From assembly GCA_034667725.1 (NCBI GenBank), contig JAXDQS010000003.1, positions 576,001 to 640,000 of the forward strand: a stretch of DNA of 64,000 bases, in the 5' to 3' direction. The position numbers and the translations under genes are program-made. The notes beneath the pieces are model-generated. The model saw only the letters and a program-made list of their open reading frames with translations, had not been told where the DNA came from and made no database searches. Numbering within the stretch: position 1 is the first letter of the stretch; every line of letters starts with the position of its first letter. Source of the stretch: Thermoplasmata archaeon. GTDB lineage: Archaea; Thermoplasmatota; E2; JACPAO01; JAHFTW01. This document shows positions 1-64,000 of the stretch, one piece after another.

Positions 1-399
1 GTGCGCGTCAACGTCGCCCTGCTTCGGCTGCTGCTGGACAACGGCTATCGCCCGGTCGTCACGCTGCCCGCCCTCGCCAACGACGGCTCGGCCGTGAACG
101 TGGACGGCGACCGCGCCGCCGCCGCCATCGCCGCTGCCCTCGGCGCCAAGGACCTGCTGATCCTTTCGAACGTCCCGGGCCTGCTGCGCGACGTCGCCGA
201 CCCGTCCACCCTCATCGCGCACATCCCCAAGGCGCAACTGGCCTCGGGGCAGGACGTGGCGCTCGACCGGATGAAGAAGAAGCTGCTCGGCGCCGAGGAG
301 GCCCTCGCCGGCGGGGTCGCGCGCGTCGTGCTGGGCTCCGCCAACCGCGAGCGCCCCGTCCAGGACGCGCTCGCTGGGCAGGGAACGGTGATCGCGTGA
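1..399 (+). CDS. lysZ: [LysW]-aminoadipate/glutamate kinase, C-terminal part (5' truncated by window)
   Basis: Amino-acid kinase motifs NVDGDRAAA, ILSNVPGLL, MKKKL; directly upstream of lysJ and lysK. Confidence 0.85.
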   Translation: MRVNVALLRLLLDNGYRPVVTLPALANDGSAVNVDGDRAAAAIAAALGAKDLLILSNVPGLLRDVADPSTLIAHIPKAQLASGQDVALDRMKKKLLGAEEALAGGVARVVLGSANRERPVQDALAGQGTVIA

Positions 400-1574
400 G
401 CGAGGCCAGCCGCATCGCGCGCGCGTTCCCGCCCAAGCCGGTCGATTTCACGCATGGCGCCGGCCATGAGCTGTGGGGCGCCGACGGCCGCCGCTTCGTG
501 GACCTCGGCGGCGCCAGCCACGGCGTCGCCAACTTCGGCCACAACCATCCCCGCATCGTCGCCGCCATCCAGGAGCAGGCAACGCGACTGCTGCATGTCA
601 CCCAGACCATCCCGAGCCAGGAGCGCGGCGCCTTCCTCGACGCCCTGCACGCCATCCTGCCGGCGCACCTGGAGCGCACCTTCCTTGCCAACTCCGGCAC
701 CGAGGCGACGGAGGCTGCCCTCAAGTTCGCCGCCGCCGCGACCGGCCGCAGCAAGTTCGTGGCGCTCCGCAACTCGTTTCATGGCCGCAGCCTCGGAGCC
801 CTGAGCGCGACGTTCCGGCCGCAGTACCGCAAGCCGTTCCAGCCGCTCCTGCAGGACGTCCAGTTCGTGCCCGTCAACGACGAGGCCGCCCTCGACGCCG
901 CCGTCACCCACGAGACCGCCGCCATCCTGGTCGAGCCCGTCCAAGGCGAAGGCGGCCTCGCCTCCTGCCAGGATCCATACCTGCGGGCTGCCGAGCGCAT
1001 CGCCCACGCCAAGGGCGCACTCCTCGTGGTGGACGAGATCCAGACCGGCCTCGGCCGCACCGGCACCGACCTCGCCATAACCCCGAGCGGCGCCAAGCCC
1101 GACCTGCTGCTGCTTGGCAAGTCGCTCGCGGGCGGCCTCCCCGTCGGCACCTGCTCGATGACCGCCGAGGTGGCCGCCAAGATGCCCGCCGGGGCGCACG
1201 GCAACACCTTCGGCGGCGCCCCCGTCGTCATGGCCGCCGGCGCCGCCGCCCTCGCCGTGCTGCGCGACGAGCGCCTCGCCGACCGCGCCGCCGCCGAAGG
1301 CGGGCGGCTGGCGGCGGCGTTGGGCGCGCTCGGGTCGCCGCTCGCGCGCGAGGTGCGCGGCCGCGGCCTGATGCTCGGGCTCGACCTGCGCATCAAGGCG
1401 CAGCCGGTGCTTGACGCGCTGCTGGAGCGCGGCTTCCTGGCGCTCGCGGCGGGGCCGACGGTGGTCCGGCTGCTGCCGCCGCTTGCGACCCCACGGGCCG
1501 TGCTGGACGAAGCCGTGGGCCACCTGCGCGACATCCTGGCCGACCCACGGCTCATGCCCGAGGTGCCGGCGTGA
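396..1574 (+). CDS. lysJ: [LysW]-aminoadipate semialdehyde transaminase (class III PLP aminotransferase)
   Basis: NSGTEA, FHGR, EPVQGEGG, DEIQTGLGRTG, GKSLAGG, HGNTFGG motifs; 4-nt overlaps with neighbours. Confidence 0.88.
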   Translation: MSEASRIARAFPPKPVDFTHGAGHELWGADGRRFVDLGGASHGVANFGHNHPRIVAAIQEQATRLLHVTQTIPSQERGAFLDALHAILPAHLERTFLANSGTEATEAALKFAAAATGRSKFVALRNSFHGRSLGALSATFRPQYRKPFQPLLQDVQFVPVNDEAALDAAVTHETAAILVEPVQGEGGLASCQDPYLRAAERIAHAKGALLVVDEIQTGLGRTGTDLAITPSGAKPDLLLLGKSLAGGLPVGTCSMTAEVAAKMPAGAHGNTFGGAPVVMAAGAAALAVLRDERLADRAAAEGGRLAAALGALGSPLAREVRGRGLMLGLDLRIKAQPVLDALLERGFLALAAGPTVVRLLPPLATPRAVLDEAVGHLRDILADPRLMPEVPA

Positions 1575-2656
1575 ACGACGCCGCGGACGCCTTGCTGCTG
1601 CGGGAGGTGGTCGCCATCCCCAGCGTGACGGGCTTCGAGCAGGAGGCCGTGCGCGCCTTGCAGGACCAGGCGCGGCGCGACGGCTTCCGGGTGACCGAGG
1701 ACGCCGCCGGGAACTTCATCGCCGAGGCCGGCAGCGGCCCCCGCCTGCTGCTGTTCGTCGGCCACGTCGACACCGTGCCCGGCCGCATCCCGGTGCGCGA
1801 GGAGGCCGGCGCGCTGTGGGGCCGCGGCGCGGTGGACGCCAAGGGGCCGCTGGTGGCGGCCTACTGCGCGGCGCGACGGCACCTGGGATCGGAGGGCCTG
1901 CGCATCCGGGTGGTCGGGGCGGTGGACGAGGAGGGCGACTCCCGCGGCGCCAAGGCGCTCGACCGCAGCGAACGCCCCGACTGGATCCTGGTGGGCGAGC
2001 CGAGCGGCGTGCATGGCCTGACCTTGGGCTACAAGGGCATCCTACGGGGCTCCTTCTCCCTGGAGCGCCCCGTCATGCACGGCGCCCACCCCGGTCGCAC
2101 CGCCGTCGAGCAGGCGCTGGGCTTCTGGGCCGACGTGGCCGCCAGCTTCGACCTCGCCGACCGCTTCGACGCCCTCCAAGGGCACCTGTTGAGCCTGCAC
2201 ACCCTGAGCGACGGCCTGGTGGACCGGATCGAGGGACGCTTCCACCTCCGCCTCCCGCCCGGCGCCGACCCGGACACCGTGCTTGCCGGCCTGCAGAACC
2301 TGGGGGAACGCCACGGCGCCGAGGTGCAGGGCCACGAACGGATGCGCCCCCACGTCGCGGACAAACGCACCACCCTGGTGGCGGCGTTCCTGCAAGCCAT
2401 CCGCGAGCACGGCGGCGCGCCCCGGCTGCTGCGCAAGACCGGCACCGCCGACCTGAACCACTTGGCGGAATGGTTCCCCGGCGTCCCGATCGCGGCCTAC
2501 GGGCCCGGCGACGCCAGCCTCGACCACACGCCGGAGGAGCGCATCGTGCTGGCGGAGTTCCACGAGGCGGTGGACATCTTGGATCAAGTGTTCACGCGGT
2601 TGGCGGGGTTGCCGGCCCAGGTCGCGGTTTCACCCACCCCCCAACAGCGCTCTTGA
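1571..2656 (+). CDS. lysK: [LysW]-lysine/ornithine hydrolase (M20 family)
   Basis: GHVDTVPG, GRGAVDAKG, DEE, GEPS, KTGTADLN, YGPGDASLDHTPEE. Confidence 0.9.
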   Translation: MNDAADALLLREVVAIPSVTGFEQEAVRALQDQARRDGFRVTEDAAGNFIAEAGSGPRLLLFVGHVDTVPGRIPVREEAGALWGRGAVDAKGPLVAAYCAARRHLGSEGLRIRVVGAVDEEGDSRGAKALDRSERPDWILVGEPSGVHGLTLGYKGILRGSFSLERPVMHGAHPGRTAVEQALGFWADVAASFDLADRFDALQGHLLSLHTLSDGLVDRIEGRFHLRLPPGADPDTVLAGLQNLGERHGAEVQGHERMRPHVADKRTTLVAAFLQAIREHGGAPRLLRKTGTADLNHLAEWFPGVPIAAYGPGDASLDHTPEERIVLAEFHEAVDILDQVFTRLAGLPAQVAVSPTPQQRS

Positions 2657-2678
2657 GGCGCCACCGCATCCCCCTCCC

Positions 2679-4667
2679 GTGGCGCAGCTGCCCTACCAGC
2701 CCCGTCCCGGGCAGGACGCCATGATGGCCGCCATCGCCACGGCGCAGCAGGACGGCGACCACCTCATCCTGGAGGCCGGCACGGGCACCGGCAAGACCGT
2801 CGCCGCCCTCGCCGCCAGCGCCACCACCACGGCCAAGGACGGCCGCCGCCTGGTCTACGCCACCCGCACCAACTCGCAGCAGGCCCAAGTGGTCGCCGAG
2901 CACGGCGCCCTCACGGCCGCGAACCAGGACCCGGGGCTGCTCATCCCGTTCATGGGCCGGCGCCACTACTGCCCGCTCCTGCGCAGCGACCCCCGCTTCG
3001 CCGACGGGACGGCCGAGGAGCTGGGCCGGCTGTGCCGCGACGCCAAGCGCAAGGCCACCCAGCAGCACGAGACCGGCAAGCCGGTGGCCGGCGGCTGCCC
3101 CTACTACCTGCGGCTGCTGCAAGACGGCCCCGGCCCCGTCGAGGCGCTGCTCTCCGAGGGCGGGCTGGACGGCGGCAGCCTGGCCGCCCGCGTCGAGGAC
3201 GCCGGCTCCTGCCCCTACGAAGCCCTCAAGCTCCTGATGCCGCGGGCCCGCACCGTCGTCGTGCCCTACGTCTTCGTCCTCGACGAGCGCCTGCGCACCA
3301 CGCTGCTGCAATGGATGGGCACCGGCCCCAGCGAGTGTCATGTCCTAGTGGACGAGGCCCACAACCTGCCCGAGGCCGCCCGCGCCCACTTCAGCCCCCG
3401 CCTGTCGGTGCGCACCATCGAGCGCGCCCAGAAGGAGGCCGAGGAGTACCAGGACCCTTTGCTGGCGGGCAGCCACCTCGCAAGCGCCGTGCTCGACGCC
3501 CTGCTGCGCGCCATCCACCGGCTGCGCGTGGAGCACGTGCGCGCCGACGCGGCCGGCGAGGAGGCCGACGGCCTGGTCCCGCCCGGCGCCCTCGACGAGG
3601 CCCTGCTCTACGCGCTCCGGATGCCGACCACGGGCCTGGCCCGGGTCGCCACCGACCTGGAGCGCTGGGGCGAGGCGGTGCGCGAGGACCGCCGCGCCAA
3701 GGGCCGGCTGCCGCGCAGCCACCTCGGCGCCGTCGGCGCGTTCCTGCACGGCTGGATGGCCAGCCGCGACGCACCCTATGTCCAGTTGGTGACGGGCGGC
3801 GACAACCCGGCGCTGGAACTGTACCTCCTCGACCCCGCCAGCGTCCTTGGCTGGCTGGCCGAGTTCCACAGCAGCGTCCACATGAGCGGCACCCTCCAGC
3901 CGCTGGCCGACCACCGGATCCTCTGCGGCCTGCCTGCCACGACGCGCCAGGTCGCCATCCCGTCGCCGTTCGACCCGGACCATCTGCGCGTGTACGGGAT
4001 GCAAGGCGTCCACCGCCGCTTCGAGGCGCTCCAGCGCGACCCCACGCTCGCGGAGCGGCAGCAGCGGCTCGCCGTCGACCTCCTCGGCCAATGCCCCGGC
4101 CGCACGGGCCTGTTCTTCCCCAGCCACAAGATGATGGAGGACTACCTGGAGGAGGGCTTCCTGCACGCCGCCGACCGGCCGCTCTACGTCGAGCGCCAAG
4201 GCATGTCCACCACGGAGCTGGGCGAGATGCTGGACGCCTACCGCGGCGAGCCCAGCGGCCGCGCCCTGCTGTTGGCCGTCATGGGCGGCCGCCTCACCGA
4301 AGGCATCGACTTCCCCGGCAAGGCGATGGAGCACCTGCTGGTCTTCGGCATCCCGTACCCCCGCCCGACCGCGCGCCTCCAGGCCCTCGTGCACCACTAC
4401 GACCGCGTCGCCGGCAACGGCTGGCAGGTCGTGGTCCACAACCCGGTCGGCCGGATGCTGCGCCAGGCCGCCGGCCGCCTCATCCGCGGCCCCGACGACC
4501 GCGGCACCGTGGTGGTCCTCGACGAGCGGGTGGTGCGGTTCCACAGCCACCTCGCCCGGCTCCGGATGGTGGACGACCCGGACGGCCTGCGCGCGGGCCC
4601 GGTCCCCGACGGCGGCTACCGCACCGCCGACCTGCTCCCCAGGAAGGCCCCTCCTGGACAGGCATAA
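2679..4667 (+). CDS. XPD/Rad3/DinG-family FeS DNA helicase
   Basis: Q motif PRPGQ, Walker A AGTGTGKT, FeS cysteines (YCP, LC, GCPYY, CPY), DEAHNL, SGTL, EGIDFPG, QAAGRLIR. Confidence 0.92.
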   Translation: MAQLPYQPRPGQDAMMAAIATAQQDGDHLILEAGTGTGKTVAALAASATTTAKDGRRLVYATRTNSQQAQVVAEHGALTAANQDPGLLIPFMGRRHYCPLLRSDPRFADGTAEELGRLCRDAKRKATQQHETGKPVAGGCPYYLRLLQDGPGPVEALLSEGGLDGGSLAARVEDAGSCPYEALKLLMPRARTVVVPYVFVLDERLRTTLLQWMGTGPSECHVLVDEAHNLPEAARAHFSPRLSVRTIERAQKEAEEYQDPLLAGSHLASAVLDALLRAIHRLRVEHVRADAAGEEADGLVPPGALDEALLYALRMPTTGLARVATDLERWGEAVREDRRAKGRLPRSHLGAVGAFLHGWMASRDAPYVQLVTGGDNPALELYLLDPASVLGWLAEFHSSVHMSGTLQPLADHRILCGLPATTRQVAIPSPFDPDHLRVYGMQGVHRRFEALQRDPTLAERQQRLAVDLLGQCPGRTGLFFPSHKMMEDYLEEGFLHAADRPLYVERQGMSTTELGEMLDAYRGEPSGRALLLAVMGGRLTEGIDFPGKAMEHLLVFGIPYPRPTARLQALVHHYDRVAGNGWQVVVHNPVGRMLRQAAGRLIRGPDDRGTVVVLDERVVRFHSHLARLRMVDDPDGLRAGPVPDGGYRTADLLPRKAPPGQA

Positions 4668-4678
4668 CTCGCAATACC

Positions 4679-4686
4679 TTTATATG
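4679..4686 (+). promoter_or_regulatory. Archaeal TATA box (TTTATATG) with no protein gene downstream on the + strand
   Basis: Near-consensus TATA in a very GC-rich background; expected start site near 4709. Confidence 0.6.
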
Positions 4687-4708
4687 CACGGGAAATGAGG
4701 GTCGCTAC

Positions 4709-4825
4709 GGAAGAGGCGCGCTGGAGTTTCTGAGTGCATCCCATCCCCTCCCTCGTGAGGCCAGCGAACCCTTCCTCCGCGCCCAGTCAGCCCTAGAAAA
4801 GCTGGCTGGGCGCGGTCATTCTTGT
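4709..4825 (+). ncRNA. Candidate structured small RNA
   Basis: TATA at suitable spacing; GGAAG/CTTCC and CGCTGG/CCAGCG stems enclose a C-rich loop; 15-bp hairpin 4777-4815 followed by a T-rich tail. Confidence 0.5.
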
Positions 4826-4892
4826 TCGGCCGGACCTTGTGTTCGCGTACAGCCGCTCCGCTGGTTCCTAGGTATCTGCCCCTGCGCGGCCG

Positions 4893-7076
4893 TCAGGCGC
4901 GCCGGCGCCGCAGCACCAGCGCCAACGCCAGCACGCCGACCGCCAGCAGCATCGGGGCCGGGCCCGGCGTGCCGGCCGAGGCGTCGGTGTCCAGCGAGCG
5001 GACCTGCTCGGCCTCGTCCGGGATGCCGGTGCCGGCCTCGACGATGGCGAACAGCCGCAGCAGGCTGCGCAGGCTGAGGTCGCTCTCGCTCGTGGCGGTG
5101 AGCACCAGGTCGGCGGCCTGGCCGGCGGGCGTGCCGTCGGGGACCTGGACCGCGACGTGGACTGTCGTCTCGCCTCCGGCAGGCACTTCGACGACGGCGG
5201 CGCCGAGGACGCGGGCCCATTCGACCTTGCTGCCGGCAAGCTCCAGGCGGAAGCTGTGCGCCTCGTCGGCGTGGTTCAGCAGGCGGGCCGAGAACAGCAC
5301 GGTGCGGCCGGGGTTGACGGCGCGGTCCTGCTGCGAGTCGGCCACCAGTTCGGCGCGCGACGCGAACACGTCGTTGACCGGGTCGTGGTACTCGGAGAGC
5401 GGAAGGGCCTCCAGGATGCCGCCGGGCAGGAGCTTGGGCATGTCGCCGCCGAAGAACGGGTCCACGCGGGTGCCCTCGAGGCTGATCACCAGGACCATCG
5501 AGGCGCCCTTCTCGTAGGCGATGAAGTCGGCCTCGGGCAGGCCGCCGACCTCGCCGGTCAGCATCTCCTGGCCGCCCATGAGGTCCAAGGGCGCCGAGGG
5601 GGCCAGGCGCAGCACGCCGGTGACGTTGCCGGAGTCGGCGAAGCCGCAGTCGCTGAAGCGGCTGAAGCCGCCGTCGGGCGGGCCGGCGCGCACGATGAGG
5701 CCGCTCAGGGTGGCGGCCAGCAGCGGGACCTGGGTCGTGACGGGGATGCGGTAGGTGCCGTTGGGCGCCGACAGGTCGACGTCCAGGCCAAGCTCTAGCG
5801 AGGGGCTGAGCGGGATGTTCCAGCAGTAGCGGGTGCGCGGCGCGTTGTCCTTGATCTCCATGCCGCCGCGGAAGTCGGGCGGGACCGGGACGCCGGCGTC
5901 CAGGCCGTCGACCTCGCCGGCGTTGAAGTAGGCCGTGTTGAAGGTGCCCGTGCCGACGAGGGCGGCAAGCACCGTGGACTGGGGGTCGTCGGGGCCGAGG
6001 ACGCTGTGCAGCCAGAGCGTGTTGTGGTGGCCGGCAGGCTGGGGCGGGTCGAGGTAGCGGATGCCAAGCTCGGCGCGGCCGACGGCGGAGGGGTCGCGCT
6101 GGGAGCGCATCTCCACGACGAAGTTCTGGAAGGCGCCGTGGACGTGCGTGAACGGCGTGGACACCAGCACCGGGAAGACGACGGAGCCGTTGCCGGGGAT
6201 CGGGATCTGCGAGGCGGGCAGCTTGACCTGCCAGTTGGCCGGCGCGCCGACGGCGACCAGGTTGAACAGGTCCTCGTCGGAGCCGAGGTTGAACGCCTCG
6301 ACCTGGTAGACGAAGGTGGTCGCCTCGCCGTTGGAGGCGCGCGTCGGAATCTCGCTCTTGAGGCGGGCGTGGCCGGTCTGCTGGACGCCGAAGGCCACCA
6401 CGAAGTCGAGGGTGCCGTTGCCGTTGTTGGGCATGGCGTCCGAGGCGCGGGGCACCGGCGTCTCCTGGCCGCCCGCGAGCGTCACGCCGCGGTTGACGTT
6501 GCCCAAGAGGCCGCTCGACTGGGCGTGGAAGCCCGTCAGGAGGGCGTCGGGCTGCGGGGCCGCGCCGTTGCTGTCGGCCAGCAGGTCGCGGTCCACGGTG
6601 ACGCGGAAGGTGGCGGCCGCCTGGTCGACGTCCACGACCTGGTCGGGGCCGACGCCATAGTAGATGCCGCGGCCGGGCTCGGAGGCCTGCACGCGGGCGC
6701 GGTAGTCAGAGGTGCCGTCGAGGCGGAAGCCGCGGGCGACCAGCTGGATGCGGAAGTCGCGGTCGCTGTGGTGGAAGAACAGGTTGTAGCTGCCCTGCTC
6801 GGCGACGGGCACGGCGGGCACCTGCGGGGCCATGCTGGCCACGGCGAGCGTGAACACGAAGCCCTCGGTGGTCTCCTGCAGGTCGAGGCCCTTGAGGTCG
6901 AGCGCGGCCATGCGTTCGGCCGGCGCGGCGGTGCCTTGGCCCGCCACCGTGACCGCCACGTCGGCGGTGCCGTCGTCCAGGAGGTGGACGGTCGGGTACT
7001 CGGCAGGGGCGGCCTGCCCGGCGATGGGGGCCGGGACCAGCAGGAGGGCGGTCAACAGCAGCGCCAAGGCTCGCAT
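4893..7076 (-). CDS. Large secreted cell-surface protein with C-terminal sorting-signal-like anchor
   Basis: N-terminal signal peptide; beta-rich body; ends TPGP + hydrophobic helix + RRRRA, resembling PGF-CTERM archaeosortase substrates. Confidence 0.75.
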   Translation of the reverse strand: MRALALLLTALLLVPAPIAGQAAPAEYPTVHLLDDGTADVAVTVAGQGTAAPAERMAALDLKGLDLQETTEGFVFTLAVASMAPQVPAVPVAEQGSYNLFFHHSDRDFRIQLVARGFRLDGTSDYRARVQASEPGRGIYYGVGPDQVVDVDQAAATFRVTVDRDLLADSNGAAPQPDALLTGFHAQSSGLLGNVNRGVTLAGGQETPVPRASDAMPNNGNGTLDFVVAFGVQQTGHARLKSEIPTRASNGEATTFVYQVEAFNLGSDEDLFNLVAVGAPANWQVKLPASQIPIPGNGSVVFPVLVSTPFTHVHGAFQNFVVEMRSQRDPSAVGRAELGIRYLDPPQPAGHHNTLWLHSVLGPDDPQSTVLAALVGTGTFNTAYFNAGEVDGLDAGVPVPPDFRGGMEIKDNAPRTRYCWNIPLSPSLELGLDVDLSAPNGTYRIPVTTQVPLLAATLSGLIVRAGPPDGGFSRFSDCGFADSGNVTGVLRLAPSAPLDLMGGQEMLTGEVGGLPEADFIAYEKGASMVLVISLEGTRVDPFFGGDMPKLLPGGILEALPLSEYHDPVNDVFASRAELVADSQQDRAVNPGRTVLFSARLLNHADEAHSFRLELAGSKVEWARVLGAAVVEVPAGGETTVHVAVQVPDGTPAGQAADLVLTATSESDLSLRSLLRLFAIVEAGTGIPDEAEQVRSLDTDASAGTPGPAPMLLAVGVLALALVLRRRRA

Positions 7077-7152
7077 GGGCGCTTCGACGAAAGCTCTGCA
7101 AGATAACTGTTCCGGTGGTCGCCTCCCATGCCGCCGCGGCCCGCGGCCGAAC

Positions 7153-13283
<6,131 letters not shown>

Positions 13284-13287
<4 letters not shown>

Positions 13288-14234
13288 TCCTTGACCTCTT
13301 GCGTGATGAGTTGGGCGGCCTCGGGCAGCTTGGGCGTGATCCAGATCTCGCCGTAGGGGAACTCCTCCTGGCTGACCTGGATGCGCTGCGACTTGGCAAG
13401 GAACAGGAGGGCGTTGAAGGTCTGCACGATGTCCATGGCGTTGGGCTCGTAGAGGCTGCTGAACGGAACCGGCGAGGCGGGGAACTCGAGGATGCGGGTC
13501 CAGGTCTCCGCGATCTCGGCCTCCAGGTCGTCCTTGTGCATCATGCCGCCAACACGGCCGCGCATCCGGCGCTTCAGGCTCAGGCGGGCTTGCAGGCGCT
13601 CCTCGTTGAGGACCAGGCGCTGCTGGGCCTCGGTGTGGACCTCCTGGAAGGCGTCGAGCAGTTCCATGAGGGTGACGCGGCGGTCGCCCTTGTGGCGGAT
13701 TTTCTCGTCGATGGGGGCTTGCGGCAGCGCCAGGACACGGCTGTTGAAGTCCACCTGGTCCTCGCTCCAGCCGTAGTCCGGGATGTCCTCCCAGCCGATC
13801 TCCTCGGGCTGGGCGGGCTGGAGCACGGCGCGGTCGGCGGCCTCCTGGGATTGCAGCTTGAGCACGGTCCACGCCATGAGGATGATGCGGCCTGCGGTCA
13901 CGAGGTCGACGCCGCGCGCCTTGGCCTCCTTGAGGTAGAGCTCGGCGAACTTGCTGAGGTCCATGTCCCAGGGGTCGAGGTGATTGTTGATGACCAGCTC
14001 GAAGGCGACGGCGAGGTCGCGGTGGAAGCCGTCCTTGATGGCGACGTGCTCGCCGTCCTCGCTCCCCGTGACCATCTCGATGTAGTCGGTGATGCGGCGG
14101 CCGTCGTCGTCATCGTCGATCATGGCCTTGTGCCACAAGAGGTGGCGCACGACCTGGGCGGTGTGCAGGGTGGCCTGGGTGGGCTCCTTGCGGACGACGG
14201 GGTCGGCGAACTTCGCCTGGGCGGGCGGGGCCAT
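13284..14234 (-). CDS. scpA: Kleisin ScpA
   Basis: LDPWDMDL, RRVTLMELL, FNALLFLA, QEEFPYGEI; lies between smc and scpB. Confidence 0.9.
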
Positions 14235-14256
14235 CTAGGCCACCTCCGCCCGGCGA

Positions 14257-14309
14257 ACCACGGATTTCACGGATTTCACGGAACCGATAGTCTCCGTGCA
14301 ATCCGTGGT
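14257..14309. repeat. REP-like palindrome with 9-bp periodic CACGGA units
   Basis: ACCACGGAT-TTCACGGAT-TTCACGGA ... TCCGTGCAA-TCCGTGGT. Confidence 0.75.
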
Positions 14310-14320
14310 GAGGTAAGCCG

Positions 14321-17300
14321 TCAAGGCTTCACCTCGACCTGGACCATGCTGGCCATCACGTCGCTCAGGGTGGTCTCCTTGGATTTCTGCGGCTTCGGCT
14401 TGGTGGCGACCTTCTGCTTGGCGCCGCTCGGGGCCGCCGGCGCGGTGGGGTCGGGCGTGGTGGCCTCGCCGTCGGCGCCGTCCATCGGGGAGCCGGCCCC
14501 GCCCTTCGGCTTGTCCTCGTCCCGGAGGGTGTCGATGTCGAAGTGGGCGATGATCTCCGACTGGCCCGGCGACTGCTGGGTGACGCCGTAGATGTGGCTC
14601 GCTTCCTTGAGGGTGATCTTGCGCAGGCTCACCACGATGAACTGGGCGAAGCGCGACGTGTCCTTGACCATCTTCGCGAGCAACTCGGAGTTGACGGCGT
14701 CGAGGTTCTGGTCGACCTCGTCGAAGTAGTAGAACGGGCTCGGCTCGTGGCGCTGGATGGCGAAGATGAACGCCATCGAGGTGAGCGACTTCTCGCCGCC
14801 GGACAGGGCATCGATGCGCAGCACCTTCTTGCCCATGGGCTGGGCCTTGAGGATGAGGCCGCCCGCAAACGGCTCCTCGGGGTTCTCCAGCTCCATGTGC
14901 GCGTGGCCGCCCAGCGTGAGCTGCGCGTACACTTGCGTGAACTGCTCGTTGACGGCGTGGAACACTTCCATGAGCGCCGCCTTCTTGTTGCGGGTGATCT
15001 CGGTGACGAGCGTCTCCAGCTCGCCGCGCTGCGTCTCGAGCCGGGCGACCTCGCCGCGCAGGTCCGCTTGCCGCTTCGCCTGCGTCTCGTACTGCTCCAG
15101 CGCCGTCATGTTGACGGGGCCGAGGCGGTCGAGCGCCTGCTCGGCGTTGCGGGCCTCGCGCTTGAGGTCCTCGATGGGTGCCACCTCCTCGCCGGGCGCC
15201 ACCGTGACGCCGGACGAGGCCAGCTCGACGGCGGCCTCGCCGTAGACCTCCTCCAGCGACGGCAGCTTGGCGCGGAAGTTGGCGATGAGGCCGAACTTGG
15301 TCTCCATCTGGTCGGCGACCTTGTCCATCTTGCCCTTGAGGTCGGTCAGGAGCTTGTAGGTGGAGTCGCGCGCGTCCTGGATGCCCTTGAGGTTCCCGGT
15401 CGCCTTCTTCTCCATCTTCATGAGCGCCTCGACCTCGGCCTGGGCCTTGCCGTAGGCGGCGGCCATCTCCTTGAGGCTGGCGTGCAGCTTCGTCTCGCTG
15501 CCGGCGCCGCCGTCCAGCTTGGCGGCGACCTCGGCGCGGCGGGCCTCGACCAGCGCCAGTTGCGTGGCCGCGACGCTCGCGTTGCCCTCGGCCTTCAGCG
15601 TGGCCTCCGTGAGGGCGCGGACTTCGGCGTCGAGCGCCTCGATGCGCTCCCGCAGGTCCTTGCGCGAGCCCTTGAGCAAGAGCTGGCCCTTCTCCTGGCG
15701 CAGCGCCTCCAGCTCGGCCAGCCGCTTGGCGTGGCCCTCGATGGCGGCGCCCGCCTTCGCGGCCTCGGCCTCCGCCGCCTCGCGTTGCGCGGCGAGCGCC
15801 TCGGCCTCCTTGCCGATGGCCCCGAGCCGCTCGTCGAGGAACGCGACCTTGCGCTCCAGCTCCTTCAGGCGCTCCTCCGAGGTGGCGTCCTGCGCGCCCT
15901 CGGCGGCCAGGCGCGTCTGGAGGTCGGCCAGCTCCTTGGCGGCGTCGGCAGCCTTGGAGGCGGCGTCGGCCTGCGCGGCCTCGGCGCCGGCGACCTCGCC
16001 CATGATCTCGTCCATGCGGCCGCGGTCGGCGTTGGTGAACGCGATGGCGTCGTCGCCCTTGCCCTTGGCGTGCTTGCCGCCCACCATGGCGCCCGACTTC
16101 TCGAACAGCTCGCCGTCGAGGCTGACGATGCGGACGCCGCCCATCATGCGGCGGCCCGTCGCCATCGTGTCCGCCACCAGGGTGTCCTGGAACACGTGCC
16201 AGAAGGCGTTCTGGTAGCGGGGGTTGAACTCGATGAGGTCGAGGGCGAAGCCGAGGCAGCCCTGCTCCTTGACCTTCATGAGCGACTGGCCCGACGGGCG
16301 GCCGGGGACCATCTTGTTGAGCGGCAGCAGCGTGACGCGGCCCGACTGCTTGCGCTTGACGAGGTCGATGCACTGGGCGGCGACCGCGTCGTCCTCGACC
16401 ACGACGGCGGTGAGGCGGCCGGCGGCGGCGATCTGCATGGCCTCCTGGTGCTTCGGGTCCACCTTGGCCAGCTCGGCGACGGTGCCGATGATGCCCTTGA
16501 TGTCGCGGCCGTCGCGGGCGGCCAGGACGTCCTGGACGGCGCGGCCGTAGCCGCCTTGGGCGCGGGCGGCGGCCTCCTCGTTGGCGCGCAGGTCGGCGAG
16601 GTCGCGCTGGAGGCGCCGGATGCGGGCCTCCAGCTCCTCGGCCTGGCGCATGCATTCGGACTGGGTCTTGCGGAGCTCGAAGGCGCGCTTCTCCAGCTCC
16701 TTGCGGTTCTTGCCGGAGCCGCCGGCAGTCTTCTGGAGCTCCTTGAGGCTCCATGAGGATTCCTTGTGGTCGGCCTCGACGGCCTTGCGGGTGGCGGCCA
16801 GCTCGGATTCGGCGACGTCGAGGCTCCGCAGCTTCTCGGCGGCGCGGTCGGCCTCCAGCTTGGCCTCGTGCGACTCGGTCTGCCGGGCCTCGAACTCGAC
16901 CTTGAGCTGCGACAGCTCGCGGTTGAGGGCCATGGCGTTGGAGTCGCCGCGGCTTGCGACCTCGCGGGCGGCGTCCAAGTCCTTGCGGCGAGCCGCCAGG
17001 TCGGCGTTGGCTTTCTGGTGGGCGGCACTCCACTCGGCCTGGGCCTTGCGGGTCTTCTCCAATTCCTTCTCGATGCGCCGGAGGTCGTCCGCGAGGGGCT
17101 GGGCGGCCTCCTTGGCCGTCTGCAGCTCGCCCTTGGCGAAGTTCATCTTCTCTTCCAGGCGGACCATCTGGTCGCGCGCCTGCTTGATGCGCTCCTGGAG
17201 CTTCTGCACTTCCTCGCCGCCCTCGGCGCGCAGCTTGGCCTCCAGCTCGGCGTACTTGGCCTGCGCCTCGCCGAACTTGGCGCGCATGGCCTCGAGCTCG

Positions 17301-18103
17301 CGGCCGGACTCCTCGCGGCTCTTGGTGACGGACTCCATGTCGGCGCGGACCTTGGCGATCTGGGCGGCGGCGTCCTCGCGGCGGCGCCAGGCCATGAGGC
17401 CCTTGAGGCGCTTGACGGACTCGGTGAGCTCGCGCCACTTGGCGGCACTCGCCTTCTCCTTCTCGAGCTGCGCCATCGAGCGGCCGATCTCGTCGAGGAC
17501 GATGCCGATGCGCTCCAGGTTGGCGCCGACCTCGCCCTTGCGGACGTCGGCGGCGGCGATGTCCTTGTCGAAGGTGGTCACACCGGCGATGTCGTCGAGG
17601 ATTTTGCGGCGGTCGCCGTTGGACATGGTGCAGATGCGCAGCACGTCGCCCTGCTGGGTGATGTTGTAGCCGTCCGCGGAGATGCGGGCGTGCGTCAGCA
17701 GGTCGATGAACTCCTTCTTCTGGCTGGCGCGGCCGTTGACGTAGAAGTAGCTGGAGTAGCCGTCGGGGTCGTCGTCGCGCGGGGTGAGCTTGACGCGGCG
17801 GGTGAGGGTGACCGTGTCGGAGTCCACCGGCATGGTGCGGTCGGCGTTGTCGAACACCAGCGAGACGACGCAGTGGTCGGCGCCCTTGCCCTTCTCGCCG
17901 CCGTTGAAGATGAGGTCCGAGAGGCGGCCGGCGCGGATGGCGCGGGGCGAGTTGGGGCCGAGGACGAACAGGATGGCGTCGCCGATGTTCGACTTGCCCG
18001 AGCCGTTGGGCCCCGTGATCGCCGTGAAGCCGGGCTCGAACGGCACCGTGATGCGCCGGCCGAACGACTTGAAGTTCTCCATCTGGACTTCGCGCAGGTG
18101 CAT
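14321..18103 (-). CDS. smc: Chromosome segregation protein SMC
   Basis: NFKSF, GPNGSGKSNI, coiled coils, hinge (GRVTLLPL, GAMVGG), LSGGEKSL, FDEVD; start at ATG 18103. Confidence 0.97.
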   Translation of the reverse strand: MHLREVQMENFKSFGRRITVPFEPGFTAITGPNGSGKSNIGDAILFVLGPNSPRAIRAGRLSDLIFNGGEKGKGADHCVVSLVFDNADRTMPVDSDTVTLTRRVKLTPRDDDPDGYSSYFYVNGRASQKKEFIDLLTHARISADGYNITQQGDVLRICTMSNGDRRKILDDIAGVTTFDKDIAAADVRKGEVGANLERIGIVLDEIGRSMAQLEKEKASAAKWRELTESVKRLKGLMAWRRREDAAAQIAKVRADMESVTKSREESGRELEAMRAKFGEAQAKYAELEAKLRAEGGEEVQKLQERIKQARDQMVRLEEKMNFAKGELQTAKEAAQPLADDLRRIEKELEKTRKAQAEWSAAHQKANADLAARRKDLDAAREVASRGDSNAMALNRELSQLKVEFEARQTESHEAKLEADRAAEKLRSLDVAESELAATRKAVEADHKESSWSLKELQKTAGGSGKNRKELEKRAFELRKTQSECMRQAEELEARIRRLQRDLADLRANEEAAARAQGGYGRAVQDVLAARDGRDIKGIIGTVAELAKVDPKHQEAMQIAAAGRLTAVVVEDDAVAAQCIDLVKRKQSGRVTLLPLNKMVPGRPSGQSLMKVKEQGCLGFALDLIEFNPRYQNAFWHVFQDTLVADTMATGRRMMGGVRIVSLDGELFEKSGAMVGGKHAKGKGDDAIAFTNADRGRMDEIMGEVAGAEAAQADAASKAADAAKELADLQTRLAAEGAQDATSEERLKELERKVAFLDERLGAIGKEAEALAAQREAAEAEAAKAGAAIEGHAKRLAELEALRQEKGQLLLKGSRKDLRERIEALDAEVRALTEATLKAEGNASVAATQLALVEARRAEVAAKLDGGAGSETKLHASLKEMAAAYGKAQAEVEALMKMEKKATGNLKGIQDARDSTYKLLTDLKGKMDKVADQMETKFGLIANFRAKLPSLEEVYGEAAVELASSGVTVAPGEEVAPIEDLKREARNAEQALDRLGPVNMTALEQYETQAKRQADLRGEVARLETQRGELETLVTEITRNKKAALMEVFHAVNEQFTQVYAQLTLGGHAHMELENPEEPFAGGLILKAQPMGKKVLRIDALSGGEKSLTSMAFIFAIQRHEPSPFYYFDEVDQNLDAVNSELLAKMVKDTSRFAQFIVVSLRKITLKEASHIYGVTQQSPGQSEIIAHFDIDTLRDEDKPKGGAGSPMDGADGEATTPDPTAPAAPSGAKQKVATKPKPQKSKETTLSDVMASMVQVEVKP

Positions 18104-18374
18104 CGCTATCGGACCCGGGTCAGGCAGCGCTCGCGCAGGGGCCCACGCTGGAGCCATGGCTTTGCGAGTGCATCCCTTCCCGAGGCTCCCGAGCCTGGCG
18201 TTCGGGTATAAGTCTTGGCAGAAAACCTCGATTTCCGGTGGAGGTCCAGCAAGCCTTGACGGGAGGATTGTGAACAGGTCTGGTGCTTGTTGCCGCGACC
18301 CCAAAAGCGGCATGAGGCTGGCGGCGGCAGACGGAAAGCGCAGCCTCTTGGCCTGCCTGCGGCTCGCCGCCTTC

Positions 18375-19022
18375 ATGCGCCTGGTTCGCGCCGCGACCGT
18401 CGCCGCCCTGGTCCTCGTGGCCGGCTGCTCGGCCCCTTCCGCCCCCGCCCCGACCTCCTCCACGACGCAGCAGCCGGAGTGGGCCTGGATGGGCTACGAC
18501 CTGCGGCAATGCGAGCAGCCGATGTGGGCCGACGCCCCGCCGGCCGACCACGCCGAGGCGGTGCGCATGGCGCGCGAGCATTACGCCGCAAAGGGCGCCC
18601 GCGTCACCGACGGCCGCTTCACCGATGCCGGCGGCGTCTATCCGGCCGTGTGCGGCGGCCCCACCGGCCAGCGCGTCCACCTCAACGTCACCGGCGACGC
18701 GACGGCGCTTTCCAAGGACGGCTGGACCACGGACACGCCGGCCTGGTTCCGCTACACCTTCCAGCAGTGCCAGCAGCCGGTGTGGAGCCCGGCGCCGCCG
18801 ACCAATGGCGACACCCAGGACGCATGGGTCGAGCAGGCGCGCGAGCATTACGAAGGCAAGGGCGTCCGCATCCTCGACGGCAAGTCCAGCTTCTCCGAGG
18901 CCAGCGGCGCACCCATGTGCGGGCAGCCCTCCAACTTCCACGTCCACCTCCAGCTCCCCCCCGCCGAGGACCCGACCCTCCTGGTGGCCGACGGGTGGGA
19001 GTGGCAGCGCGAGGCCGCGTAG
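18375..19022 (+). CDS. Lipoprotein with two internal ~90-aa repeats
   Basis: Lipobox LVAGC; repeated QCxQPxW...AREHYxxKGxR...CGxP...VHL...DGW. Confidence 0.75.
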   Translation: MRLVRAATVAALVLVAGCSAPSAPAPTSSTTQQPEWAWMGYDLRQCEQPMWADAPPADHAEAVRMAREHYAAKGARVTDGRFTDAGGVYPAVCGGPTGQRVHLNVTGDATALSKDGWTTDTPAWFRYTFQQCQQPVWSPAPPTNGDTQDAWVEQAREHYEGKGVRILDGKSSFSEASGAPMCGQPSNFHVHLQLPPAEDPTLLVADGWEWQREAA

Positions 19023-19025
19023 GCC

Positions 19026-19577
19026 ATGTTCCTGAAGCCGGACGACGGCCCCGACGTCACCTACGAGTTCTTTGCCCCCTTCGCGCACGTGCCCGGCCGC
19101 TACGAGTGGTGCCGGATCCGCAGCCCGACCCACGGCGTGTTCGACTGCTTCATCCTCCTGGGCGCCAGCACCGCGCACCCTGCCACCGTGTACGTCAACT
19201 CCGTGATGGGGCAGGCGTTCATGCGCGACCGCTACCCCGAGTGCACGACCGTCCGCGTCCCGCCGGGCAGCCTGCGCATCGCGGAGTCCCCCGACGGCCG
19301 TGCCGTGACGGGCGCCTTGCAGTCCGACGACGGCCCCGTCGCCGAGGCCGCCATGACGCTGCGCGCGCCGCCCGCCGCGATCCCCAAGGCGGTGCCGTAC
19401 GGCGGCGACGGCCAGCCGGTCTGGGGCGGCCGCTGGGCGTGTTGGGGCGTGGACCTCGCGCTGGAGGGCAGCTGCGACGGCGCCGTCGTGCGGCGCGACG
19501 GCAAGCGCGAGCTGCTGCGCGGGACGCCGTGCATCGTCACGCTAGGGTCGTTCGGCCGGCTGGCGCCGAGGCCATGA
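19026..19577 (+). CDS. Hypothetical protein
   Basis: Typical codon usage; starts 3 nt after the upstream stop. Confidence 0.65.
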   Translation: MFLKPDDGPDVTYEFFAPFAHVPGRYEWCRIRSPTHGVFDCFILLGASTAHPATVYVNSVMGQAFMRDRYPECTTVRVPPGSLRIAESPDGRAVTGALQSDDGPVAEAAMTLRAPPAAIPKAVPYGGDGQPVWGGRWACWGVDLALEGSCDGAVVRRDGKRELLRGTPCIVTLGSFGRLAPRP

Positions 19578-21165
19578 CCAGCGCCCGCGCCTCGTGCTGG
19601 TAGCGCAGCCACTCCTCCTCCTGCCGGGCCGCGTCCCAGCCGAGCAGGCCGGCCATCCACGCCAGGACGGCGCGGGCGGCGTCGGGGTTGCCGCGCGGGC
19701 CCAGGCCGAGCATGGTGCGGCGCAGCAGCACGTCGCCCAGGTGCGCCGCCTGCTCGCGGCGCACGGCGTAGGTGGCTTGGCAGGCGAGGTCCGGGAACGC
19801 CGGATGGAGGCGCTGGCGGGCCTCTGGGCGGTCGTCGCTCTCCAGCACGTCGCGCCAGCGGGCGCCGTAGAGGCCGACGAGGTGGCGGGCGGCGGCGGCG
19901 TCGAGGCCCGCGGCGGCCGCCTCCCGCAAGGCGACGGGCTCGAACTCGTCCCAGTCGCCGGGCGGGCCGCCGGGGTAGGGGCGCTTTCGGGTCGGGTGCT
20001 CCAGGCGGGCCTTGTGGCCGAGGCTGGCGGCGATGCGGTCCACGCATTCCTCCGCCAGGGCGCGGGCGGTGGTGATCTTGCCGCCTTGCAGGGTCCAGAG
20101 GCCGTCGACGCCGTCGCGGGCGGCGTGCTCGTAGAGGACGTGGCGGCGCGTGACATTCGACTCGGTGACGCCGGGCTGGTTGACGAGGGCGCGGACGCCG
20201 GCGTAGGTGTAGCGCACCTCCTCCACGGGGGCGTCGGGGAAGTAGCGGCGGGCCTCGGCGGCGAGGTACGCGACCTCCTCGGCGTTGGCGACGGCGTCGC
20301 GGGGGTCGCCCTCGAAGTCGGTGTCGGTGGTGCCGAGGATGCACTGGCCTTGCCACGGCAGGATGAACATGGTGCGGCCGTCGCGGGCGCCGCGGGCCAG
20401 GACGGCGGTCGGCGTGAAGGCGGGCACGACGACGTGGATGCCCTTGGTCTTGCGGACCTTCGGCGGGTGGCCCTCCGCAAGCGGGCCGAGCACGTCGTCC
20501 ACCCAGCAGCCGGCCGCGTTGACGACGGCGCGCGCCAGGATGTGCTCCTGGGGGCCCGACTCGGGCTGCACCACGGCGCCTTGGACCCGGCGGCGGCCTT
20601 CGGTGTGCTCGAACAGCAGGTACTCGACGCGGGTGTGGTTGCGGGCGACGGCGCCGTGGGCGCGCGCGTCCGCGACCATCTCGGCCACGAGGCGCCCGAC
20701 GTGCTGGATCTGGGCGTCGTAGAACACGCTGGCGCCGGCGAGGCCGGCGGGGTTGAGGCCAGGCGCCTCGGCGAGGGCGTCGGCGCGACGCAGGTACTTG
20801 CGGCGGGGCAGCGACTTGCGCGGCGACAGCACGTCGTAGAGCCAGAGGCCCATGCGGACGGTGCGGCGGGCGGCGATGTGCGGGTAGAGCGGGTAGAGGA
20901 ACCGCAGCGGCTTCACCAGGTGCGGCGCGTGCTTCAGCAGCCGCTCGCGCTCGGACAGCGCCTCGTGGACGAGGCCGAACTCCAGTTGCTCCAGGTAGCG
21001 CAGGCCGCCGTGGGCCAGCTTGGAGGACTTGGCGCTGGTGCCGCCGCCCCAGTCGTCCATCTCGACGATGCAGACCGACAGGCCCCGGAGGGCCGCGTCG
21101 CGGGCGATGGCGGCGCCGTTGATGCCTCCCCCGACCACCAGGAGGTCGAACGTCGGCGCGGCCAC
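19537..21165 (-). CDS. glpD: FAD-dependent glycerol-3-phosphate dehydrogenase/oxidase
   Basis: VVGGGINGA, GTSAKSSKLAHGGLRYLE, NAAG, GTTD, GGKITT, LLRRT; probable GTG start. Confidence 0.88.
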   Translation of the reverse strand: MAAPTFDLLVVGGGINGAAIARDAALRGLSVCIVEMDDWGGGTSAKSSKLAHGGLRYLEQLEFGLVHEALSERERLLKHAPHLVKPLRFLYPLYPHIAARRTVRMGLWLYDVLSPRKSLPRRKYLRRADALAEAPGLNPAGLAGASVFYDAQIQHVGRLVAEMVADARAHGAVARNHTRVEYLLFEHTEGRRRVQGAVVQPESGPQEHILARAVVNAAGCWVDDVLGPLAEGHPPKVRKTKGIHVVVPAFTPTAVLARGARDGRTMFILPWQGQCILGTTDTDFEGDPRDAVANAEEVAYLAAEARRYFPDAPVEEVRYTYAGVRALVNQPGVTESNVTRRHVLYEHAARDGVDGLWTLQGGKITTARALAEECVDRIAASLGHKARLEHPTRKRPYPGGPPGDWDEFEPVALREAAAAGLDAAAARHLVGLYGARWRDVLESDDRPEARQRLHPAFPDLACQATYAVRREQAAHLGDVLLRRTMLGLGPRGNPDAARAVLAWMAGLLGWDAARQEEEWLRYQHEARALVMASAPAGRTTLA

Positions 21166-21187
21166 GGGCCTGGCAAGGGTGCCGCGG

Positions 21188-21616
21188 CTAAAGCGGCGGC
21201 GGTGCGGCGCAGACCGCGAGCGCGATGTCGCGCAGCCCAAGCGCAAGGCTGGTCAGTTCGTGGTCGGTGAGGGCGCCGATGTCCACGGCGGGGAACTTGG
21301 CGTCCTGGGCGAAGCCGTGGCGGGCCAGCTCGCCGCGCTCGTCGCACCAGTCGGCCCACGCCGCCTGCGACAGGCCGTGGGCCAGAAGGAGGGCGCGGGA
21401 CAGCTCCAGCCGCCGGGCTTGGAGGGTCGCGGCCGTGAAGCTGCGCCCGATGGGGTCGCGGGCCACGAGCCGGATGCTGAGGCGGCCGACCTGGAGCTCG
21501 CCGCCGGCGGCCTCCCAGGCGCGGGCCAGGGTGCGCACGCGGGTGGCGGTGGCCGGGTCGAGGCTGGCCAGGAACCGGGGCAGGCCCTCGGTTTCGTCGA
21601 CGGTCGCGAGGGTCAT
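21188..21616 (-). CDS. Hypothetical protein
   Basis: Fills the gap between glpD and the divergent HTH gene; ATG at 21616. Confidence 0.6.
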   Translation of the reverse strand: MTLATVDETEGLPRFLASLDPATATRVRTLARAWEAAGGELQVGRLSIRLVARDPIGRSFTAATLQARRLELSRALLLAHGLSQAAWADWCDERGELARHGFAQDAKFPAVDIGALTDHELTSLALGLRDIALAVCAAPPPL

Positions 21617-21740
21617 GCAGCGGGCCCATTGGAAGGCCTCTTGAAAGGCGTTGTTGCCAGTGCAGGGAACATCGATGCCTGCCGATGGGGGCCCGTGCGT
21701 TTGCCGAAACAGCTTTGGGGCGGCGGCGGATCGGCCCGCG

Positions 21741-22430
21741 TTGCAGGAACAGCTGCTGGAGAAGATGGCGGGGGAGATCACCCTCAGCAACCAGCCGGGG
21801 CCGACCATGCGCAAGTGGCGCGAGTCGTTCGGGGTCAGCCAAAGCGAGCTGGCCGCCCACCTCGAGGTCAACCCCAGCGTCGTGTCCGACTACGAGTCCG
21901 GCCGGCGGGCCTCCCCCGGCATCGCGACCGTGCGCCGCATCGTGGAGGCCCTCGTGGCCATGGACGTCGAGCGCGGCGGCCACGTCCTGGCCCGCTACCA
22001 GAGCCTCCTCAACCCGCTGGAGGGCATCCTGGGCATCGGGGAGTACCGCCGCACCGTGCCCGCCAGCGAGTTCGTGCGCCGCATCGACGGCCGGGTCCTC
22101 GTCACCGCCGGGCTGGCGGAGCGGGGCATCCAGGGCTACACCCTCATCGACTCCATCAAGGCCATCGCGAGCCTCAACGCCACCGACTACGTCCGCCTGT
22201 ACGGCTGGAACACCCAGCGCGCCCTCTGCTTCACCGGCATCAAGTACGGCCGCAGCCCCATGATCGCCATCCGGGTCCACCCCATGAAGCCGGCCATGGT
22301 CGTCTACCACCGCCCCGAGGACGTCGACAAGCTGGCCTACCGGTTGGCCGAGGCCGAGCAGATCCCGCTGGTGGTGACCGAGCTGGAGATCCCCGAGCTG
22401 GAGGCGAGGCTGCGGGAGATGGTGGCGTAG
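21741..22430 (+). CDS. Archaeal XRE-type HTH transcriptional regulator (COG1709-like)
   Basis: MAGEITLS, MRKWRESF, SVVSDYESGRR, GRSPMIAIRV; start uncertain. Confidence 0.8.
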   Translation: MQEQLLEKMAGEITLSNQPGPTMRKWRESFGVSQSELAAHLEVNPSVVSDYESGRRASPGIATVRRIVEALVAMDVERGGHVLARYQSLLNPLEGILGIGEYRRTVPASEFVRRIDGRVLVTAGLAERGIQGYTLIDSIKAIASLNATDYVRLYGWNTQRALCFTGIKYGRSPMIAIRVHPMKPAMVVYHRPEDVDKLAYRLAEAEQIPLVVTELEIPELEARLREMVA

Positions 22431-22475
22431 CCCGTTGCCCAACCCTTAGTGCCCTGCGACGCGAGACTCCAAGCC

Positions 22476-22946
22476 ATGAAGGACACCCAGCGCTACAACA
22501 GGGAGAAGGACGAGCCCCGGATCGGGCCTGCCCGCATGTTCGCCATCGTCTTCGGCATCGCCTACCTCGCCGTCGCCCTCACCGAGGCCATCCTGGGCCT
22601 CACCGGCAACACCCTCATGGTCGGAGGCGTCCACGTCCTGGGCTTCACGCTCGCGCACAACCTCGTCCACTGGGCCACAGGCCTGCTCCTGGTCGGCGTG
22701 CTGGGCTTCGGCCGCTGGCCCACCAAACTGGCCTCCCGCGGCGTCGGCTTCGTGTTCTCGGCCGTGTTCCTGCTGGGCCTCCTGGCCCCCGAACTCCTGG
22801 GGACCGTGCTGGGCCACGGCGGCATGGTGCCGATGTCCTACAACATGATCCACCTCGCCACCGGCGGCCTCGGCCTGCTCGCGGGCTTCACCAGCCAAGC
22901 CCAGCCGTGGATGGTCCGCGGCGCCACCCACCACCGCCTCGCCTGA
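22476..22946 (+). CDS. Four-TM membrane protein (DUF4383-like)
   Basis: HNLVHWATG and NMIHLATG repeated His motifs. Confidence 0.7.
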   Translation: MKDTQRYNREKDEPRIGPARMFAIVFGIAYLAVALTEAILGLTGNTLMVGGVHVLGFTLAHNLVHWATGLLLVGVLGFGRWPTKLASRGVGFVFSAVFLLGLLAPELLGTVLGHGGMVPMSYNMIHLATGGLGLLAGFTSQAQPWMVRGATHHRLA

Positions 22947-22992
22947 AGCCCCGTCCTAGCGCCTATAAGATGCGGGCCCGTCCCGGCAACCG

Positions 22993-24471
22993 ATGGGAGC
23001 CGCCGAGGGCCAGGACAGGATCGCGGTGGACGTCGACCCCGCCGACAAGTTCGCGGACCACTGCGGCGTCGTCGGCATGGCGCTCGACACCGACGCCTCC
23101 AGCTACATCTACTACGCCCTCCAGGCGCTGCAGCACCGCGGCCAGGAGTCGTGCGGCATCACCACCCTCGACGGCCTGTACGAGCTGCGGACCCACAAGG
23201 CGATGGGCCTCGTCGACCAGGTGTTCGACCCGGACATCGTCAAGAAGCTGCGCGGCGCCGTCGGCATCGGCCACACCCGCTACTCCACCAGCGCCGGCAG
23301 CACCGAGGAGAACGCGCAGCCCCAGGTCGTCATGAGCGGCATGGGCGGCATCGCGCTGGCCCACAACGGCAACATCCCCAACACCGACGAGCTCATGGCC
23401 GAGCTGAAGGCCAAGGGTTGGGCGTTCTACTCCGGCAACGACACCGAGGTCGTCGTCCGCCTGCTAGCCAACAAGCTGGTCAAGCACAACGGCAACCACG
23501 TCGGCGCCATCCAGGAGACCATGGGCCGCCTCCAAGGCAGCTACGCCTTCGCGCTCTTGATCGGCAGCGAGCTCTACGGCGTCCGCGACCCCTGGGCCAT
23601 CAAGCCGCTCTGCATCGGCAAGTCGCCGCACGGCTACGTCATCGCAAGCGAGTCCGTCGCCCTCGACGCCGTCGGCGCCAAGTTCGTCCGCGACGTCGCC
23701 CCCGGCGAAGTGATCCGGGTCCGCAAGACCGGCGTCGACACCGTCGCCATGATGGCCGCCCCCAAGCCGGCGCGCTGCTTCTTCGAGTACGTCTACTTCG
23801 CCCGCCCCGACGCCTGGATGGACGGCCGGCTGAACCAGGAGGTCCGCAGCCGCATCGGCGGCATCCTGGCGCGCGAGAGCCCCGTCGACGCCGACATCGT
23901 CGTCCCCATCCCCGACTCCGGCCGCAGCCACGCCCAAGGCTACGCCGAGGCCGCCGGCATCCCCTACGTCGAGGCGCTCATGAAGAACCGGTACGTCCAC
24001 CGCACCTTCATCATGCCCAACCAGGAGACGCGGGAACTGAACGTGCGGCTCAAGCTCAACCCGATGCGGCATGTCCTGGAGGGCAAGCGCGTCATCCTCA
24101 TCGACGACTCGATCGTGCGCGGCACCACCATGAAGCGCATCGTCGACCGCGTCCGCGAGTCCGGCGCGAAAGAGGTGCACGTCCGAATCGGGTGCCCGCC
24201 CATCGTGGCGCCCTGCTACCTCGGCATCGACATGAACACCCGCGACCAGCTCGTGGCCGCCAACAAGACCGTTCCTGAGATTGCTGCAATGATCGGCGCG
24301 GACTCCCTGGCGTACATCAGCCAGCCCGGCCTGTTCGAGGCCTTGCAGTTCCCTGAGTCGGAGCTCTGCGTCGGCTGCATCACGGGAAGGTATCCGGTGC
24401 CCGTGGCCGGCGAGCACATGCGGGACGGGACGGCGGTGCCGGGGACGCCGCCCCGCCCCGAATGCTGTTAG
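22993..24471 (+). CDS. purF: Amidophosphoribosyltransferase
   Basis: CGVVG, QHRGQES, GHTRYST, AHNGNI, FEYVYFARPD, DDSIVRGTT, FeS cysteines. Confidence 0.96.
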   Translation: MGAAEGQDRIAVDVDPADKFADHCGVVGMALDTDASSYIYYALQALQHRGQESCGITTLDGLYELRTHKAMGLVDQVFDPDIVKKLRGAVGIGHTRYSTSAGSTEENAQPQVVMSGMGGIALAHNGNIPNTDELMAELKAKGWAFYSGNDTEVVVRLLANKLVKHNGNHVGAIQETMGRLQGSYAFALLIGSELYGVRDPWAIKPLCIGKSPHGYVIASESVALDAVGAKFVRDVAPGEVIRVRKTGVDTVAMMAAPKPARCFFEYVYFARPDAWMDGRLNQEVRSRIGGILARESPVDADIVVPIPDSGRSHAQGYAEAAGIPYVEALMKNRYVHRTFIMPNQETRELNVRLKLNPMRHVLEGKRVILIDDSIVRGTTMKRIVDRVRESGAKEVHVRIGCPPIVAPCYLGIDMNTRDQLVAANKTVPEIAAMIGADSLAYISQPGLFEALQFPESELCVGCITGRYPVPVAGEHMRDGTAVPGTPPRPECC

Positions 24472-25241
24472 GGCCAAAGGCAAAGAGGCGGCCCAACCTC
24501 GGCATTTCCGCCGTGCCGCCCGCCAAACGCAAGAGCAAGCCCCGCAAGAAAGCGCCGGAGGATGTTCTTCAGGAAGCCGTCTTCTGGTGGTTGATCGTCC
24601 CAGTCATCGTCCTGGTATTGGCAGGAGTGCTCGTGGACATGGCCGTGCGAAGCCTGACGGGCTACCAGGCCGCGACCTTCACCAAGGGGCTGTTCGGCGT
24701 GCCTGCGATGCTGATCTATCTTGCCTTCAAGGCTGAAAAGGAGTTTGGATTGCTCGGCCTGCTGCGGAAGAAGGACGCCTTGGCCGGGACCAATGTGCAG
24801 CCTTCGGTGGCTGCGGGGGGTCACGCGGCCGTCTCGGTCACCAAGTCCCTCTTCTCCAAGACCACCATCGTGCAAGGCGGCTCCGTGCAAGGGGCAGCTC
24901 CGCCACCAGTCCCTGCGGCCCGCCCTCCTCAGCCGAAGGAGTCGCCGGTCGCTGCGTTGCGCATGAGGCCGCCTGCGCCCAAGGCGCCTGAGAAGGACCT
25001 CCACGCGACTTGCCGGCGGCTGGCTGAAGGCATCGTGGCCCTCCCCCAGACCACGGACGGAGTGGAGCAATACCGCCGCCAATATCTCCTGGAGGTCTCG
25101 GCCATCAAGGTGGAGCTCGAACGGCGCCACATGCCCGTGCCGTTCCTTCTGCAGCGCTACAAGGACGTCTCCGGCTTCCAGCTTCATGAGTTGGCAGGCG
25201 ACCTTGGAGAAGTCGCGGAAAAGCTGCGCCTCCCGGCGTGA
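24462..25241 (+). CDS. Hypothetical membrane protein
   Basis: Two hydrophobic segments, Pro-rich linker, less GC-biased codons; start uncertain. Confidence 0.6.
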   Translation: MLLGPKAKRRPNLGISAVPPAKRKSKPRKKAPEDVLQEAVFWWLIVPVIVLVLAGVLVDMAVRSLTGYQAATFTKGLFGVPAMLIYLAFKAEKEFGLLGLLRKKDALAGTNVQPSVAAGGHAAVSVTKSLFSKTTIVQGGSVQGAAPPPVPAARPPQPKESPVAALRMRPPAPKAPEKDLHATCRRLAEGIVALPQTTDGVEQYRRQYLLEVSAIKVELERRHMPVPFLLQRYKDVSGFQLHELAGDLGEVAEKLRLPA

Positions 25242-26023
25242 CCCGCCGCCTTCATCCCGCCACTCTGGATGCCGCCCTGTTGAGCACGCGTCCCCTCCTG
25301 CTGCGCATCCCTTTCTCGCACTACTGCCGCAAGGCCGAGTGGGGCCTGACGCACGCCGGCATCGAGTACGACACCCTCGACGTCGCCCTCTGGCAGATGA
25401 AGCACGCCCGCCGCGCCAACCCCAAGGAGGGCACGGTCCCCGTCCTCAAGCTGGACGACCGCCTGGTGCTCGGGTCGGGCGACATCCTGCAGTGGGCAGA
25501 GGAGAACAAGGCGGGCGCCGCGGCGCCGCTGTACCCGTCGCCGGAGGTGGCGGAGTGGGAGCGGTGGGCCGACGAGGCCATCGGGCCGCCGGCGCGCCGC
25601 GAGGCCTACCGCGCCCTGCACGCCGACCCGCGGCTCCTGAAGGGCTACCCGGAGGCGCCGCGCTACATGGCGTGGCCGGTCGCGCGGCGGCTCTACCTCA
25701 ACATCCTGCGGCACTACAAGGCGCGCCGCTTCGAGGCGACCGACCCGGCGGCCCTCCGGGAGGCGCTCGCCCGGGTCGCCGCCCGCCTGGCGGAGCGCGG
25801 CACCGGCTTCCTGTGCGCGTCCCATCCGACGGCGGCCGACTACGCCACCGCGGCCCTGCTGGAGCCGCTCGTGGCCGTCGCGCACGCGCGCGGGCTCGAC
25901 GATGCTCCCGGGTGGCCGGCGGTGGCGGCGTTCGTGGCGCGGGTGCGGCCGACGCGCCTGCTGCGGCGGCGGCGCCGGAGCCTGCATTGGTGGCATTGGC
26001 GGCGGTTCGAGCGGCTGGCGTAG
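25238..26023 (+). CDS. Glutathione S-transferase family protein
   Basis: SHYCRKAEW, GTVPVL, SGDILQW, PTAAD. Confidence 0.8.
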   Translation: MTRRLHPATLDAALLSTRPLLLRIPFSHYCRKAEWGLTHAGIEYDTLDVALWQMKHARRANPKEGTVPVLKLDDRLVLGSGDILQWAEENKAGAAAPLYPSPEVAEWERWADEAIGPPARREAYRALHADPRLLKGYPEAPRYMAWPVARRLYLNILRHYKARRFEATDPAALREALARVAARLAERGTGFLCASHPTAADYATAALLEPLVAVAHARGLDDAPGWPAVAAFVARVRPTRLLRRRRRSLHWWHWRRFERLA

Positions 26024-26028
26024 CGGGG

Positions 26029-26595
26029 CTACTCGAGCTGGACGCCTTCGTGCTGCAGCAACTGGCGCTTGAGGTCCATGCCGCCGCCGTAGCCGCCGAG
26101 GGTGCCGCTGGAAGTGACGACGCGGTGGCAGGGCACGATGGGGGCGACCGGGTTCTCGTGGTTGGCCTGGCCGACGGCGCGGCTGGCGCCGGGGCGGCCG
26201 ATGAGGCGCGCGATGTCCTGGTAGCTGCGGGTCTCGCCGAACGGGATCTCGGCAAGGGCGCTCCAGACCTTGCGCTGGAACGTGGTGCCGTCGAGGCGGA
26301 CGGGGACGTCGAACTGGCGGCGGCGGCCCGCGGCGTACTCGACGAGCTGGGCGCAGGCCTGCTGCAGCAGCGGGTCGCGCGGGTCCTCGTGGAACTCGAC
26401 GTTGGGGTGGCGGTCGGTGACCTCGTCGAGGAAGCGCTCAGTGGGGGTGGTGGGGAGGGAGGTCTGCACGATGGCGCCGTCGAGGGCGGCGACGTGGAAA
26501 CGGCCGAACGGGGTGTCGACGGCGCTCCAGGTGCCGACGTGGCTGCGCGCGGCGGGCTGGAGGGCCTTGCGGGCGGCGAGGCGGGCGTCGGTCAT
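26029..26595 (-). CDS. ogt: Methylated-DNA--protein-cysteine methyltransferase
   Basis: GTTFQRKVW, IPFGETRSY, RAVGQA, PCHRV, GYGGG. Confidence 0.92.
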   Translation of the reverse strand: MTDARLAARKALQPAARSHVGTWSAVDTPFGRFHVAALDGAIVQTSLPTTPTERFLDEVTDRHPNVEFHEDPRDPLLQQACAQLVEYAAGRRRQFDVPVRLDGTTFQRKVWSALAEIPFGETRSYQDIARLIGRPGASRAVGQANHENPVAPIVPCHRVVTSSGTLGGYGGGMDLKRQLLQHEGVQLE

Positions 26596-27836
26596 GGCAG
26601 CACGGGGCTGCCATTTCGTCGCAGGCTGATGAACCAAGCGATGAGGCCCGCGATCGCCAGGATTCCGCCCAGGAGGAAGCCAGGGGAGGCGGGGCCGCCG
26701 GCGAGGTTGCCGCCCACCAGGAGGCAAACGGCAAGGTTGAGGGCCCAGAAGCTCCAGCGGGTGCGGCTGAAGGGGGGCGGAGATTGGCCGCGGACGGCGG
26801 GGAACGACCGGGTGGCGTAGCCGAGCAGCAGGATGGCGACCCCGCCCAAGAGGACCGCGTGGACGTGGGCAAAGGTGAGGGCGGCGCGCCGGTCGGCGAA
26901 CAGGTCGGGGATGGCGTTGAGGAAGATGCCCAAAAGGACGCCCGCGATGAGCCAGAAGACGCCCGCGAAGGTCCACGGGACGTAGGTGAACTCGGGGGTG
27001 ACGCGCTGGGTGCGCGACTTGTTGCGCATGATGTTGGCGCCCAGGACGCCCATGAAGGTGAAGGCGCCCAGGAACACGAACGCGCCGCCCGCGATCAGCA
27101 GGCCTTTCTCGGCGGCGAGGAAGCCGGCGGCCAAGAGCACGAGGCCGAGCATGGTGCTGTGCAGCTCGCCCTTGATGGCGCCCGCGGCGATGGCGGGGAC
27201 GCCGGACAGCCGGGGGACGACGAGGTGGCTGACGCCGTAGGTGGCAAGCAGCGCGAAGCCGGCGAAGACCAGGTGGAAGCCGGCGAGGGCCAGGCGGCCG
27301 GCGTGCTCCCACGCGACGACGTAGGGCGCGTAGGCCGACGCCAGCAGCAGCAGGCCGGGGACGAGGAAGAAGTGCGCGAACTTGAGCTGCTTCAGGCAGG
27401 CGTCGTCGCCCTTGGTGAGCGGGTCGCGGGCCACGTCCACGACACTTTTGGGGATGAGGGCAAGGAGGGTCACGAGCTGCACCACGGCGGCGGCCACGAC
27501 CCACAGGATGCCCAGGAAGGCCACGACGGCGAACAGGCCCGACGGCTGCAGCAGCAGGCCCGTGCCCGCCATCGCAGCACCCACGGCGTAGAGGAGCGCC
27601 ACCAGCCGCAGCCGGGACGGGGGCGCCGCCAGCTTGAGGTGGGCCTCGAGCAGGTGGAAGATCCAGAACGCGAGCGCCGGCAGCAGGAAGCCCACCAAGC
27701 CGATCCACAAGTGGGCGTGGCGGTAGCCAAGCTCCACGAACCCGAAGCGCTGCGCCGCGGCCATCCAGGTCCCGAGCGCCATGGCGGCGGCGAGGCTCCA
27801 AAGCGAGACACGCAGCAGGGGCCGGGGGCCGTCCAC
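26592..27836 (-). CDS. Polytopic His-containing membrane protein (NnrS / heme-copper-oxidase-I-like)
   Basis: About 12 TM segments with repeating HAHL..G, HL..AG, HVHA..GG motifs; start uncertain. Confidence 0.65.
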   Translation of the reverse strand: MDGPRPLLRVSLWSLAAAMALGTWMAAAQRFGFVELGYRHAHLWIGLVGFLLPALAFWIFHLLEAHLKLAAPPSRLRLVALLYAVGAAMAGTGLLLQPSGLFAVVAFLGILWVVAAAVVQLVTLLALIPKSVVDVARDPLTKGDDACLKQLKFAHFFLVPGLLLLASAYAPYVVAWEHAGRLALAGFHLVFAGFALLATYGVSHLVVPRLSGVPAIAAGAIKGELHSTMLGLVLLAAGFLAAEKGLLIAGGAFVFLGAFTFMGVLGANIMRNKSRTQRVTPEFTYVPWTFAGVFWLIAGVLLGIFLNAIPDLFADRRAALTFAHVHAVLLGGVAILLLGYATRSFPAVRGQSPPPFSRTRWSFWALNLAVCLLVGGNLAGGPASPGFLLGGILAIAGLIAWFISLRRNGSPVLP

Positions 27837-27900
27837 GGCGCGGCGACGGGGGCCACCCATAAAACCGCGCCTTGAAGACGAGCACGCCATCGGCGGCCCC

Positions 27901-29013
27901 ATGCGCATCGGCGTCCTCAACGGCGGCGGCCCCGCGCCCGGCCTCAACGGCGTCATCAACGCCGTCACCTTGGCGGCGCGCGCCCGCGGCTGGAGCGTGG
28001 TCGGCATCCCGAAGGGCTACTCGCAGCTCATCAAGGGCAACACGGCCGCCTGCCGCGAGCTCACGGAGGCCGACGTGGCCGGCATCGAGGCGCAGGGCGG
28101 CAGCATCCTGTTCACGAGCCGCGCCAACCCGGCCAAGAAGCCCGAGGACATGGAGGCGGTGATCGCGAGCCTGCGGCAGCTTGGCCTGGACGCCTTGGTC
28201 ACGATCGGCGGCGACGACACCGCCACGGCCGGCATGAAGGCCGCCGCGGCCATGGGCGGCAAGGTCCGGGTCGCGCACGTCCCGAAGACCATCGACAACG
28301 ACCTGCCGCTGCCTGGGGAGGCGCCGACCTTCGGCTTCGAGACCGCCAAGCACCTGGGCGCCCAGTTGTGCCGCAACCTCCGCGTGGACGCAAGGACGAC
28401 GGGCCGCTGGTACCTCGTCACCGCGATGGGACGCAGCGCCGGCCACCTCGCCCTCGGCATGGCCGTCGGCAGCGGCGCCGACCTCGTCGTCATCCCGGAG
28501 GAATTCCCCGCGGGCCCCATCCGCATGGCGCAGGTCGCCGGCAAGGTGCAGGCCGCCATCGCGAAACGCAAGCAGCAGGGCCAGGAGTGGGGGCTGGTGG
28601 TGCTGGCGGAAGGATTGCTGGACCGCCTCGACGCCCAGGAGCTGAAGCAGATCGTCCCCGACCTGGAGCTGGACGAGCACGGCAACCCGCGCTTCTCCGA
28701 GATCGACCTCGGCAAGGTCGTGCGGGGCGCCCTGAAGACGGACGCGGCGTTCATCACCAAGCTCATCGGCTACGAGCTGCGCTGCGCCGACCCCATCGCG
28801 TTCGACGTCCAATACACCCGGACCTTGGGGGCGGGCGCCGTCGAGTTCCTTGCGAATGGCACGGGCAACGCCTTGATCGCGGTGCAGGACGGCCAATGGG
28901 TCCCGCTGCGGTTCGAGGAGCTCAAGGACCCCGCCACCGGGAAAGTGCGGATTCGCCGCGTCAACGTCGAGGGCGCGATGTGGAAGGCGGCGGTGGCCCT
29001 GCAAGCAAGGTAA
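27901..29013 (+). CDS. pfp: Phosphofructokinase, PPi-dependent signature
   Basis: GGPAPGLN, GGDDT, PKTIDND, MGR, IPE, GYELR. Confidence 0.85.
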   Translation: MRIGVLNGGGPAPGLNGVINAVTLAARARGWSVVGIPKGYSQLIKGNTAACRELTEADVAGIEAQGGSILFTSRANPAKKPEDMEAVIASLRQLGLDALVTIGGDDTATAGMKAAAAMGGKVRVAHVPKTIDNDLPLPGEAPTFGFETAKHLGAQLCRNLRVDARTTGRWYLVTAMGRSAGHLALGMAVGSGADLVVIPEEFPAGPIRMAQVAGKVQAAIAKRKQQGQEWGLVVLAEGLLDRLDAQELKQIVPDLELDEHGNPRFSEIDLGKVVRGALKTDAAFITKLIGYELRCADPIAFDVQYTRTLGAGAVEFLANGTGNALIAVQDGQWVPLRFEELKDPATGKVRIRRVNVEGAMWKAAVALQAR

Positions 29014-29086
29014 ATGGCGCCATTTTGGCTGCGATTGAAACCGCATTAGCCAAAATCCCCAAATCGCCGCCTGCGGTTGATGCTGC

Positions 29087-29653
29087 ATGCACGGCCCCTA
29101 CCCTGCTCTGCTCGCAAGCCTCGTCCTCCTGGCCGTCGCGGCTCAAGGGCAAGTGGGCCTGCCCCCGGAAACCCAGGTGGGCCCGAACTGCCTCGGCGAG
29201 TCCCACCACGTGGAACTGGACTCCATCGTGGTGGACCTCAACCGCATCTGCGTCACGGTGATCCTCCAGGAGCCCAACGGCGACGACCCCCCTGCGCCGG
29301 ACCCGGTGCCGTCCGGGATGGTGGCCGCCTTCGACCTGGCCGCCTGCCCTGGCGGCTGGACGGCGTTCACGGCGGCGGCCGGCCGGAATGTCATCGGCGT
29401 CGGGGCCGGTGCGGGCCTCTCGGCGCGCACCCTCGGCCAGACGGGAGGCGAGGAGACGCACACCCTATCGGTGGCGGAGATGCCGTCCCACGCGCATGGC
29501 ATCTACACGATTGCCGAAGGCCAATGGGGCGGCGCCGTGGGCAGGCCAGCCATGTCTGGCGGCATCGGCGGCAACACCGACTCCACCGGCGGTGGCTCTG
29601 CCCACAACGTCATGGATCCCTTCGTGGCGCTGCTGTACTGCAAGAAGCTCTAA
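29087..29653 (+). CDS. Secreted protein with phage tail-collar-like C-terminal domain
   Basis: Signal peptide; PSGMVAAF..CPGGW, GQTGGEETHTLSVAEMPSHAH, HNVMDPFVALLYCKK. Confidence 0.75.
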   Translation: MHGPYPALLASLVLLAVAAQGQVGLPPETQVGPNCLGESHHVELDSIVVDLNRICVTVILQEPNGDDPPAPDPVPSGMVAAFDLAACPGGWTAFTAAAGRNVIGVGAGAGLSARTLGQTGGEETHTLSVAEMPSHAHGIYTIAEGQWGGAVGRPAMSGGIGGNTDSTGGGSAHNVMDPFVALLYCKKL

Positions 29654-30849
29654 GCGTCCCTGGACCGCTTCGGCGCCTTGCTCCTCGTGGCTGCCTTCCC
29701 CTCGATGGCCTGCCGCAGGTCGTCCCACAGGTCCTCGACCTCCTCGACGCCGACGCTCAAACGGATCAGGCCGTCCTCCAGTCCGGTCTTGCGGCGCATC
29801 TCGGGCGGGACGCTGGCGTGCGTCATGAGCGCGGGCAGCTGGATCAGCGACTCGACGGCGCCGAGCGACTCCGCGAGCTGCCAGATGCGCGTCGAGGTGA
29901 CGCACGACTTGGCGGCGGCGAGGTCCTTGAGGGTGAAGCTCACCATGCCGCCGCCGCCCCGCGCCTGGCGGGCGTGGACGTCGCTGTTGTTGTGGGCGTC
30001 GAGGCCTGGGTAGAACACCTTGCCCACGAGCTTGTGCTCGGCGAGCCGTTCCGCGATGACGCTGGCGGACTTGTCGTGCGCCTGCATCCGGAGGTGCAGC
30101 GTCTTGAGGCCGCGCAGCAGCAGGTAGGAGTCGAACGGCGGGCAGACGGCGCCGACGGCCAACTGGAGGAACTTGACCTGCTCGCCCAGTTCGGCGTCCT
30201 TGGCGACGACGGCGCCGGCCAGGACGTCGCTGTGGCCGCCGAGGTACTTGGTGGCGCTGTGGAACACGGCGTCGGCGCCGAGGGCGAGCGGGTTCTGCAA
30301 TGCCGGCGACATGAAGGTGTTGTCCACCACGAGGCGGGCGCCGCCGTCGTGCGCGACCTCGGCGACGGCCGCGATGTCGGACACTCGCAGCAGCGGGTTG
30401 GTGGGCGTCTCGAGGAGGACCAGCTTGGTCTTCTTGGTCATGGCCTTCTTGGTGGCCTTGAGGTCGCGGGTGTCCACGAAGGTGGTCGTGATGCCTTGGC
30501 GGGCGCAGACCCGGTTGAGGAGCCGGATGCTGCCGCCGTAGGCGTCCTCGGCCGCGACGACATGGTCGCCTGCGTCGAGGGTGCGCACCAGCGCGTCGAG
30601 GGCGCTGAGGCCGCTTGCGAAGGCGTGCCCGGAGGCGCCGCCCTCGAGGACCGCGATGGCCTCCTCGAACGCCTGGCGGGTCGGGTTGCCGGCGCGCGAA
30701 TAGTCAAACGAGAGCGGCTCGGCGGGGGCGGGCTGGCGGAACGTGGTCGAGAGCTGGATGGCCGGGTTGACGGCGCCGTGGACTGGGTCGGGGTGGACGC
30801 CGGCGTGGACGCAGCGGGTCGCGAAGCCGTCGGTGGGTGAAAGGGCCAT
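29650..30849 (-). CDS. Cystathionine gamma-lyase/synthase
   Basis: YSRAGNPT, ETPTNP, VDNTF, SATKYLGGHSD, ESLG, RLSVGVE. Confidence 0.92.
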   Translation of the reverse strand: MALSPTDGFATRCVHAGVHPDPVHGAVNPAIQLSTTFRQPAPAEPLSFDYSRAGNPTRQAFEEAIAVLEGGASGHAFASGLSALDALVRTLDAGDHVVAAEDAYGGSIRLLNRVCARQGITTTFVDTRDLKATKKAMTKKTKLVLLETPTNPLLRVSDIAAVAEVAHDGGARLVVDNTFMSPALQNPLALGADAVFHSATKYLGGHSDVLAGAVVAKDAELGEQVKFLQLAVGAVCPPFDSYLLLRGLKTLHLRMQAHDKSASVIAERLAEHKLVGKVFYPGLDAHNNSDVHARQARGGGGMVSFTLKDLAAAKSCVTSTRIWQLAESLGAVESLIQLPALMTHASVPPEMRRKTGLEDGLIRLSVGVEEVEDLWDDLRQAIEGKAATRSKAPKRSRDA

Positions 30850-31886
30850 CAAGCACCCCGGCGGGCCTGGGCCTTGCGCAAGTACGCCGGCGCCTTCGTC
30901 AAGCCCTTCGCCTCCATCCAGTCGAGGTTGAACTTGCTGAGGTAGCGCTCGCCGGGGTCGGGCAAGAGCGTGACCACCAGCGCGGACTTCGGCAGCGACT
31001 TGGCGAGCTTGAGGGCCCCGTGCACGGCGGCGCCGGCGGACGAGCCGGAGAACAAGGCCTCCTCGCGGGCGAGCCTGGCCTGCATGAGGAAGGCGTCCTC
31101 GTCGCTCACCTGCAGGACGTCGTCGATCTCGTCCCACCACACCGTCGTGGGCATGAAGTCCTCGCCGATGCCGTCGATGAGGTACTGGTGGATGTCCTTT
31201 GGGAACTCGCCGGTCTTGTGGAAGTGGGTGTAGACGGAGCCGACCGTGTCGATGCCGATGACGGAGACTTCGCGTCCCGCCTTGGCCGCCGCCCGGTGCA
31301 GGTAGCGCCCCGTGCCGCTGATGGTGCCGCCCGTGCCCATGCCGGCGACGAAGTGGGTGACCTTGCCGTTGGTCTGCTCCCAGATTTCCGGCCCCGTCGT
31401 CTTGAGGTGGGCCTGCGGGTTGGCCTGGTTGTAGTACTGGTAGGGGAGGTAGGCGCCTTCCTCGTCCCGCAGCCGCTCGGCCTGCTTGTAGTAGGAGCGC
31501 GGGTCGTCGGCCTCGACGTTGGTGGGGCAGACGATGACCTCGGCGCCGTAGGCCTTCAGGAGGTCCTGCTTCTCCTTCGGGACCTTGTCCGGGAGCGTGC
31601 ACACCATCCGGTAGCCCAAAAGCGACGCGGCCATCGCCAAGCCAAGCCCCGTGTTGCCGGAGGTGGGCTCGACGATGGTGCCGCCGGGCTTCAGCAGGCC
31701 CGCCTTCTCGCCGGCGCGGATCATGGGCAGCCCGATGCGGTCCTTCACCGAGGAGCCCGGGTTGAACATCTCCAGCTTGGCCGCCACCCGGGCGCCTTGG
31801 CCGCGGTTGACGGACGCGCGCAGCCGGTCCAGGAAGCACATTGGGGTGTTGCCGACGAGGTCCAGGACCGACTTGGCGATGGGCAC
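30849..31886 (-). CDS. Cystathionine beta-synthase / PLP-dependent cysteine synthase
   Basis: NPGSSVKDR, EPTSGNTG, GMGTGGT, GIG, PDPGERYLSK. Confidence 0.92.
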   Translation of the reverse strand: MPIAKSVLDLVGNTPMCFLDRLRASVNRGQGARVAAKLEMFNPGSSVKDRIGLPMIRAGEKAGLLKPGGTIVEPTSGNTGLGLAMAASLLGYRMVCTLPDKVPKEKQDLLKAYGAEVIVCPTNVEADDPRSYYKQAERLRDEEGAYLPYQYYNQANPQAHLKTTGPEIWEQTNGKVTHFVAGMGTGGTISGTGRYLHRAAAKAGREVSVIGIDTVGSVYTHFHKTGEFPKDIHQYLIDGIGEDFMPTTVWWDEIDDVLQVSDEDAFLMQARLAREEALFSGSSAGAAVHGALKLAKSLPKSALVVTLLPDPGERYLSKFNLDWMEAKGLTKAPAYLRKAQARRGA

Positions 31887-31926
31887 GCCCGCCGCACCCG
31901 GCCCGCCCTAGATGACCACTTCGCGG

Positions 31927-32547
31927 CTACTTCGCGCGGCCGTTGCTGCCGCCCTGCACGCGGGCCTTGACCTTGTCGGCCTCGCTCTGGACGCGGGCCT
32001 GGGCCTTCTCGGCCACCAGGCGGACCTCCTCGACGACGCGGGGCGCGCGCTCGAGGACGATGCGCGACTGCTCCTGCGCCTTGGCGAGGGCCTCCTTGGT
32101 GGCGTCCTGGGCCTTCTGGCCGTACTCGGTGGCCATCTCGCGGGCAGCGCTCGCGATGCGGGCGCGGCCCTGCGAGGTCTTGGCCTCCTCGGCCAGCTCC
32201 TGGGCGGCCTTCTTGGCCTGCTCCTGCAGCTCGGCGATCTTCTTCTGGAGGAGGCCGAGCTCGGTGGCGAGGCGGTCCAGGCCGGCCTGGGTGGCCTCGC
32301 GCAGGTTCTTGTAGGCCTCCTCGGCGAGGGCGGGGACGGAGGCGGCGCCGAAGCCCTTGACGTCCTCGACCAGGGCGAGGGCGGCGGCGCGCTGGCGGTA
32401 CTCGCGCAGGCTGGCCTCGGCGATGCCGGTCTGGCTGCTCACGGCCAGCACGTCGATGCGGGCGAGCTGCTCGACGCTTGCGATGCCGGCGTCGCGGAGC
32501 TTCTGCTGCTTGGCGGGGCCGATGCCCTTGATCTGGCGGAGGTCCAT
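31927..32547 (-). CDS. Helix-hairpin-helix (DUF4332-like) protein with long Ala/Glu/Lys helical tail
   Basis: IKGIGP..QKLRDAGI HhH and second VKGFG motif. Confidence 0.7.
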   Translation of the reverse strand: MDLRQIKGIGPAKQQKLRDAGIASVEQLARIDVLAVSSQTGIAEASLREYRQRAAALALVEDVKGFGAASVPALAEEAYKNLREATQAGLDRLATELGLLQKKIAELQEQAKKAAQELAEEAKTSQGRARIASAAREMATEYGQKAQDATKEALAKAQEQSRIVLERAPRVVEEVRLVAEKAQARVQSEADKVKARVQGGSNGRAK

Positions 32548-32656
32548 GGAAGTCACCTTGTGTGGCATTGTGTCAGCCACAGGCTAGACCGTTCTAGCAC
32601 AACGCCCTATATCGGGTTAGCGGTCGGGCCGGTTCAAGGGGCGTGCTCGCGGCAAG

Positions 32657-33028
32657 CTACGACTTCGGGTAGTCCTTCTCCAGGTCCGCCTTGAGCGCCT
32701 CGGCCTGCTTCTTGCCGTAGGCCTTCTCCAGCAGCAAGTCCAGCTTGGCCTCCTTGCGGTCGTCGCCCTCCTTGGACGACGGCGAGCCCACGTGCAGCAG
32801 CAGGGCCAGCCCGCCCACCTGCCACAGGAGCTGGAGGAACTCGGATTGCCAGTTCTCGAAGGTGTCCTTGAGGGTCTCGGTGACGTAGCCGCCCCACTCG
32901 AACGGCTCACCGTGCTGCCGCTGCTCGTTCTCGAAGAAGAAGTACGCCGTCACCCAGTGGCCGATGATGCTCACGACGAAGAAGCCGGCCGTGATCCAGG
33001 TGTAGCCATGCTTCCACTTGCGCGCCAT
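32657..33028 (-). CDS. Small membrane protein (DUF6766-like)
   Basis: TFENWQSEFLQ and GSPSSK motifs. Confidence 0.7.
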   Translation of the reverse strand: MARKWKHGYTWITAGFFVVSIIGHWVTAYFFFENEQRQHGEPFEWGGYVTETLKDTFENWQSEFLQLLWQVGGLALLLHVGSPSSKEGDDRKEAKLDLLLEKAYGKKQAEALKADLEKDYPKS

Positions 33029-33086
33029 GGCCCCGGGAAGCGAGGCGCGCGACTACAGGTGCACGGATGCCGGCAACGAGGCGGGG

Positions 33087-33470
33087 CTACGCGCTGAACG
33101 ACTTGCCGCAGCCGCAGCCGGACTTCGCGTTCGGGTTGGCGATCTTGAAGCCGCCGCCCATGAGCTCGTCCGCGAAGTCGATGGCGACCCCGTTCAGGAG
33201 CGAGGCGTGGTCCGGGTGGACGAACAACTGGACGCCGTTGGAGCGCAGCGTGACCTCGCCGGGCTCGGCCTTCTCCGCGAACTCCATGCCGTAGGAGGCG
33301 CCGGAGCAGCCGCCGGGCTGGACGCTGACGCGCACGCCGACGGCGTCGAGGCTGCGGCCGCCGAGGAACTCCTGCAGCTTGGTGCGGGCGAGGTCGGTGA
33401 CCGTCATGGAAAGCGTGGTCTGGATGGTGACCTGGCCGTCGGCAGGGGCGGCGGTGGCCGTCTGGGGCAT
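33087..33470 (-). CDS. A-type Fe-S cluster carrier (HesB/IscA/ErpA family)
   Basis: GGCSG and NPNAKSGCGCGKSF. Confidence 0.92.
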   Translation of the reverse strand: MPQTATAAPADGQVTIQTTLSMTVTDLARTKLQEFLGGRSLDAVGVRVSVQPGGCSGASYGMEFAEKAEPGEVTLRSNGVQLFVHPDHASLLNGVAIDFADELMGGGFKIANPNAKSGCGCGKSFSA

Positions 33471-33531
33471 GGGGACCTGCTGAGTGGGGGTTCTACTTGA
33501 GGGTTCGGACCTGCGCAGCCGCTCGGACCTG

Positions 33532-33613
33532 TCCACCGAACCCACCGAGGACACCGAACTCCGTCCTGGTGCACTGAGCAAGGCGTTTCGGTGGTCTCGG
33601 TGTCATCGGTGGA
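33532..33613. repeat. REP-like palindrome with 9-bp periodic CACCGA units
   Basis: Three CACCGA units, a spacer, then three TCGGTG units. Confidence 0.75.
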
Positions 33614-33654
33614 TGGGTCGCCTTCGGTCACCAGTCCACTGAAAACTTGGGACG

Positions 33655-35460
33655 CTACGCCTTCTCCAGCCAGCCCATCGCCACCGCGTTCCGCAAGGTC
33701 ACGGACTCCTGCACCTGGAGCGGGGTGAAGCGGGCCTCGTCGCCGGCGGCGTACTTGACGTTCGAGGTCCAGTCGGTGAACCGCTTCTTGACGACGTAGC
33801 GGTCGGTGGCGACGGCGGCCTTGCGGGCCTTGTGGAGGTGGCGGGTCGCGGTGAAGGTGCCGGGATACTGCTGGATGGCGCCGTTGTCCAGCACGGCGGT
33901 CTTCTCGGTGACGGCGTCCAGCAGGAAGCGGTCGTGGCTCACGACCAGCAGCGTGCCCTTGTAGGAGTTCAACGCGTTCACGACGACGTCGCGGGCCCAC
34001 AGGTCCAAGTGGTTCGTCGGCTCGTCCAGGATCAAGAGGTTGGAGGGCTTGAGGATGCACTTGAGGAGCATCATGCGCTGGCGTTCGCCGCCGGACAGGG
34101 TGCCCACGGTGCGGCCCAGGTCGGCCTCCGGGTTGAAGCGGAACCGTCCGAGCAGGGCCTTGACGTCGCGCTCCTCCAGGTTGGGCCGGGCGTCCAGCAC
34201 CTCCTCCTTCAAGGTCCGCTTGACGTCCAGGTCGTCATGCTCCTGGCTGAAGAACATCCCCTTGACGCCGGGCGCCACCCGGATGTCGCCGCTGTCGGTC
34301 TTGAGGCGGCCGGTGAGGATTTTCAGCAGCGTGGACTTGCCGGCGCCGTTGCCGCCAACAAGGCCGACGCGGTCGCCGCGCAGCAGCTCCAGGTCGGTCC
34401 CCTTCAGCACCGGGTTGTCGTCGTAGGCCTTCTTGAGCCCGGTGAGCCGCAGGACCTCCAATCCGGTCTTCTCGACGCCGTCGAACTTGAGGCCGAAGCC
34501 GAGCTTCTCCAAGACGGGGTCGGGCGTGTACGCGAGGGCGGCCTGGTACTTCTCGAGCTGCTTCATGCGGCTGGCGTACTGGCCGTCGAACCGCTTTTGC
34601 TGGCGGAACTGGAGGATGACCTCCTTGGCCTGCTGCATCCGGTCCTGGGCCTTCTCGTGGTCGCGCCGGGCCCGGTCCAGGTTCTCGTCCCGCAGCCGCA
34701 CGTAGTCCTCGTAGTTGCCCTGGTAGCAGGTGATGCGGCCGCCGGACACCTCGAACACCCGCTCGGCCACGTTGTCCACGAAGGCGCGGTCGTGCGCCAC
34801 CACCAGCACGGTGCCGATGTAGCGTTGGATCCACTCCTCCAGCCACTCGATGGAGTCGACGTCCAGGTGGTTGGTCGGCTCGTCCAGCACCACCATGTCG
34901 CCCGGGCGGGCCGCCCCCAGCACGCGCGCCAGGAACACGCGGGTCTTCTGGCCGCCGGAGAGCGACGCGGCCTGCTGCGCCATGTCGTCGGCGCTGAAGC
35001 CCATCTCGGCCACGATCGGCGTCTTCCAGGCGTCCGGGGCGGGCCGGGTCGCGACCTGGATCTCGCGCTGCACGGCGGCGTAACGCTCCAGCACGGCCTC
35101 GTAGCCGTGGTTCTCGTAGAGCGCCGGGTCCGAGATGCGCGCCTCCAGCTCGTCGTGCTCCGCCTGGAGGCCGGCCGGCACCGAGGCCGGCGCCGACAGC
35201 AGGTCGCGCACGGTGGCGCCGTCCGGGATGCTGGGGTGCTGGTCGAACCAGTGGGTCGCCACAGTCCCCATCCGAAGCGTGCCGTGGTCGGTGCGCTCGC
35301 GGCCCGCGAGGACCCGCAGCAGCGTGGACTTGCCAGCGCCGTTCGGGCCGACGATGGCGATCTTCTGGCCGTGCTCGACCTGGAAGCTCGCGTCGTCGAA
35401 CAGCTTCTTGCCGCCGTAGGACTTGCCGAGCCCCTCCGCAAGGATCAACGGCGCCGCCAC
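33655..35460 (-). CDS. ABC-F family ribosome-associated ATPase
   Basis: Two ABC domains (GPNGAGKST, LSGG, LDEPTNHLD), GNY linker, no TM segments. Confidence 0.92.
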   Translation of the reverse strand: MAAPLILAEGLGKSYGGKKLFDDASFQVEHGQKIAIVGPNGAGKSTLLRVLAGRERTDHGTLRMGTVATHWFDQHPSIPDGATVRDLLSAPASVPAGLQAEHDELEARISDPALYENHGYEAVLERYAAVQREIQVATRPAPDAWKTPIVAEMGFSADDMAQQAASLSGGQKTRVFLARVLGAARPGDMVVLDEPTNHLDVDSIEWLEEWIQRYIGTVLVVAHDRAFVDNVAERVFEVSGGRITCYQGNYEDYVRLRDENLDRARRDHEKAQDRMQQAKEVILQFRQQKRFDGQYASRMKQLEKYQAALAYTPDPVLEKLGFGLKFDGVEKTGLEVLRLTGLKKAYDDNPVLKGTDLELLRGDRVGLVGGNGAGKSTLLKILTGRLKTDSGDIRVAPGVKGMFFSQEHDDLDVKRTLKEEVLDARPNLEERDVKALLGRFRFNPEADLGRTVGTLSGGERQRMMLLKCILKPSNLLILDEPTNHLDLWARDVVVNALNSYKGTLLVVSHDRFLLDAVTEKTAVLDNGAIQQYPGTFTATRHLHKARKAAVATDRYVVKKRFTDWTSNVKYAAGDEARFTPLQVQESVTLRNAVAMGWLEKA

Positions 35461-35484
35461 GGCTTCGCGACCAAGTGCCGTGGT

Positions 35485-35685
35485 TCAGGCTTTTGGCCGG
35501 GGGCGGGAACCCGAGCGCCGGCTCTTGCCGATGCCCTCGAGGGCGTTCTTGGCGTGCCGGACGCCGCCCTGGAGGCGCCCCTTGCCCTGCTGGATGGTGC
35601 CCTTGCGCTCCAGGCTGCGGTCGCCGGTGGCGCGGCCGATGCTGCGCTTCGCCTTGCCGACGGCCTTGTTGAGGTATTCGCCCAT
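35485..35685 (-). CDS. CsbD-family stress protein
   Basis: GKAKRSIGRATGDRSLERKG..Q.KG pattern. Confidence 0.8.
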   Translation of the reverse strand: MGEYLNKAVGKAKRSIGRATGDRSLERKGTIQQGKGRLQGGVRHAKNALEGIGKSRRSGSRPRPKA

Positions 35686-35699
35686 GGAGGGAAGCTCGT

Positions 35700-36389
35700 T
35701 CAGGGCTCCACTTTGGCCTTGCGCTCGCGGCTCGGGCGCCGGCTCAGGGTGCGGGCCTCCGAGGGCATGGGCGTCGTGGCCTGGAACGGCCCCACCAGCG
35801 ACACGATGTAGGCGCGCAGCCGCTCGGTGCGGGCCTCGAGCATCAGCACCAGGTCGTCCATGCGGGCCACGGCGGCGCGGGCCTGCGCGTCCAGCTCGGT
35901 GCGCTCGATGATCTTGGTGTAGTTCCGCAGCGCGGCCAGCAGGTTGCGCGACTCGCGGAACGCGGTGCGGATCTCGCGCTCGACCTCGAGGCTGGCCTTG
36001 ACCTCGGCGTGGCCGGGGGCGGGCCCCAGCGCGCGGCCCAGCAGGTGGGCGAGCTCCTCGTAGCCGAACGGCTTGGCGAGGTGGCCCCAGGCCTGGTGGC
36101 GCGCGGCCAGGGAGGCGAGCTCGATGCTGGCGCTGAAGAACGCCACCGGGATGCGCGCGGTCTGCGGGTGCAGCCGCAGGGCGGCCATGAGGCCGGCGAG
36201 GTTGAGGCCGGGCATCCGGACCTCCAACAGCACCAGGGCGGGGCGCTCGCGCTCGACGACCTCCAGCACCTCCGACGCCTCGGCCAGGCGGAGCACGGGG
36301 TAGCCCAAGGCTTCGATGAGCTGGCCCGTGCTTTCCAGCAGGTCGGGCTCGGGGTCGACGATCAGCACGGTCTTCGGTTCGCTCGGCAA
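35700..36389 (-). CDS. Atypical response regulator (pseudo-receiver with helical tail)
   Basis: Receiver fold motifs LIVD, MPG, IPV, SA, KPF; phosphoacceptor position reads Glu. Confidence 0.8.
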   Translation of the reverse strand: MPSEPKTVLIVDPEPDLLESTGQLIEALGYPVLRLAEASEVLEVVERERPALVLLEVRMPGLNLAGLMAALRLHPQTARIPVAFFSASIELASLAARHQAWGHLAKPFGYEELAHLLGRALGPAPGHAEVKASLEVEREIRTAFRESRNLLAALRNYTKIIERTELDAQARAAVARMDDLVLMLEARTERLRAYIVSLVGPFQATTPMPSEARTLSRRPSRERKAKVEP

Positions 36390-36441
36390 TCACTGGAGAC
36401 TCCAGCCTCAAGGGTCAAATAGGTTTCTTCGTGCGCCGCAG

Positions 36442-36474
36442 TCGTACCTTAAGCTTCGGCGTTCCGGCTAAATC
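36442..36474 (+). promoter_or_regulatory. Conserved upstream motif, copy 1
   Basis: TCGTAnCTTAAGnTTnnnCGTnCCGGCTAAATC, shared with 38644-38676. Confidence 0.65.
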
Positions 36475-36556
36475 GTCGTTCGACTGGTTCGCGATGTTGT
36501 CAGTCCGTGGTTCCCGCAGGCCCCGGCTGAAGACTCCCCCGAAAACCGAGGTCATC

Positions 36557-38566
36557 ATGCGAACCACCCTTGCAATCGTCTTGACCGGCGCCCTTCTCGC
36601 CGTGCTTCTGCCCTTCCCCGCCGGCTCGACCGTCGAGCCCGCCGTCGGCTTCGGCATGGACGCCGGCTCGATCGGCGCGCAGACCCAGGCCGGCGCCAAG
36701 CCCGACTACGGCACCTTCTGGGTCGGCCCCTGGACCCTCAAGTCCGGTTGGGGCGGCCCCGACGGGCAGCTTCAGGCCATGGCCGACGCCGGCGTGACCC
36801 CCGCGGTCCATCTCTACTACTGGGGCGACGACATCAGCCAGTCCTGCCTCACCAACGGCTGCTGGAGCACGCTGCACAACGCCCAGAAGGACCAGGCCGG
36901 CTGGCAGGCGCTCACCGACCAGCTCGTCCAGCACCTCAACGGCAAGCTCCAGGGCCGCCCCGCGGTCATCTTCCTGGAGTCCGAGTTCAACAAGGCCGAC
37001 GTCCAGGCCTGGGAGCCCCTGGACGCCATGCTCGCCGACAAGGCCAGCCAAATCCACGCCGGCTACCCCAACGCCAAGGTCGTGCTGTCCTTGGGCAACT
37101 GGAACAGCGCCGCCTGGAAGACCTGGGACCGCGCCGCCGCCGCGATGGACCTCGCCGGCGTCCAGACCATGCGGGGCAGCACCCGCGACTCCGTGGCCGC
37201 CTACGAGTCCGCGTTCACCGCGACCCTCAACGGCGCCAAGCAGCTCAAGGCGCTGTTCGGCAAGCCCATCATCGTCCAGGACCTGGCGCTCTCCAGCCAC
37301 CCTGAGCCCGACTACCTTGCCCGCCAGGCCGACACCTTGCAGGACTACTTCGACGGCCTGCCCAGCCTGCGCGCCGAGGGCGTCATGGCCATCATCTACC
37401 GCAGCTGGCGGGACGCGCCCAACATGGACCTCGCCAACTACTACGGCGAGGCCGAGCGCCACTGGGGCCTCGCCTACCCGAGCAACGGCGGCCTGAAGGC
37501 GGCCGGCCAGGTCTGGATCGACGGCGTCCAGGCGGAGCGCGCCCGCGCCGCCACGCCGCCCAACCAGCCCCCGACCGCCAGCTTCACGGCCACCTCCGAC
37601 GACTTGGCGGCCTCGTTCGACGGCACCGCCTCCAGCGACCCCGACGGCGACGCCCTGGAGCATGCTTGGACGTTCGGCGACGGCGGCACCGCCACCGGCG
37701 CGACGGCGACCCATGCCTACGCCGCCAGCGGCACCTACACGGTGACCCTGACGGTGTCGGACGGGGCTGCGGGCGCGGTGGCCACCCAAAGCGTGACGGT
37801 GGTGGCCAACCAGGCCCCGACCGCCAGCTTCACGGCGGCGGCCTCCGGCCTCCAGGCAAGCTTCGACGGCGGCGCCTCCCGCGACCCGGAAGGGGCCGCG
37901 CTGGCCTACGCCTGGAGCTTCGGCGACGGCGGCACCGCCACCGGCGCGACGGCGACACGGACCTACGCGGCCGGCGGCACCTACCAGGTGAAGCTCACCG
38001 TGTCGGACGGCAAGGCCTCCACGAGCACCACCCAGGCGGTCACGGTGACGGCGCCGCCGCCCCCGACCAAGTTCGTGGTGTCCACCAGCTCCAACGAATG
38101 GTGGATTCAGGTCAAGGTCGACCCCAACCCCACGAAGGTCGAGGTCAAGGTCGGCACCGGCGCCTGGCTCAACATGAACAAGCAGTCGTACGGCTGGACC
38201 CTCAGCACGCACGCCCCCAAGGGCACCCCCGTGCAGTTCCGGGCCACCGACGCCGCCGGCAAGCAGGTCCTGAGCGACCCGGTGCCGTGGCTCGGCGCCG
38301 CGCCCCCGCCGCCCGCCATGACGGCCACCTTCACCCCGAAGGCGGTCGGCAACAACTGGTGGGTCGAGGCCAGCGTGTCGTCCCCGCAAGGGGTCGCCAA
38401 GGTCGAGGCCCGCGCCAACGGCGGCGGCTGGGTCGCCTTGGGCAAGACCAACTGGGGCAGCTACGCCAAGTCGGTCTACGTCGCGCCGGGCGCCAAGGTC
38501 GAGTTCCGTGCCAGCAGCCCCACGGGCGCCACCGCGACGAGCCCCGCGTACACTTGGGCCAAGTAG
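36557..38566 (+). CDS. Secreted glycoside-hydrolase-like protein with 2 PKD and 2 expansin/CBM63-like domains
   Basis: Signal peptide; TIM-barrel-like region; PKD motifs NQPPTASF, WTFGDG, GTYTVTLTVSDG; two NxWW domains. Confidence 0.78.
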   Translation: MRTTLAIVLTGALLAVLLPFPAGSTVEPAVGFGMDAGSIGAQTQAGAKPDYGTFWVGPWTLKSGWGGPDGQLQAMADAGVTPAVHLYYWGDDISQSCLTNGCWSTLHNAQKDQAGWQALTDQLVQHLNGKLQGRPAVIFLESEFNKADVQAWEPLDAMLADKASQIHAGYPNAKVVLSLGNWNSAAWKTWDRAAAAMDLAGVQTMRGSTRDSVAAYESAFTATLNGAKQLKALFGKPIIVQDLALSSHPEPDYLARQADTLQDYFDGLPSLRAEGVMAIIYRSWRDAPNMDLANYYGEAERHWGLAYPSNGGLKAAGQVWIDGVQAERARAATPPNQPPTASFTATSDDLAASFDGTASSDPDGDALEHAWTFGDGGTATGATATHAYAASGTYTVTLTVSDGAAGAVATQSVTVVANQAPTASFTAAASGLQASFDGGASRDPEGAALAYAWSFGDGGTATGATATRTYAAGGTYQVKLTVSDGKASTSTTQAVTVTAPPPPTKFVVSTSSNEWWIQVKVDPNPTKVEVKVGTGAWLNMNKQSYGWTLSTHAPKGTPVQFRATDAAGKQVLSDPVPWLGAAPPPPAMTATFTPKAVGNNWWVEASVSSPQGVAKVEARANGGGWVALGKTNWGSYAKSVYVAPGAKVEFRASSPTGATATSPAYTWAK

Positions 38567-38643
38567 CGCCCAGGTTCGTTTTCCCCCCTTTTTCTCCTTG
38601 GCCCGAGCCTTCACGCTCTAGTAGGCGGCGGGGCGGCGCACCA

Positions 38644-38676
38644 TCGTAGCTTAAGGTTGCCCGTGCCGGCTAAATC
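38644..38676 (+). promoter_or_regulatory. Conserved upstream motif, copy 2
   Basis: Matches 36442-36474. Confidence 0.65.
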
Positions 38677-38740
38677 CGCGGAACCCAGACTAGTGCTCTT
38701 GCTTGGGCCGCGAATCCCGTGGCCTTGGCAGAGCTGACCC

Positions 38741-40282
38741 ATGAAAGCCATCCCTGCCCTCCTGACCGCCGCCGCGCTCGTGTTCGTGCTCATGCCCATG
38801 GGCGTTGGCGCGAGCACGACCCCCGCCATCCGTTTCGGGATGGACGCCGCCGGCGTGACGGACCAGACCAACGCCGGCGTCAAGCCGGACTACGGCACCT
38901 TCTGGGTCGGTCCCTGGACGCTGTCGTCTGGTTGGGCCGGCCCCGATGCCGAACTCGCCGCCATGAAGGCCGCCGGCGTCACCCCCGCCGTCCACTTCTA
39001 CTACTGGGGCGACGACATCAGCCAGTCCTGCGTGACCAACGGCTGCTGGTCGACCCTGCACGGCGCCCAGAAGACCCAGGCGGGCTGGAACACCCTGAAG
39101 GACCAGTTCGTCCAGCACCTCAACGCCAAGATGGGGGGCAGCCCCGTCCTGGTGTTCCTGGAGACCGAGTTCAACAAGGGCGACGTCCAAGCCTGGGAGC
39201 CGCTCGACGGCATGCTCGCGGACAAGGCCCACCAGATCAAGACGGGCTACCCCGCGGCCAAGGTCGTGCTGGCGCTCGGCAACTGGAACAGCGCCGCCTG
39301 GGGCACCTGGGACCGCGCCGCGGCCGCCAGCGACATGACCGGCATCCAGGCGATGCGCGGCAGCACCCGCGACTCGTCCGCCCACTACGACGACGCCTAC
39401 GCCGTCACCCTGGCGGGCGCCAAGACGCTGCAGGCGCTGTTCCACAAGCCCATCGTGCTGCAGGACCTGGCGTTCTCCAGCTACCCGGAGCCGACCTACC
39501 TCGGCCGCCAGGCCACGGTGCTGAAGTCGTTCTTCACGGGCATCGAGGGCCTGCGCGCCGCCGGCGTGACCGCCATCCTGTACCGCAGCTACCGCGACAC
39601 CAACATGGACACGGCCAACTACTACGGCGAGGCCGAGCGCCACTGGGGCCTGGCCTACAGCAACGGCGCCAAGAAGGCCGCCGCCACCGTGTGGATCGAC
39701 GGCGTCAAGGCCGAGCGCGCCCGCGCGGGCACGACCGTCCCCACGACGACCACCACCCCGACCACGACGACCGGGACCACGTTCGCCATCGCCAGCAGCT
39801 CCAACGAATGGTGGCTGCAGCTCCAGGTGAGCCCGGCGCAGGCCAAGGTCGACGCCAAGGTCGGCGCCGCCGACTGGAAGCCCATGCAGAAGCAGAGCTA
39901 CGGCTGGACCCTCAGCACCCACGTGGTGAAGGGCACCCTGGTGCAGTTCCGGGCCACGGACGGCGCCGGCAAGGTCGTCCTCAGCGAGGCCAAGGCCTGG
40001 TTGTCGACCACCACGACCACGCCCACGGCGGGCATGACGGCGACGTTCACGCCCAAGTCCGTCGGCAACGCCTGGTGGGTCGAGGCCGCCGCCACCTCGC
40101 CGCAAGGGGTCTCGAAGGTCGAGTCCCGCACCAACGGCGGCGCCTGGACCGTGCTGCCCAAGACGAGCTGGGGCACCTACGCGAAGTCGCTCTACGTCGC
40201 GCCGGGCGCGAAGGTCGAGTTCCGGGCCACCAGCCCGACGGGTGCCATGGCGATGAGCCCGGCCTACACCTGGTCGAAGTAA
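38741..40282 (+). CDS. Paralogous secreted glycoside-hydrolase-like protein without PKD domains (Thr-rich linkers)
   Basis: Long near-identical blocks shared with the upstream gene (KPDYGTFWVGPWTL, YYWGDDISQSC, ANYYGEAERHWGLAY). Confidence 0.78.
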   Translation: MKAIPALLTAAALVFVLMPMGVGASTTPAIRFGMDAAGVTDQTNAGVKPDYGTFWVGPWTLSSGWAGPDAELAAMKAAGVTPAVHFYYWGDDISQSCVTNGCWSTLHGAQKTQAGWNTLKDQFVQHLNAKMGGSPVLVFLETEFNKGDVQAWEPLDGMLADKAHQIKTGYPAAKVVLALGNWNSAAWGTWDRAAAASDMTGIQAMRGSTRDSSAHYDDAYAVTLAGAKTLQALFHKPIVLQDLAFSSYPEPTYLGRQATVLKSFFTGIEGLRAAGVTAILYRSYRDTNMDTANYYGEAERHWGLAYSNGAKKAAATVWIDGVKAERARAGTTVPTTTTTPTTTTGTTFAIASSSNEWWLQLQVSPAQAKVDAKVGAADWKPMQKQSYGWTLSTHVVKGTLVQFRATDGAGKVVLSEAKAWLSTTTTTPTAGMTATFTPKSVGNAWWVEAAATSPQGVSKVESRTNGGAWTVLPKTSWGTYAKSLYVAPGAKVEFRATSPTGAMAMSPAYTWSK

Positions 40283-40326
40283 GGCGCCTCTTCCTTCTCT
40301 TTCCCTCGTTCCTTTTCTTGGGCCAA

Positions 40327-41289
40327 TTAGTGGCTCGCGGTGAGCCTGCTCACGATCTCCTTGAACGCCGTCCGCGCCGGCGTCTCCCCCGCCTGCAACG
40401 CGAACGGAGTGCCCGCGTCGCCGGCCTGCATGACGTTCGGATCCATCGGCACGGCGCCAAGAAACGGCACCTGGAGCTGCTCGGCCATCGCCTTGCCGCC
40501 GCCGCGCTTGAACAGGTCGAGCACGACCGCGAACTGGCCGTTGCCGTCCGCTTGGGCGGCCACCGTGTCGGGGCCGGCGCGCAGCGTGACCTTCGCGTTC
40601 GGCGCCGTCGTGCCTTGCAGCGTGAGGCCGCTCATGTTCTCGACCACGCCCAGGATAGGGAGCTGGAGCTTCTGCACGAACTGGGCGGACTTGCGGACGT
40701 CGCCGACGGCCACGTCCTGCGGGGTGGTGACAAGGATGACGCCGTCGGCGTCCGGGATGTTCTGCGCGACCGAAAGCGGCTCGTCCGAGGTGCCGGGCGG
40801 CAGGTCCACCACGAGGTAGTCCAATTCGCCCCAGGCGACGTCGCCGAGGAACTGGCCGATGATCTGCATCTTGATGGGGCCGCGCCACACCACGGCCTGG
40901 TCGGGGTCGCTGAGGAGGAACTGCATCGACACGCAGGAGAGGGTGGGCGTCAGCTGCTGCGGCTGGAGGCCGTCCGCGGTCTCGAGGAGCTCGCCCTTGT
41001 GGATCCCGAGCATCAGCGGCACGTTGGGGCCGGTGAGGTCCATGTCGAGGATGCCGACCTTCTTGCCCGCGGCGGCGAGGGCGGCGGCGAGGTTGACGGC
41101 GACGGTGGACTTTCCAACCCCGCCCTTGCCCGACGCGACGATGAACTTGTGCTTGATGCGCTTCATGTTGTTGATGATGCGCAGGCGCCGCTTCAGCCGC
41201 TCCGCGGCGCGCGGGTCCACGGGGCCGCCCATCGGCTGGGGGGCACCGGGGCCGGCCATCGGGATGGGGATCGGGGTGGTCTCGCTCAT
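40327..41289 (-). CDS. Mrp/NBP35 Fe-S cluster carrier ATPase
   Basis: SGKGGVGKST, WRGP, DLPPGTSD, VTTPQ, GVVENMS; C-terminal CxxC not seen. Confidence 0.92.
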   Translation of the reverse strand: MSETTPIPIPMAGPGAPQPMGGPVDPRAAERLKRRLRIINNMKRIKHKFIVASGKGGVGKSTVAVNLAAALAAAGKKVGILDMDLTGPNVPLMLGIHKGELLETADGLQPQQLTPTLSCVSMQFLLSDPDQAVVWRGPIKMQIIGQFLGDVAWGELDYLVVDLPPGTSDEPLSVAQNIPDADGVILVTTPQDVAVGDVRKSAQFVQKLQLPILGVVENMSGLTLQGTTAPNAKVTLRAGPDTVAAQADGNGQFAVVLDLFKRGGGKAMAEQLQVPFLGAVPMDPNVMQAGDAGTPFALQAGETPARTAFKEIVSRLTASH

Positions 41290-41344
41290 GCTGGGCGCGA
41301 CTGGGGGGCGCTAGATGAGGGTGGTGCCGCCGGGCCGCCGGGCG

Positions 41345-42307
41345 TCAGCGTTTGGCGCTCCCCGCTAGCACAAAGTGCGCCAGCAGCGACTCGATCTGGA
41401 TCCGCTCGTTGGCGCCTTCGACCATGCGGAACTCAATCTCGCCCACTTTGTCCACCAGCTGGACCTTCACCGGGTCGGGAATCGTCAAGTCGAACACGCT
41501 GCGGTGGATTTGGCGGATGACGTCCTCGCCCGACAGGCCGTACTCGATCAGGAGGTTGTCGAGCTTGTTGCGGGCCGCCATGAAGTCGCCGTCCAACGCG
41601 GTCTCCAGCAGCTTCTTGACCTCCTCGGGGCGGGCCGTGGCGGTCGTCTTGTAGATGGTCTCGGCATCGACCTTGCCGCCCAACGCGGTCGCGACCTGGA
41701 GGGTGTTGACGGTCTTGCGCAGGTCTCCCTTGGCGACGAACACCAAGGCGTCGACGCCGTCCGGGGTAACCTCGATGGCCTCGTTGGAGGCGATCTTGCG
41801 GATGAACTTCTTGACCTGGTCGACGGTGAGCGGGCGGAACCGGAACACGGCGCAGCGCGACTGGATCGGGTCGATGATCTTGGAGGAGTAGTTGCAGCTC
41901 AGCACGAAGCGGGTCGTCGCCGTGTACTTCTCCATCGTGCGGCGCAGGGCGGCCTGGGCGTCGTGGGTGAGCGCGTCGGCCTCGTCCAAAAAGACGATCT
42001 TGAAGCCTTGGGTGTCCGCCGTGCCGACGCGGGCGAAGTCCTTGATCTTGCCGCGCACGATGCCGATGCCGCGCTCGTCGGAGGCGTTGAGCTCCAGGAA
42101 GCGGCCGGCCCAGCCGTCGCTGCCAAACAGGTCGCGGGCCATCGCGATGGCGCACGTGGTCTTGCCCGTGCCGGGGGGACCCGCGAACATGAGGTGGGGA
42201 ACGTTGCCGGTCTTGACGTAGGCCTTGAGGCGCTCGACCGCCTCCTCCTGCCCGACGACCTCCGACAGGGTGCGCGGACGGTACTTCTCGACCCAGACCT
42301 CGTTCAC
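41345..42307 (-). CDS. rfcS: Replication factor C small subunit
   Basis: WVEKYRP, GPPGTGKT, ELNASDERG, LDEAD, QSRC; GTG start. Confidence 0.96.
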   Translation of the reverse strand: MNEVWVEKYRPRTLSEVVGQEEAVERLKAYVKTGNVPHLMFAGPPGTGKTTCAIAMARDLFGSDGWAGRFLELNASDERGIGIVRGKIKDFARVGTADTQGFKIVFLDEADALTHDAQAALRRTMEKYTATTRFVLSCNYSSKIIDPIQSRCAVFRFRPLTVDQVKKFIRKIASNEAIEVTPDGVDALVFVAKGDLRKTVNTLQVATALGGKVDAETIYKTTATARPEEVKKLLETALDGDFMAARNKLDNLLIEYGLSGEDVIRQIHRSVFDLTIPDPVKVQLVDKVGEIEFRMVEGANERIQIESLLAHFVLAGSAKR

Positions 42308-42342
42308 GCCGCGGCGACCGGCGCGGGCGATATCAAGGCTGG

Positions 42343-43014
42343 CTAGCCCCGCAAATGGTCGGCGACGGCCTCCAGGCGGGCGGCGGGCACGATGGCCAGG
42401 AGGCGCTCCGACTTGGAGGAGAGCTCGCGCAGCTTGGCGGCCATGAAGCCCTCCCGGAGCTCCTCGATCTCCCGCAGCGGGCGCAGGTGGGTCTGCTCGC
42501 GGTCCCACGCCTCGACCAATTCGTAGGGGTCGCGGGCGTCCTCGAAGCGGGCCACCAGGAGCTTCTTCTCGCGCCGGTTGGAGCGCAAGACGTGGTGCAT
42601 CTTGACGCGCTTGGTGTACACCTCGGCGTGGGCGTCGTCCGGGATGTCGATGGCGGTCAGCTCGGCGCCGTGGGCGGCGGCCAGGTCGTGGGCGGCCTCC
42701 AGATCAGGGCTCGGGACCTTGGTGGGGCCGAAGCGCTCCAGCAGGCGCAGCAGGTGCTCGGAGGCGAGGTCGGGCTCGACCAGCTCGGCCTTGGCGGCAG
42801 GGTCGGTGGCAAGGCGGCGCACGGCCTCCAGGTCCTCCGGCGGGACGCCGAGCGCGACCCGGTCGGGCCGGTGGCTGGCGAAGGCGGCCTGGACGCGGGC
42901 GGCGTCGGGGGCGAAGCCGGCGATGGTGCCCACGAGCAGGATGTCGCAGGAGCCCAGCCGGACGTGGGCCTCGGGGGGCGGCACGGGGCGGCCCAGCAAG
43001 CCCTCCGGCTTCAA
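42343..43014 (-). CDS. Hypothetical protein (weakly TraB-like)
   Basis: PDRVALG, EELREGFMA, LLAIV pattern; co-oriented with rfcS; start uncertain. Confidence 0.6.
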   Translation of the reverse strand: MKPEGLLGRPVPPPEAHVRLGSCDILLVGTIAGFAPDAARVQAAFASHRPDRVALGVPPEDLEAVRRLATDPAAKAELVEPDLASEHLLRLLERFGPTKVPSPDLEAAHDLAAAHGAELTAIDIPDDAHAEVYTKRVKMHHVLRSNRREKKLLVARFEDARDPYELVEAWDREQTHLRPLREIEELREGFMAAKLRELSSKSERLLAIVPAARLEAVADHLRG

Positions 43015-43086
43015 GCTTGCCGGCACCACGACCGAAGGGATATCAAGCAACACGCCCCCTCACCACGACGCACACGGAGGCACAGC

Positions 43087-43491
43087 ATGAAGATCGACAT
43101 CGGCTCCGAAGGGAAGATCCTGGGCACCAAGCGCGTGAGCCCGAACGGGCAGGTCTCGGGCCTGTCCGAGTACGCCGGCGAGGAGGTGCTCGTCATCTAC
43201 CCCGGGCCGCGCGAGCCGCGCATCCGCAAGGACCCCGAGGACTACCTGCACGAGCTGGAGGCCGCCGTCGGCCAGCAGATGAAGGGCGCGTTCCGGCAAT
43301 ACAAGATCCTCAAGGCGAAGTACAAGGACGAGGCGGCGGCGACCGCCGACTTCATCCGCGCCAAGAGCCCCAAGCAGTGGGAAGGCCTCATCGACAACGT
43401 GGACGACTGGGTCAAGGGCCAGGTCGCCAAGGCGGAGAAGTCGGTGGCGCGGAAGCTGGGCGAGAACGAGGCTGGCGAGCAGGCCCTCTGA
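43087..43491 (+). CDS. Protein with AbrB/DUF2080-like N-terminus and helical C-terminus
   Basis: KRVSPNGQV..EYAGEEVLVI; GGAGG RBS. Confidence 0.65.
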   Translation: MKIDIGSEGKILGTKRVSPNGQVSGLSEYAGEEVLVIYPGPREPRIRKDPEDYLHELEAAVGQQMKGAFRQYKILKAKYKDEAAATADFIRAKSPKQWEGLIDNVDDWVKGQVAKAEKSVARKLGENEAGEQAL

Positions 43492-43546
43492 CCTAGAACT
43501 AGCTGCATTGAGGACGTCGGCCAAGCGAAGGATAATGAACCAAGGT

Positions 43547-45352
43547 TCAATTAATTATTTTCTTTGCCGTCGCTGCGGTTGCCTTCTTAGTAGATTTGAG
43601 CCGGGCCACAGGCCTTGGACTCTCAAATCCACTGTCAACGGAGTCCGACGCGGCGCTAAATTCCCGAGTAGCGCGATTCAACATTTTGGCAAGTTTATAG
43701 AACTCTCGGAAGTCTTCTGTTGAAGGCCGAGCATTTAGCTTGAAGGCTTCCAAAAGCCTCTTTTTTATAAGGGCCTTAGCCTCGTTCCGAATCTCCGCAT
43801 TTGCACTTGCAAGCTTGGCTACAATATCCGGGTTGGCGGCGTACACCGTGGATCGTATTGAAGCAGGAATCAGACCTTCAATGTTCTCGAGTCCCTCTTG
43901 GTTAACCCCAATGAAGAAGCAGTCCTGACCCTCCTTGAATCCAAGTGACTCCAAGCACCTGGAGAGTTTTGCTTTGACATCAAGATCGGCGGTAACAATG
44001 AGTTTCCGAGACCGCTGCTTCAGGAAGCGAAGAAAAATGCCGGTTTGCAAATTCGTCCAGCCATCGTAAGCCATTATTGCCCCGGCCCATTGGAGTGCAT
44101 TTTGCGCGTGGACCGGGCTCTTAAGTATTTCCAGATATTCCTTGTCGGTTGCGCCCTCCACGAGAATGATATCTTCTTTTGGTGAAGTGAAGAAGTCCTG
44201 CCAAGGCGCGAACGACTCCATCTCGAGTGCCAGCGTCTCAGCGTAAGGAAGCATCCAATTGTTGCCCTCCGCAAGGACCGGAACTGTTTCACGAACTTTT
44301 TTCCGGCGCAGTTGCCTTTGCAGCAGGATATTTGAACTAGGCATAGTGCGATTGAGCATGTAGGGACTGTGGGTCGTTACAATTACTTGAACGTCAAATT
44401 TTTCAGCCAATTCTTGAACCGTTCGGCCAAAACTCGCTTGACCACCCGGGTGTAGGAAACTTTCCGGCTCTTCAATGATGACTACCGGCGTTAGCTTTTC
44501 TGCGCCATGCGCAGCCTTCGAGAGTTGTTGGGCCCTGAATAAAGCTAGCAAAATGTGGGTGCGGTTTTTAGTACCGGAACCCCATTCGTGAAGTTCAACG
44601 TCCATCTTGCTGTCCCCCAAGCGCAACTCATACGGCAGATGAGTCCATTCGCCTCCACCAATCGTGAGTGTCACCTTCATATCGGTACCCAGAGACGATA
44701 GCAAATCTTCCACGCTCTCTTCCTGGTATCGAGCAATTTTGCTCATCTTTGAAGATGTGTATTTCCGAAGTGAGTCTAGTACTTGCCGACTTTCGGGTGT
44801 AAGTTCCCTGAGGGCGCCCTGGAAACGCAATGGATCCCAAGGCAAAGGAGGCTGCGTCGAGTTATGAAAAATGAGGGCACTCGAGGTTCTGAACCTCTTG
44901 AAAACCTCCTCGGCGGCGGTACCCTGATAGTCCCGCCCCTTGCATTGGACCGTCTTTACGATGCCCGTTTTGGCGCTTTCCTGGTGGAGAGAAAGGGTCA
45001 ACTCGATTTCCTCCACGTTCGAATCCAATTCGAGCTGTCGAACTAAGAATTCAAGCATTCCACTGTCGTGCGCCTTATCAAGGTGGAAATTTCCTTCAAT
45101 CAGGATGGCCGTCCCATTTTCTGGATTGAGCCATCGGGGATAGTCTTCAGCCCAAAGCAAGTCTGCCCGATGTTCAGTGAAACTACTGAAAATATCCTCC
45201 CGACGGTTTCCGACCAGCAGTCGAATTGCGCTGGTTATGTTGGATTTGCCACTATCATTTTTTCCGCATAGGGCGGTGTAGCTTTGGGTGAAGTCAATGG
45301 TGGCATTCTCCAGTGTACGGTAATTGCGCACCGAAAGGGAGGCAAGTCTCAC
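43547..45352 (-). CDS. OLD-family ATP-dependent endonuclease (ABC ATPase + TOPRIM)
   Basis: NYR, GKNDSGKS, GSG, IEEPESFLHP, TTHSP, LVEGATD, DLD; markedly lower GC than flanks. Confidence 0.88.
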   Translation of the reverse strand: MRLASLSVRNYRTLENATIDFTQSYTALCGKNDSGKSNITSAIRLLVGNRREDIFSSFTEHRADLLWAEDYPRWLNPENGTAILIEGNFHLDKAHDSGMLEFLVRQLELDSNVEEIELTLSLHQESAKTGIVKTVQCKGRDYQGTAAEEVFKRFRTSSALIFHNSTQPPLPWDPLRFQGALRELTPESRQVLDSLRKYTSSKMSKIARYQEESVEDLLSSLGTDMKVTLTIGGGEWTHLPYELRLGDSKMDVELHEWGSGTKNRTHILLALFRAQQLSKAAHGAEKLTPVVIIEEPESFLHPGGQASFGRTVQELAEKFDVQVIVTTHSPYMLNRTMPSSNILLQRQLRRKKVRETVPVLAEGNNWMLPYAETLALEMESFAPWQDFFTSPKEDIILVEGATDKEYLEILKSPVHAQNALQWAGAIMAYDGWTNLQTGIFLRFLKQRSRKLIVTADLDVKAKLSRCLESLGFKEGQDCFFIGVNQEGLENIEGLIPASIRSTVYAANPDIVAKLASANAEIRNEAKALIKKRLLEAFKLNARPSTEDFREFYKLAKMLNRATREFSAASDSVDSGFESPRPVARLKSTKKATAATAKKIIN

Positions 45353-45418
45353 GCGTCACTTCACATGCTGCCCCTTTGTGAACTTTGCCGCCTTTTCAAG
45401 AGGATGTTCCCATTTTGG

Positions 45419-45844
45419 CTACCGCTTCCACACATACTTGCACGCCCGGCACGAGTACGAGTTGTGTAGCAGGTGCATCTCGATGGACCTCGACTCGCAG
45501 CGGGGGCAGTGGAAGTAGGCGAAGCGGGCCTTCTCGGGGTTGCCGCGGCGGGTGTGCTTGGTGTCGCGCTTCTTGTGCTTCTGGCACGCCGAGTTGACGC
45601 AGTAGAAGCGCTTGCCGTCGTCGGTGAGGTAGCAGCCGAGGCTGGCGCACACGGGCGGGAGCTTGGTGCCGAAGAACTTGTCCACGTGCAGGCCGGGGGC
45701 GCTGCGGCTGGGGGCCTTGCCTTGGCGCTCCTCCTCGGCGCGGCGCAGCGCGTCCTGGATGATGCGGCGCGCCTTGGCCACCTTGTCCTCCTCCGTGGAG
45801 GGGCCGGGGTCGGCCAGCAGCACCAGGACCTGGGCCTGCCTCAT
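45419..45844 (-). CDS. Zinc-ribbon protein
   Basis: CASLGC, CVNSAC, CPRC, CRAC; ATGA overlap with the rnz stop. Confidence 0.65.
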   Translation of the reverse strand: MRQAQVLVLLADPGPSTEEDKVAKARRIIQDALRRAEEERQGKAPSRSAPGLHVDKFFGTKLPPVCASLGCYLTDDGKRFYCVNSACQKHKKRDTKHTRRGNPEKARFAYFHCPRCESRSIEMHLLHNSYSCRACKYVWKR

Positions 45845-46764
45845 GCGCGCACCGGCACCTCGACGGCCAGGAAGTCGTCGGCGACCTGGACGTCCGGGAA
45901 CACGGCCTGGGCTTCCTGCAAGAGTGGAGCGAGGTCCCGGTAGCGGGGGCTGATGTGGGTCAGGATGAGCTTGCGGGCCTTGGCCTTGGCGGCGATGGCG
46001 GCGGCCTCGCCGGCGCACATGTGGCGCACCTCGCGGGCCTTCTCCACCAGGTCGGCGGTGAAGGTGGCTTCGCACACGAACAGGTCGGCGTCCACGGCGG
46101 CCTCCAGGAGCCCGAGGCACGGCTGGGTGTCGCCGGAGTAGACGACGCGGCGGCCGGGGCGGGCGGGGCCGACCACCTGCTCCGGCGTGAAGGTGCGGCC
46201 GTCGCGGGTCGTGACGGTCTCGCCGCGCTGCAGCTTGCCGAACAGGGGGCCTTCCGGGATGCCGAGCTCGAGCGCCTTGGGCTTGTCGAAGAAGCCGGGG
46301 CGGTCGGCCTCCTGGAGCGCGAACACCAGGTTCTCGATGCCGTGGTCGCCCTGGAACACGGTCATGGAGTAGCCGTCCTTCCGCACGACGTCGCCGGGCT
46401 TGACCTCGGTGACGTGGATGGGGAACTCCTTGGGCCAGCCCCGGAGCTCGCGCCACGCCGCCACCATGCGGCCCAGCCCCTTCGGCCCGTAGACCCAGAG
46501 CGGCTTGTCGCGCTCGTTGAGCGCCATGGTCTTCAGAAGGCCGGGGACGCCGTAGCAGTGGTCGCCGTGGTAGTGGCTCAACCAGATCTGGGTGATCTGC
46601 TGGTAGCTGAGGCCGGACTTCTGGATCTGCCGCTGGGTGCCCTCGCCGCAGTCCCACAACAGCACCTCGCCGCCGCGCTTGACGGCGATGGCGGACAGGC
46701 CCCGTTCCGCGGTGGGGTAGGACGCTCCCGTGCCCAGGAAGGTCACGGCGAGGTTGGCGCTCAA
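45841..46764 (-). CDS. rnz: Ribonuclease Z
   Basis: FLGTG, DCGEGTQ, HYHGDH, exosite GIPEGP, YSGDT, EATF, THISPRY. Confidence 0.95.
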   Translation of the reverse strand: MSANLAVTFLGTGASYPTAERGLSAIAVKRGGEVLLWDCGEGTQRQIQKSGLSYQQITQIWLSHYHGDHCYGVPGLLKTMALNERDKPLWVYGPKGLGRMVAAWRELRGWPKEFPIHVTEVKPGDVVRKDGYSMTVFQGDHGIENLVFALQEADRPGFFDKPKALELGIPEGPLFGKLQRGETVTTRDGRTFTPEQVVGPARPGRRVVYSGDTQPCLGLLEAAVDADLFVCEATFTADLVEKAREVRHMCAGEAAAIAAKAKARKLILTHISPRYRDLAPLLQEAQAVFPDVQVADDFLAVEVPVRA

Positions 46765-46817
46765 CGTCGCACGCGACCCGAACGTTGGTCAATAGGGTTG
46801 CGAGGCGCTTTCCGCGT

Positions 46818-47870
46818 TCAGCCGTTGAACATCGGGTCGCGCTGCGACTTCCAGAACTCCAAGGGGTCGTCCTCGCGGTCGGGCTCGTCGCTCTCGATCA
46901 ACCCCAGGATGGCCGCCTTCAGGGCCTCCATGCCTTCGCCGGTGTGGGTGCTGAACTTGAGGCGCTCCGACGCGCTGCGGTGCAGGTCCACCTTGGACTC
47001 GGCCACCAGGAGGGGAACGCCGCTCATCTCGCGCTGCACTTGCGCCAGCAGGTGCTCCTGCTCCTCGACGGTGTAGCCGGAGTTCTCGCCGGGGTCGATC
47101 AGGAACAGCACGGCGTCGGCGGTGTGGCGGAGGGCCGCGACGGCCTGGCGCTCCACCAGGTTGCGCTTGGCGTCCGGGCGGTCCAGCAGGCCGGGGGTGT
47201 CCACGACCTGGACGTACGAGATGGCGCCCTCGGGGGTCTTCATCTCGATGTGGCCGACGTTGGCGGCCTTGGTGGTGAAGGCGTAGGCGGCGATCTCGGG
47301 CCGCGCGCTGGTCCACGCCGCCATCAGGCTCGACTTGCCGACGTTGGGGAAGCCGGCGATGACGACCGTCGGATACCCCGGGTGGACGGTGGGGAGCATC
47401 CGGACCTTGTCGCGCACGTCGCGCAGGAACACGAGGTCCTTGTCGATGGCCGCCATCAGGCTGCCGCAGCGGCCGGAGAAGCGGCGCTTCTGCGCCTGGA
47501 TGCCAAGGATGGTGCGCTCGCGCCGCATGGCGGAGGCGACGTCGCCGTAGACGGTGGCGATCTTCTCGCGCGTCCAGTCCAGGTGCGACAGCGCCTGCTT
47601 GAGGCCGTCGAGGCCCACGAGGATGTCGAGCACCTCGCGCTCGTAGCTGGAGGCCCGCTCCAGGTTGGGGAACGCCTTGACGTAGCGGTCCAGCATCTCC
47701 TGGCAAGTGTCCGAGACATGGCGCATCTGGGCCTCCTCGGTCTTGCGGACGCGGTGGTACTTGTCGGGGTCGGGGACCTCGAGCTTGTTCGCCTTCAGGA
47801 ACGCCTTGTCCAGGATCTCCGAAGCGGAGAGGATGGTCGGGACGTTCTCCAGCACGAAGCTTTCCCACAA
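46818..47870 (-). CDS. Nog1-family GTPase
   Basis: GFPNVGKSS, YAFTTK, DTPGLLDRP, SKVD. Confidence 0.9.
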   Translation of the reverse strand: MWESFVLENVPTILSASEILDKAFLKANKLEVPDPDKYHRVRKTEEAQMRHVSDTCQEMLDRYVKAFPNLERASSYEREVLDILVGLDGLKQALSHLDWTREKIATVYGDVASAMRRERTILGIQAQKRRFSGRCGSLMAAIDKDLVFLRDVRDKVRMLPTVHPGYPTVVIAGFPNVGKSSLMAAWTSARPEIAAYAFTTKAANVGHIEMKTPEGAISYVQVVDTPGLLDRPDAKRNLVERQAVAALRHTADAVLFLIDPGENSGYTVEEQEHLLAQVQREMSGVPLLVAESKVDLHRSASERLKFSTHTGEGMEALKAAILGLIESDEPDREDDPLEFWKSQRDPMFNG

Positions 47871-47928
47871 GGGGGTGCTATATCATGCCGCCGGAGGGCG
47901 CAAGTAGGGCGGGCCCGGTCGCCTGCCG

Positions 47929-48306
47929 ATGAAGGCGACGCAGCAGCCGGTCGTGCAAGCCTTGGGGATCGGCGGCGTGTTCTTCCGCGCCAAGGACCCG
48001 CAGGCGCTCGCCGCCTGGTACCACCGGACCTTCGGCATCGCCGGCCCCGGCGACGGCGAGGCTTGGCAGACGGAGGCGGGCACGACGGTGTTCTGCCCCT
48101 TCGAGGCGGGCACCGACTACTTCGGCTCGCCGCGCCAGTGGGCCATGCTCAACTTCCGCGTGGCCGACCTCGACGGCGCCGTGGCATCCCTCGCGCGCGC
48201 CGGCGTGCCGCTTGCCAAGCCGGCCGAGGAGATGGCGGGCATCGGCAGGTTCGCGTGGGTCGCGGACCCCGAAGGCAACCGCATCGAGTTGTGGCAGCCG
48301 GCCTAG
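47929..48306 (+). CDS. VOC/glyoxalase family protein
   Basis: GIGGVFF, NFRVADL, DPEGNRIELWQP. Confidence 0.88.
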   Translation: MKATQQPVVQALGIGGVFFRAKDPQALAAWYHRTFGIAGPGDGEAWQTEAGTTVFCPFEAGTDYFGSPRQWAMLNFRVADLDGAVASLARAGVPLAKPAEEMAGIGRFAWVADPEGNRIELWQPA

Positions 48307-48363
48307 AAAAGCAAGGGAAAGGGAAGGAGGAGGCCGGGACAGGGTCCCGGTTGCGCCGGACGC

Positions 48364-48552
48364 CTAGCGGGGCGTGCGGGGCGGGGCGTGCTTGGGGTAG
48401 CAGTCCCGGCAGTACACCGGGCGGCCCGCCGACGGCTTGAAGGGGACCTGGGTCTTCTTGCCGCAGTCGGCGCACACTGCGTCGTGCATCTCGCGAGGTC
48501 CGTCGCGGCCGAAGCCGCCCCCGCCGCCACTCGGCCTGTCGTTGTATGCCAT
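48364..48552 (-). CDS. Small CxxC-x17-CxxC zinc-binding protein
   Basis: REMHDAVCADCG..VPFKP..RPVYCRDC with Gly-rich N-terminus. Confidence 0.88.
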   Translation of the reverse strand: MAYNDRPSGGGGGFGRDGPREMHDAVCADCGKKTQVPFKPSAGRPVYCRDCYPKHAPPRTPR

Positions 48553-48686
48553 GTTGGTTCGCTCAAGCGCAGGCCCTTGCGGGACTGCACCTTGCGAGGA
48601 AGCCGAAAGGGGTGCATAGGGTTGCCGACCCGATGCCGCAAGCGAAAAAGCGAGAGAAAGGGAAAGAAAAGAGCGGACGGCGGCGG

Positions 48687-48920
48687 CTAACACACGCCGA
48701 CCATGATACAGACGTAGGCCTGGGTCCGGTCGATCTTGTTGCCCACGGTCGGCGTGTCGTACACCATGTCCACCGTGTACTGGCAGGTCTGGTAGGTGGC
48801 TTCGCTGACGACCGACTGCGGTTCGGGCTCCTTGCAGTAGATGGCGGTGGCGGGCTGCGGGGCGAGGACGAAGGCGCCGAGCAGCAGGAGGCCGGCGGCG
48901 ATCAGGGGGCGGGCAAGCAT
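48687..48920 (-). CDS. Small secreted Cys-containing protein
   Basis: Signal peptide ending ATA; four Cys; followed by a polypyrimidine tract. Confidence 0.6.
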   Translation of the reverse strand: MLARPLIAAGLLLLGAFVLAPQPATAIYCKEPEPQSVVSEATYQTCQYTVDMVYDTPTVGNKIDRTQAYVCIMVGVC

Positions 48921-49004
48921 GGCGGTGACCCAGAGGCCTGAGCCCAGCGCCTCTAGAAAAAGGAAGGCAGGGGGAAGGAGGGGAAGAAAACGGCAGATCG
49001 GGGC

Positions 49005-50099
49005 TCAGTGGGCCTTGGTCGCCGCGAGCAGGATCGAGTGCGCCTTGGCCTCGCCCGTCTTGACGCCGCCCATGACCGGCTTCGCGCCGACGCAGACGGT
49101 CTCCAGGATGCAGCGGGTGACGCGGTAGGGGTCCATGTTGGCGGCGGGGCGGCGGTCTTCGAGGTAGCCTTGGCCGGTCTGCTGGGCCGCAAGCGGGATG
49201 CGGATCGACGCGCCCCGGTCGCTGACGCCGTAGCGGAACTGGTCGATGCTGCAGGTCTCGTGGCGGCCGGTGAGGCGCTCGGTGTTGTGGGCCCCGTACT
49301 CCGCGATGTGGTCGTAGTGGCGGCCGCCGAGCTTCTTGCAGGCGTCCTCGATGACCTTCAGGCCGCCCTTGGCGCGCATCGCCTTGGTGCTGAAGTTGGT
49401 GTGCGCGCCGGCGCCGTTCCAGTCGCCCTTGACGGGCTTCGGGTGCAACGTGGCGGTGATGCCGAACTCCTCGCCGAGACGGTACAGCAGCCAGCGGCCG
49501 ACCCAGATCTGGTCACTGCACTCGAGCGGGGGGAGCGGGCCGATCTGGAACTCCCACTGGGCGGGCATGACCTCGGCGTTGATGCCGCTGATCTTCAGGC
49601 CGGCGCCAACACAGGCTTCCATGTGGGCCTCCACCAGCTCGCGGCCGAAGACCTCGTCGGCGCCGACGCCGCAGTAATAGGGGCCTTGGGGCGGGGGGAA
49701 GCCGTTGTCGGGCCAGCCGAGCGGCTGCATCCCGCGGAACAAGGTGTACTCCTGCTCGATGCCGAACCACGGCTCCTCCTTCTTCACCTTGTCCGCGACC
49801 TCCCGGAGCTTGGCGCGGGTGTTGGTGGGGTGGGGCGTGCGGCCGTCGGCGAGGAAGACCTCGCACATCACGAGGACGTGGGGCCAGCCGCGGATCGGGT
49901 CGTTGTAGAAGCCGACCGGGTGCAGCGCGCAGTCCGACTTGTCGCCGGGGGCCTGGGCGGTGCTGGAGCCGTCGAAGCCCCACACGGGCAGGTCCGCGAC
50001 CGACTTGACCTCGTCGGCCTCGATGACCTTCGTCTTGCTGCGCAGCTTCTGCGTGGGCTGCGTGCCATCCATCCAGATGTATTCGGCGAACACGACCAT
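49005..50099 (-). CDS. glnA: Glutamine synthetase, type II
   Basis: AEYIWMDG, LRSKT, WGFDGSST, FGIEQEY, QGPYYCGVG, DWNGAGAHTNFST, RLTGRHET, YLEDRRP; 364 aa. Confidence 0.94.
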   Translation of the reverse strand: MVVFAEYIWMDGTQPTQKLRSKTKVIEADEVKSVADLPVWGFDGSSTAQAPGDKSDCALHPVGFYNDPIRGWPHVLVMCEVFLADGRTPHPTNTRAKLREVADKVKKEEPWFGIEQEYTLFRGMQPLGWPDNGFPPPQGPYYCGVGADEVFGRELVEAHMEACVGAGLKISGINAEVMPAQWEFQIGPLPPLECSDQIWVGRWLLYRLGEEFGITATLHPKPVKGDWNGAGAHTNFSTKAMRAKGGLKVIEDACKKLGGRHYDHIAEYGAHNTERLTGRHETCSIDQFRYGVSDRGASIRIPLAAQQTGQGYLEDRRPAANMDPYRVTRCILETVCVGAKPVMGGVKTGEAKAHSILLAATKAH

Positions 50100-50248
50100 T
50101 GGGCATCCCCTCCCGGGGTTGGAGCCACCCAGCCAGCATCCGGAGATAAGGGTTCAGTTGCACCAGGAACATGGGTTGCAAGGAGTCGTTCGACCCGTCA
50201 TTCGCATTCAACAGGCACAAATGTACCGATTGCTTGGCGGCCTTCGCC

Positions 50249-50725
50249 ATGGATGGCACAACCGTTCCGCGCCCGGCCCCTGACCACGCCGACCGGCTTC
50301 TGCTCGACGAGCTGCTGCGGGACGGCCGCGCCAGCCACCGCGACCTCGCCGAACGCACCGGCTTGAGCCTCACCACCGTGAACCGCCGCGTGCGCCAGAT
50401 GGAGGAGGACGGCACCATCCGCGGCTACACCGCCCTCGTCGACCCCGAGCGCGCCGGCTGGACCCTCACCGCCGTCATCGGATTGCGCATCGACAAGGGC
50501 TTTGTGCGCGCCGTCCACGAGGAAATCAGCAGCGACCCCCGCATCTTCGGCGTCTACGACATCACCGGCGAATGGGACGGCCTGGTCTTGGTGCGGCTGC
50601 GCGGCCGCGAGGACCTGGACGACCTCGTGAAGACCACGCTGTCGCTGCCGCACATCCAGCGCACCAACACCATGGTGGTGCTCAAGACCGTCCTGGAGAA
50701 GGCGGTCGTCGGGCTGCCGGCGTGA
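50249..50725 (+). CDS. Lrp/AsnC family transcriptional regulator
   Basis: DGRAS..LAERTGLS..TV..RV HTH; YDITGEWD; divergent from glnA. Confidence 0.9.
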   Translation: MDGTTVPRPAPDHADRLLLDELLRDGRASHRDLAERTGLSLTTVNRRVRQMEEDGTIRGYTALVDPERAGWTLTAVIGLRIDKGFVRAVHEEISSDPRIFGVYDITGEWDGLVLVRLRGREDLDDLVKTTLSLPHIQRTNTMVVLKTVLEKAVVGLPA

Positions 50726-50794
50726 AGCAACATGCCGGCTGGGTTTGCAGCCGAGGGCCAAGGTTTTGAGCCCGACCCGAGTCGCGCGCCCTAC

Positions 50795-50867
50795 GCTCCG
50801 TTAGTCTAGCGGCCAAGGATTTAGGCCTTTCAAGCCTGCGGCACGGGTTCGAATCCCGTACGGAGCA
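50795..50867 (+). tRNA. tRNA-Glu(TTC)
   Basis: Cloverleaf: GCTCCGT/ACGGAGC acceptor, loop CTTTCAA, TTCGAAT. Confidence 0.95.
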
Positions 50868-50874
50868 CTTCCAT

Positions 50875-51315
50875 TCAGGGCTGCATCCAGGCCCTGCTGC
50901 GCGACCGCAGCTCCGCCGTCCCATGCCCGTGGATCAGCCCAGCCGCCGCCGGCACCGTGTAGTGCTGCACCGTGCGCACCTGGGCGAGCGCGTTGGCGCG
51001 GATCGCAGGCGGCGCGGCGCGCACGCGGGCGAGGTCGATGGCGAAGCCGCCCGGCCGGCGGGTGGTGAGGCCGTGCTGCGCGAGGCGGGCGTCGAGGCTC
51101 TCGAGGGCGCGGTCGATGTGCGCCAGCATCTGGGCGGCGCGGGGGTCGGCGGCGCGGCCGTCCCACTCGGCGCGCGGGATGAACACCTCGCCCTGACGGC
51201 CTTCGAGGATGGCGGCGCGGGCCTCCTGGAGGCGCTCCTGCTGGGTGCCGACGGCGTGCAGGGCGGGCAGGAGGGCCGCCATGGGGGCCGGGTCCTCGCG
51301 CTGCGTTCCTTGCAT
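50875..51315 (-). CDS. Hypothetical protein
   Basis: Plausible codon usage; fills gap. Confidence 0.5.
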   Translation of the reverse strand: MQGTQREDPAPMAALLPALHAVGTQQERLQEARAAILEGRQGEVFIPRAEWDGRAADPRAAQMLAHIDRALESLDARLAQHGLTTRRPGGFAIDLARVRAAPPAIRANALAQVRTVQHYTVPAAAGLIHGHGTAELRSRSRAWMQP

Positions 51316-51376
51316 GGACCGCGCCAAGGCGGGCGGGCGCTGTTCTAGATGTCGCGGAGGAGCCGTTCTGCCGAAG

Positions 51377-52411
51377 CTACGTGTGCACGGCCGGCGGGCC
51401 TTGGCGGCGGCGGGCGGCGTCGAACTCGTCGTGAATCTCGCCCACCAGCTCCTCGACCAGGTCGTCGGCGGTGACGATGCCGAGGTTGCGGCTGCCTTCC
51501 TGGATGACGGCCATGCTGCGGTGCTCGTGCTGCATCCGGACCAGGAGGTGGTCGGCGCGCATGCTGCCGGGCACGCGCAAGACCGGGCGGATGGCCAAGG
51601 TGACGGGCAGCCGGGCCAGCTCGGCGTCGGTGTAGCGCAGCAGGTCCTTGATGTGGACGAAGCCGAGGATCTGGGTGAAGCCGGCGTCGGCGACCACGAT
51701 GCGGCTGCGGCGCTCGCGGGCCGCGATGCGGATGGCGTCCTCCAGCGTCGAGGTGGGCAGGAGCGACTGGACCTTGTCGGCGGCCGTCATGACCTTGGAG
51801 ACGGGGGTCTCGGTGAAGTCGAACAGGTCTTGGATGACCTTGTGCTCGAAGTGCTCGACGTGGCCTTCCTGCACGCCCATGCGGACGATCATCTCGATCT
51901 CGTCGGTGGTCAGGAACGGCGCCTTCTGGACGGGCTTGTCGCCGCCGAGGCGCGCCACACCGCGGGACAGCGCGGTGAGGAAGTCCACGAGGGGCTTGAG
52001 CATCAGCTCGACGACGCGCAGCGGGCGCGCGACCCGGAGGGCGACCTTGAGGGAATGCTGCACGGCGAAGGTCTTGGGGATGATTTCGCTGAGCACCGTG
52101 ACCAGGACCGCCATGGCGCCGGTGGCGATGAGGGCGCCGCGGCCGCCGAAGACGCCGAGGGCCACCCAGGTGGCGAACGCGGTGGCGCCGATGTTGACGA
52201 GGTTGTTGCCGATGAGCACGGTGGTCAGCACGCGCTCGGGCTCGTCGAGCATCCGGTCCAGCAGGCGGGCGCGGCGGGAGCCTTTCTGGGCGAGGTCGCG
52301 GACCTGGACGCGGGGGACGCCGATGAGGGCGGTCTCGGACGTCGAGAAGAAGGCGGACAGGCCCAGGAGCGCAAGCAGGGCCAGCATCTGGAGGGGGAGG
52401 ACCGGGTCCAC
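51377..52411 (-). CDS. CNNM/DUF21 + CBS domain membrane protein
   Basis: SAFFSTSETAL, TVLIGNNLVN, EIIPK, EELVGEIHDE. Confidence 0.9.
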   Translation of the reverse strand: MDPVLPLQMLALLALLGLSAFFSTSETALIGVPRVQVRDLAQKGSRRARLLDRMLDEPERVLTTVLIGNNLVNIGATAFATWVALGVFGGRGALIATGAMAVLVTVLSEIIPKTFAVQHSLKVALRVARPLRVVELMLKPLVDFLTALSRGVARLGGDKPVQKAPFLTTDEIEMIVRMGVQEGHVEHFEHKVIQDLFDFTETPVSKVMTAADKVQSLLPTSTLEDAIRIAARERRSRIVVADAGFTQILGFVHIKDLLRYTDAELARLPVTLAIRPVLRVPGSMRADHLLVRMQHEHRSMAVIQEGSRNLGIVTADDLVEELVGEIHDEFDAARRRQGPPAVHT

Positions 52412-52493
52412 GGGGGAAGCGGCGATGGACGGCTGCCTCTTGGCCCTGCCGCCAGCGTCGGCAAAACTTTCACGGTGCTCGCCGCCCTCGCCC

Positions 52494-52799
52494 TCACGGG
52501 AAGCTGGTGGCGGCGCCGCACGCCTTGCACGCCCGCCGCGGCTTCAGGTTGAAGTGCCCGCACGCGCAGGTCGCCCCCACCGGGCAGCCGCCGCCGGCGC
52601 CGTCCTCGCGCGCCGTGCGCCGCAGGGTCCACGCCGCGTTCGCCCCCACGATGAGGACGACTCCCAGGACCAGCAGCAACGCCGCGATGCCGTAACGCGG
52701 CCCTTGCGCCCAGCCGTCGGCGCCGGGGACCCAGCCGAAGGCCACCGCCAAGCCCGCCACGAGCCACGCGAGGCCCCAGACGAGGGTGGACAGCTTCAC
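52494..52799 (-). CDS. Small two-TM protein with C-terminal zinc finger
   Basis: Two hydrophobic helices; CACGHFN...CKACG. Confidence 0.65.
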   Translation of the reverse strand: MKLSTLVWGLAWLVAGLAVAFGWVPGADGWAQGPRYGIAALLLVLGVVLIVGANAAWTLRRTAREDGAGGGCPVGATCACGHFNLKPRRACKACGAATSFP

Positions 52800-52958
52800 G
52801 CCGCGCGCACCGGGTCCCGTTTGTAAGGGTTCGCGGCACGGGCGGCGGACCCGTCAATCAAACCCATTATCCAGACGGCTCTTGAAGGCGGGACGGGAGG
52901 TTTGGGGCTCCACGCCGGACGGCGCGCTCAAATCCAAGGCCCCTGTCCGACAGGGCAC

Positions 52959-53032
52959 GGGACCCTAGCTCAGCCTGGTAGAGCAGCGGGCTCATAACCC
53001 GTCGGTCTCCGGTTCAAATCCGGCGGGTCCCA
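52959..53032 (+). tRNA. tRNA with CAT anticodon (probably Ile2)
   Basis: GGGACCC/GGGTCCC acceptor, loop CTCATAA, TTCAAAT; G1-C72 argues against initiator. Confidence 0.9.
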
Positions 53033-53294
53033 TTCACTTCCCTGTCCAACTGGTTTTGTTCTGGGGCTACTTCCTCCTGTTGCCATCAAAAATGCCCGTT
53101 GGCGGCGCTGGCTGGACGAGGACCCGGAGGTGCGCCTAAGACGGCCCCGGTCCCGCAATCGTGCTAGCCGATTTTGAGGTTCGTCGCGTACAAGCCGTCT
53201 TTCAGTAGGACGCGGGCTTTTGCTCGCTTCTTGGGTCGTGAAGTGGGCGAATACTGGACTTCTCGCCTTGTTTGCTGCCGGGAGGAGGGAAGGA

Positions 53295-53735
53295 TCAGCC
53301 GCCGCCGAACGCTTTCCTGACGAGCGCCGTGAGCTTGGCCTCGTCAGCCGCCGAGGGCTTGACGACCGCGAACGACGTCGCCCACATTCCGCCGTCATCG
53401 AGCTTGGCGGGCGTGTTGAAGCCGAAGGTGCAGTAGCGGTCCTTGAACTTCGCGCCGGGCTTGAAGAAGCATACGACCTTGTCGTCCATGCAGTAGGCCG
53501 GGAAGCCGTACCAGGTCTTCTGCTCGGCGTTCGGGACCGCGGCGACAACGATGTCGTGGATGCGTTGGGCAAGGGTGCGCTCCGCGGGCACCATGGCTGC
53601 GATGGCGGCTTTGAGGTCTGCCGGCCCGTTTCCCTTGCCGCGCTTGCGCTCCGCCATGAGATCCTTCATGGCAGCCTTCTCTCCGGCGGTGAGGCCAGTC
53701 GTCTTGGCGGGTTTGGCGGTTTTCTTGGCAGGCAT
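53295..53735 (-). CDS. DUF1801/YdhG-like protein
   Basis: KTWYGFPAY, VVCFF, RYCTFGF, MWATSFA. Confidence 0.8.
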   Translation of the reverse strand: MPAKKTAKPAKTTGLTAGEKAAMKDLMAERKRGKGNGPADLKAAIAAMVPAERTLAQRIHDIVVAAVPNAEQKTWYGFPAYCMDDKVVCFFKPGAKFKDRYCTFGFNTPAKLDDGGMWATSFAVVKPSAADEAKLTALVRKAFGGG

Positions 53736-53741
53736 GGAATT

Positions 53742-53925
53742 TCAGCTCCTCGTTGGCATCGCCGGTTGCAGGGCGAAGGGGGTGCCGTCCGGGTCGGTGA
53801 AGTACACCGCCTCCACATATGGCTGCCCCTTGGCTTCGGCCTTGAGTTTGAGGCCGCGGCCCTTGAGGTCGCAGCGTCACGCTGAAGGCCAGACCCGACG
53901 GTTCGTGGACGTTGAAGAAGCGGCG
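53742..53925 (-). pseudogene. Degenerate VOC/glyoxalase remnant
   Basis: DLKGRGL...VYFTDPDGTPFALQ in one frame, GLAFSVT in another; no intact 5' end. Confidence 0.6.
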
Positions 53926-54062
53926 CTAACAGGATTCCCTACCGGAACCTCTCGTTCAATCTTCTATCGCAATCCGGCGGGCCCCACTTCACCCCGCGCC
54001 CTGCAACGCCTTGCCTGGCATCCCTTAAGTCCCCCCGCTGGCCTCCTTGGCCGGGTTTCCCC

Positions 54063-54287
54063 ATGGCTCAAGCAATGACCTATGCCGCCGCCGGCCTCCT
54101 CGTCCTGTGCACGCTCGCCGCCCTCGCCCCGGTTGCCGCCGCCAATCCCGTCGGCGACTGCAACGGCGTCGTCGTCAACAGCCAGTTCACGGGCGTCTGC
54201 GTCATCCACAACTGCATCTCGTCGCCGAGCGGCACCGGCCTGGTCGTCTACGTCAACGGCAACCCTGGTCGCTGCATCGGGATTTGA
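54063..54287 (+). CDS. Small secreted Cys-containing protein
   Basis: Signal peptide; four Cys in mature part; CTTAAG TATA-like element upstream and pyrimidine tract downstream. Confidence 0.6.
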   Translation: MAQAMTYAAAGLLVLCTLAALAPVAAANPVGDCNGVVVNSQFTGVCVIHNCISSPSGTGLVVYVNGNPGRCIGI

Positions 54288-54319
54288 CGACGCAGCCCTC
54301 CCCTCTTTCCTTCCGTTTC

Positions 54320-54430
54320 TCACTCCATCCAGGCGCGGCACTGGGCGCACTTGGCGTCCCAGCCGCAGTAAGGGCACCAGTCGGTCGCCCAGCCGGGGGC
54401 CTTGAAGGCCATGATGTTGTCGTGGGTCAT
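54320..54430 (-). CDS. 36-aa CPxCG zinc-finger microprotein
   Basis: Hand translation MTHDNIMAFKAPGWATDWCPYCGWDAKCAQCRAWME*; GC-rich third positions. Confidence 0.65.
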   Translation of the reverse strand: MTHDNIMAFKAPGWATDWCPYCGWDAKCAQCRAWME

Positions 54431-54527
54431 GTCAGGTGGGAAAAGGTTCCGCGACGCCACAAGGCTGCCGCAGGGAGGCGCGAGATTCTATAGAGAACAG
54501 AAGGAGGGAAAAGGAGCCAGGACGCGC

Positions 54528-54683
54528 TTACTTGGCGCGCTCGGTGTGGCCGCACTTGCCGCAGTGCATGCGGTCTTCGTGGGCGGCCATGAAGACGCCG
54601 ACGCCGCACTTGGGGCACTGCTTCTTGGTGCGCACCAGCTTGTTGCCCTGGATCTCGTACAGCTTGGAGGCGGAGCCGGCCAT
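54528..54683 (-). CDS. rps27ae: 30S ribosomal protein S27ae
   Basis: Hand translation ...[28 protein letters not shown]; follows rps24e. Confidence 0.95.
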
Positions 54684-54685
54684 GC

Positions 54686-55006
54686 TTAGGCCTCCTTCTT
54701 GGGGGCTTCCTTCTTCTTGGGCTCGACGTAGAGCGCGTTGCGCTTGAGCATGTGGACGCGCTCGGTGGCGCGGGCGGCGTCGGCCGACTTGTAGGCGCGG
54801 GCGGTGCCGGTGGTGGCGCCCATGCCGTAGCTGGACTCCATCGAGTCGATGACGACGTTCTCGGTCTTGGTGCCGAGCTCGGAGGCCACCAGTTGGCGGA
54901 CCTGGGTGCGGCTGGGCGTGGTCTCGCCGTCGTGGCGGAGCGCGAACTTAACTTCCTTGCGCGCGAGGAGGGCGTTCTCCTTCGCTTCCGTGATCTTGAG
55001 TTCCAT
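54686..55006 (-). CDS. rps24e: 30S ribosomal protein S24e
   Basis: [21 protein letters not shown]; AGGTGA RBS. Confidence 0.93.
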
Positions 55007-55113
55007 GGATTTCACCTTCGGCAGCCCCGGAGGGGTGCGTCAAGGCCCTTGCGGGCAGGTGGGCCGACCCTTGGACGGGGATAAGGCTTGCCGAGCGGAC
55101 CAGGGTCGGGGGG

Positions 55114-55177
55114 TTCGGTGTCCTCGGTGGAAGTAGGGTTCGCCCACCGATCCACCGAGCCCACCGAGGGCACCGAA
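55114..55177. repeat. REP-like palindrome with ~9-bp periodic CACCGA units
   Basis: Two TCGGTG units then four CACCGA units. Confidence 0.72.
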
Positions 55178-55189
55178 TGCTTGGGTCCG

Positions 55190-56224
55190 TCAGCCTTGCC
55201 GCTGCACGACCACCGTGAGCGTGTAGTCCTCGACGGTGACGCCGTCCTGGACGGGTCCCGTGATGGCGGTGGTGAACTCCCATTGGCTTTGTTGGGCGTA
55301 GGGGCCGTCGGCGTTGTTGGCGACCTCGATGTAGTAGGTGCGGGTGTTGCCTTCGGTGGCGTCGGGCTCGACGACCTGGAAGCTGCGGCCTTCGGCGCCG
55401 TGGTACGCCAGCGCGATGCCGGTGACGCCGTTGGTGACGGTGAGGGTGGCGATGACGACCTCGGCCTCGGGGGGCACGATGGTGCCGTTGGCGGGGACGT
55501 GGACGCGGCTGCAGGACAGGCCGTCGCAGCCGCCGTCGCCGGGGTCCTGGAGGTAGGCCATGCTGTGCGTCTCGTCCAGGAGGGCGACCTCGTTGGCGCC
55601 GTTCCAGCGGTCGGGGTGGCCGGGGTACAGCGGAATCTCCAGGCCGCGCACCGCCTCGACCTTGGCGTGGACGATGGCCTTGAAGCGGAGGCTGCCGAGG
55701 GTCGGGTCGCTGGAGGCGTGCAGCTCGACGACCCAGGCGGACAGCAGCTGGTGGGGGAGGTCGTTGTCGTTGTTGCTGGTCGGCACGGCGACGGTCTGGC
55801 CGGGCTCGATGGGGCCGACGAGGCGGGCGGCGCTGTCGGCGGCGGACTTCACCCACAGCGTGGGCGCGGCGTAGAAGTCGGTGTCCTCGGGCGTCCAGGC
55901 GAACGTGACCTCGACGGCGGCGGTGCCTTGCGGGACGACGTGGCCGGAGTCGGGGCGCCAGGCTTGGATCAAGGTGTCCTCGCCGCCGCCGAGGCCGGGC
56001 TGGGGGTCGGCGCCGTCGGCGTCCACGACCACCAGGCGGTCCCCGCCGCCCCAGTAGTCGTGCAGGTGCGGCTTGCTGGCGTTGTCGCCGGTGGAGTTGC
56101 CGTAGTCGTCCGGCCGGGTCACGACGATGGGGCCGTCGGTGCTGGACGAGGAGGAGCTGGGGCCGGCGGCGCATCCGGCCAGCAGGACGGCCAGGCAGAA
56201 GACGGCGCAAGGCGCAAGGCGCAT
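55190..56224 (-). CDS. Lipoprotein of unknown function
   Basis: Lipobox LLAGC, Ser-rich linker, acidic beta-rich body. Confidence 0.78.
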   Translation of the reverse strand: MRLAPCAVFCLAVLLAGCAAGPSSSSSSTDGPIVVTRPDDYGNSTGDNASKPHLHDYWGGGDRLVVVDADGADPQPGLGGGEDTLIQAWRPDSGHVVPQGTAAVEVTFAWTPEDTDFYAAPTLWVKSAADSAARLVGPIEPGQTVAVPTSNNDNDLPHQLLSAWVVELHASSDPTLGSLRFKAIVHAKVEAVRGLEIPLYPGHPDRWNGANEVALLDETHSMAYLQDPGDGGCDGLSCSRVHVPANGTIVPPEAEVVIATLTVTNGVTGIALAYHGAEGRSFQVVEPDATEGNTRTYYIEVANNADGPYAQQSQWEFTTAITGPVQDGVTVEDYTLTVVVQRQG

Positions 56225-56277
56225 GCCGGGCCAGCAGGGGGTCGCCTTCTTGGGGATTGTGGGACCTCGCGCCGGTA

Positions 56278-56326
56278 TTTTGGCGGACCTAAACCTTAAG
56301 TCAAAGCGGCTTTAGGGGCGCCGAAA
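56278..56326. promoter_or_regulatory. Two DtxR/MntR-type operator palindromes flanking a CTTAAG TATA-like element
   Basis: TTTTGG-CGGA-CCTAAA (56278-56293) and TTTAGG-GGCG-CCGAAA (56311-56326). Confidence 0.7.
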
Positions 56327-56328
56327 CC

Positions 56329-58638
56329 ATGGCGTCCGTCGACCCTGCCGCAGCACTCATCGGCCTGCGCGAAGGCCTCGAGGCCCTCCTGGTCCTGGGC
56401 ATCCTCCTGGGCCTGGTGCGCCGCTTCGGCCACCCCGAGAAGCAGGCCCTCCTGTGGATGGGCGCGGGCGCCGGCGTGGTCGCAAGCATCGTCGTCGGCC
56501 TCCTGGTGGCCCGCTTCGCCATGGGCTGGTTCGAGGACGCCGGCGGCGCGGCCCTGTTCGAGGTCGTCGTCGCGCTCACCGCGGTGGGCATCCTGACCTA
56601 CATGATCGTCTGGATGCAGCAGCACACCACCGAGCTCTTGGGGAAGGCCAAGCGGGCCGTGCAGGACGCCGCCACCGGGGGCCGCTGGATGGTGCTCGCC
56701 GCCCTCACCTTCGTCACCGTGTTCCGCGAAGGCCTGGAGACCGTGCTGTTCTACGCCGCCCGCAGCAGCGCCGTCTCCTGGGGCGACCTCCTCCTGTCCG
56801 GGGCCGTCGGCTTCGGCGCCAGCGCCCTCATCGCGGCCTTGGTGTTCGGCTTCACCGTCAAGGTGGACCTGCGCAAGTTCTTCGGCGTCACCGGCGCGTT
56901 CCTGATCCTCATCGCGGCCGGCCTGCTGATCCACGTCGTGCACGCCGCCGCCGACCTCGGCTGGATTCCCCACGGCGCCGCCCTCTGGGACACCTCCGGC
57001 GCCCTGCCCGACCACGACCACTGGCTCGGCGGCCCCTTGCACGCCCTCATTGGCTACGAGGACCAGCCCACCGCCCTCGGCCTGCTGCTGTACCTCGGCT
57101 ACATCGTCGGCGTCGGCGGCTGGTACCTCTCGCGCATCGTTGCCAAGGAGCGCCGCGCCGCCGCCCGCGCCACCTCGGCCGCGGTCTTCGTTGCCCTGCT
57201 GGCCGCGTTCGCCTTCACGGGCGCCCTGCCCACGGGTGCTGGCGACCACGGGCACGGCCACGACGACGACCGTTCGCGCGACGCTGACGAGGCCGTCGCC
57301 AGCCAGCTTGCCCAGGCCGCCGGCGCGGCCCTCGCCCGCATCGAGGCGGAAGGGCTGCGGGTCGGCGTGCTGGTGCGGGCGCACGGCGAGCCGGTCCACT
57401 ACAACGCCACCACCTACGCGTCGTTCAAGGCGTTCGTGGACGGCGTCTGGCCTTACACCGGCCTGCCGCCCGAGATGCTGCTGGTCGACCAAGGCACCAT
57501 CCTGCTCGACGACGCGCACCCCTTCGCGACGACGCCCCAAGCGGACGCCAGCTTCGTGGACGCCTGGCTCCGGTCCTACACGCTTCCCGCCATCCCCGTC
57601 ACGGACCCCGCCGGCGCCGCCGACGTCGACGAGGAGCTTGCGGGCGGCCAGTTCTACCTCGCCCCCGGCGCCGGCCCCGGCCTCGGCGAAGGCGACGTGT
57701 ACGAAGTCCTCGGCCTCGGCACCTACCGCACCTGGCTCAAGATGGAGAACGCGAGCCCGATGCACGGCGCCGTCGTCACCGCCTGGGACTCGGTCGAGCG
57801 GCAGGCGCAGGCGGTGTGGGGCGACCGCGTCGTCGTCGCCTTCGCGCACCACGTCGACCCCAAGATGGACCCCACCAAGACCATCGAAGCCGCCGCCCGG
57901 ACGCTGGCGGACGCCGGCGTGGACCTCGTCATCGACGCCTACATGTCGAGCGTCCACAGCGACGCCATGGACACCTGCATGATGCGGCCGCACACCGAGC
58001 ACGCGCTGCGCGCCGCCGGCTACACGGGCCCCATCGTCGCCGCCGGCATGGCCGGCACCACGCTCGCCTGGGCGCAGGCCACCGCCGACCGCGTCGTCCA
58101 ACTCGTCGCCGAGGCTCCGGCCGGCGCCAAGGTCAGCGTGTACCTCGCCCAGCACGGCGGCGACCCCGCCAGCACGAACCCCTGCGGCGAGGGCGCGGAC
58201 CAGTACCACGCCAACGCCGCCGCCGAGTTCGCGCTCGCCCAGGCCGCCATCGCGGCCGAGCTGGGCGGCAACGTGACGGTGCGCCAGGTCTACGGCCAGG
58301 GCGCCAGCGCGGCCGGCGGCCCGCTGTCGCCGGACGAGGCCTTGGCGCTCGACCGCGCGGCCGGCGTCGGCCACGTCGTCGTGCTGCCCTACGAGTTCTG
58401 GGGCAACGCCATGGACAACCTGGTGCCGCTGCGCGAGTCGTTCGGCTACACCGCCGACGACCTGCCCTACTACGGGCCGGGCCACGAGACCCGCCTGACG
58501 CGCGGCGGCGTCGACGTCCGCATCGCGTCCGCCGAGCACGGCACCGACGCCAAGGCGGGCGCGCTGCTGCTGCGCATCGCCGAGGCCATCGCGGGCGAGG
58601 CGGCGGCCGGGGCGCCGGCCGACCACGCCCACGACTGA
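56329..58638 (+). CDS. FTR1/EfeU iron permease fused to a class II chelatase (ferrochelatase-like) domain
   Basis: Two REGLE motifs, MIVWM, LWDTS, LIGY; extra TM, His/Asp linker; AHGEP, AQHG, VLPYEFWGNAMDNL. Confidence 0.8.
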   Translation: MASVDPAAALIGLREGLEALLVLGILLGLVRRFGHPEKQALLWMGAGAGVVASIVVGLLVARFAMGWFEDAGGAALFEVVVALTAVGILTYMIVWMQQHTTELLGKAKRAVQDAATGGRWMVLAALTFVTVFREGLETVLFYAARSSAVSWGDLLLSGAVGFGASALIAALVFGFTVKVDLRKFFGVTGAFLILIAAGLLIHVVHAAADLGWIPHGAALWDTSGALPDHDHWLGGPLHALIGYEDQPTALGLLLYLGYIVGVGGWYLSRIVAKERRAAARATSAAVFVALLAAFAFTGALPTGAGDHGHGHDDDRSRDADEAVASQLAQAAGAALARIEAEGLRVGVLVRAHGEPVHYNATTYASFKAFVDGVWPYTGLPPEMLLVDQGTILLDDAHPFATTPQADASFVDAWLRSYTLPAIPVTDPAGAADVDEELAGGQFYLAPGAGPGLGEGDVYEVLGLGTYRTWLKMENASPMHGAVVTAWDSVERQAQAVWGDRVVVAFAHHVDPKMDPTKTIEAAARTLADAGVDLVIDAYMSSVHSDAMDTCMMRPHTEHALRAAGYTGPIVAAGMAGTTLAWAQATADRVVQLVAEAPAGAKVSVYLAQHGGDPASTNPCGEGADQYHANAAAEFALAQAAIAAELGGNVTVRQVYGQGASAAGGPLSPDEALALDRAAGVGHVVVLPYEFWGNAMDNLVPLRESFGYTADDLPYYGPGHETRLTRGGVDVRIASAEHGTDAKAGALLLRIAEAIAGEAAAGAPADHAHD

Positions 58639-58649
58639 AACCGCGGCGG

Positions 58650-60407
58650 CTAGACCGCCGTGACCGCGACCCGCCGCGGCAGCGTGAAGTAGAACGTGGA
58701 GCCCCTGCCGTTGCCCTCGGAATGCACGCCGATGGTGCCGCCGTGCGCCTCGATGATGCCCTTGCAGATGTAGAGGCCGAGGCCGGTGCCGGCCTTGATG
58801 TCGCGCGGCTCGCCGACCTGGCTGAACGGCTGGAACAGCTTGCCGGCCTCGTCGCGGGCCAGGCCGCGGCCGGTGTCGCGCACCAGGAAGCGCACCGTCT
58901 CGGGGTCGCTCTCGACCACGACGTTGACCTTGCCGCCGGGGGGCGTGAACTTGAGGGCGTTGGAGACCAGGTTGAACAGCACCTGGGTCAGGCGGTCGGG
59001 GTCGGCCTCGACCCGCAGGTCGCCGGCCGGCACGTCGGTGCGCAGCTCGAGGCCGGCGGCCTGGGCCGAGTGCCCGAAGGCGTCGGCGCAGTCGGCCACC
59101 AGCAGGCGGATGTCCACGGCGGCGGGCGTGAGACGCAGGTGGGCGCTCTGCAGGCGGGCGACGTCGAGGACGTTCTGCACCAGGCCGGAGAGGCGCTCGA
59201 GGTTGCGGTCGAGGATCTGCACGGAGCGGCGCTGCGGCTCCGTGAGGGGGCCGAGCTTGGCGTCCCGCAGGGCGCGCAGCTGGAGCCGGAGCGGGGTGAG
59301 CGGGGTGTTGAGCTCGTGGCCGGCGGTGTTCAGGAGGTCGGTCTTGAACTGGTTGACCTCCTCGAGCCGCTCGATCTCCATGAGGCGCTGGCTGGCCACG
59401 ACGCGGTCCTGCTCGGCGCGGCGGCGCATCGTGACGTCGCGGAAGCTCCAGACGCGGCCGACGATGCGGTCGCCCATGCGTTGCGGCTTGGAGGTGCGCT
59501 CGAACACGCGGCCGTCAAGGAACTCGACCTCGTCCTCCGACTCGGCGGCGGGGTGGGCGTAGAGGTCGCGGACGCGGGCCAGGAAGGCGTCCGGGTCCTG
59601 GATCTGGCCGATGACGCTTGCGAGGGCGCGCTCGTCGACGCCGGAGCGCAGCACGTCGTCGGGGATGCCCCACATGGCGGCGAAGTGCTTGTTGTGGCTC
59701 GTGATGCGGCCGTCCAGGTCCACCACCAGGATGCCGTCGGCGGTGGCGTCGAGGGTGGCGCCGAGCTGCGAGGCGGTCTCCTGCAAGGTGTGGTTGGCCT
59801 CCTCGGTCTTGAGGCGGGCCTCCTCGCTGAAGCGCCAGGCGGCGATGGCGGCAGCGCTCGCGCACAGGATGAAGAAGGCGTGGACGCCCGCCCAGGCCCA
59901 GGGGTTGGCCAAGGCGCCGGGGTGGTTGTAGACCGCGTGCGGGTCGAGGGCGCCGACGACGCCGTGGTGGAACGCGACGAAGGCGATGGCCATCAGGAAC
60001 GGCCGCCAGTCCTGGTAGAGCGCCATGGTGGCGACGACGACGAAGAAGTGGAAGTGCATCTCGATCAGGCCGCCCGACAGATGCACCAGGATGGCGGACG
60101 AGGACACCAGGCCCAGGCCCGTCAGAGTCGCCCGGGCGGAGCGGTGCCAGCCCTCATGGCCGATGCGGGCCGGCCAGAGGCGAGGCAAGGCGGCGGCCAG
60201 CGCCACGGTGGCCACGATGGAGGCCTCCAGCAGGCTGTGCAGCAGGCCATGGCCCGTGAACATCCCGTAGCCGACGATGATCGGCACGTGGAACGCCAGC
60301 AGGCCCAGCATGACGTTATGGCGGTTCTGCCACTCCATGGCCGGCAAGGCCACGCCCCGCGGCAGCCAGACCGGCAGCCATCGATGCGCAGGATACGCGT
60401 GGCCCAC
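58650..60407 (-). CDS. Membrane sensor histidine kinase with PAS domain
   Basis: About six TM with GGLIEMHFHFF; PAS; HELNTPL, NLVSNALKF, DTGRG, GTGLGL. Confidence 0.92.
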   Translation of the reverse strand: MGHAYPAHRWLPVWLPRGVALPAMEWQNRHNVMLGLLAFHVPIIVGYGMFTGHGLLHSLLEASIVATVALAAALPRLWPARIGHEGWHRSARATLTGLGLVSSSAILVHLSGGLIEMHFHFFVVVATMALYQDWRPFLMAIAFVAFHHGVVGALDPHAVYNHPGALANPWAWAGVHAFFILCASAAAIAAWRFSEEARLKTEEANHTLQETASQLGATLDATADGILVVDLDGRITSHNKHFAAMWGIPDDVLRSGVDERALASVIGQIQDPDAFLARVRDLYAHPAAESEDEVEFLDGRVFERTSKPQRMGDRIVGRVWSFRDVTMRRRAEQDRVVASQRLMEIERLEEVNQFKTDLLNTAGHELNTPLTPLRLQLRALRDAKLGPLTEPQRRSVQILDRNLERLSGLVQNVLDVARLQSAHLRLTPAAVDIRLLVADCADAFGHSAQAAGLELRTDVPAGDLRVEADPDRLTQVLFNLVSNALKFTPPGGKVNVVVESDPETVRFLVRDTGRGLARDEAGKLFQPFSQVGEPRDIKAGTGLGLYICKGIIEAHGGTIGVHSEGNGRGSTFYFTLPRRVAVTAV

Positions 60408-60532
60408 GCCGTCCTTTGGGAGTTGACCCCTATTTGGGCTGGCGGGGCCAAGGTTTAAGACCCCAGGCCGCGGACCCGCGACTTCCACGGGCCTCCGATG
60501 CCTCTATGGGGGACATCCGCTGGCGCCCGCCC

Positions 60533-62503
60533 ATGGGCTTCGAGGTCCTCGACCGCGCCGCCGCCGGCAGGCTCGGACGCTTCACGACGCCCCACGGCAA
60601 GGTCACCACCCCCGCCCTCATGCCGGTGGTGAACCCGAACCTGCAACTCTGGCCCACGGCAGAGCTGCGCAGCCGCTTCGGCGCCGAGATGGTCATCACC
60701 AACGCCTACGTCATCCAGAAGCACCAAGCCCTGCGGGACCAAGCCCTCGCCCAAGGCGTCCACAAGATGCTCGGCTGGGACGGCGCCGTCATGACCGACT
60801 CGGGCACCTTCCAGATGTACATGTACGGCGACCTGCAGCTCGACAACGCCACGGTCGTGGGCTTCGAGCGCGACATCCAGGTCGACGTCGGCACCTGCGT
60901 GGACCTGTTCGTCACCCCCGACATGGGCCGCCCCGAGGCCGAGGCCGCCGTCCGCACCACCATCGAGCGCACCAAGGAGGCCGCCGCGATGCGGGGCGGC
61001 ATGATGGTCAACGCCACCGTCCAAGGCGGCGTCCACTACGACCTGCGGAAGTCCTGCGCCGAGGCCTACCGAAGCCTGGACGTGGACTACCACACCATCG
61101 GCGGCGTCGTGCCCGTCATGGAGCGCCAGATGTACCCCGAGCTGGCCGAGATGATCCTCTGGAGCCAGGCCGGCCTCCGCAAGGACCGCCCCGTCCACCT
61201 GTTCGGCGCCGGGCATCCCCTCGTCTTCCCGCTCGCCGTCGCCCTCGGCTGCGACCTGTTCGACTCCTCCAGCTACGCCAAGTACGCCAAGGACGGCCGC
61301 ATGATGTTCGAGTGGGGCACCGCCCACCTGGCCGAGATGAACGAACTGCCCTGCAGCTGCCCGCCCTGCGCGAAGCACGGCGCCGACGGCCTCAAGGCGC
61401 TGCCCCCGAAGGAGCGCGAGCAGGCGCTCGCCGAGCACAACCTCCACGCCTGCTTCTCCGACCTGCGCCGCATCCGCGTGGCCATCCGCGAAGGAAGCCT
61501 ATGGGAACTGGTCGAGCAGCGCGCCGCCTGCCACCCGCTCTTGGCCGCGGCCACCCGCAAGCTCGGCGACCCGACCTACCAGCATTGGCTGGAGATGCGC
61601 GAGCCCGTCTCCGCCACCCGCGCATTGCGCTACACCGGCTCGCTCACGCACCAGCGGCCGATCTTCCGCCGCATCCGCGAACGCCTCCAGAGCCGCGTCG
61701 TGCCCCAAGGCGAGCCCATCACGGTCGAGGCCGACGGGCCCTACGCCAACGCCGGCGAGTCGCGCATCGAGCTGGGGATGCACAAGGAGCCGGACAACAA
61801 GCCCTACGGCGGCCGCCTGGGCAGCCTGGACCCCGAGATGGACCACGCCGTCATCTCGCCGCTCGGCCCCGTCCCCCTCGGCCTGGACGAGGCCTACCCG
61901 TTCGCCCAGTCGGTGCTGCCCCGCCTCGACCTCCTGGACCGCGGCCACATGGGCTGGGTCGGCGAGACCAAGGACCTGCTCCTGCAAGCCCACGGCTTCG
62001 TGCCCGCCATCCCCGGCCCCGGCGGCAAGCACGGCAAGGTGGACCTGGACCGCCTCCGGGTCGTGCGCACCGCCGACTGGCAGTTCGGCGCGGGCGCAGG
62101 CGCCGCCCTCACGGCCGGCGAGCTGCGCATCGAGAAGTCCGCCAACACCGAGAAAATCCGCACCGTCCACCTCGACGGCAAGCACGTCCTCAGCCTGCGC
62201 GCCCACGACGGCTTCTGGACCTTGAAGCTGGCCGGCGCCGAAATCCTGCTGCGGACGTTGCCCGCCCCCGCCAACCGCGTCGTCGTGAAGGCCGACTCCG
62301 TGCCGTTCAACCGCGCCGGCAAGTCGGTGTTCGCCCAGTTCGTGGCCGCCATGGACGAAGGGCTGCGCCCCGGCGACGAGTGCCTGGTGGTGACGGAGGC
62401 CGACGAGCTGGTGGCCGTCGGGCAGGCCCTGCTGGTGGCGGAGGAGGCGGCGGACTTCCAGAACGGCATGGCCGTGAAGGTGCGGGAAGGGAAGGCGGCG
62501 TGA
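60533..62503 (+). CDS. tgtA: Archaeal tRNA-guanine(15) transglycosylase
   Basis: TPALMPVVNP, MTDSGTFQ, VQGG, HLFGAGHP, DLFDS, CSCPPC..HN, C-terminal PUA domain. Confidence 0.95.
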   Translation: MGFEVLDRAAAGRLGRFTTPHGKVTTPALMPVVNPNLQLWPTAELRSRFGAEMVITNAYVIQKHQALRDQALAQGVHKMLGWDGAVMTDSGTFQMYMYGDLQLDNATVVGFERDIQVDVGTCVDLFVTPDMGRPEAEAAVRTTIERTKEAAAMRGGMMVNATVQGGVHYDLRKSCAEAYRSLDVDYHTIGGVVPVMERQMYPELAEMILWSQAGLRKDRPVHLFGAGHPLVFPLAVALGCDLFDSSSYAKYAKDGRMMFEWGTAHLAEMNELPCSCPPCAKHGADGLKALPPKEREQALAEHNLHACFSDLRRIRVAIREGSLWELVEQRAACHPLLAAATRKLGDPTYQHWLEMREPVSATRALRYTGSLTHQRPIFRRIRERLQSRVVPQGEPITVEADGPYANAGESRIELGMHKEPDNKPYGGRLGSLDPEMDHAVISPLGPVPLGLDEAYPFAQSVLPRLDLLDRGHMGWVGETKDLLLQAHGFVPAIPGPGGKHGKVDLDRLRVVRTADWQFGAGAGAALTAGELRIEKSANTEKIRTVHLDGKHVLSLRAHDGFWTLKLAGAEILLRTLPAPANRVVVKADSVPFNRAGKSVFAQFVAAMDEGLRPGDECLVVTEADELVAVGQALLVAEEAADFQNGMAVKVREGKAA

Positions 62504-62784
62504 CGGACTTCGCGGCCCGCGTCCACGCCTTCGTCCAAATGGTCCCAAAGGGGCGCGTCACCACCTACTCGGACGTCGCCCTCGCCGTCGGGCGCCCAGG
62601 AGCAGCCCGCGCCGTCGGCCGCGTCATGGCCGCCACCCCCGCACGCTCGCCCACGCCGTGCCACCGCGTCGTGCGCGCCGACGGGCGCGCCGCCGACGGC
62701 TTGGCGGGGCGGCTGCGGCGCGAGGGCGTGGCGGTCGACGCCGCCGGGCAGGTGCGCGGCTTCGCGGCGCTCCGGTGGCCTTAG
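62500..62784 (+). CDS. Single-domain MGMT-family alkyltransferase
   Basis: VPKGRVTTYSDVA, ARAVG, PCHRVV, LRREGV. Confidence 0.85.
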   Translation: MTDFAARVHAFVQMVPKGRVTTYSDVALAVGRPGAARAVGRVMAATPARSPTPCHRVVRADGRAADGLAGRLRREGVAVDAAGQVRGFAALRWP

Positions 62785-62793
62785 GGCTGGAAG

Positions 62794-62864
62794 TGCGCGA
62801 TACGGGATTTGAACCCATGCTGCTGCCTTGGCAAGGCAGCGTCCTACCACTAGACTAATCGCGC
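62794..62864 (-). tRNA. tRNA-Gly(GCC)
   Basis: Reverse complement folds: GCGCGAT/ATCGCGC acceptor, loop TTGCCAA, TTCAAAT. Confidence 0.95.
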
Positions 62865-62937
62865 GTTTCTCGGAGGCACCGGTCGCCCGGAACCGCCGAC
62901 GGGCCGGGCCACAGAAGGGTGCTATTTAGGCACGCCG

Positions 62938-63189
62938 GTGGACTTTCACTTGCCTGTCGCGAAGGGCCACGACGGCCTCGCGTTCTGCTGGGCCGTGCAA
63001 GGCTACGTGGCATGGGTCATGCAGTTTGGGACGCGGCTGTTCTGCAAGGACCGCGGGCGCGACGAGTGGACCGACCGGTTCCTGGACGCCGAGGTGATTC
63101 CGACGCTGCACGAGGCGACGCAGGCCGCGGCGCGCCGGCACGGCGAGGTCGAGGCGTGGCGGGACGCCTACATGTTCGAGGCGTCGTAG
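62938..63189 (+). CDS. Hypothetical protein
   Basis: GC-rich third positions; AT-rich element upstream. Confidence 0.45.
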   Translation: MDFHLPVAKGHDGLAFCWAVQGYVAWVMQFGTRLFCKDRGRDEWTDRFLDAEVIPTLHEATQAAARRHGEVEAWRDAYMFEAS

Positions 63190-63448
63190 GAGAGTGGGAC
63201 CCGGAGCCAAGGGCCATTGGGTTGGTGTGTCGGGGTGCGCGCGCTGGTGAACAACTCGACGCGCTGGCTCCGGGTGCCTGGCGATCGCCAGGCGGGCCCC
63301 GCACTGCGCCGCATCCGTGCCGGCTTGAAGCCCTGGAGCCTTCGGCACGGACGCGGCACAAGTGCCGAAATGCGCGCGCCTCCATAAAGGCTTCAGCAAT
63401 GCTTTCTTGAAGGGTGGGGGCGTCGTGCAGGGAGGTCGAGGTCGAAAA

Positions 63449-63724
63449 ATGCCCAACGAGACCCTGGCGTCCGTCAGCGTGCCCAAGGAACTGATGGAGC
63501 GCGCGGACCGCCTCATGGAGAAGTTCCCCGCCTTGGGGTTCCGCTCCCGCGGCCGGTTCACGGCGGCCGCCCTGCAAGAGTACCTGGCTGTCATGGAGCA
63601 GCGGGCCTACCACATGATGATCCTGGAGGGGCCCAACGCGGACGCGGGGGCGCCGAAGGGTGCCCTGGAGAGCCTGCGCGAGCCGCTGCCGGACGCGGGC
63701 CGCCGCCGCAAGGCGCGCCGCTAG
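63449..63724 (+). CDS. Ribbon-helix-helix (CopG/NikR-like) regulator
   Basis: SVSVPKELMERAD...GFRSR..F..AAL. Confidence 0.75.
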   Translation: MPNETLASVSVPKELMERADRLMEKFPALGFRSRGRFTAAALQEYLAVMEQRAYHMMILEGPNADAGAPKGALESLREPLPDAGRRRKARR

Positions 63725-63728
63725 CCGC

Positions 63729-64000
63729 CTACGCCACCGACGGGTCGCGGTCGTCCGAGGCCGGCAGGCTGCGGCCGCGCAAGGGGGCGAACACGGGGTT
63801 CCGCAGCTCGCGCTGGCACACGGCGGGCGCCTCGGCGCTGGCCGCCTCGCACCACAGCCACGCCTCCTCCAGGTCGCCGAGGCGGACGCACGCCTCGGAC
63901 AGGAGCATGGCGGTGGCGGCGCGGTCCTGCGGCGACCCGAGCCGGGACTGGACGGACGACAGGCAGCGCAGCACCTCGTTCCAGCGCTCCATCGAGTGGA
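63729..64000 (-). CDS. TPR-like helical protein, 3' part (probably truncated by window)
   Basis: EACVRLGDLEEA..W and ..NPVFAPLR end. Confidence 0.5.
   Translation of the reverse strand, partial: HSMERWNEVLRCLSSVQSRLGSPQDRAATAMLLSEACVRLGDLEEAWLWCEAASAEAPAVCQRELRNPVFAPLRGRSLPASDDRDPSVA

Follow-up and report, generated by a model that had tools for sequence, protein, structure and literature searches.

Small RNAs (sRNAs) that repress ftsZ have been described in bacteria, namely DicF of Escherichia coli and DinR of Klebsiella pneumoniae (PMC10907235). Archaeal sRNAs with any known target are few (PMC5867862), small or antisense RNA goes unmentioned in a review from 2024 on the archaeal cell cycle (PMC7617429), and the coordination of segregation and division in FtsZ-dividing archaea is still largely open, with the known regulators being proteins, e.g., CdrS. 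In the 64,000-nt stretch of Thermoplasmata DNA analyzed here (the window), positions 4709-4775 (+) almost certainly represent an undescribed hairpin sRNA gene of about 67 nt, the transcription of which is inferred. Like DicF and DinR, this sRNA would act in trans by pairing at the ribosome-binding region of ftsZ (predicted here) and would curb division. DicF and DinR, however, are found in bacteria, depend on Hfq, arise by processing of prophage or 3' UTR transcripts and have a narrow range, whereas the archaeal sRNA features its own promoter, is spread over most of the phylum and has matches to smc, sepF and nrdJ in addition; it resembles them neither in sequence nor by Rfam.

RoxS/RsaE of Bacillus and Staphylococcus is a larger, multi-hairpin RNA. 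It shares with the archaeal sRNA a C-rich single-stranded seed and binding at the extreme 5' end of messages (inferred for smc and sepF), but is bacterial with a metabolic regulon, and the protection from RNase J1 shown there is conjectural for the archaeal sRNA (PMC5419742). StsR of Rhodobacter sphaeroides is likewise conserved and pairs with a division-gene leader; it differs in being bacterial, in acting via RNase E cleavage of the dcw leader and in having no smc target described in the abstract (PMC8266604). The Methanosarcina mazei sRNA154, sRNA41 and sRNA162 are similar as archaeal intergenic RNAs with a loop-borne anti-RBS sequence and several targets, but these targets are metabolic, conservation is confined to Methanosarcina and none is described for the cell cycle (PMC5867862). 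The haloarchaeal CdrS regulon also covers ftsZ1 and cdrS-ftsZ2, but CdrS is a protein acting on DNA upstream of promoters; it binds, in addition, above HVO_1885s, an RNA of unknown function (PMC8406309).

According to the reading we favor, with a probability of roughly 0.62, the locus encodes an independently transcribed, trans-acting base-pairing sRNA that represses initiation on a cell-cycle regulon, where transcription, pairing, repression and the condition of expression are inferred. The putative sRNA meets the comparative tests for a multi-target RNA with a C-rich seed and belongs to no Rfam family, while expression and function remain inferences from sequence. What is new is that smc-scpAB, sepF and nrdJ emerge as conserved targets, that covariation was tested at the level of families and that a box was recognized in the promoter. 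In our literature search, which left out most subscription journals, neither the sequence of the seed nor an RNA of this kind came up in any paper. One RNA probably helps to time the archaeal cell cycle, again with inferred expression and function: the predicted regulon comprises five cell-cycle operons, and the seed is found over most of the phylum including the abundant marine Poseidoniales. Natural compensatory pairs represent ready-made controls, and with this sRNA, control of the archaeal cell cycle by RNA can be tested directly.

The locus (Table 1) is situated between the gene of an XPD/DinG-type helicase (+) and a convergent gene; beyond it, the minus strand carries gyrA, gyrB, scpB, scpA and smc. 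A previous sequence-only reading had listed a TATA box, stems, a C-rich loop, a 15-bp hairpin and the absence of a plus-strand gene, all of which we found in place; no plus-strand ORF of at least 80 aa covers the locus, and no ORF is conserved across the sRNA homologues. The 3' two-thirds of the loop are predicted to be single-stranded, and the loop end resembles the 16S anti-Shine-Dalgarno tail at 9 of 10 positions (16S end taken from relatives). The terminator-like hairpin (4777-4815) is far more stable than expected (z -5.6; none of 200 shuffles as stable) and occurs as a single copy in the genome; in nine close relatives its sequence is unrelated, with 14-19 bp being kept and the plus strand being more stable in seven. 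The core hairpin alone folds only weakly better than shuffles (z -1.6), so that its support comes from conservation and covariation. Adjoining the sRNA at 4893-7067 is a gene for a large secreted Ig-fold protein, at which position most relatives of family f1 carry pyrB-pyrI. A helix-turn-helix-type gene at 21741-22430 is the divergent sRNA neighbor in family f11 (L235, L236), whose sRNA has a longer 3' loop.

Table 1. Features of the sRNA locus, the smc-scpAB locus and related sites (window positions unless contig or locus labels are given).
Feature	Position	Strand	Basis and remarks
XPD/DinG-type helicase gene	2679..4667	+	Pfam; upstream neighbor of the sRNA throughout family f1 (synteny)
sRNA promoter TATA box	4679..4685	+	Sequence; 30 nt upstream of the first G of the hairpin
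ORB-like DNA box, sRNA promoter	4685..4701	+	Between TATA and inferred start; family f1 only
sRNA core: outer stem, inner stem, large loop	4709..4775	+	Conservation and covariation
sRNA outer stem	4709-4713 with 4771-4775	+	Sequence
sRNA inner stem	4719-4724 with 4761-4766	+	Sequence
sRNA 5' arm	4719..4726	+	Second pairing segment, lineage-specific, freed when the stem opens; complementary to 18146-18153
C-rich loop (seed)	4733..4751	+	19 nt, invariant or nearly so; CAU twice
sRNA 3' arm	4755..4765	+	Third segment, pairing with leaders of ftsZ2 and nrdJ (family f1)
Terminator-like 15-bp hairpin and T-rich tail	4777..4827	+	Genus-limited; T-run instead in other lineages
scpA and scpB, downstream of smc	12373..14234	-	PF02616, PF04079; bounds from own gene calls
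smc (target gene)	14321..18103	-	TIGR02169 above cut-off, Pfam
Second smc leader site	18146..18153	-	Sequence, cofold; pairs with sRNA 5' arm
Seed site at inferred 5' end of smc-scpA-scpB mRNA	18166..18181	-	About 70 nt before the start codon; upstream AUG inside
smc promoter TATA box	18206..18212	-	Sequence
ORB-like box upstream of smc TATA	18226..18242	-	16/25 f1 smc promoters vs 1.9% background
ORB-like boxes elsewhere in this genome (G000)	C10:222999, C10:293807-293843, C7:8510, C3:568774, C6:16309, C2:121811, C1:25524		Sequence pattern
sRNA paralogue loci of f4/f44	L193, L194, L196-L199, L222, L223, L560, L567		Listed together

The putative sRNA is kept across most of the phylum Thermoplasmatota. 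Of 301 genomes from the phylum, 221 contain its 14-nt core and none the reversed control; the exact 19-nt loop is present in at least 119 records, nearly all of them labeled Thermoplasmatota, Poseidoniales or Euryarchaeota, with three labeled otherwise. Both copies noticed earlier, in the hairpin and at smc, turned out to be conserved in relatives: blastn detected the sRNA element in 45 of 61, and the seed matches at 8 or more of 9 positions in the smc leader of 25 of 30 close relatives, compared to 2.8% of the upstream regions of this genome. The homologues follow a common plan in which a closing stem and the loop are succeeded by either a T-run or a genus-specific hairpin and, in most, preceded by a TATA box at a distance of 27-36 nt; these signals would provide each with its own promoter and terminator, as expected for an independent sRNA gene, with no ends being mapped. 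Changed loop ends are found in families f5, f18, f29 and f48. Searches with the exact seed, two covariance models and the region below LSm gave no clear homologue in f12, f20, f24, f26, f28, f34, f38, f39 and f40, which does not show its absence. Two to three paralogues are present in family f4, some of them arranged in tandem, and in one the loop is shorter by one base; G162 (f44) carries at least two copies. In G108, from a family without a full homologue found, a short C-rich stretch with the 11-nt core follows a TATA box (L505:1470-1540; G108:C1:1439237) and could be a minimal form; one ftsZ of this genome has a matching site. Among viral sequences, the 15-mer gave 54 matches, the best inspected of which lies within an ORF, lacks the closing stem of the sRNA and is taken as chance.

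Covariation, proposed earlier as a check, revealed a conserved stem with two-sided changes. The inner helix is paired in 91% of cases with such changes at all six pairs, which none of 500 shuffles reached, and slid registers performed worse. Across 24 families, the 5' arm pairs with its own 3' arm at -26.2 kcal/mol compared to -20.6 kcal/mol after swapping (none of 20,000 permutations as good). As kin are not independent, these figures overstate the support. With RNAalifold, no structure emerged from a MAFFT alignment, owing to misalignment of the outer stem by bulges. A conserved accessible seed within a conserved structure, as required of a trans-acting base-pairing sRNA, is given.

The sRNA is predicted to pair with the leaders of smc-scpAB, ftsZ1, ftsZ2, sepF and, in some lineages, nrdJ, which we regard as very probable with pairing in the cell being inferred; all target seeds lie on the sense strand of the leaders. 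The sequence-only reading had inferred a trans-acting antisense RNA on the smc-scpAB leader from a recurrence of the hairpin sequence, which proved real (8/8 at 18146-18153, 15/16 at 18166-18181). Conservation and joint changes support this idea, but it was incomplete, smc being one of at least five targets. The 16-mer has two matches with up to two mismatches in the window (shuffle mean 0.03), the 11-mer occurs at only two places of the 2.3-Mb genome (71% GC, assembly 90% complete), namely the sRNA loop and the smc leader, and a genome-wide count recovered the 16-mer with at most one mismatch only at the hairpin loop, smc and cdrS-ftsZ2.

At smc, the seed is located 28-36 nt below the TATA box, usually at 28-30 nt and hence at the inferred +1, mostly with an extra GGGAT just upstream; on the antisense strand of the leader, the 9-nt seed was found in none of the 30 relatives. 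The 8-nt second match is an example of two-segment pairing, separated by a short self-complementary spacer (18152-18161) and conserved only in some close relatives. The smc site persists in many distant families, with f5, f9 and Poseidoniales having a shorter form that reaches into the start codon of smc, and is missing at that position from most families without a detected sRNA. The AUG within the site occurs in all three frames and opens no conserved peptide.

Regarding the other targets, 8 f1 and 10 f4 genomes carry a complement of 14 nt without mismatch, placed behind the stop codon of cdrS and 75-145 nt upstream of ftsZ2. In f1, ftsZ1 leaders show the order GGGAT, hairpin, 9-mer, ATG (18/30 vs 1.1% background), and the 5' UTR of sepF is hardly more than the 9-mer, 0-2 nt before the ATG (25/30 vs 0.28%). 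Leaders of nrdJ, encoding a class II ribonucleotide reductase, combine a long site with a stretch complementary to the 3' arm (7/22 vs 2/2121). The distant, single-contig genome G207 contains the 9-mer 15 times (control: 0), and of the six non-coding copies one is the sRNA itself, two overlap ftsZ starts and one belongs to smc. Cofolding in the genome under study gave ddG values of -40.6 (ftsZ2), -24.9 (nrdJ), -13.4 (ftsZ1) and -9.4 kcal/mol (smc), each better than 39-40 of 40 shuffles, with smc pairing more weakly than ftsZ2 or nrdJ. Plain duplex energy distinguishes only ftsZ2, and none of the other targets, from antisense controls at the 71% GC of this genome, and a genome-wide duplex ranking is uninformative since it is swamped by GC content. 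Some sRNA-bearing genomes (G033, Poseidoniales) are without a clear ftsZ2 site.

Several further matches were observed. A UPF0058 gene with hardly any leader, the start codon of which is covered by the 9-nt seed (L192:1798-1806; G000:C1:25797), is a possible further target, and in f4 the gene for an EarA-like regulator (L540; G046:C3:62684) and several other near-leaderless genes have starts that overlap with the seed. In the window, the leader of a glutamine synthetase gene (50100-50115, -) carries an 11-nt complement to the second register of the loop over its Shine-Dalgarno sequence, which may be chance.

Mechanistically, the single-stranded C-rich loop would nucleate on the GGGAUG(GGAUG)CAC site of a target leader, and pairing could then extend to one of the arms (5' or 3'), which would unfold the sRNA stem and bypass mRNA hairpins; blocked initiation would lower FtsZ, SepF and SMC when cells should not divide. 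The predicted duplex ends 0-2 nt before the AUG at sepF and ftsZ1, ends beside the ftsZ2 Shine-Dalgarno sequence in f4, f5 and f9, and covers that sequence in several ftsZ genes of other orders, so that blocked initiation is the most likely effect. The parallel to DicF, DinR and sRNA41 and the likeness of the loop to the 16S tail also favor it by analogy, and a mainly repressing role, although inferred, appears rather probable. Simple masking of the ribosome site does not fit the smc site, about 70 nt from the AUG, or the f1 ftsZ2 site at about 100 nt; the predicted position of the former at the extreme 5' end resembles, by analogy, that of RoxS on yflS.

The main alternative, possible though doubtful, is that the same sRNA and the same pairing stabilize or activate some or all targets. 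A duplex at the 5' end (smc, sepF, ftsZ1) or after cdrS could block a 5'-3' exonuclease or guide processing, the upstream AUG of smc could be masked, or a dual role as for sRNA154 might exist, which both stabilizes and represses (PMC5867862). The start of the smc, sepF and ftsZ1 sites 28-30 nt below the TATA box, at the inferred +1, would suit such protection. RoxS binds a 5' end via its C-rich region and blocks RNase J1 (PMC5419742), and the genome under study encodes aCPSF1 and two more beta-CASP proteins, one weakly RNase J-like. The RNase J-like match is far below the cut-off, however, and duplexes abutting or covering the start codons and Shine-Dalgarno sequences named above speak against it.

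Both options presume RNA pairing. If instead a cell-cycle transcription factor, e.g., CdrS, recognized the shared word in the DNA, the hairpin locus would be a decoy or a regulated promoter, and the sequence-only reading had similarly considered a protein-binding element bracketing the gyrBA-scpBA-smc block. The sites do lie at inferred starts of co-functional genes, cdrS-ftsZ2 included. The word is asymmetric, however, with the mRNA strand invariably rich in G and the sRNA strand in C, whereas the Haloferax CdrS motif is symmetric and located 41-110 nt upstream of start sites (PMC8406309). Moreover, two other DNA motifs, i.e., TGTCAGACA repeats and the ORB-like box, already mark these promoters. 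The word also extends into lineage-specific stem sequence, and in the leaders of ftsZ1 and ftsZ2 the site is split between its paired segments by variable hairpins of 0-35 nt, an arrangement presumably not tolerated by a DNA-binding protein.

Joint changes of sRNA and leader point in the same direction. In f5, f9, f18, f29 and f48, an altered loop or arm is accompanied by a matching ftsZ2 leader, with matched runs of 13-20 nt. The f5 sRNAs lost GUG before CAUCCC, and in their ftsZ2 leaders the match covers 19 nt of the altered loop and 10-16 nt of the 5' arm; in G053 (f9), the leader matches 20 nt of the arm, and in G089 (f29), G069 (f18) and G201 (f48), it matches the respective altered loop ends. 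Changes of the 5' arm are matched in ftsZ2 leaders of f4, f5, f9 and f29, and in G039 an A-to-U change in the sRNA arm is mirrored in the target. Using one genome per family and simple duplex energies, cognate sRNA-ftsZ2 pairs outperformed swapped ones (12 families; permutation p about 1e-5). Transitions in the 9-nt seed of the targets comprised 10 wobble-keeping and 9 pair-breaking changes. Together with the looped-out mRNA hairpins, the joint changes indicate RNA pairing rather than a protein site on DNA, the latter being improbable. The distance of 13 kb between sRNA and smc is incidental, because in relatives the loci are far apart or on other contigs. With complementary sites in unlinked mRNAs and compensatory changes, the comparative hallmark of a base-pairing sRNA is fulfilled.

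A guide RNA (C/D or H/ACA, with a K-turn) or an rRNA-pairing RNA could likewise be small and phylum-wide with an invariant single-stranded stretch, and the 16S-like loop end would fit. Yet none of 66 homologues has a C box, no ACA tail is present, and the supposed K-turn hint did not hold, as CTGA occurs in only 10 of 66 homologues and together with GTGA in five. The 16S and 23S rRNAs of relatives offer no good complement (at best about -20 to -27 kcal/mol, and with bulges; tRNAs not included), and the Infernal search suggested earlier found no Rfam 15 family (DicF, RsaE, sRNA154, snoRNAs) at gathering score or E ≤10, leaving this option highly improbable. Two related minus-strand micro-ORFs starting with Met-His can practically be dismissed: the reverse complement reads as Shine-Dalgarno sequence plus AUG, but TATA and T-run mark the plus strand, and the peptides of 3 to more than 60 aa share nothing past residue 3 and commonly suffer frameshifting indels.

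Returning to the trans-acting sRNA, its promoter gives a hint on its own control. In f1, an ORB-like box is kept 24 nt before the inferred sRNA start; with TTCC and GAA cores and a G-string it has the sequence features of an ORB, with one core mismatch here and none in G006, G007 and G011, and resembles Pyrococcus ORB cores (PMC1904270; PMC3936714). The box is a candidate repressor site for an Orc1/Cdc6-type protein, the binding protein being inferred. Since single mini-ORBs bind Cdc6 only weakly in Pyrococcus (PMC1904270), the factor remains unproven. Of 23 such boxes in this genome, 17 are intergenic, compared to 12% of the DNA, but this count is partly circular because the pattern was written after seeing these sites. 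Among them are boxes preceding cdc6, mcm/hef, cdrS-ftsZ2 (two), sepF, a volactin gene, the nrdJ region, UPF0058 and smc, so that an Orc1/Cdc6-type transcriptional regulon for the cell cycle is possible, without binding data. Only tentatively, the sRNA might be a master post-transcriptional cell-cycle switch in a feed-forward loop with Orc1/Cdc6 or another box-binding factor, which would turn on smc, cdrS-ftsZ2, sepF, mcm and cdc6 and shut the sRNA promoter, while the sRNA would silence the same messages at other times. If true, this loop would couple replication to segregation and division.

As a separate observation, paired TGTCAGACA-type repeats lie just below the cdrS TATA box in f1 (L191, L206-L213) and also in smc promoters of other families (L464, L465, L467, L470, L472, L474, L483); they represent a candidate CdrS-like operator.

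No LSm/SmAP gene was detected in the 90%-complete assembly by tblastn or with an HMM of 30 phylum LSm proteins, and family f1 has lost the LSm neighbor of the sRNA; the missing gene weighs against the base-pairing sRNA reading. In favor of this reading, the sRNA is located just below an LSm gene in many families (67 of 186 loci, which are not independent). L149 and L179, labeled Saccharibacteria and Proteobacteria, carry the Thermoplasmatota 19-mer and are probably misbinned contigs; in L179, the 19-mer likewise lies below an LSm gene.

Follow-up and report, generated by a model that had tools for sequence, protein, structure and literature searches.

An FTR1 iron permease fused to a ferrochelatase-like domain predicted to lie outside the cell in uncultured Thermoplasmatota

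Iron permeases of the FTR1/EfeU (OFeT) family, as described for yeast Ftr1-Fet3, EfeUOB, FtrABCD, FetMP and P19-cFtr1 (PMC9174327), have seven helices and two RExxE motifs, are repressed by iron and operate with an extracytoplasmic partner. The partner is a separate protein: a multicopper oxidase, a DyP peroxidase, a cupredoxin/M75 protein or P19. Yeast Ftr1 has its seven helices followed by a C-terminus located inside (PMC2064116). Among exported class II chelatases, IhtB (FetB) of P. gingivalis is encoded in an iron-transport operon, and reverse ferrochelatase activity has long been suggested for it (PMC12094164); the purified protein inserted Mn and Co, not Fe, and had no reverse activity with haemin (PMC13065792). 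HmuS, a class I, NADH-dependent protein unrelated to the class II fold, is a demonstrated haem de-chelatase (PMC12583661).

Here we describe a gene in which an FTR1 permease and a class II chelatase fold are joined in one chain. The window that we analysed, 64,000 nucleotides long, covers positions 576001-640000 of contig C3 in genome G000 (2.3 Mb, 90% complete). That the host is an archaeon follows from a gene in the window for a tRNA-guanine transglycosylase of archaeal type, which has TGT_C2 and PUA domains; the named homologues of the fusion protein belong to Thermoplasmatota. Hosts of such fusions are uncultured archaea of soil and sediment. The gene is an uninterrupted ORF of 769 aa, from ATG to TGA, at 56329-58638 on the + strand, as an earlier note on this DNA had read it, and the span under study also takes in two upstream boxes. 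It is the only FTR1 gene found in the genome. The Pfam family FTR1 (PF03239) covers residues 8-262 with an E-value of 5.9e-33 and 114.8 bits (the curated cut-off is 25.3), while the remaining 500 residues of the protein have no Pfam match above cut-off.

The fusion gene is flanked by a divergent gene for a predicted lipoprotein of 344 aa (55190..56224, - strand), recognised by its lipobox, and by a convergent histidine kinase gene; as the earlier note had stated, there is no oxidase among the flanking genes. The lipoprotein is of unknown family, with no Pfam or NCBIfam match; among the loci retrieved only L042 has a homologue of it, some 5 kb away from a fusion gene. This lipoprotein gene and the boxes occupy the same intergenic region, and its membership in the iron system is a possibility only.

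The permease domain (56350..57129, + strand; TM1-TM7) carries REGLE motifs at residues 14-18 and 133-137 (56368-56382 and 56725-56739, + strand), which form the RExxE pair in TM1 and TM4. Residues R14, E15, G16, E18 and R133, E134, G135, E137 are invariant across 57 aligned rows. Judging by sequence, the membrane part is an intact FTR1 permease; its score against the EfeU equivalog model NF041756 is 167, below the cut-off of 255. Hydropathy and the alternation of Lys and Arg between loops predict the seven FTR1 helices, with the end of TM7 inside, in agreement with yeast Ftr1.

TM7 is followed by a basic loop (residues 268-281) and then by an eighth hydrophobic helix, TM8 (residues 282-300); together they make a signal-anchor-like element at 57130..57228 (+ strand). 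We observed eight helices in the hydropathy profile averaged over 60 homologues, and no further hydrophobic segment within the chelatase domain. In the same homologues, the mean number of Lys and Arg per loop was 0.0, 3.9, 0.9, 4.4, 0.8, 2.0, 0.7, 4.5 and then 0.3 after TM8; thus, the flanks of TM8 have means of 4.5 before and 0.27 after it. Most full-length stand-alone relatives of the domain start with a signal peptide or a lipobox; some have a C-terminal membrane anchor, and two (P0075 and P0079) lack a signal peptide as called. Because of both the charge bias and the signal peptides, the chelatase domain is predicted to face outside, with TM8 returning the chain outward, and TM8 may be an ancestral signal sequence. 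The proposal of the earlier note, made from the positive-inside rule, is upheld by this topology prediction.

The linker between TM8 and the domain (residues 301-343; 57229..57357, + strand) is rich in His and Asp. In the fused homologues it has on average 3.5 His and 6.8 Asp+Glu, and at least 2 His in 98% of them. The His-rich C-terminal tail (58621..58635, + strand), modelled with low pLDDT, is variable, with at least 2 His among the last 14 residues in 55% of homologues. The two REGLE motifs, the basic stretch, the extra helix, the linker and three chelatase-like motifs listed in the earlier note were all located in the sequence.

For the remaining part of the protein (57358..58599, + strand), an AlphaFold2 model made with 57 homologues had pLDDT 90.6 and pTM 0.90. 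The best Foldseek matches to the model were human, yeast, Bacillus and Listeria ferrochelatases (top E-value 5.7e-9). In VIA-align comparisons, Z was 26.3 for yeast ferrochelatase (1l8x; rmsd 3.5 over 324 residues), 24.3 for CpfC, 19.9 for SirB, 18.3 for periplasmic CbiK and 18.0 for FetB; class II chelatases filled all top 11 rows, and unrelated folds had Z below 9. At the sequence level the relationship is distant, with identity to HemH/CpfC ferrochelatases of 10-12%. Searches of PDB sequences with the single sequence or with a fusion-only profile found nothing, and ferrochelatases were reached only by a profile of the wider family, which found CpfC at an E-value of 1.9e-8; hhalign gave 97%. 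The Pfam ferrochelatase family PF00762 has no match in the query and weak matches in 11 of 57 members (best E-value 2.3e-7), TIGR00109 has none above cut-off (best E-value 0.019), and the CbiK Pfam family has no match in the 57 members.

The structure model, Foldseek, VIA-align and the profile search all agree on a chelatase fold for the C-terminal domain, as the earlier note had supposed. The likeness to CbiK and IhtB suggested there did not survive. Chelatases of the CbiK/IhtB type have a second metal-binding His in the C-terminal lobe, and the query has no His in residues 689-700. Together with the weaker structural match (Z of 18 for CbiK and FetB vs 26 and 24 for the ferrochelatases), the CpfC hit of the profile and the lack of a CbiK Pfam match, this rules out membership in that type. 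The domain is a divergent relative of HemH/CpfC that retains the key His, and is neither HemH proper nor CbiK.

Alignment pairs H609 (58153, + strand) with H183 and D696 (58414) with E264 of the B. subtilis enzyme, which correspond to H263 and E343 of human ferrochelatase, and S476-P477 with the conserved Ser-Pro. Each of H609 and D696 is found in 63 of the 64 homologues, so that an Asp stands in place of the catalytic Glu, while H609 is invariant even across a wide family of 40 rows. In the human enzyme every variant of H263 is inactive, and with E343D it is the catalysis following chelation that is impaired (PMC9133952). Because of the latter effect, the Glu-to-Asp replacement disfavours ordinary haem synthesis, and turnover of the domain as a haem synthase is probably to be discounted. 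Position 694, that of the pi-helix His (H262/H341 of HemH), is Ala or Gly here. H352 (57382), C550 (57976) and C619 (58183) are essentially invariant among fusions. H352 is not conserved in Thermoplasmata and deeper stand-alone members, which retain H609. Lobe 1 of the domain has an acidic insertion of ~80 residues. This insertion and the two invariant Cys could close the cleft, which would count against de-chelation.

Two putative operator boxes of the DtxR/TroR type precede the gene. Box 1 (56278..56293) has one mismatch to the palindrome and scores 20.2 bits; box 2 (56311..56326) follows at a distance of 33 bp, stops 2 bp short of the ATG and scores 21.5 bits. With a PWM trained on other genomes, these are the second-best and the best sites in the genome. 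Apart from them the window has no match with one mismatch or fewer (0.01 expected), and they are two of the four sites in the genome with at most one core mismatch. Between them lies an AT-rich, TATA-like element (56294..56301, + strand), a putative promoter by sequence; homologous loci likewise have an AT-rich stretch between or beside the boxes. For Haloferax volcanii TroR, the same palindrome, in tandem sites ~30 bp apart around the promoter, serves to repress iron-uptake genes (PMC10783522).

Where a fusion gene is the first of its transcription unit, boxes are present upstream in about 14 of 16 cases; we also observed them ahead of the leaders of three operons that contain fusions (L034, L041, L042), ahead of actinobacterial stand-alone genes and in most of the plain FTR1 loci. 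A DtxR gene lies immediately upstream of the fusion in L043; our host encodes a single DtxR, on contig C4, whose locus has no FTR1. The suggestion of DtxR-type boxes in the earlier note is thus borne out by the ranking of the two sites in the genome and by their conservation ahead of homologues. The motif alone leaves the metal unnamed; repression by iron would follow from the nature of the targets (FTR1 here, and ferritin and feo beside its stand-alone relatives).

When residues 340-769 served as the query, the homologue search gave 64 proteins, with lengths of 422-1346 aa. FTR1 is present in the same chain in 62 of them (query included), nearly all of which have 748-803 aa and share 41-79% identity across the domain, so that the fusion recurs in other genomes and its parts are not always two genes. 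Around 60 Thermoplasmatota proteins carry it, and it was found in all 11 archaeal GTDB loci (L015-L025). In the order of the host, the chelatase domain is present in 7 of 38 genomes, five times fused and twice stand-alone. All fused forms group together in the domain tree (100/100), in a clade within which four archaeal proteins of the stand-alone type are nested; its sister group consists of secreted proteins from Actinobacteria, and canonical HemH branches separately. This tree requires 3 changes, which we interpret as a single gain and two losses. In the FTR1 tree there are 2 changes with p-AU of 0.19, and a single origin is neither shown nor rejected by it. As a whole, this pattern of sequences suggests one fusion event with later fissions.

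Genomic neighbourhoods of stand-alone relatives point to iron. For example, such a gene is located between feoB and feoA in L008, downstream of FTR1 and before ferritin in L029, before ferritin in L027, and, with two perfect boxes ahead of it, immediately upstream of an exported multicopper oxidase gene in L085. In L028, L030 and L031 it is divergent from cupredoxin-like lipoproteins, in the last case also near an ABC transporter, ferritin and DtxR; the relatives in L009-L011, L026 and L086 are without boxes or without iron neighbours. The common theme of these neighbourhoods is import of free iron, not import or synthesis of haem. Beside the fusion genes themselves we recognised no haem-binding or haem-import gene. 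A gene for a CarboxypepD_reg lipoprotein is a frequent operon partner of fusions and of two fission products; its model, an Ig-like stalk with a beta-sandwich, had no informative structural match.

Within the 90% complete host genome, we found no EfeO (M75), DyP, FeoB or FecCD. Exported multicopper oxidases are encoded elsewhere in it, one on contig C12; one of these oxidases has an orthologue, 46% identical, beside the fusion in genome G146. Because of these oxidases, it does not follow that the single-chain system of the earlier note would work without one. In 10 of 12 congeners there is a plain FTR1 of ~290 aa that lacks the chelatase domain, often beside a DtxR gene. The domain is therefore accessory to the permease. 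These plain FTR1 genes also have no oxidase within 1.5 kb, and for this reason we rejected the domain as an oxidase substitute.

With respect to haem, the host genome (90% complete) yielded none of hemB, hemE, ChdC, AhbD, CbiX and HemH but does encode COX1; in the order as a whole, COX1 is present in 36 of 38 genomes, which marks the hosts as aerobes, and hemB in 3 of 38. From these gene contents, the host, like most of its order, appears to have no capacity for tetrapyrrole synthesis. Three carriers of the fusion (G156, G270 and G278) also have a canonical HemH. Since the two coexist there, the fusion is not a stand-in for the biosynthetic HemH, and such a replacement is ruled out.

We conclude that the fusion very probably acts in iron uptake at the outer face of the membrane. 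A role in iron acquisition, as proposed by the earlier note, fits the FTR1 permease, the boxes and the iron-related neighbourhoods. The reading that we favour, at somewhat less than even chances, is that of an iron-repressed single-chain iron-acquisition protein in which net haem de-chelation would feed the permease. When iron is scarce, the DtxR-family repressor would leave the twin boxes and the fusion gene would be expressed. The eighth helix would hold the ferrochelatase-fold domain on the outer face, where it would bind scavenged haem in its cleft. His609 and Asp696 could then protonate the ring and release Fe(II), which is the ferrochelatase reaction run backwards, and the His/Asp linker would retain the freed ion close to the permease. 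Oxidation of Fe(II) for transport by FTR1 may fall to an exported multicopper oxidase whose gene lies elsewhere in the genome; the chelatase domain would thus be an add-on that widens the iron source and does not replace the oxidase. More broadly, and a shade more tentatively, the exported HemH-type family may be a class II haem de-chelatase that is fused here, so that one polypeptide would both strip and import haem iron.

De-chelation is favoured by the ferrochelatase fold with its retained catalytic His, and is made plausible by HmuS, a precedent for a chelatase that acts as a de-chelatase and is proposed to feed FeoB (PMC12583661). On the other hand, FetB/IhtB, the best-studied exported class II chelatase, did not run in reverse on haemin in vitro; as a forward Mn/Co chelatase (PMC13065792), it makes the analogy with IhtB for iron stripping weaker than the earlier note had assumed. 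De-chelation is also disfavoured because HmuS needs NADH and reduced haem and there is no reductase gene at the fusion locus, because free haem around aerobic hosts would be ferric, and because no gene for binding or importing haem was recognised beside the fusions.

The strongest competitor, though an unlikely one, is that the chelatase fold has turned into a non-catalytic binding protein that captures Fe ions, or haem that is opened by something else. For free Fe ions, such a module would resemble the EfeO, P19 and FetP partners of bacterial FTR1s. A conserved His in each lobe (H352 and H609), many invariant acids and the His-rich linker would suit capture, the Asp at 696 and the Ala or Gly at 694 suggest impaired turnover, and the association with several unrelated ion importers fits generic ion delivery. 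However, both archaea and bacteria keep the whole 420-residue ferrochelatase architecture with its Ser-Pro and catalytic His, which is beyond the needs of ion binding, and H352 is the one of the two His that Thermoplasmata and deeper stand-alone members do not share.

Still less probable is a forward chelatase on the cell surface that would insert Fe (or Mn, as FetB does) into scavenged porphyrin, either to supply haem to a tetrapyrrole-deficient host or to detoxify free porphyrin. A host with COX1 in which none of the haem genes searched for was found, and an order with the same imbalance, speak for such an activity, as do the forward bias known for ferrochelatases and the demonstrated forward reaction of FetB with Mn and Co outside the cytoplasm. 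Nevertheless, 31 of the 38 genomes of the order, nearly all in need of haem, are without the domain, and three carriers own a canonical HemH. Control by an iron repressor would also turn on an iron-consuming step in starvation, and haem made externally is not a known substrate of FTR1.

Whether the chain is cleaved is a question separate from its chemistry. TM8, with its basic n-region and hydrophobic core, might be an internal signal peptide whose cleavage releases the domain, in which case the fusion would couple only expression and export; this would fit any of the proposed chemistries. A loose AxA-like pattern follows TM8 in 50 of 60 homologues, and two fissions in the tree gave stand-alone exported forms. 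We consider cleavage rather doubtful, because the pattern is permissive in Ala-rich proteins of high-GC genomes and was counted without a control, and because the composition of the linker is conserved, as that of a tether would be. That the two genes were joined by an assembly or gene-calling error, for which nothing speaks except the unusual architecture, has a negligible chance and is ruled out by the ~60 independent full-length fusions, 41-79% identical, in NCBI, JGI, ENA and Logan assemblies, and by GC3 of 0.92-1.00 in each 100-codon block, the permease/chelatase junction included.

In the literature searched, which left many journals outside its coverage, neither the fusion nor the exported HemH-like family was found to be described. 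The latter, an unnamed ferrochelatase-like family of Actinomycetota and other bacteria, is tied to iron uptake. The function of class II chelatases as de-chelatases in vivo is an old unsettled proposal, made for IhtB, and the sole proven case, HmuS, has another fold. The family offers a compact soluble test protein for de-chelation with a genetic readout built in through the permease, and it naturally carries a Glu-to-Asp change that, at the equivalent position of the human enzyme, blocks the step following chelation. The question bears on haem and iron handling in a widespread archaeal order that is seemingly unable to make haem. If net haem de-chelation is true, it would be, as far as we found, the first archaeal route of such kind for uptake of haem iron, and an exported ferrochelatase fold would for the first time have been shown to work in reverse physiologically.

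In comparison with the known systems, the regulatory region shares with the TroR/DtxR regulon of Haloferax volcanii the palindrome in tandem ~30 bp apart; the targets there are siderophore and ABC systems, while here the target is FTR1-chelatase. With HemH/CpfC (PF00762, class II) the domain shares the best structural and profile match, the two-lobed fold, the H183-equivalent His and the Ser-Pro. It differs in its predicted outside location, the Glu-to-Asp change, the loss of the pi-helix His, the His at the Tyr13 position, the ~80-residue insertion, the two invariant Cys, a genomic place outside hem operons, and a separate clade. P. gingivalis IhtB/FetB and D. vulgaris periplasmic CbiK are likewise exported class II chelatases, but they are of ~260 aa and of the CbiK type, match less well (Z of 18) and are tied to TonB and ABC systems.

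HmuS of Bacteroidota shares with our proposal a membrane-bound chelatase relative that strips haem iron in a haem auxotroph (PMC12583661); its iron is proposed to pass to a free-iron importer, which makes HmuS the best model for how the fusion might work. Unlike the 420-aa class II fold described here, HmuS is a CobN-like protein of six domains and unrelated fold, NADH-dependent, anaerobic and separate from the transporter. Both parts of the fusion are known folds, and the ferrochelatase fold, attached through an eighth helix and not separate like the partners of other FTR1/EfeU permeases, is a new kind of FTR1 partner.

Across the 38 genomes of the host's order, which are 65-94% complete, COX1 was detected in 36, while hemB was found in just three and HemH in two. 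The same genomes contained no FeoB and no CbiX above the cut-off, and FecCD exceeded its cut-off in two of them. The order thus apparently comprises aerobic archaeal haem auxotrophs without a recognised haem importer.

In the congener G129 (L063), a gene for a plain FTR1 permease, the form without the chelatase-like domain, is located between a DtxR gene and a HAD-like gene; in the host genome G000 (L047, G000:C4:64300-65500) the DtxR gene is directly followed by the HAD-like gene. This comparison suggests that the host has lost its plain permease or had it replaced. The plain FTR1s of the congeners G134 (L068) and G133 (L069) form long branches nested among the fused permeases, possibly a result of secondary loss of the chelatase domain.

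A secreted protein of 436 aa with a C-terminal anchor and no NCBIfam match (L079, G000:C1:148272-149579) is encoded under the third-best box of the genome (20.1 bits), and in G124 a homologue immediately precedes the fusion gene. This protein probably belongs to the same regulon as the fusion gene. A lipoprotein with an Ig-like stalk, a beta-sandwich and a conserved Cys pair is co-transcribed with the chelatase-like domain, fused or not, at L007, L018, L020, L022, L024, L034, L039, L041-L043 and L088. The host copy (L080, G000:C3:198185-199096) is unlinked to the fusion gene and has a weak box (11.2 bits).

Within the window, a PAS histidine kinase gene with a hydrophobic N-terminal region (58650-60488, minus strand) is convergent on the fusion gene, and no link between the two was seen. 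An ordinary archaeal-type tRNA-guanine transglycosylase (TGT, TGT_C2, PUA) is encoded at 60416-62503 (plus strand). Genes for tRNA-Glu (50795-50868), tRNA-Met (52959-53032, ~2 kb from the divergent lipoprotein gene) and tRNA-Gly (62793-62864) are also present.

Secreted stand-alone chelatase-like proteins from Actinomycetota and a metagenome (L027-L033, L085) have IdeR-type boxes; P0076 and P0086 have His-rich tails and membrane helices in addition. The stand-alone genes lie next to those for ferritin, FTR1, cupredoxin lipoproteins and multicopper oxidase, and their products constitute an unnamed iron-regulated family.
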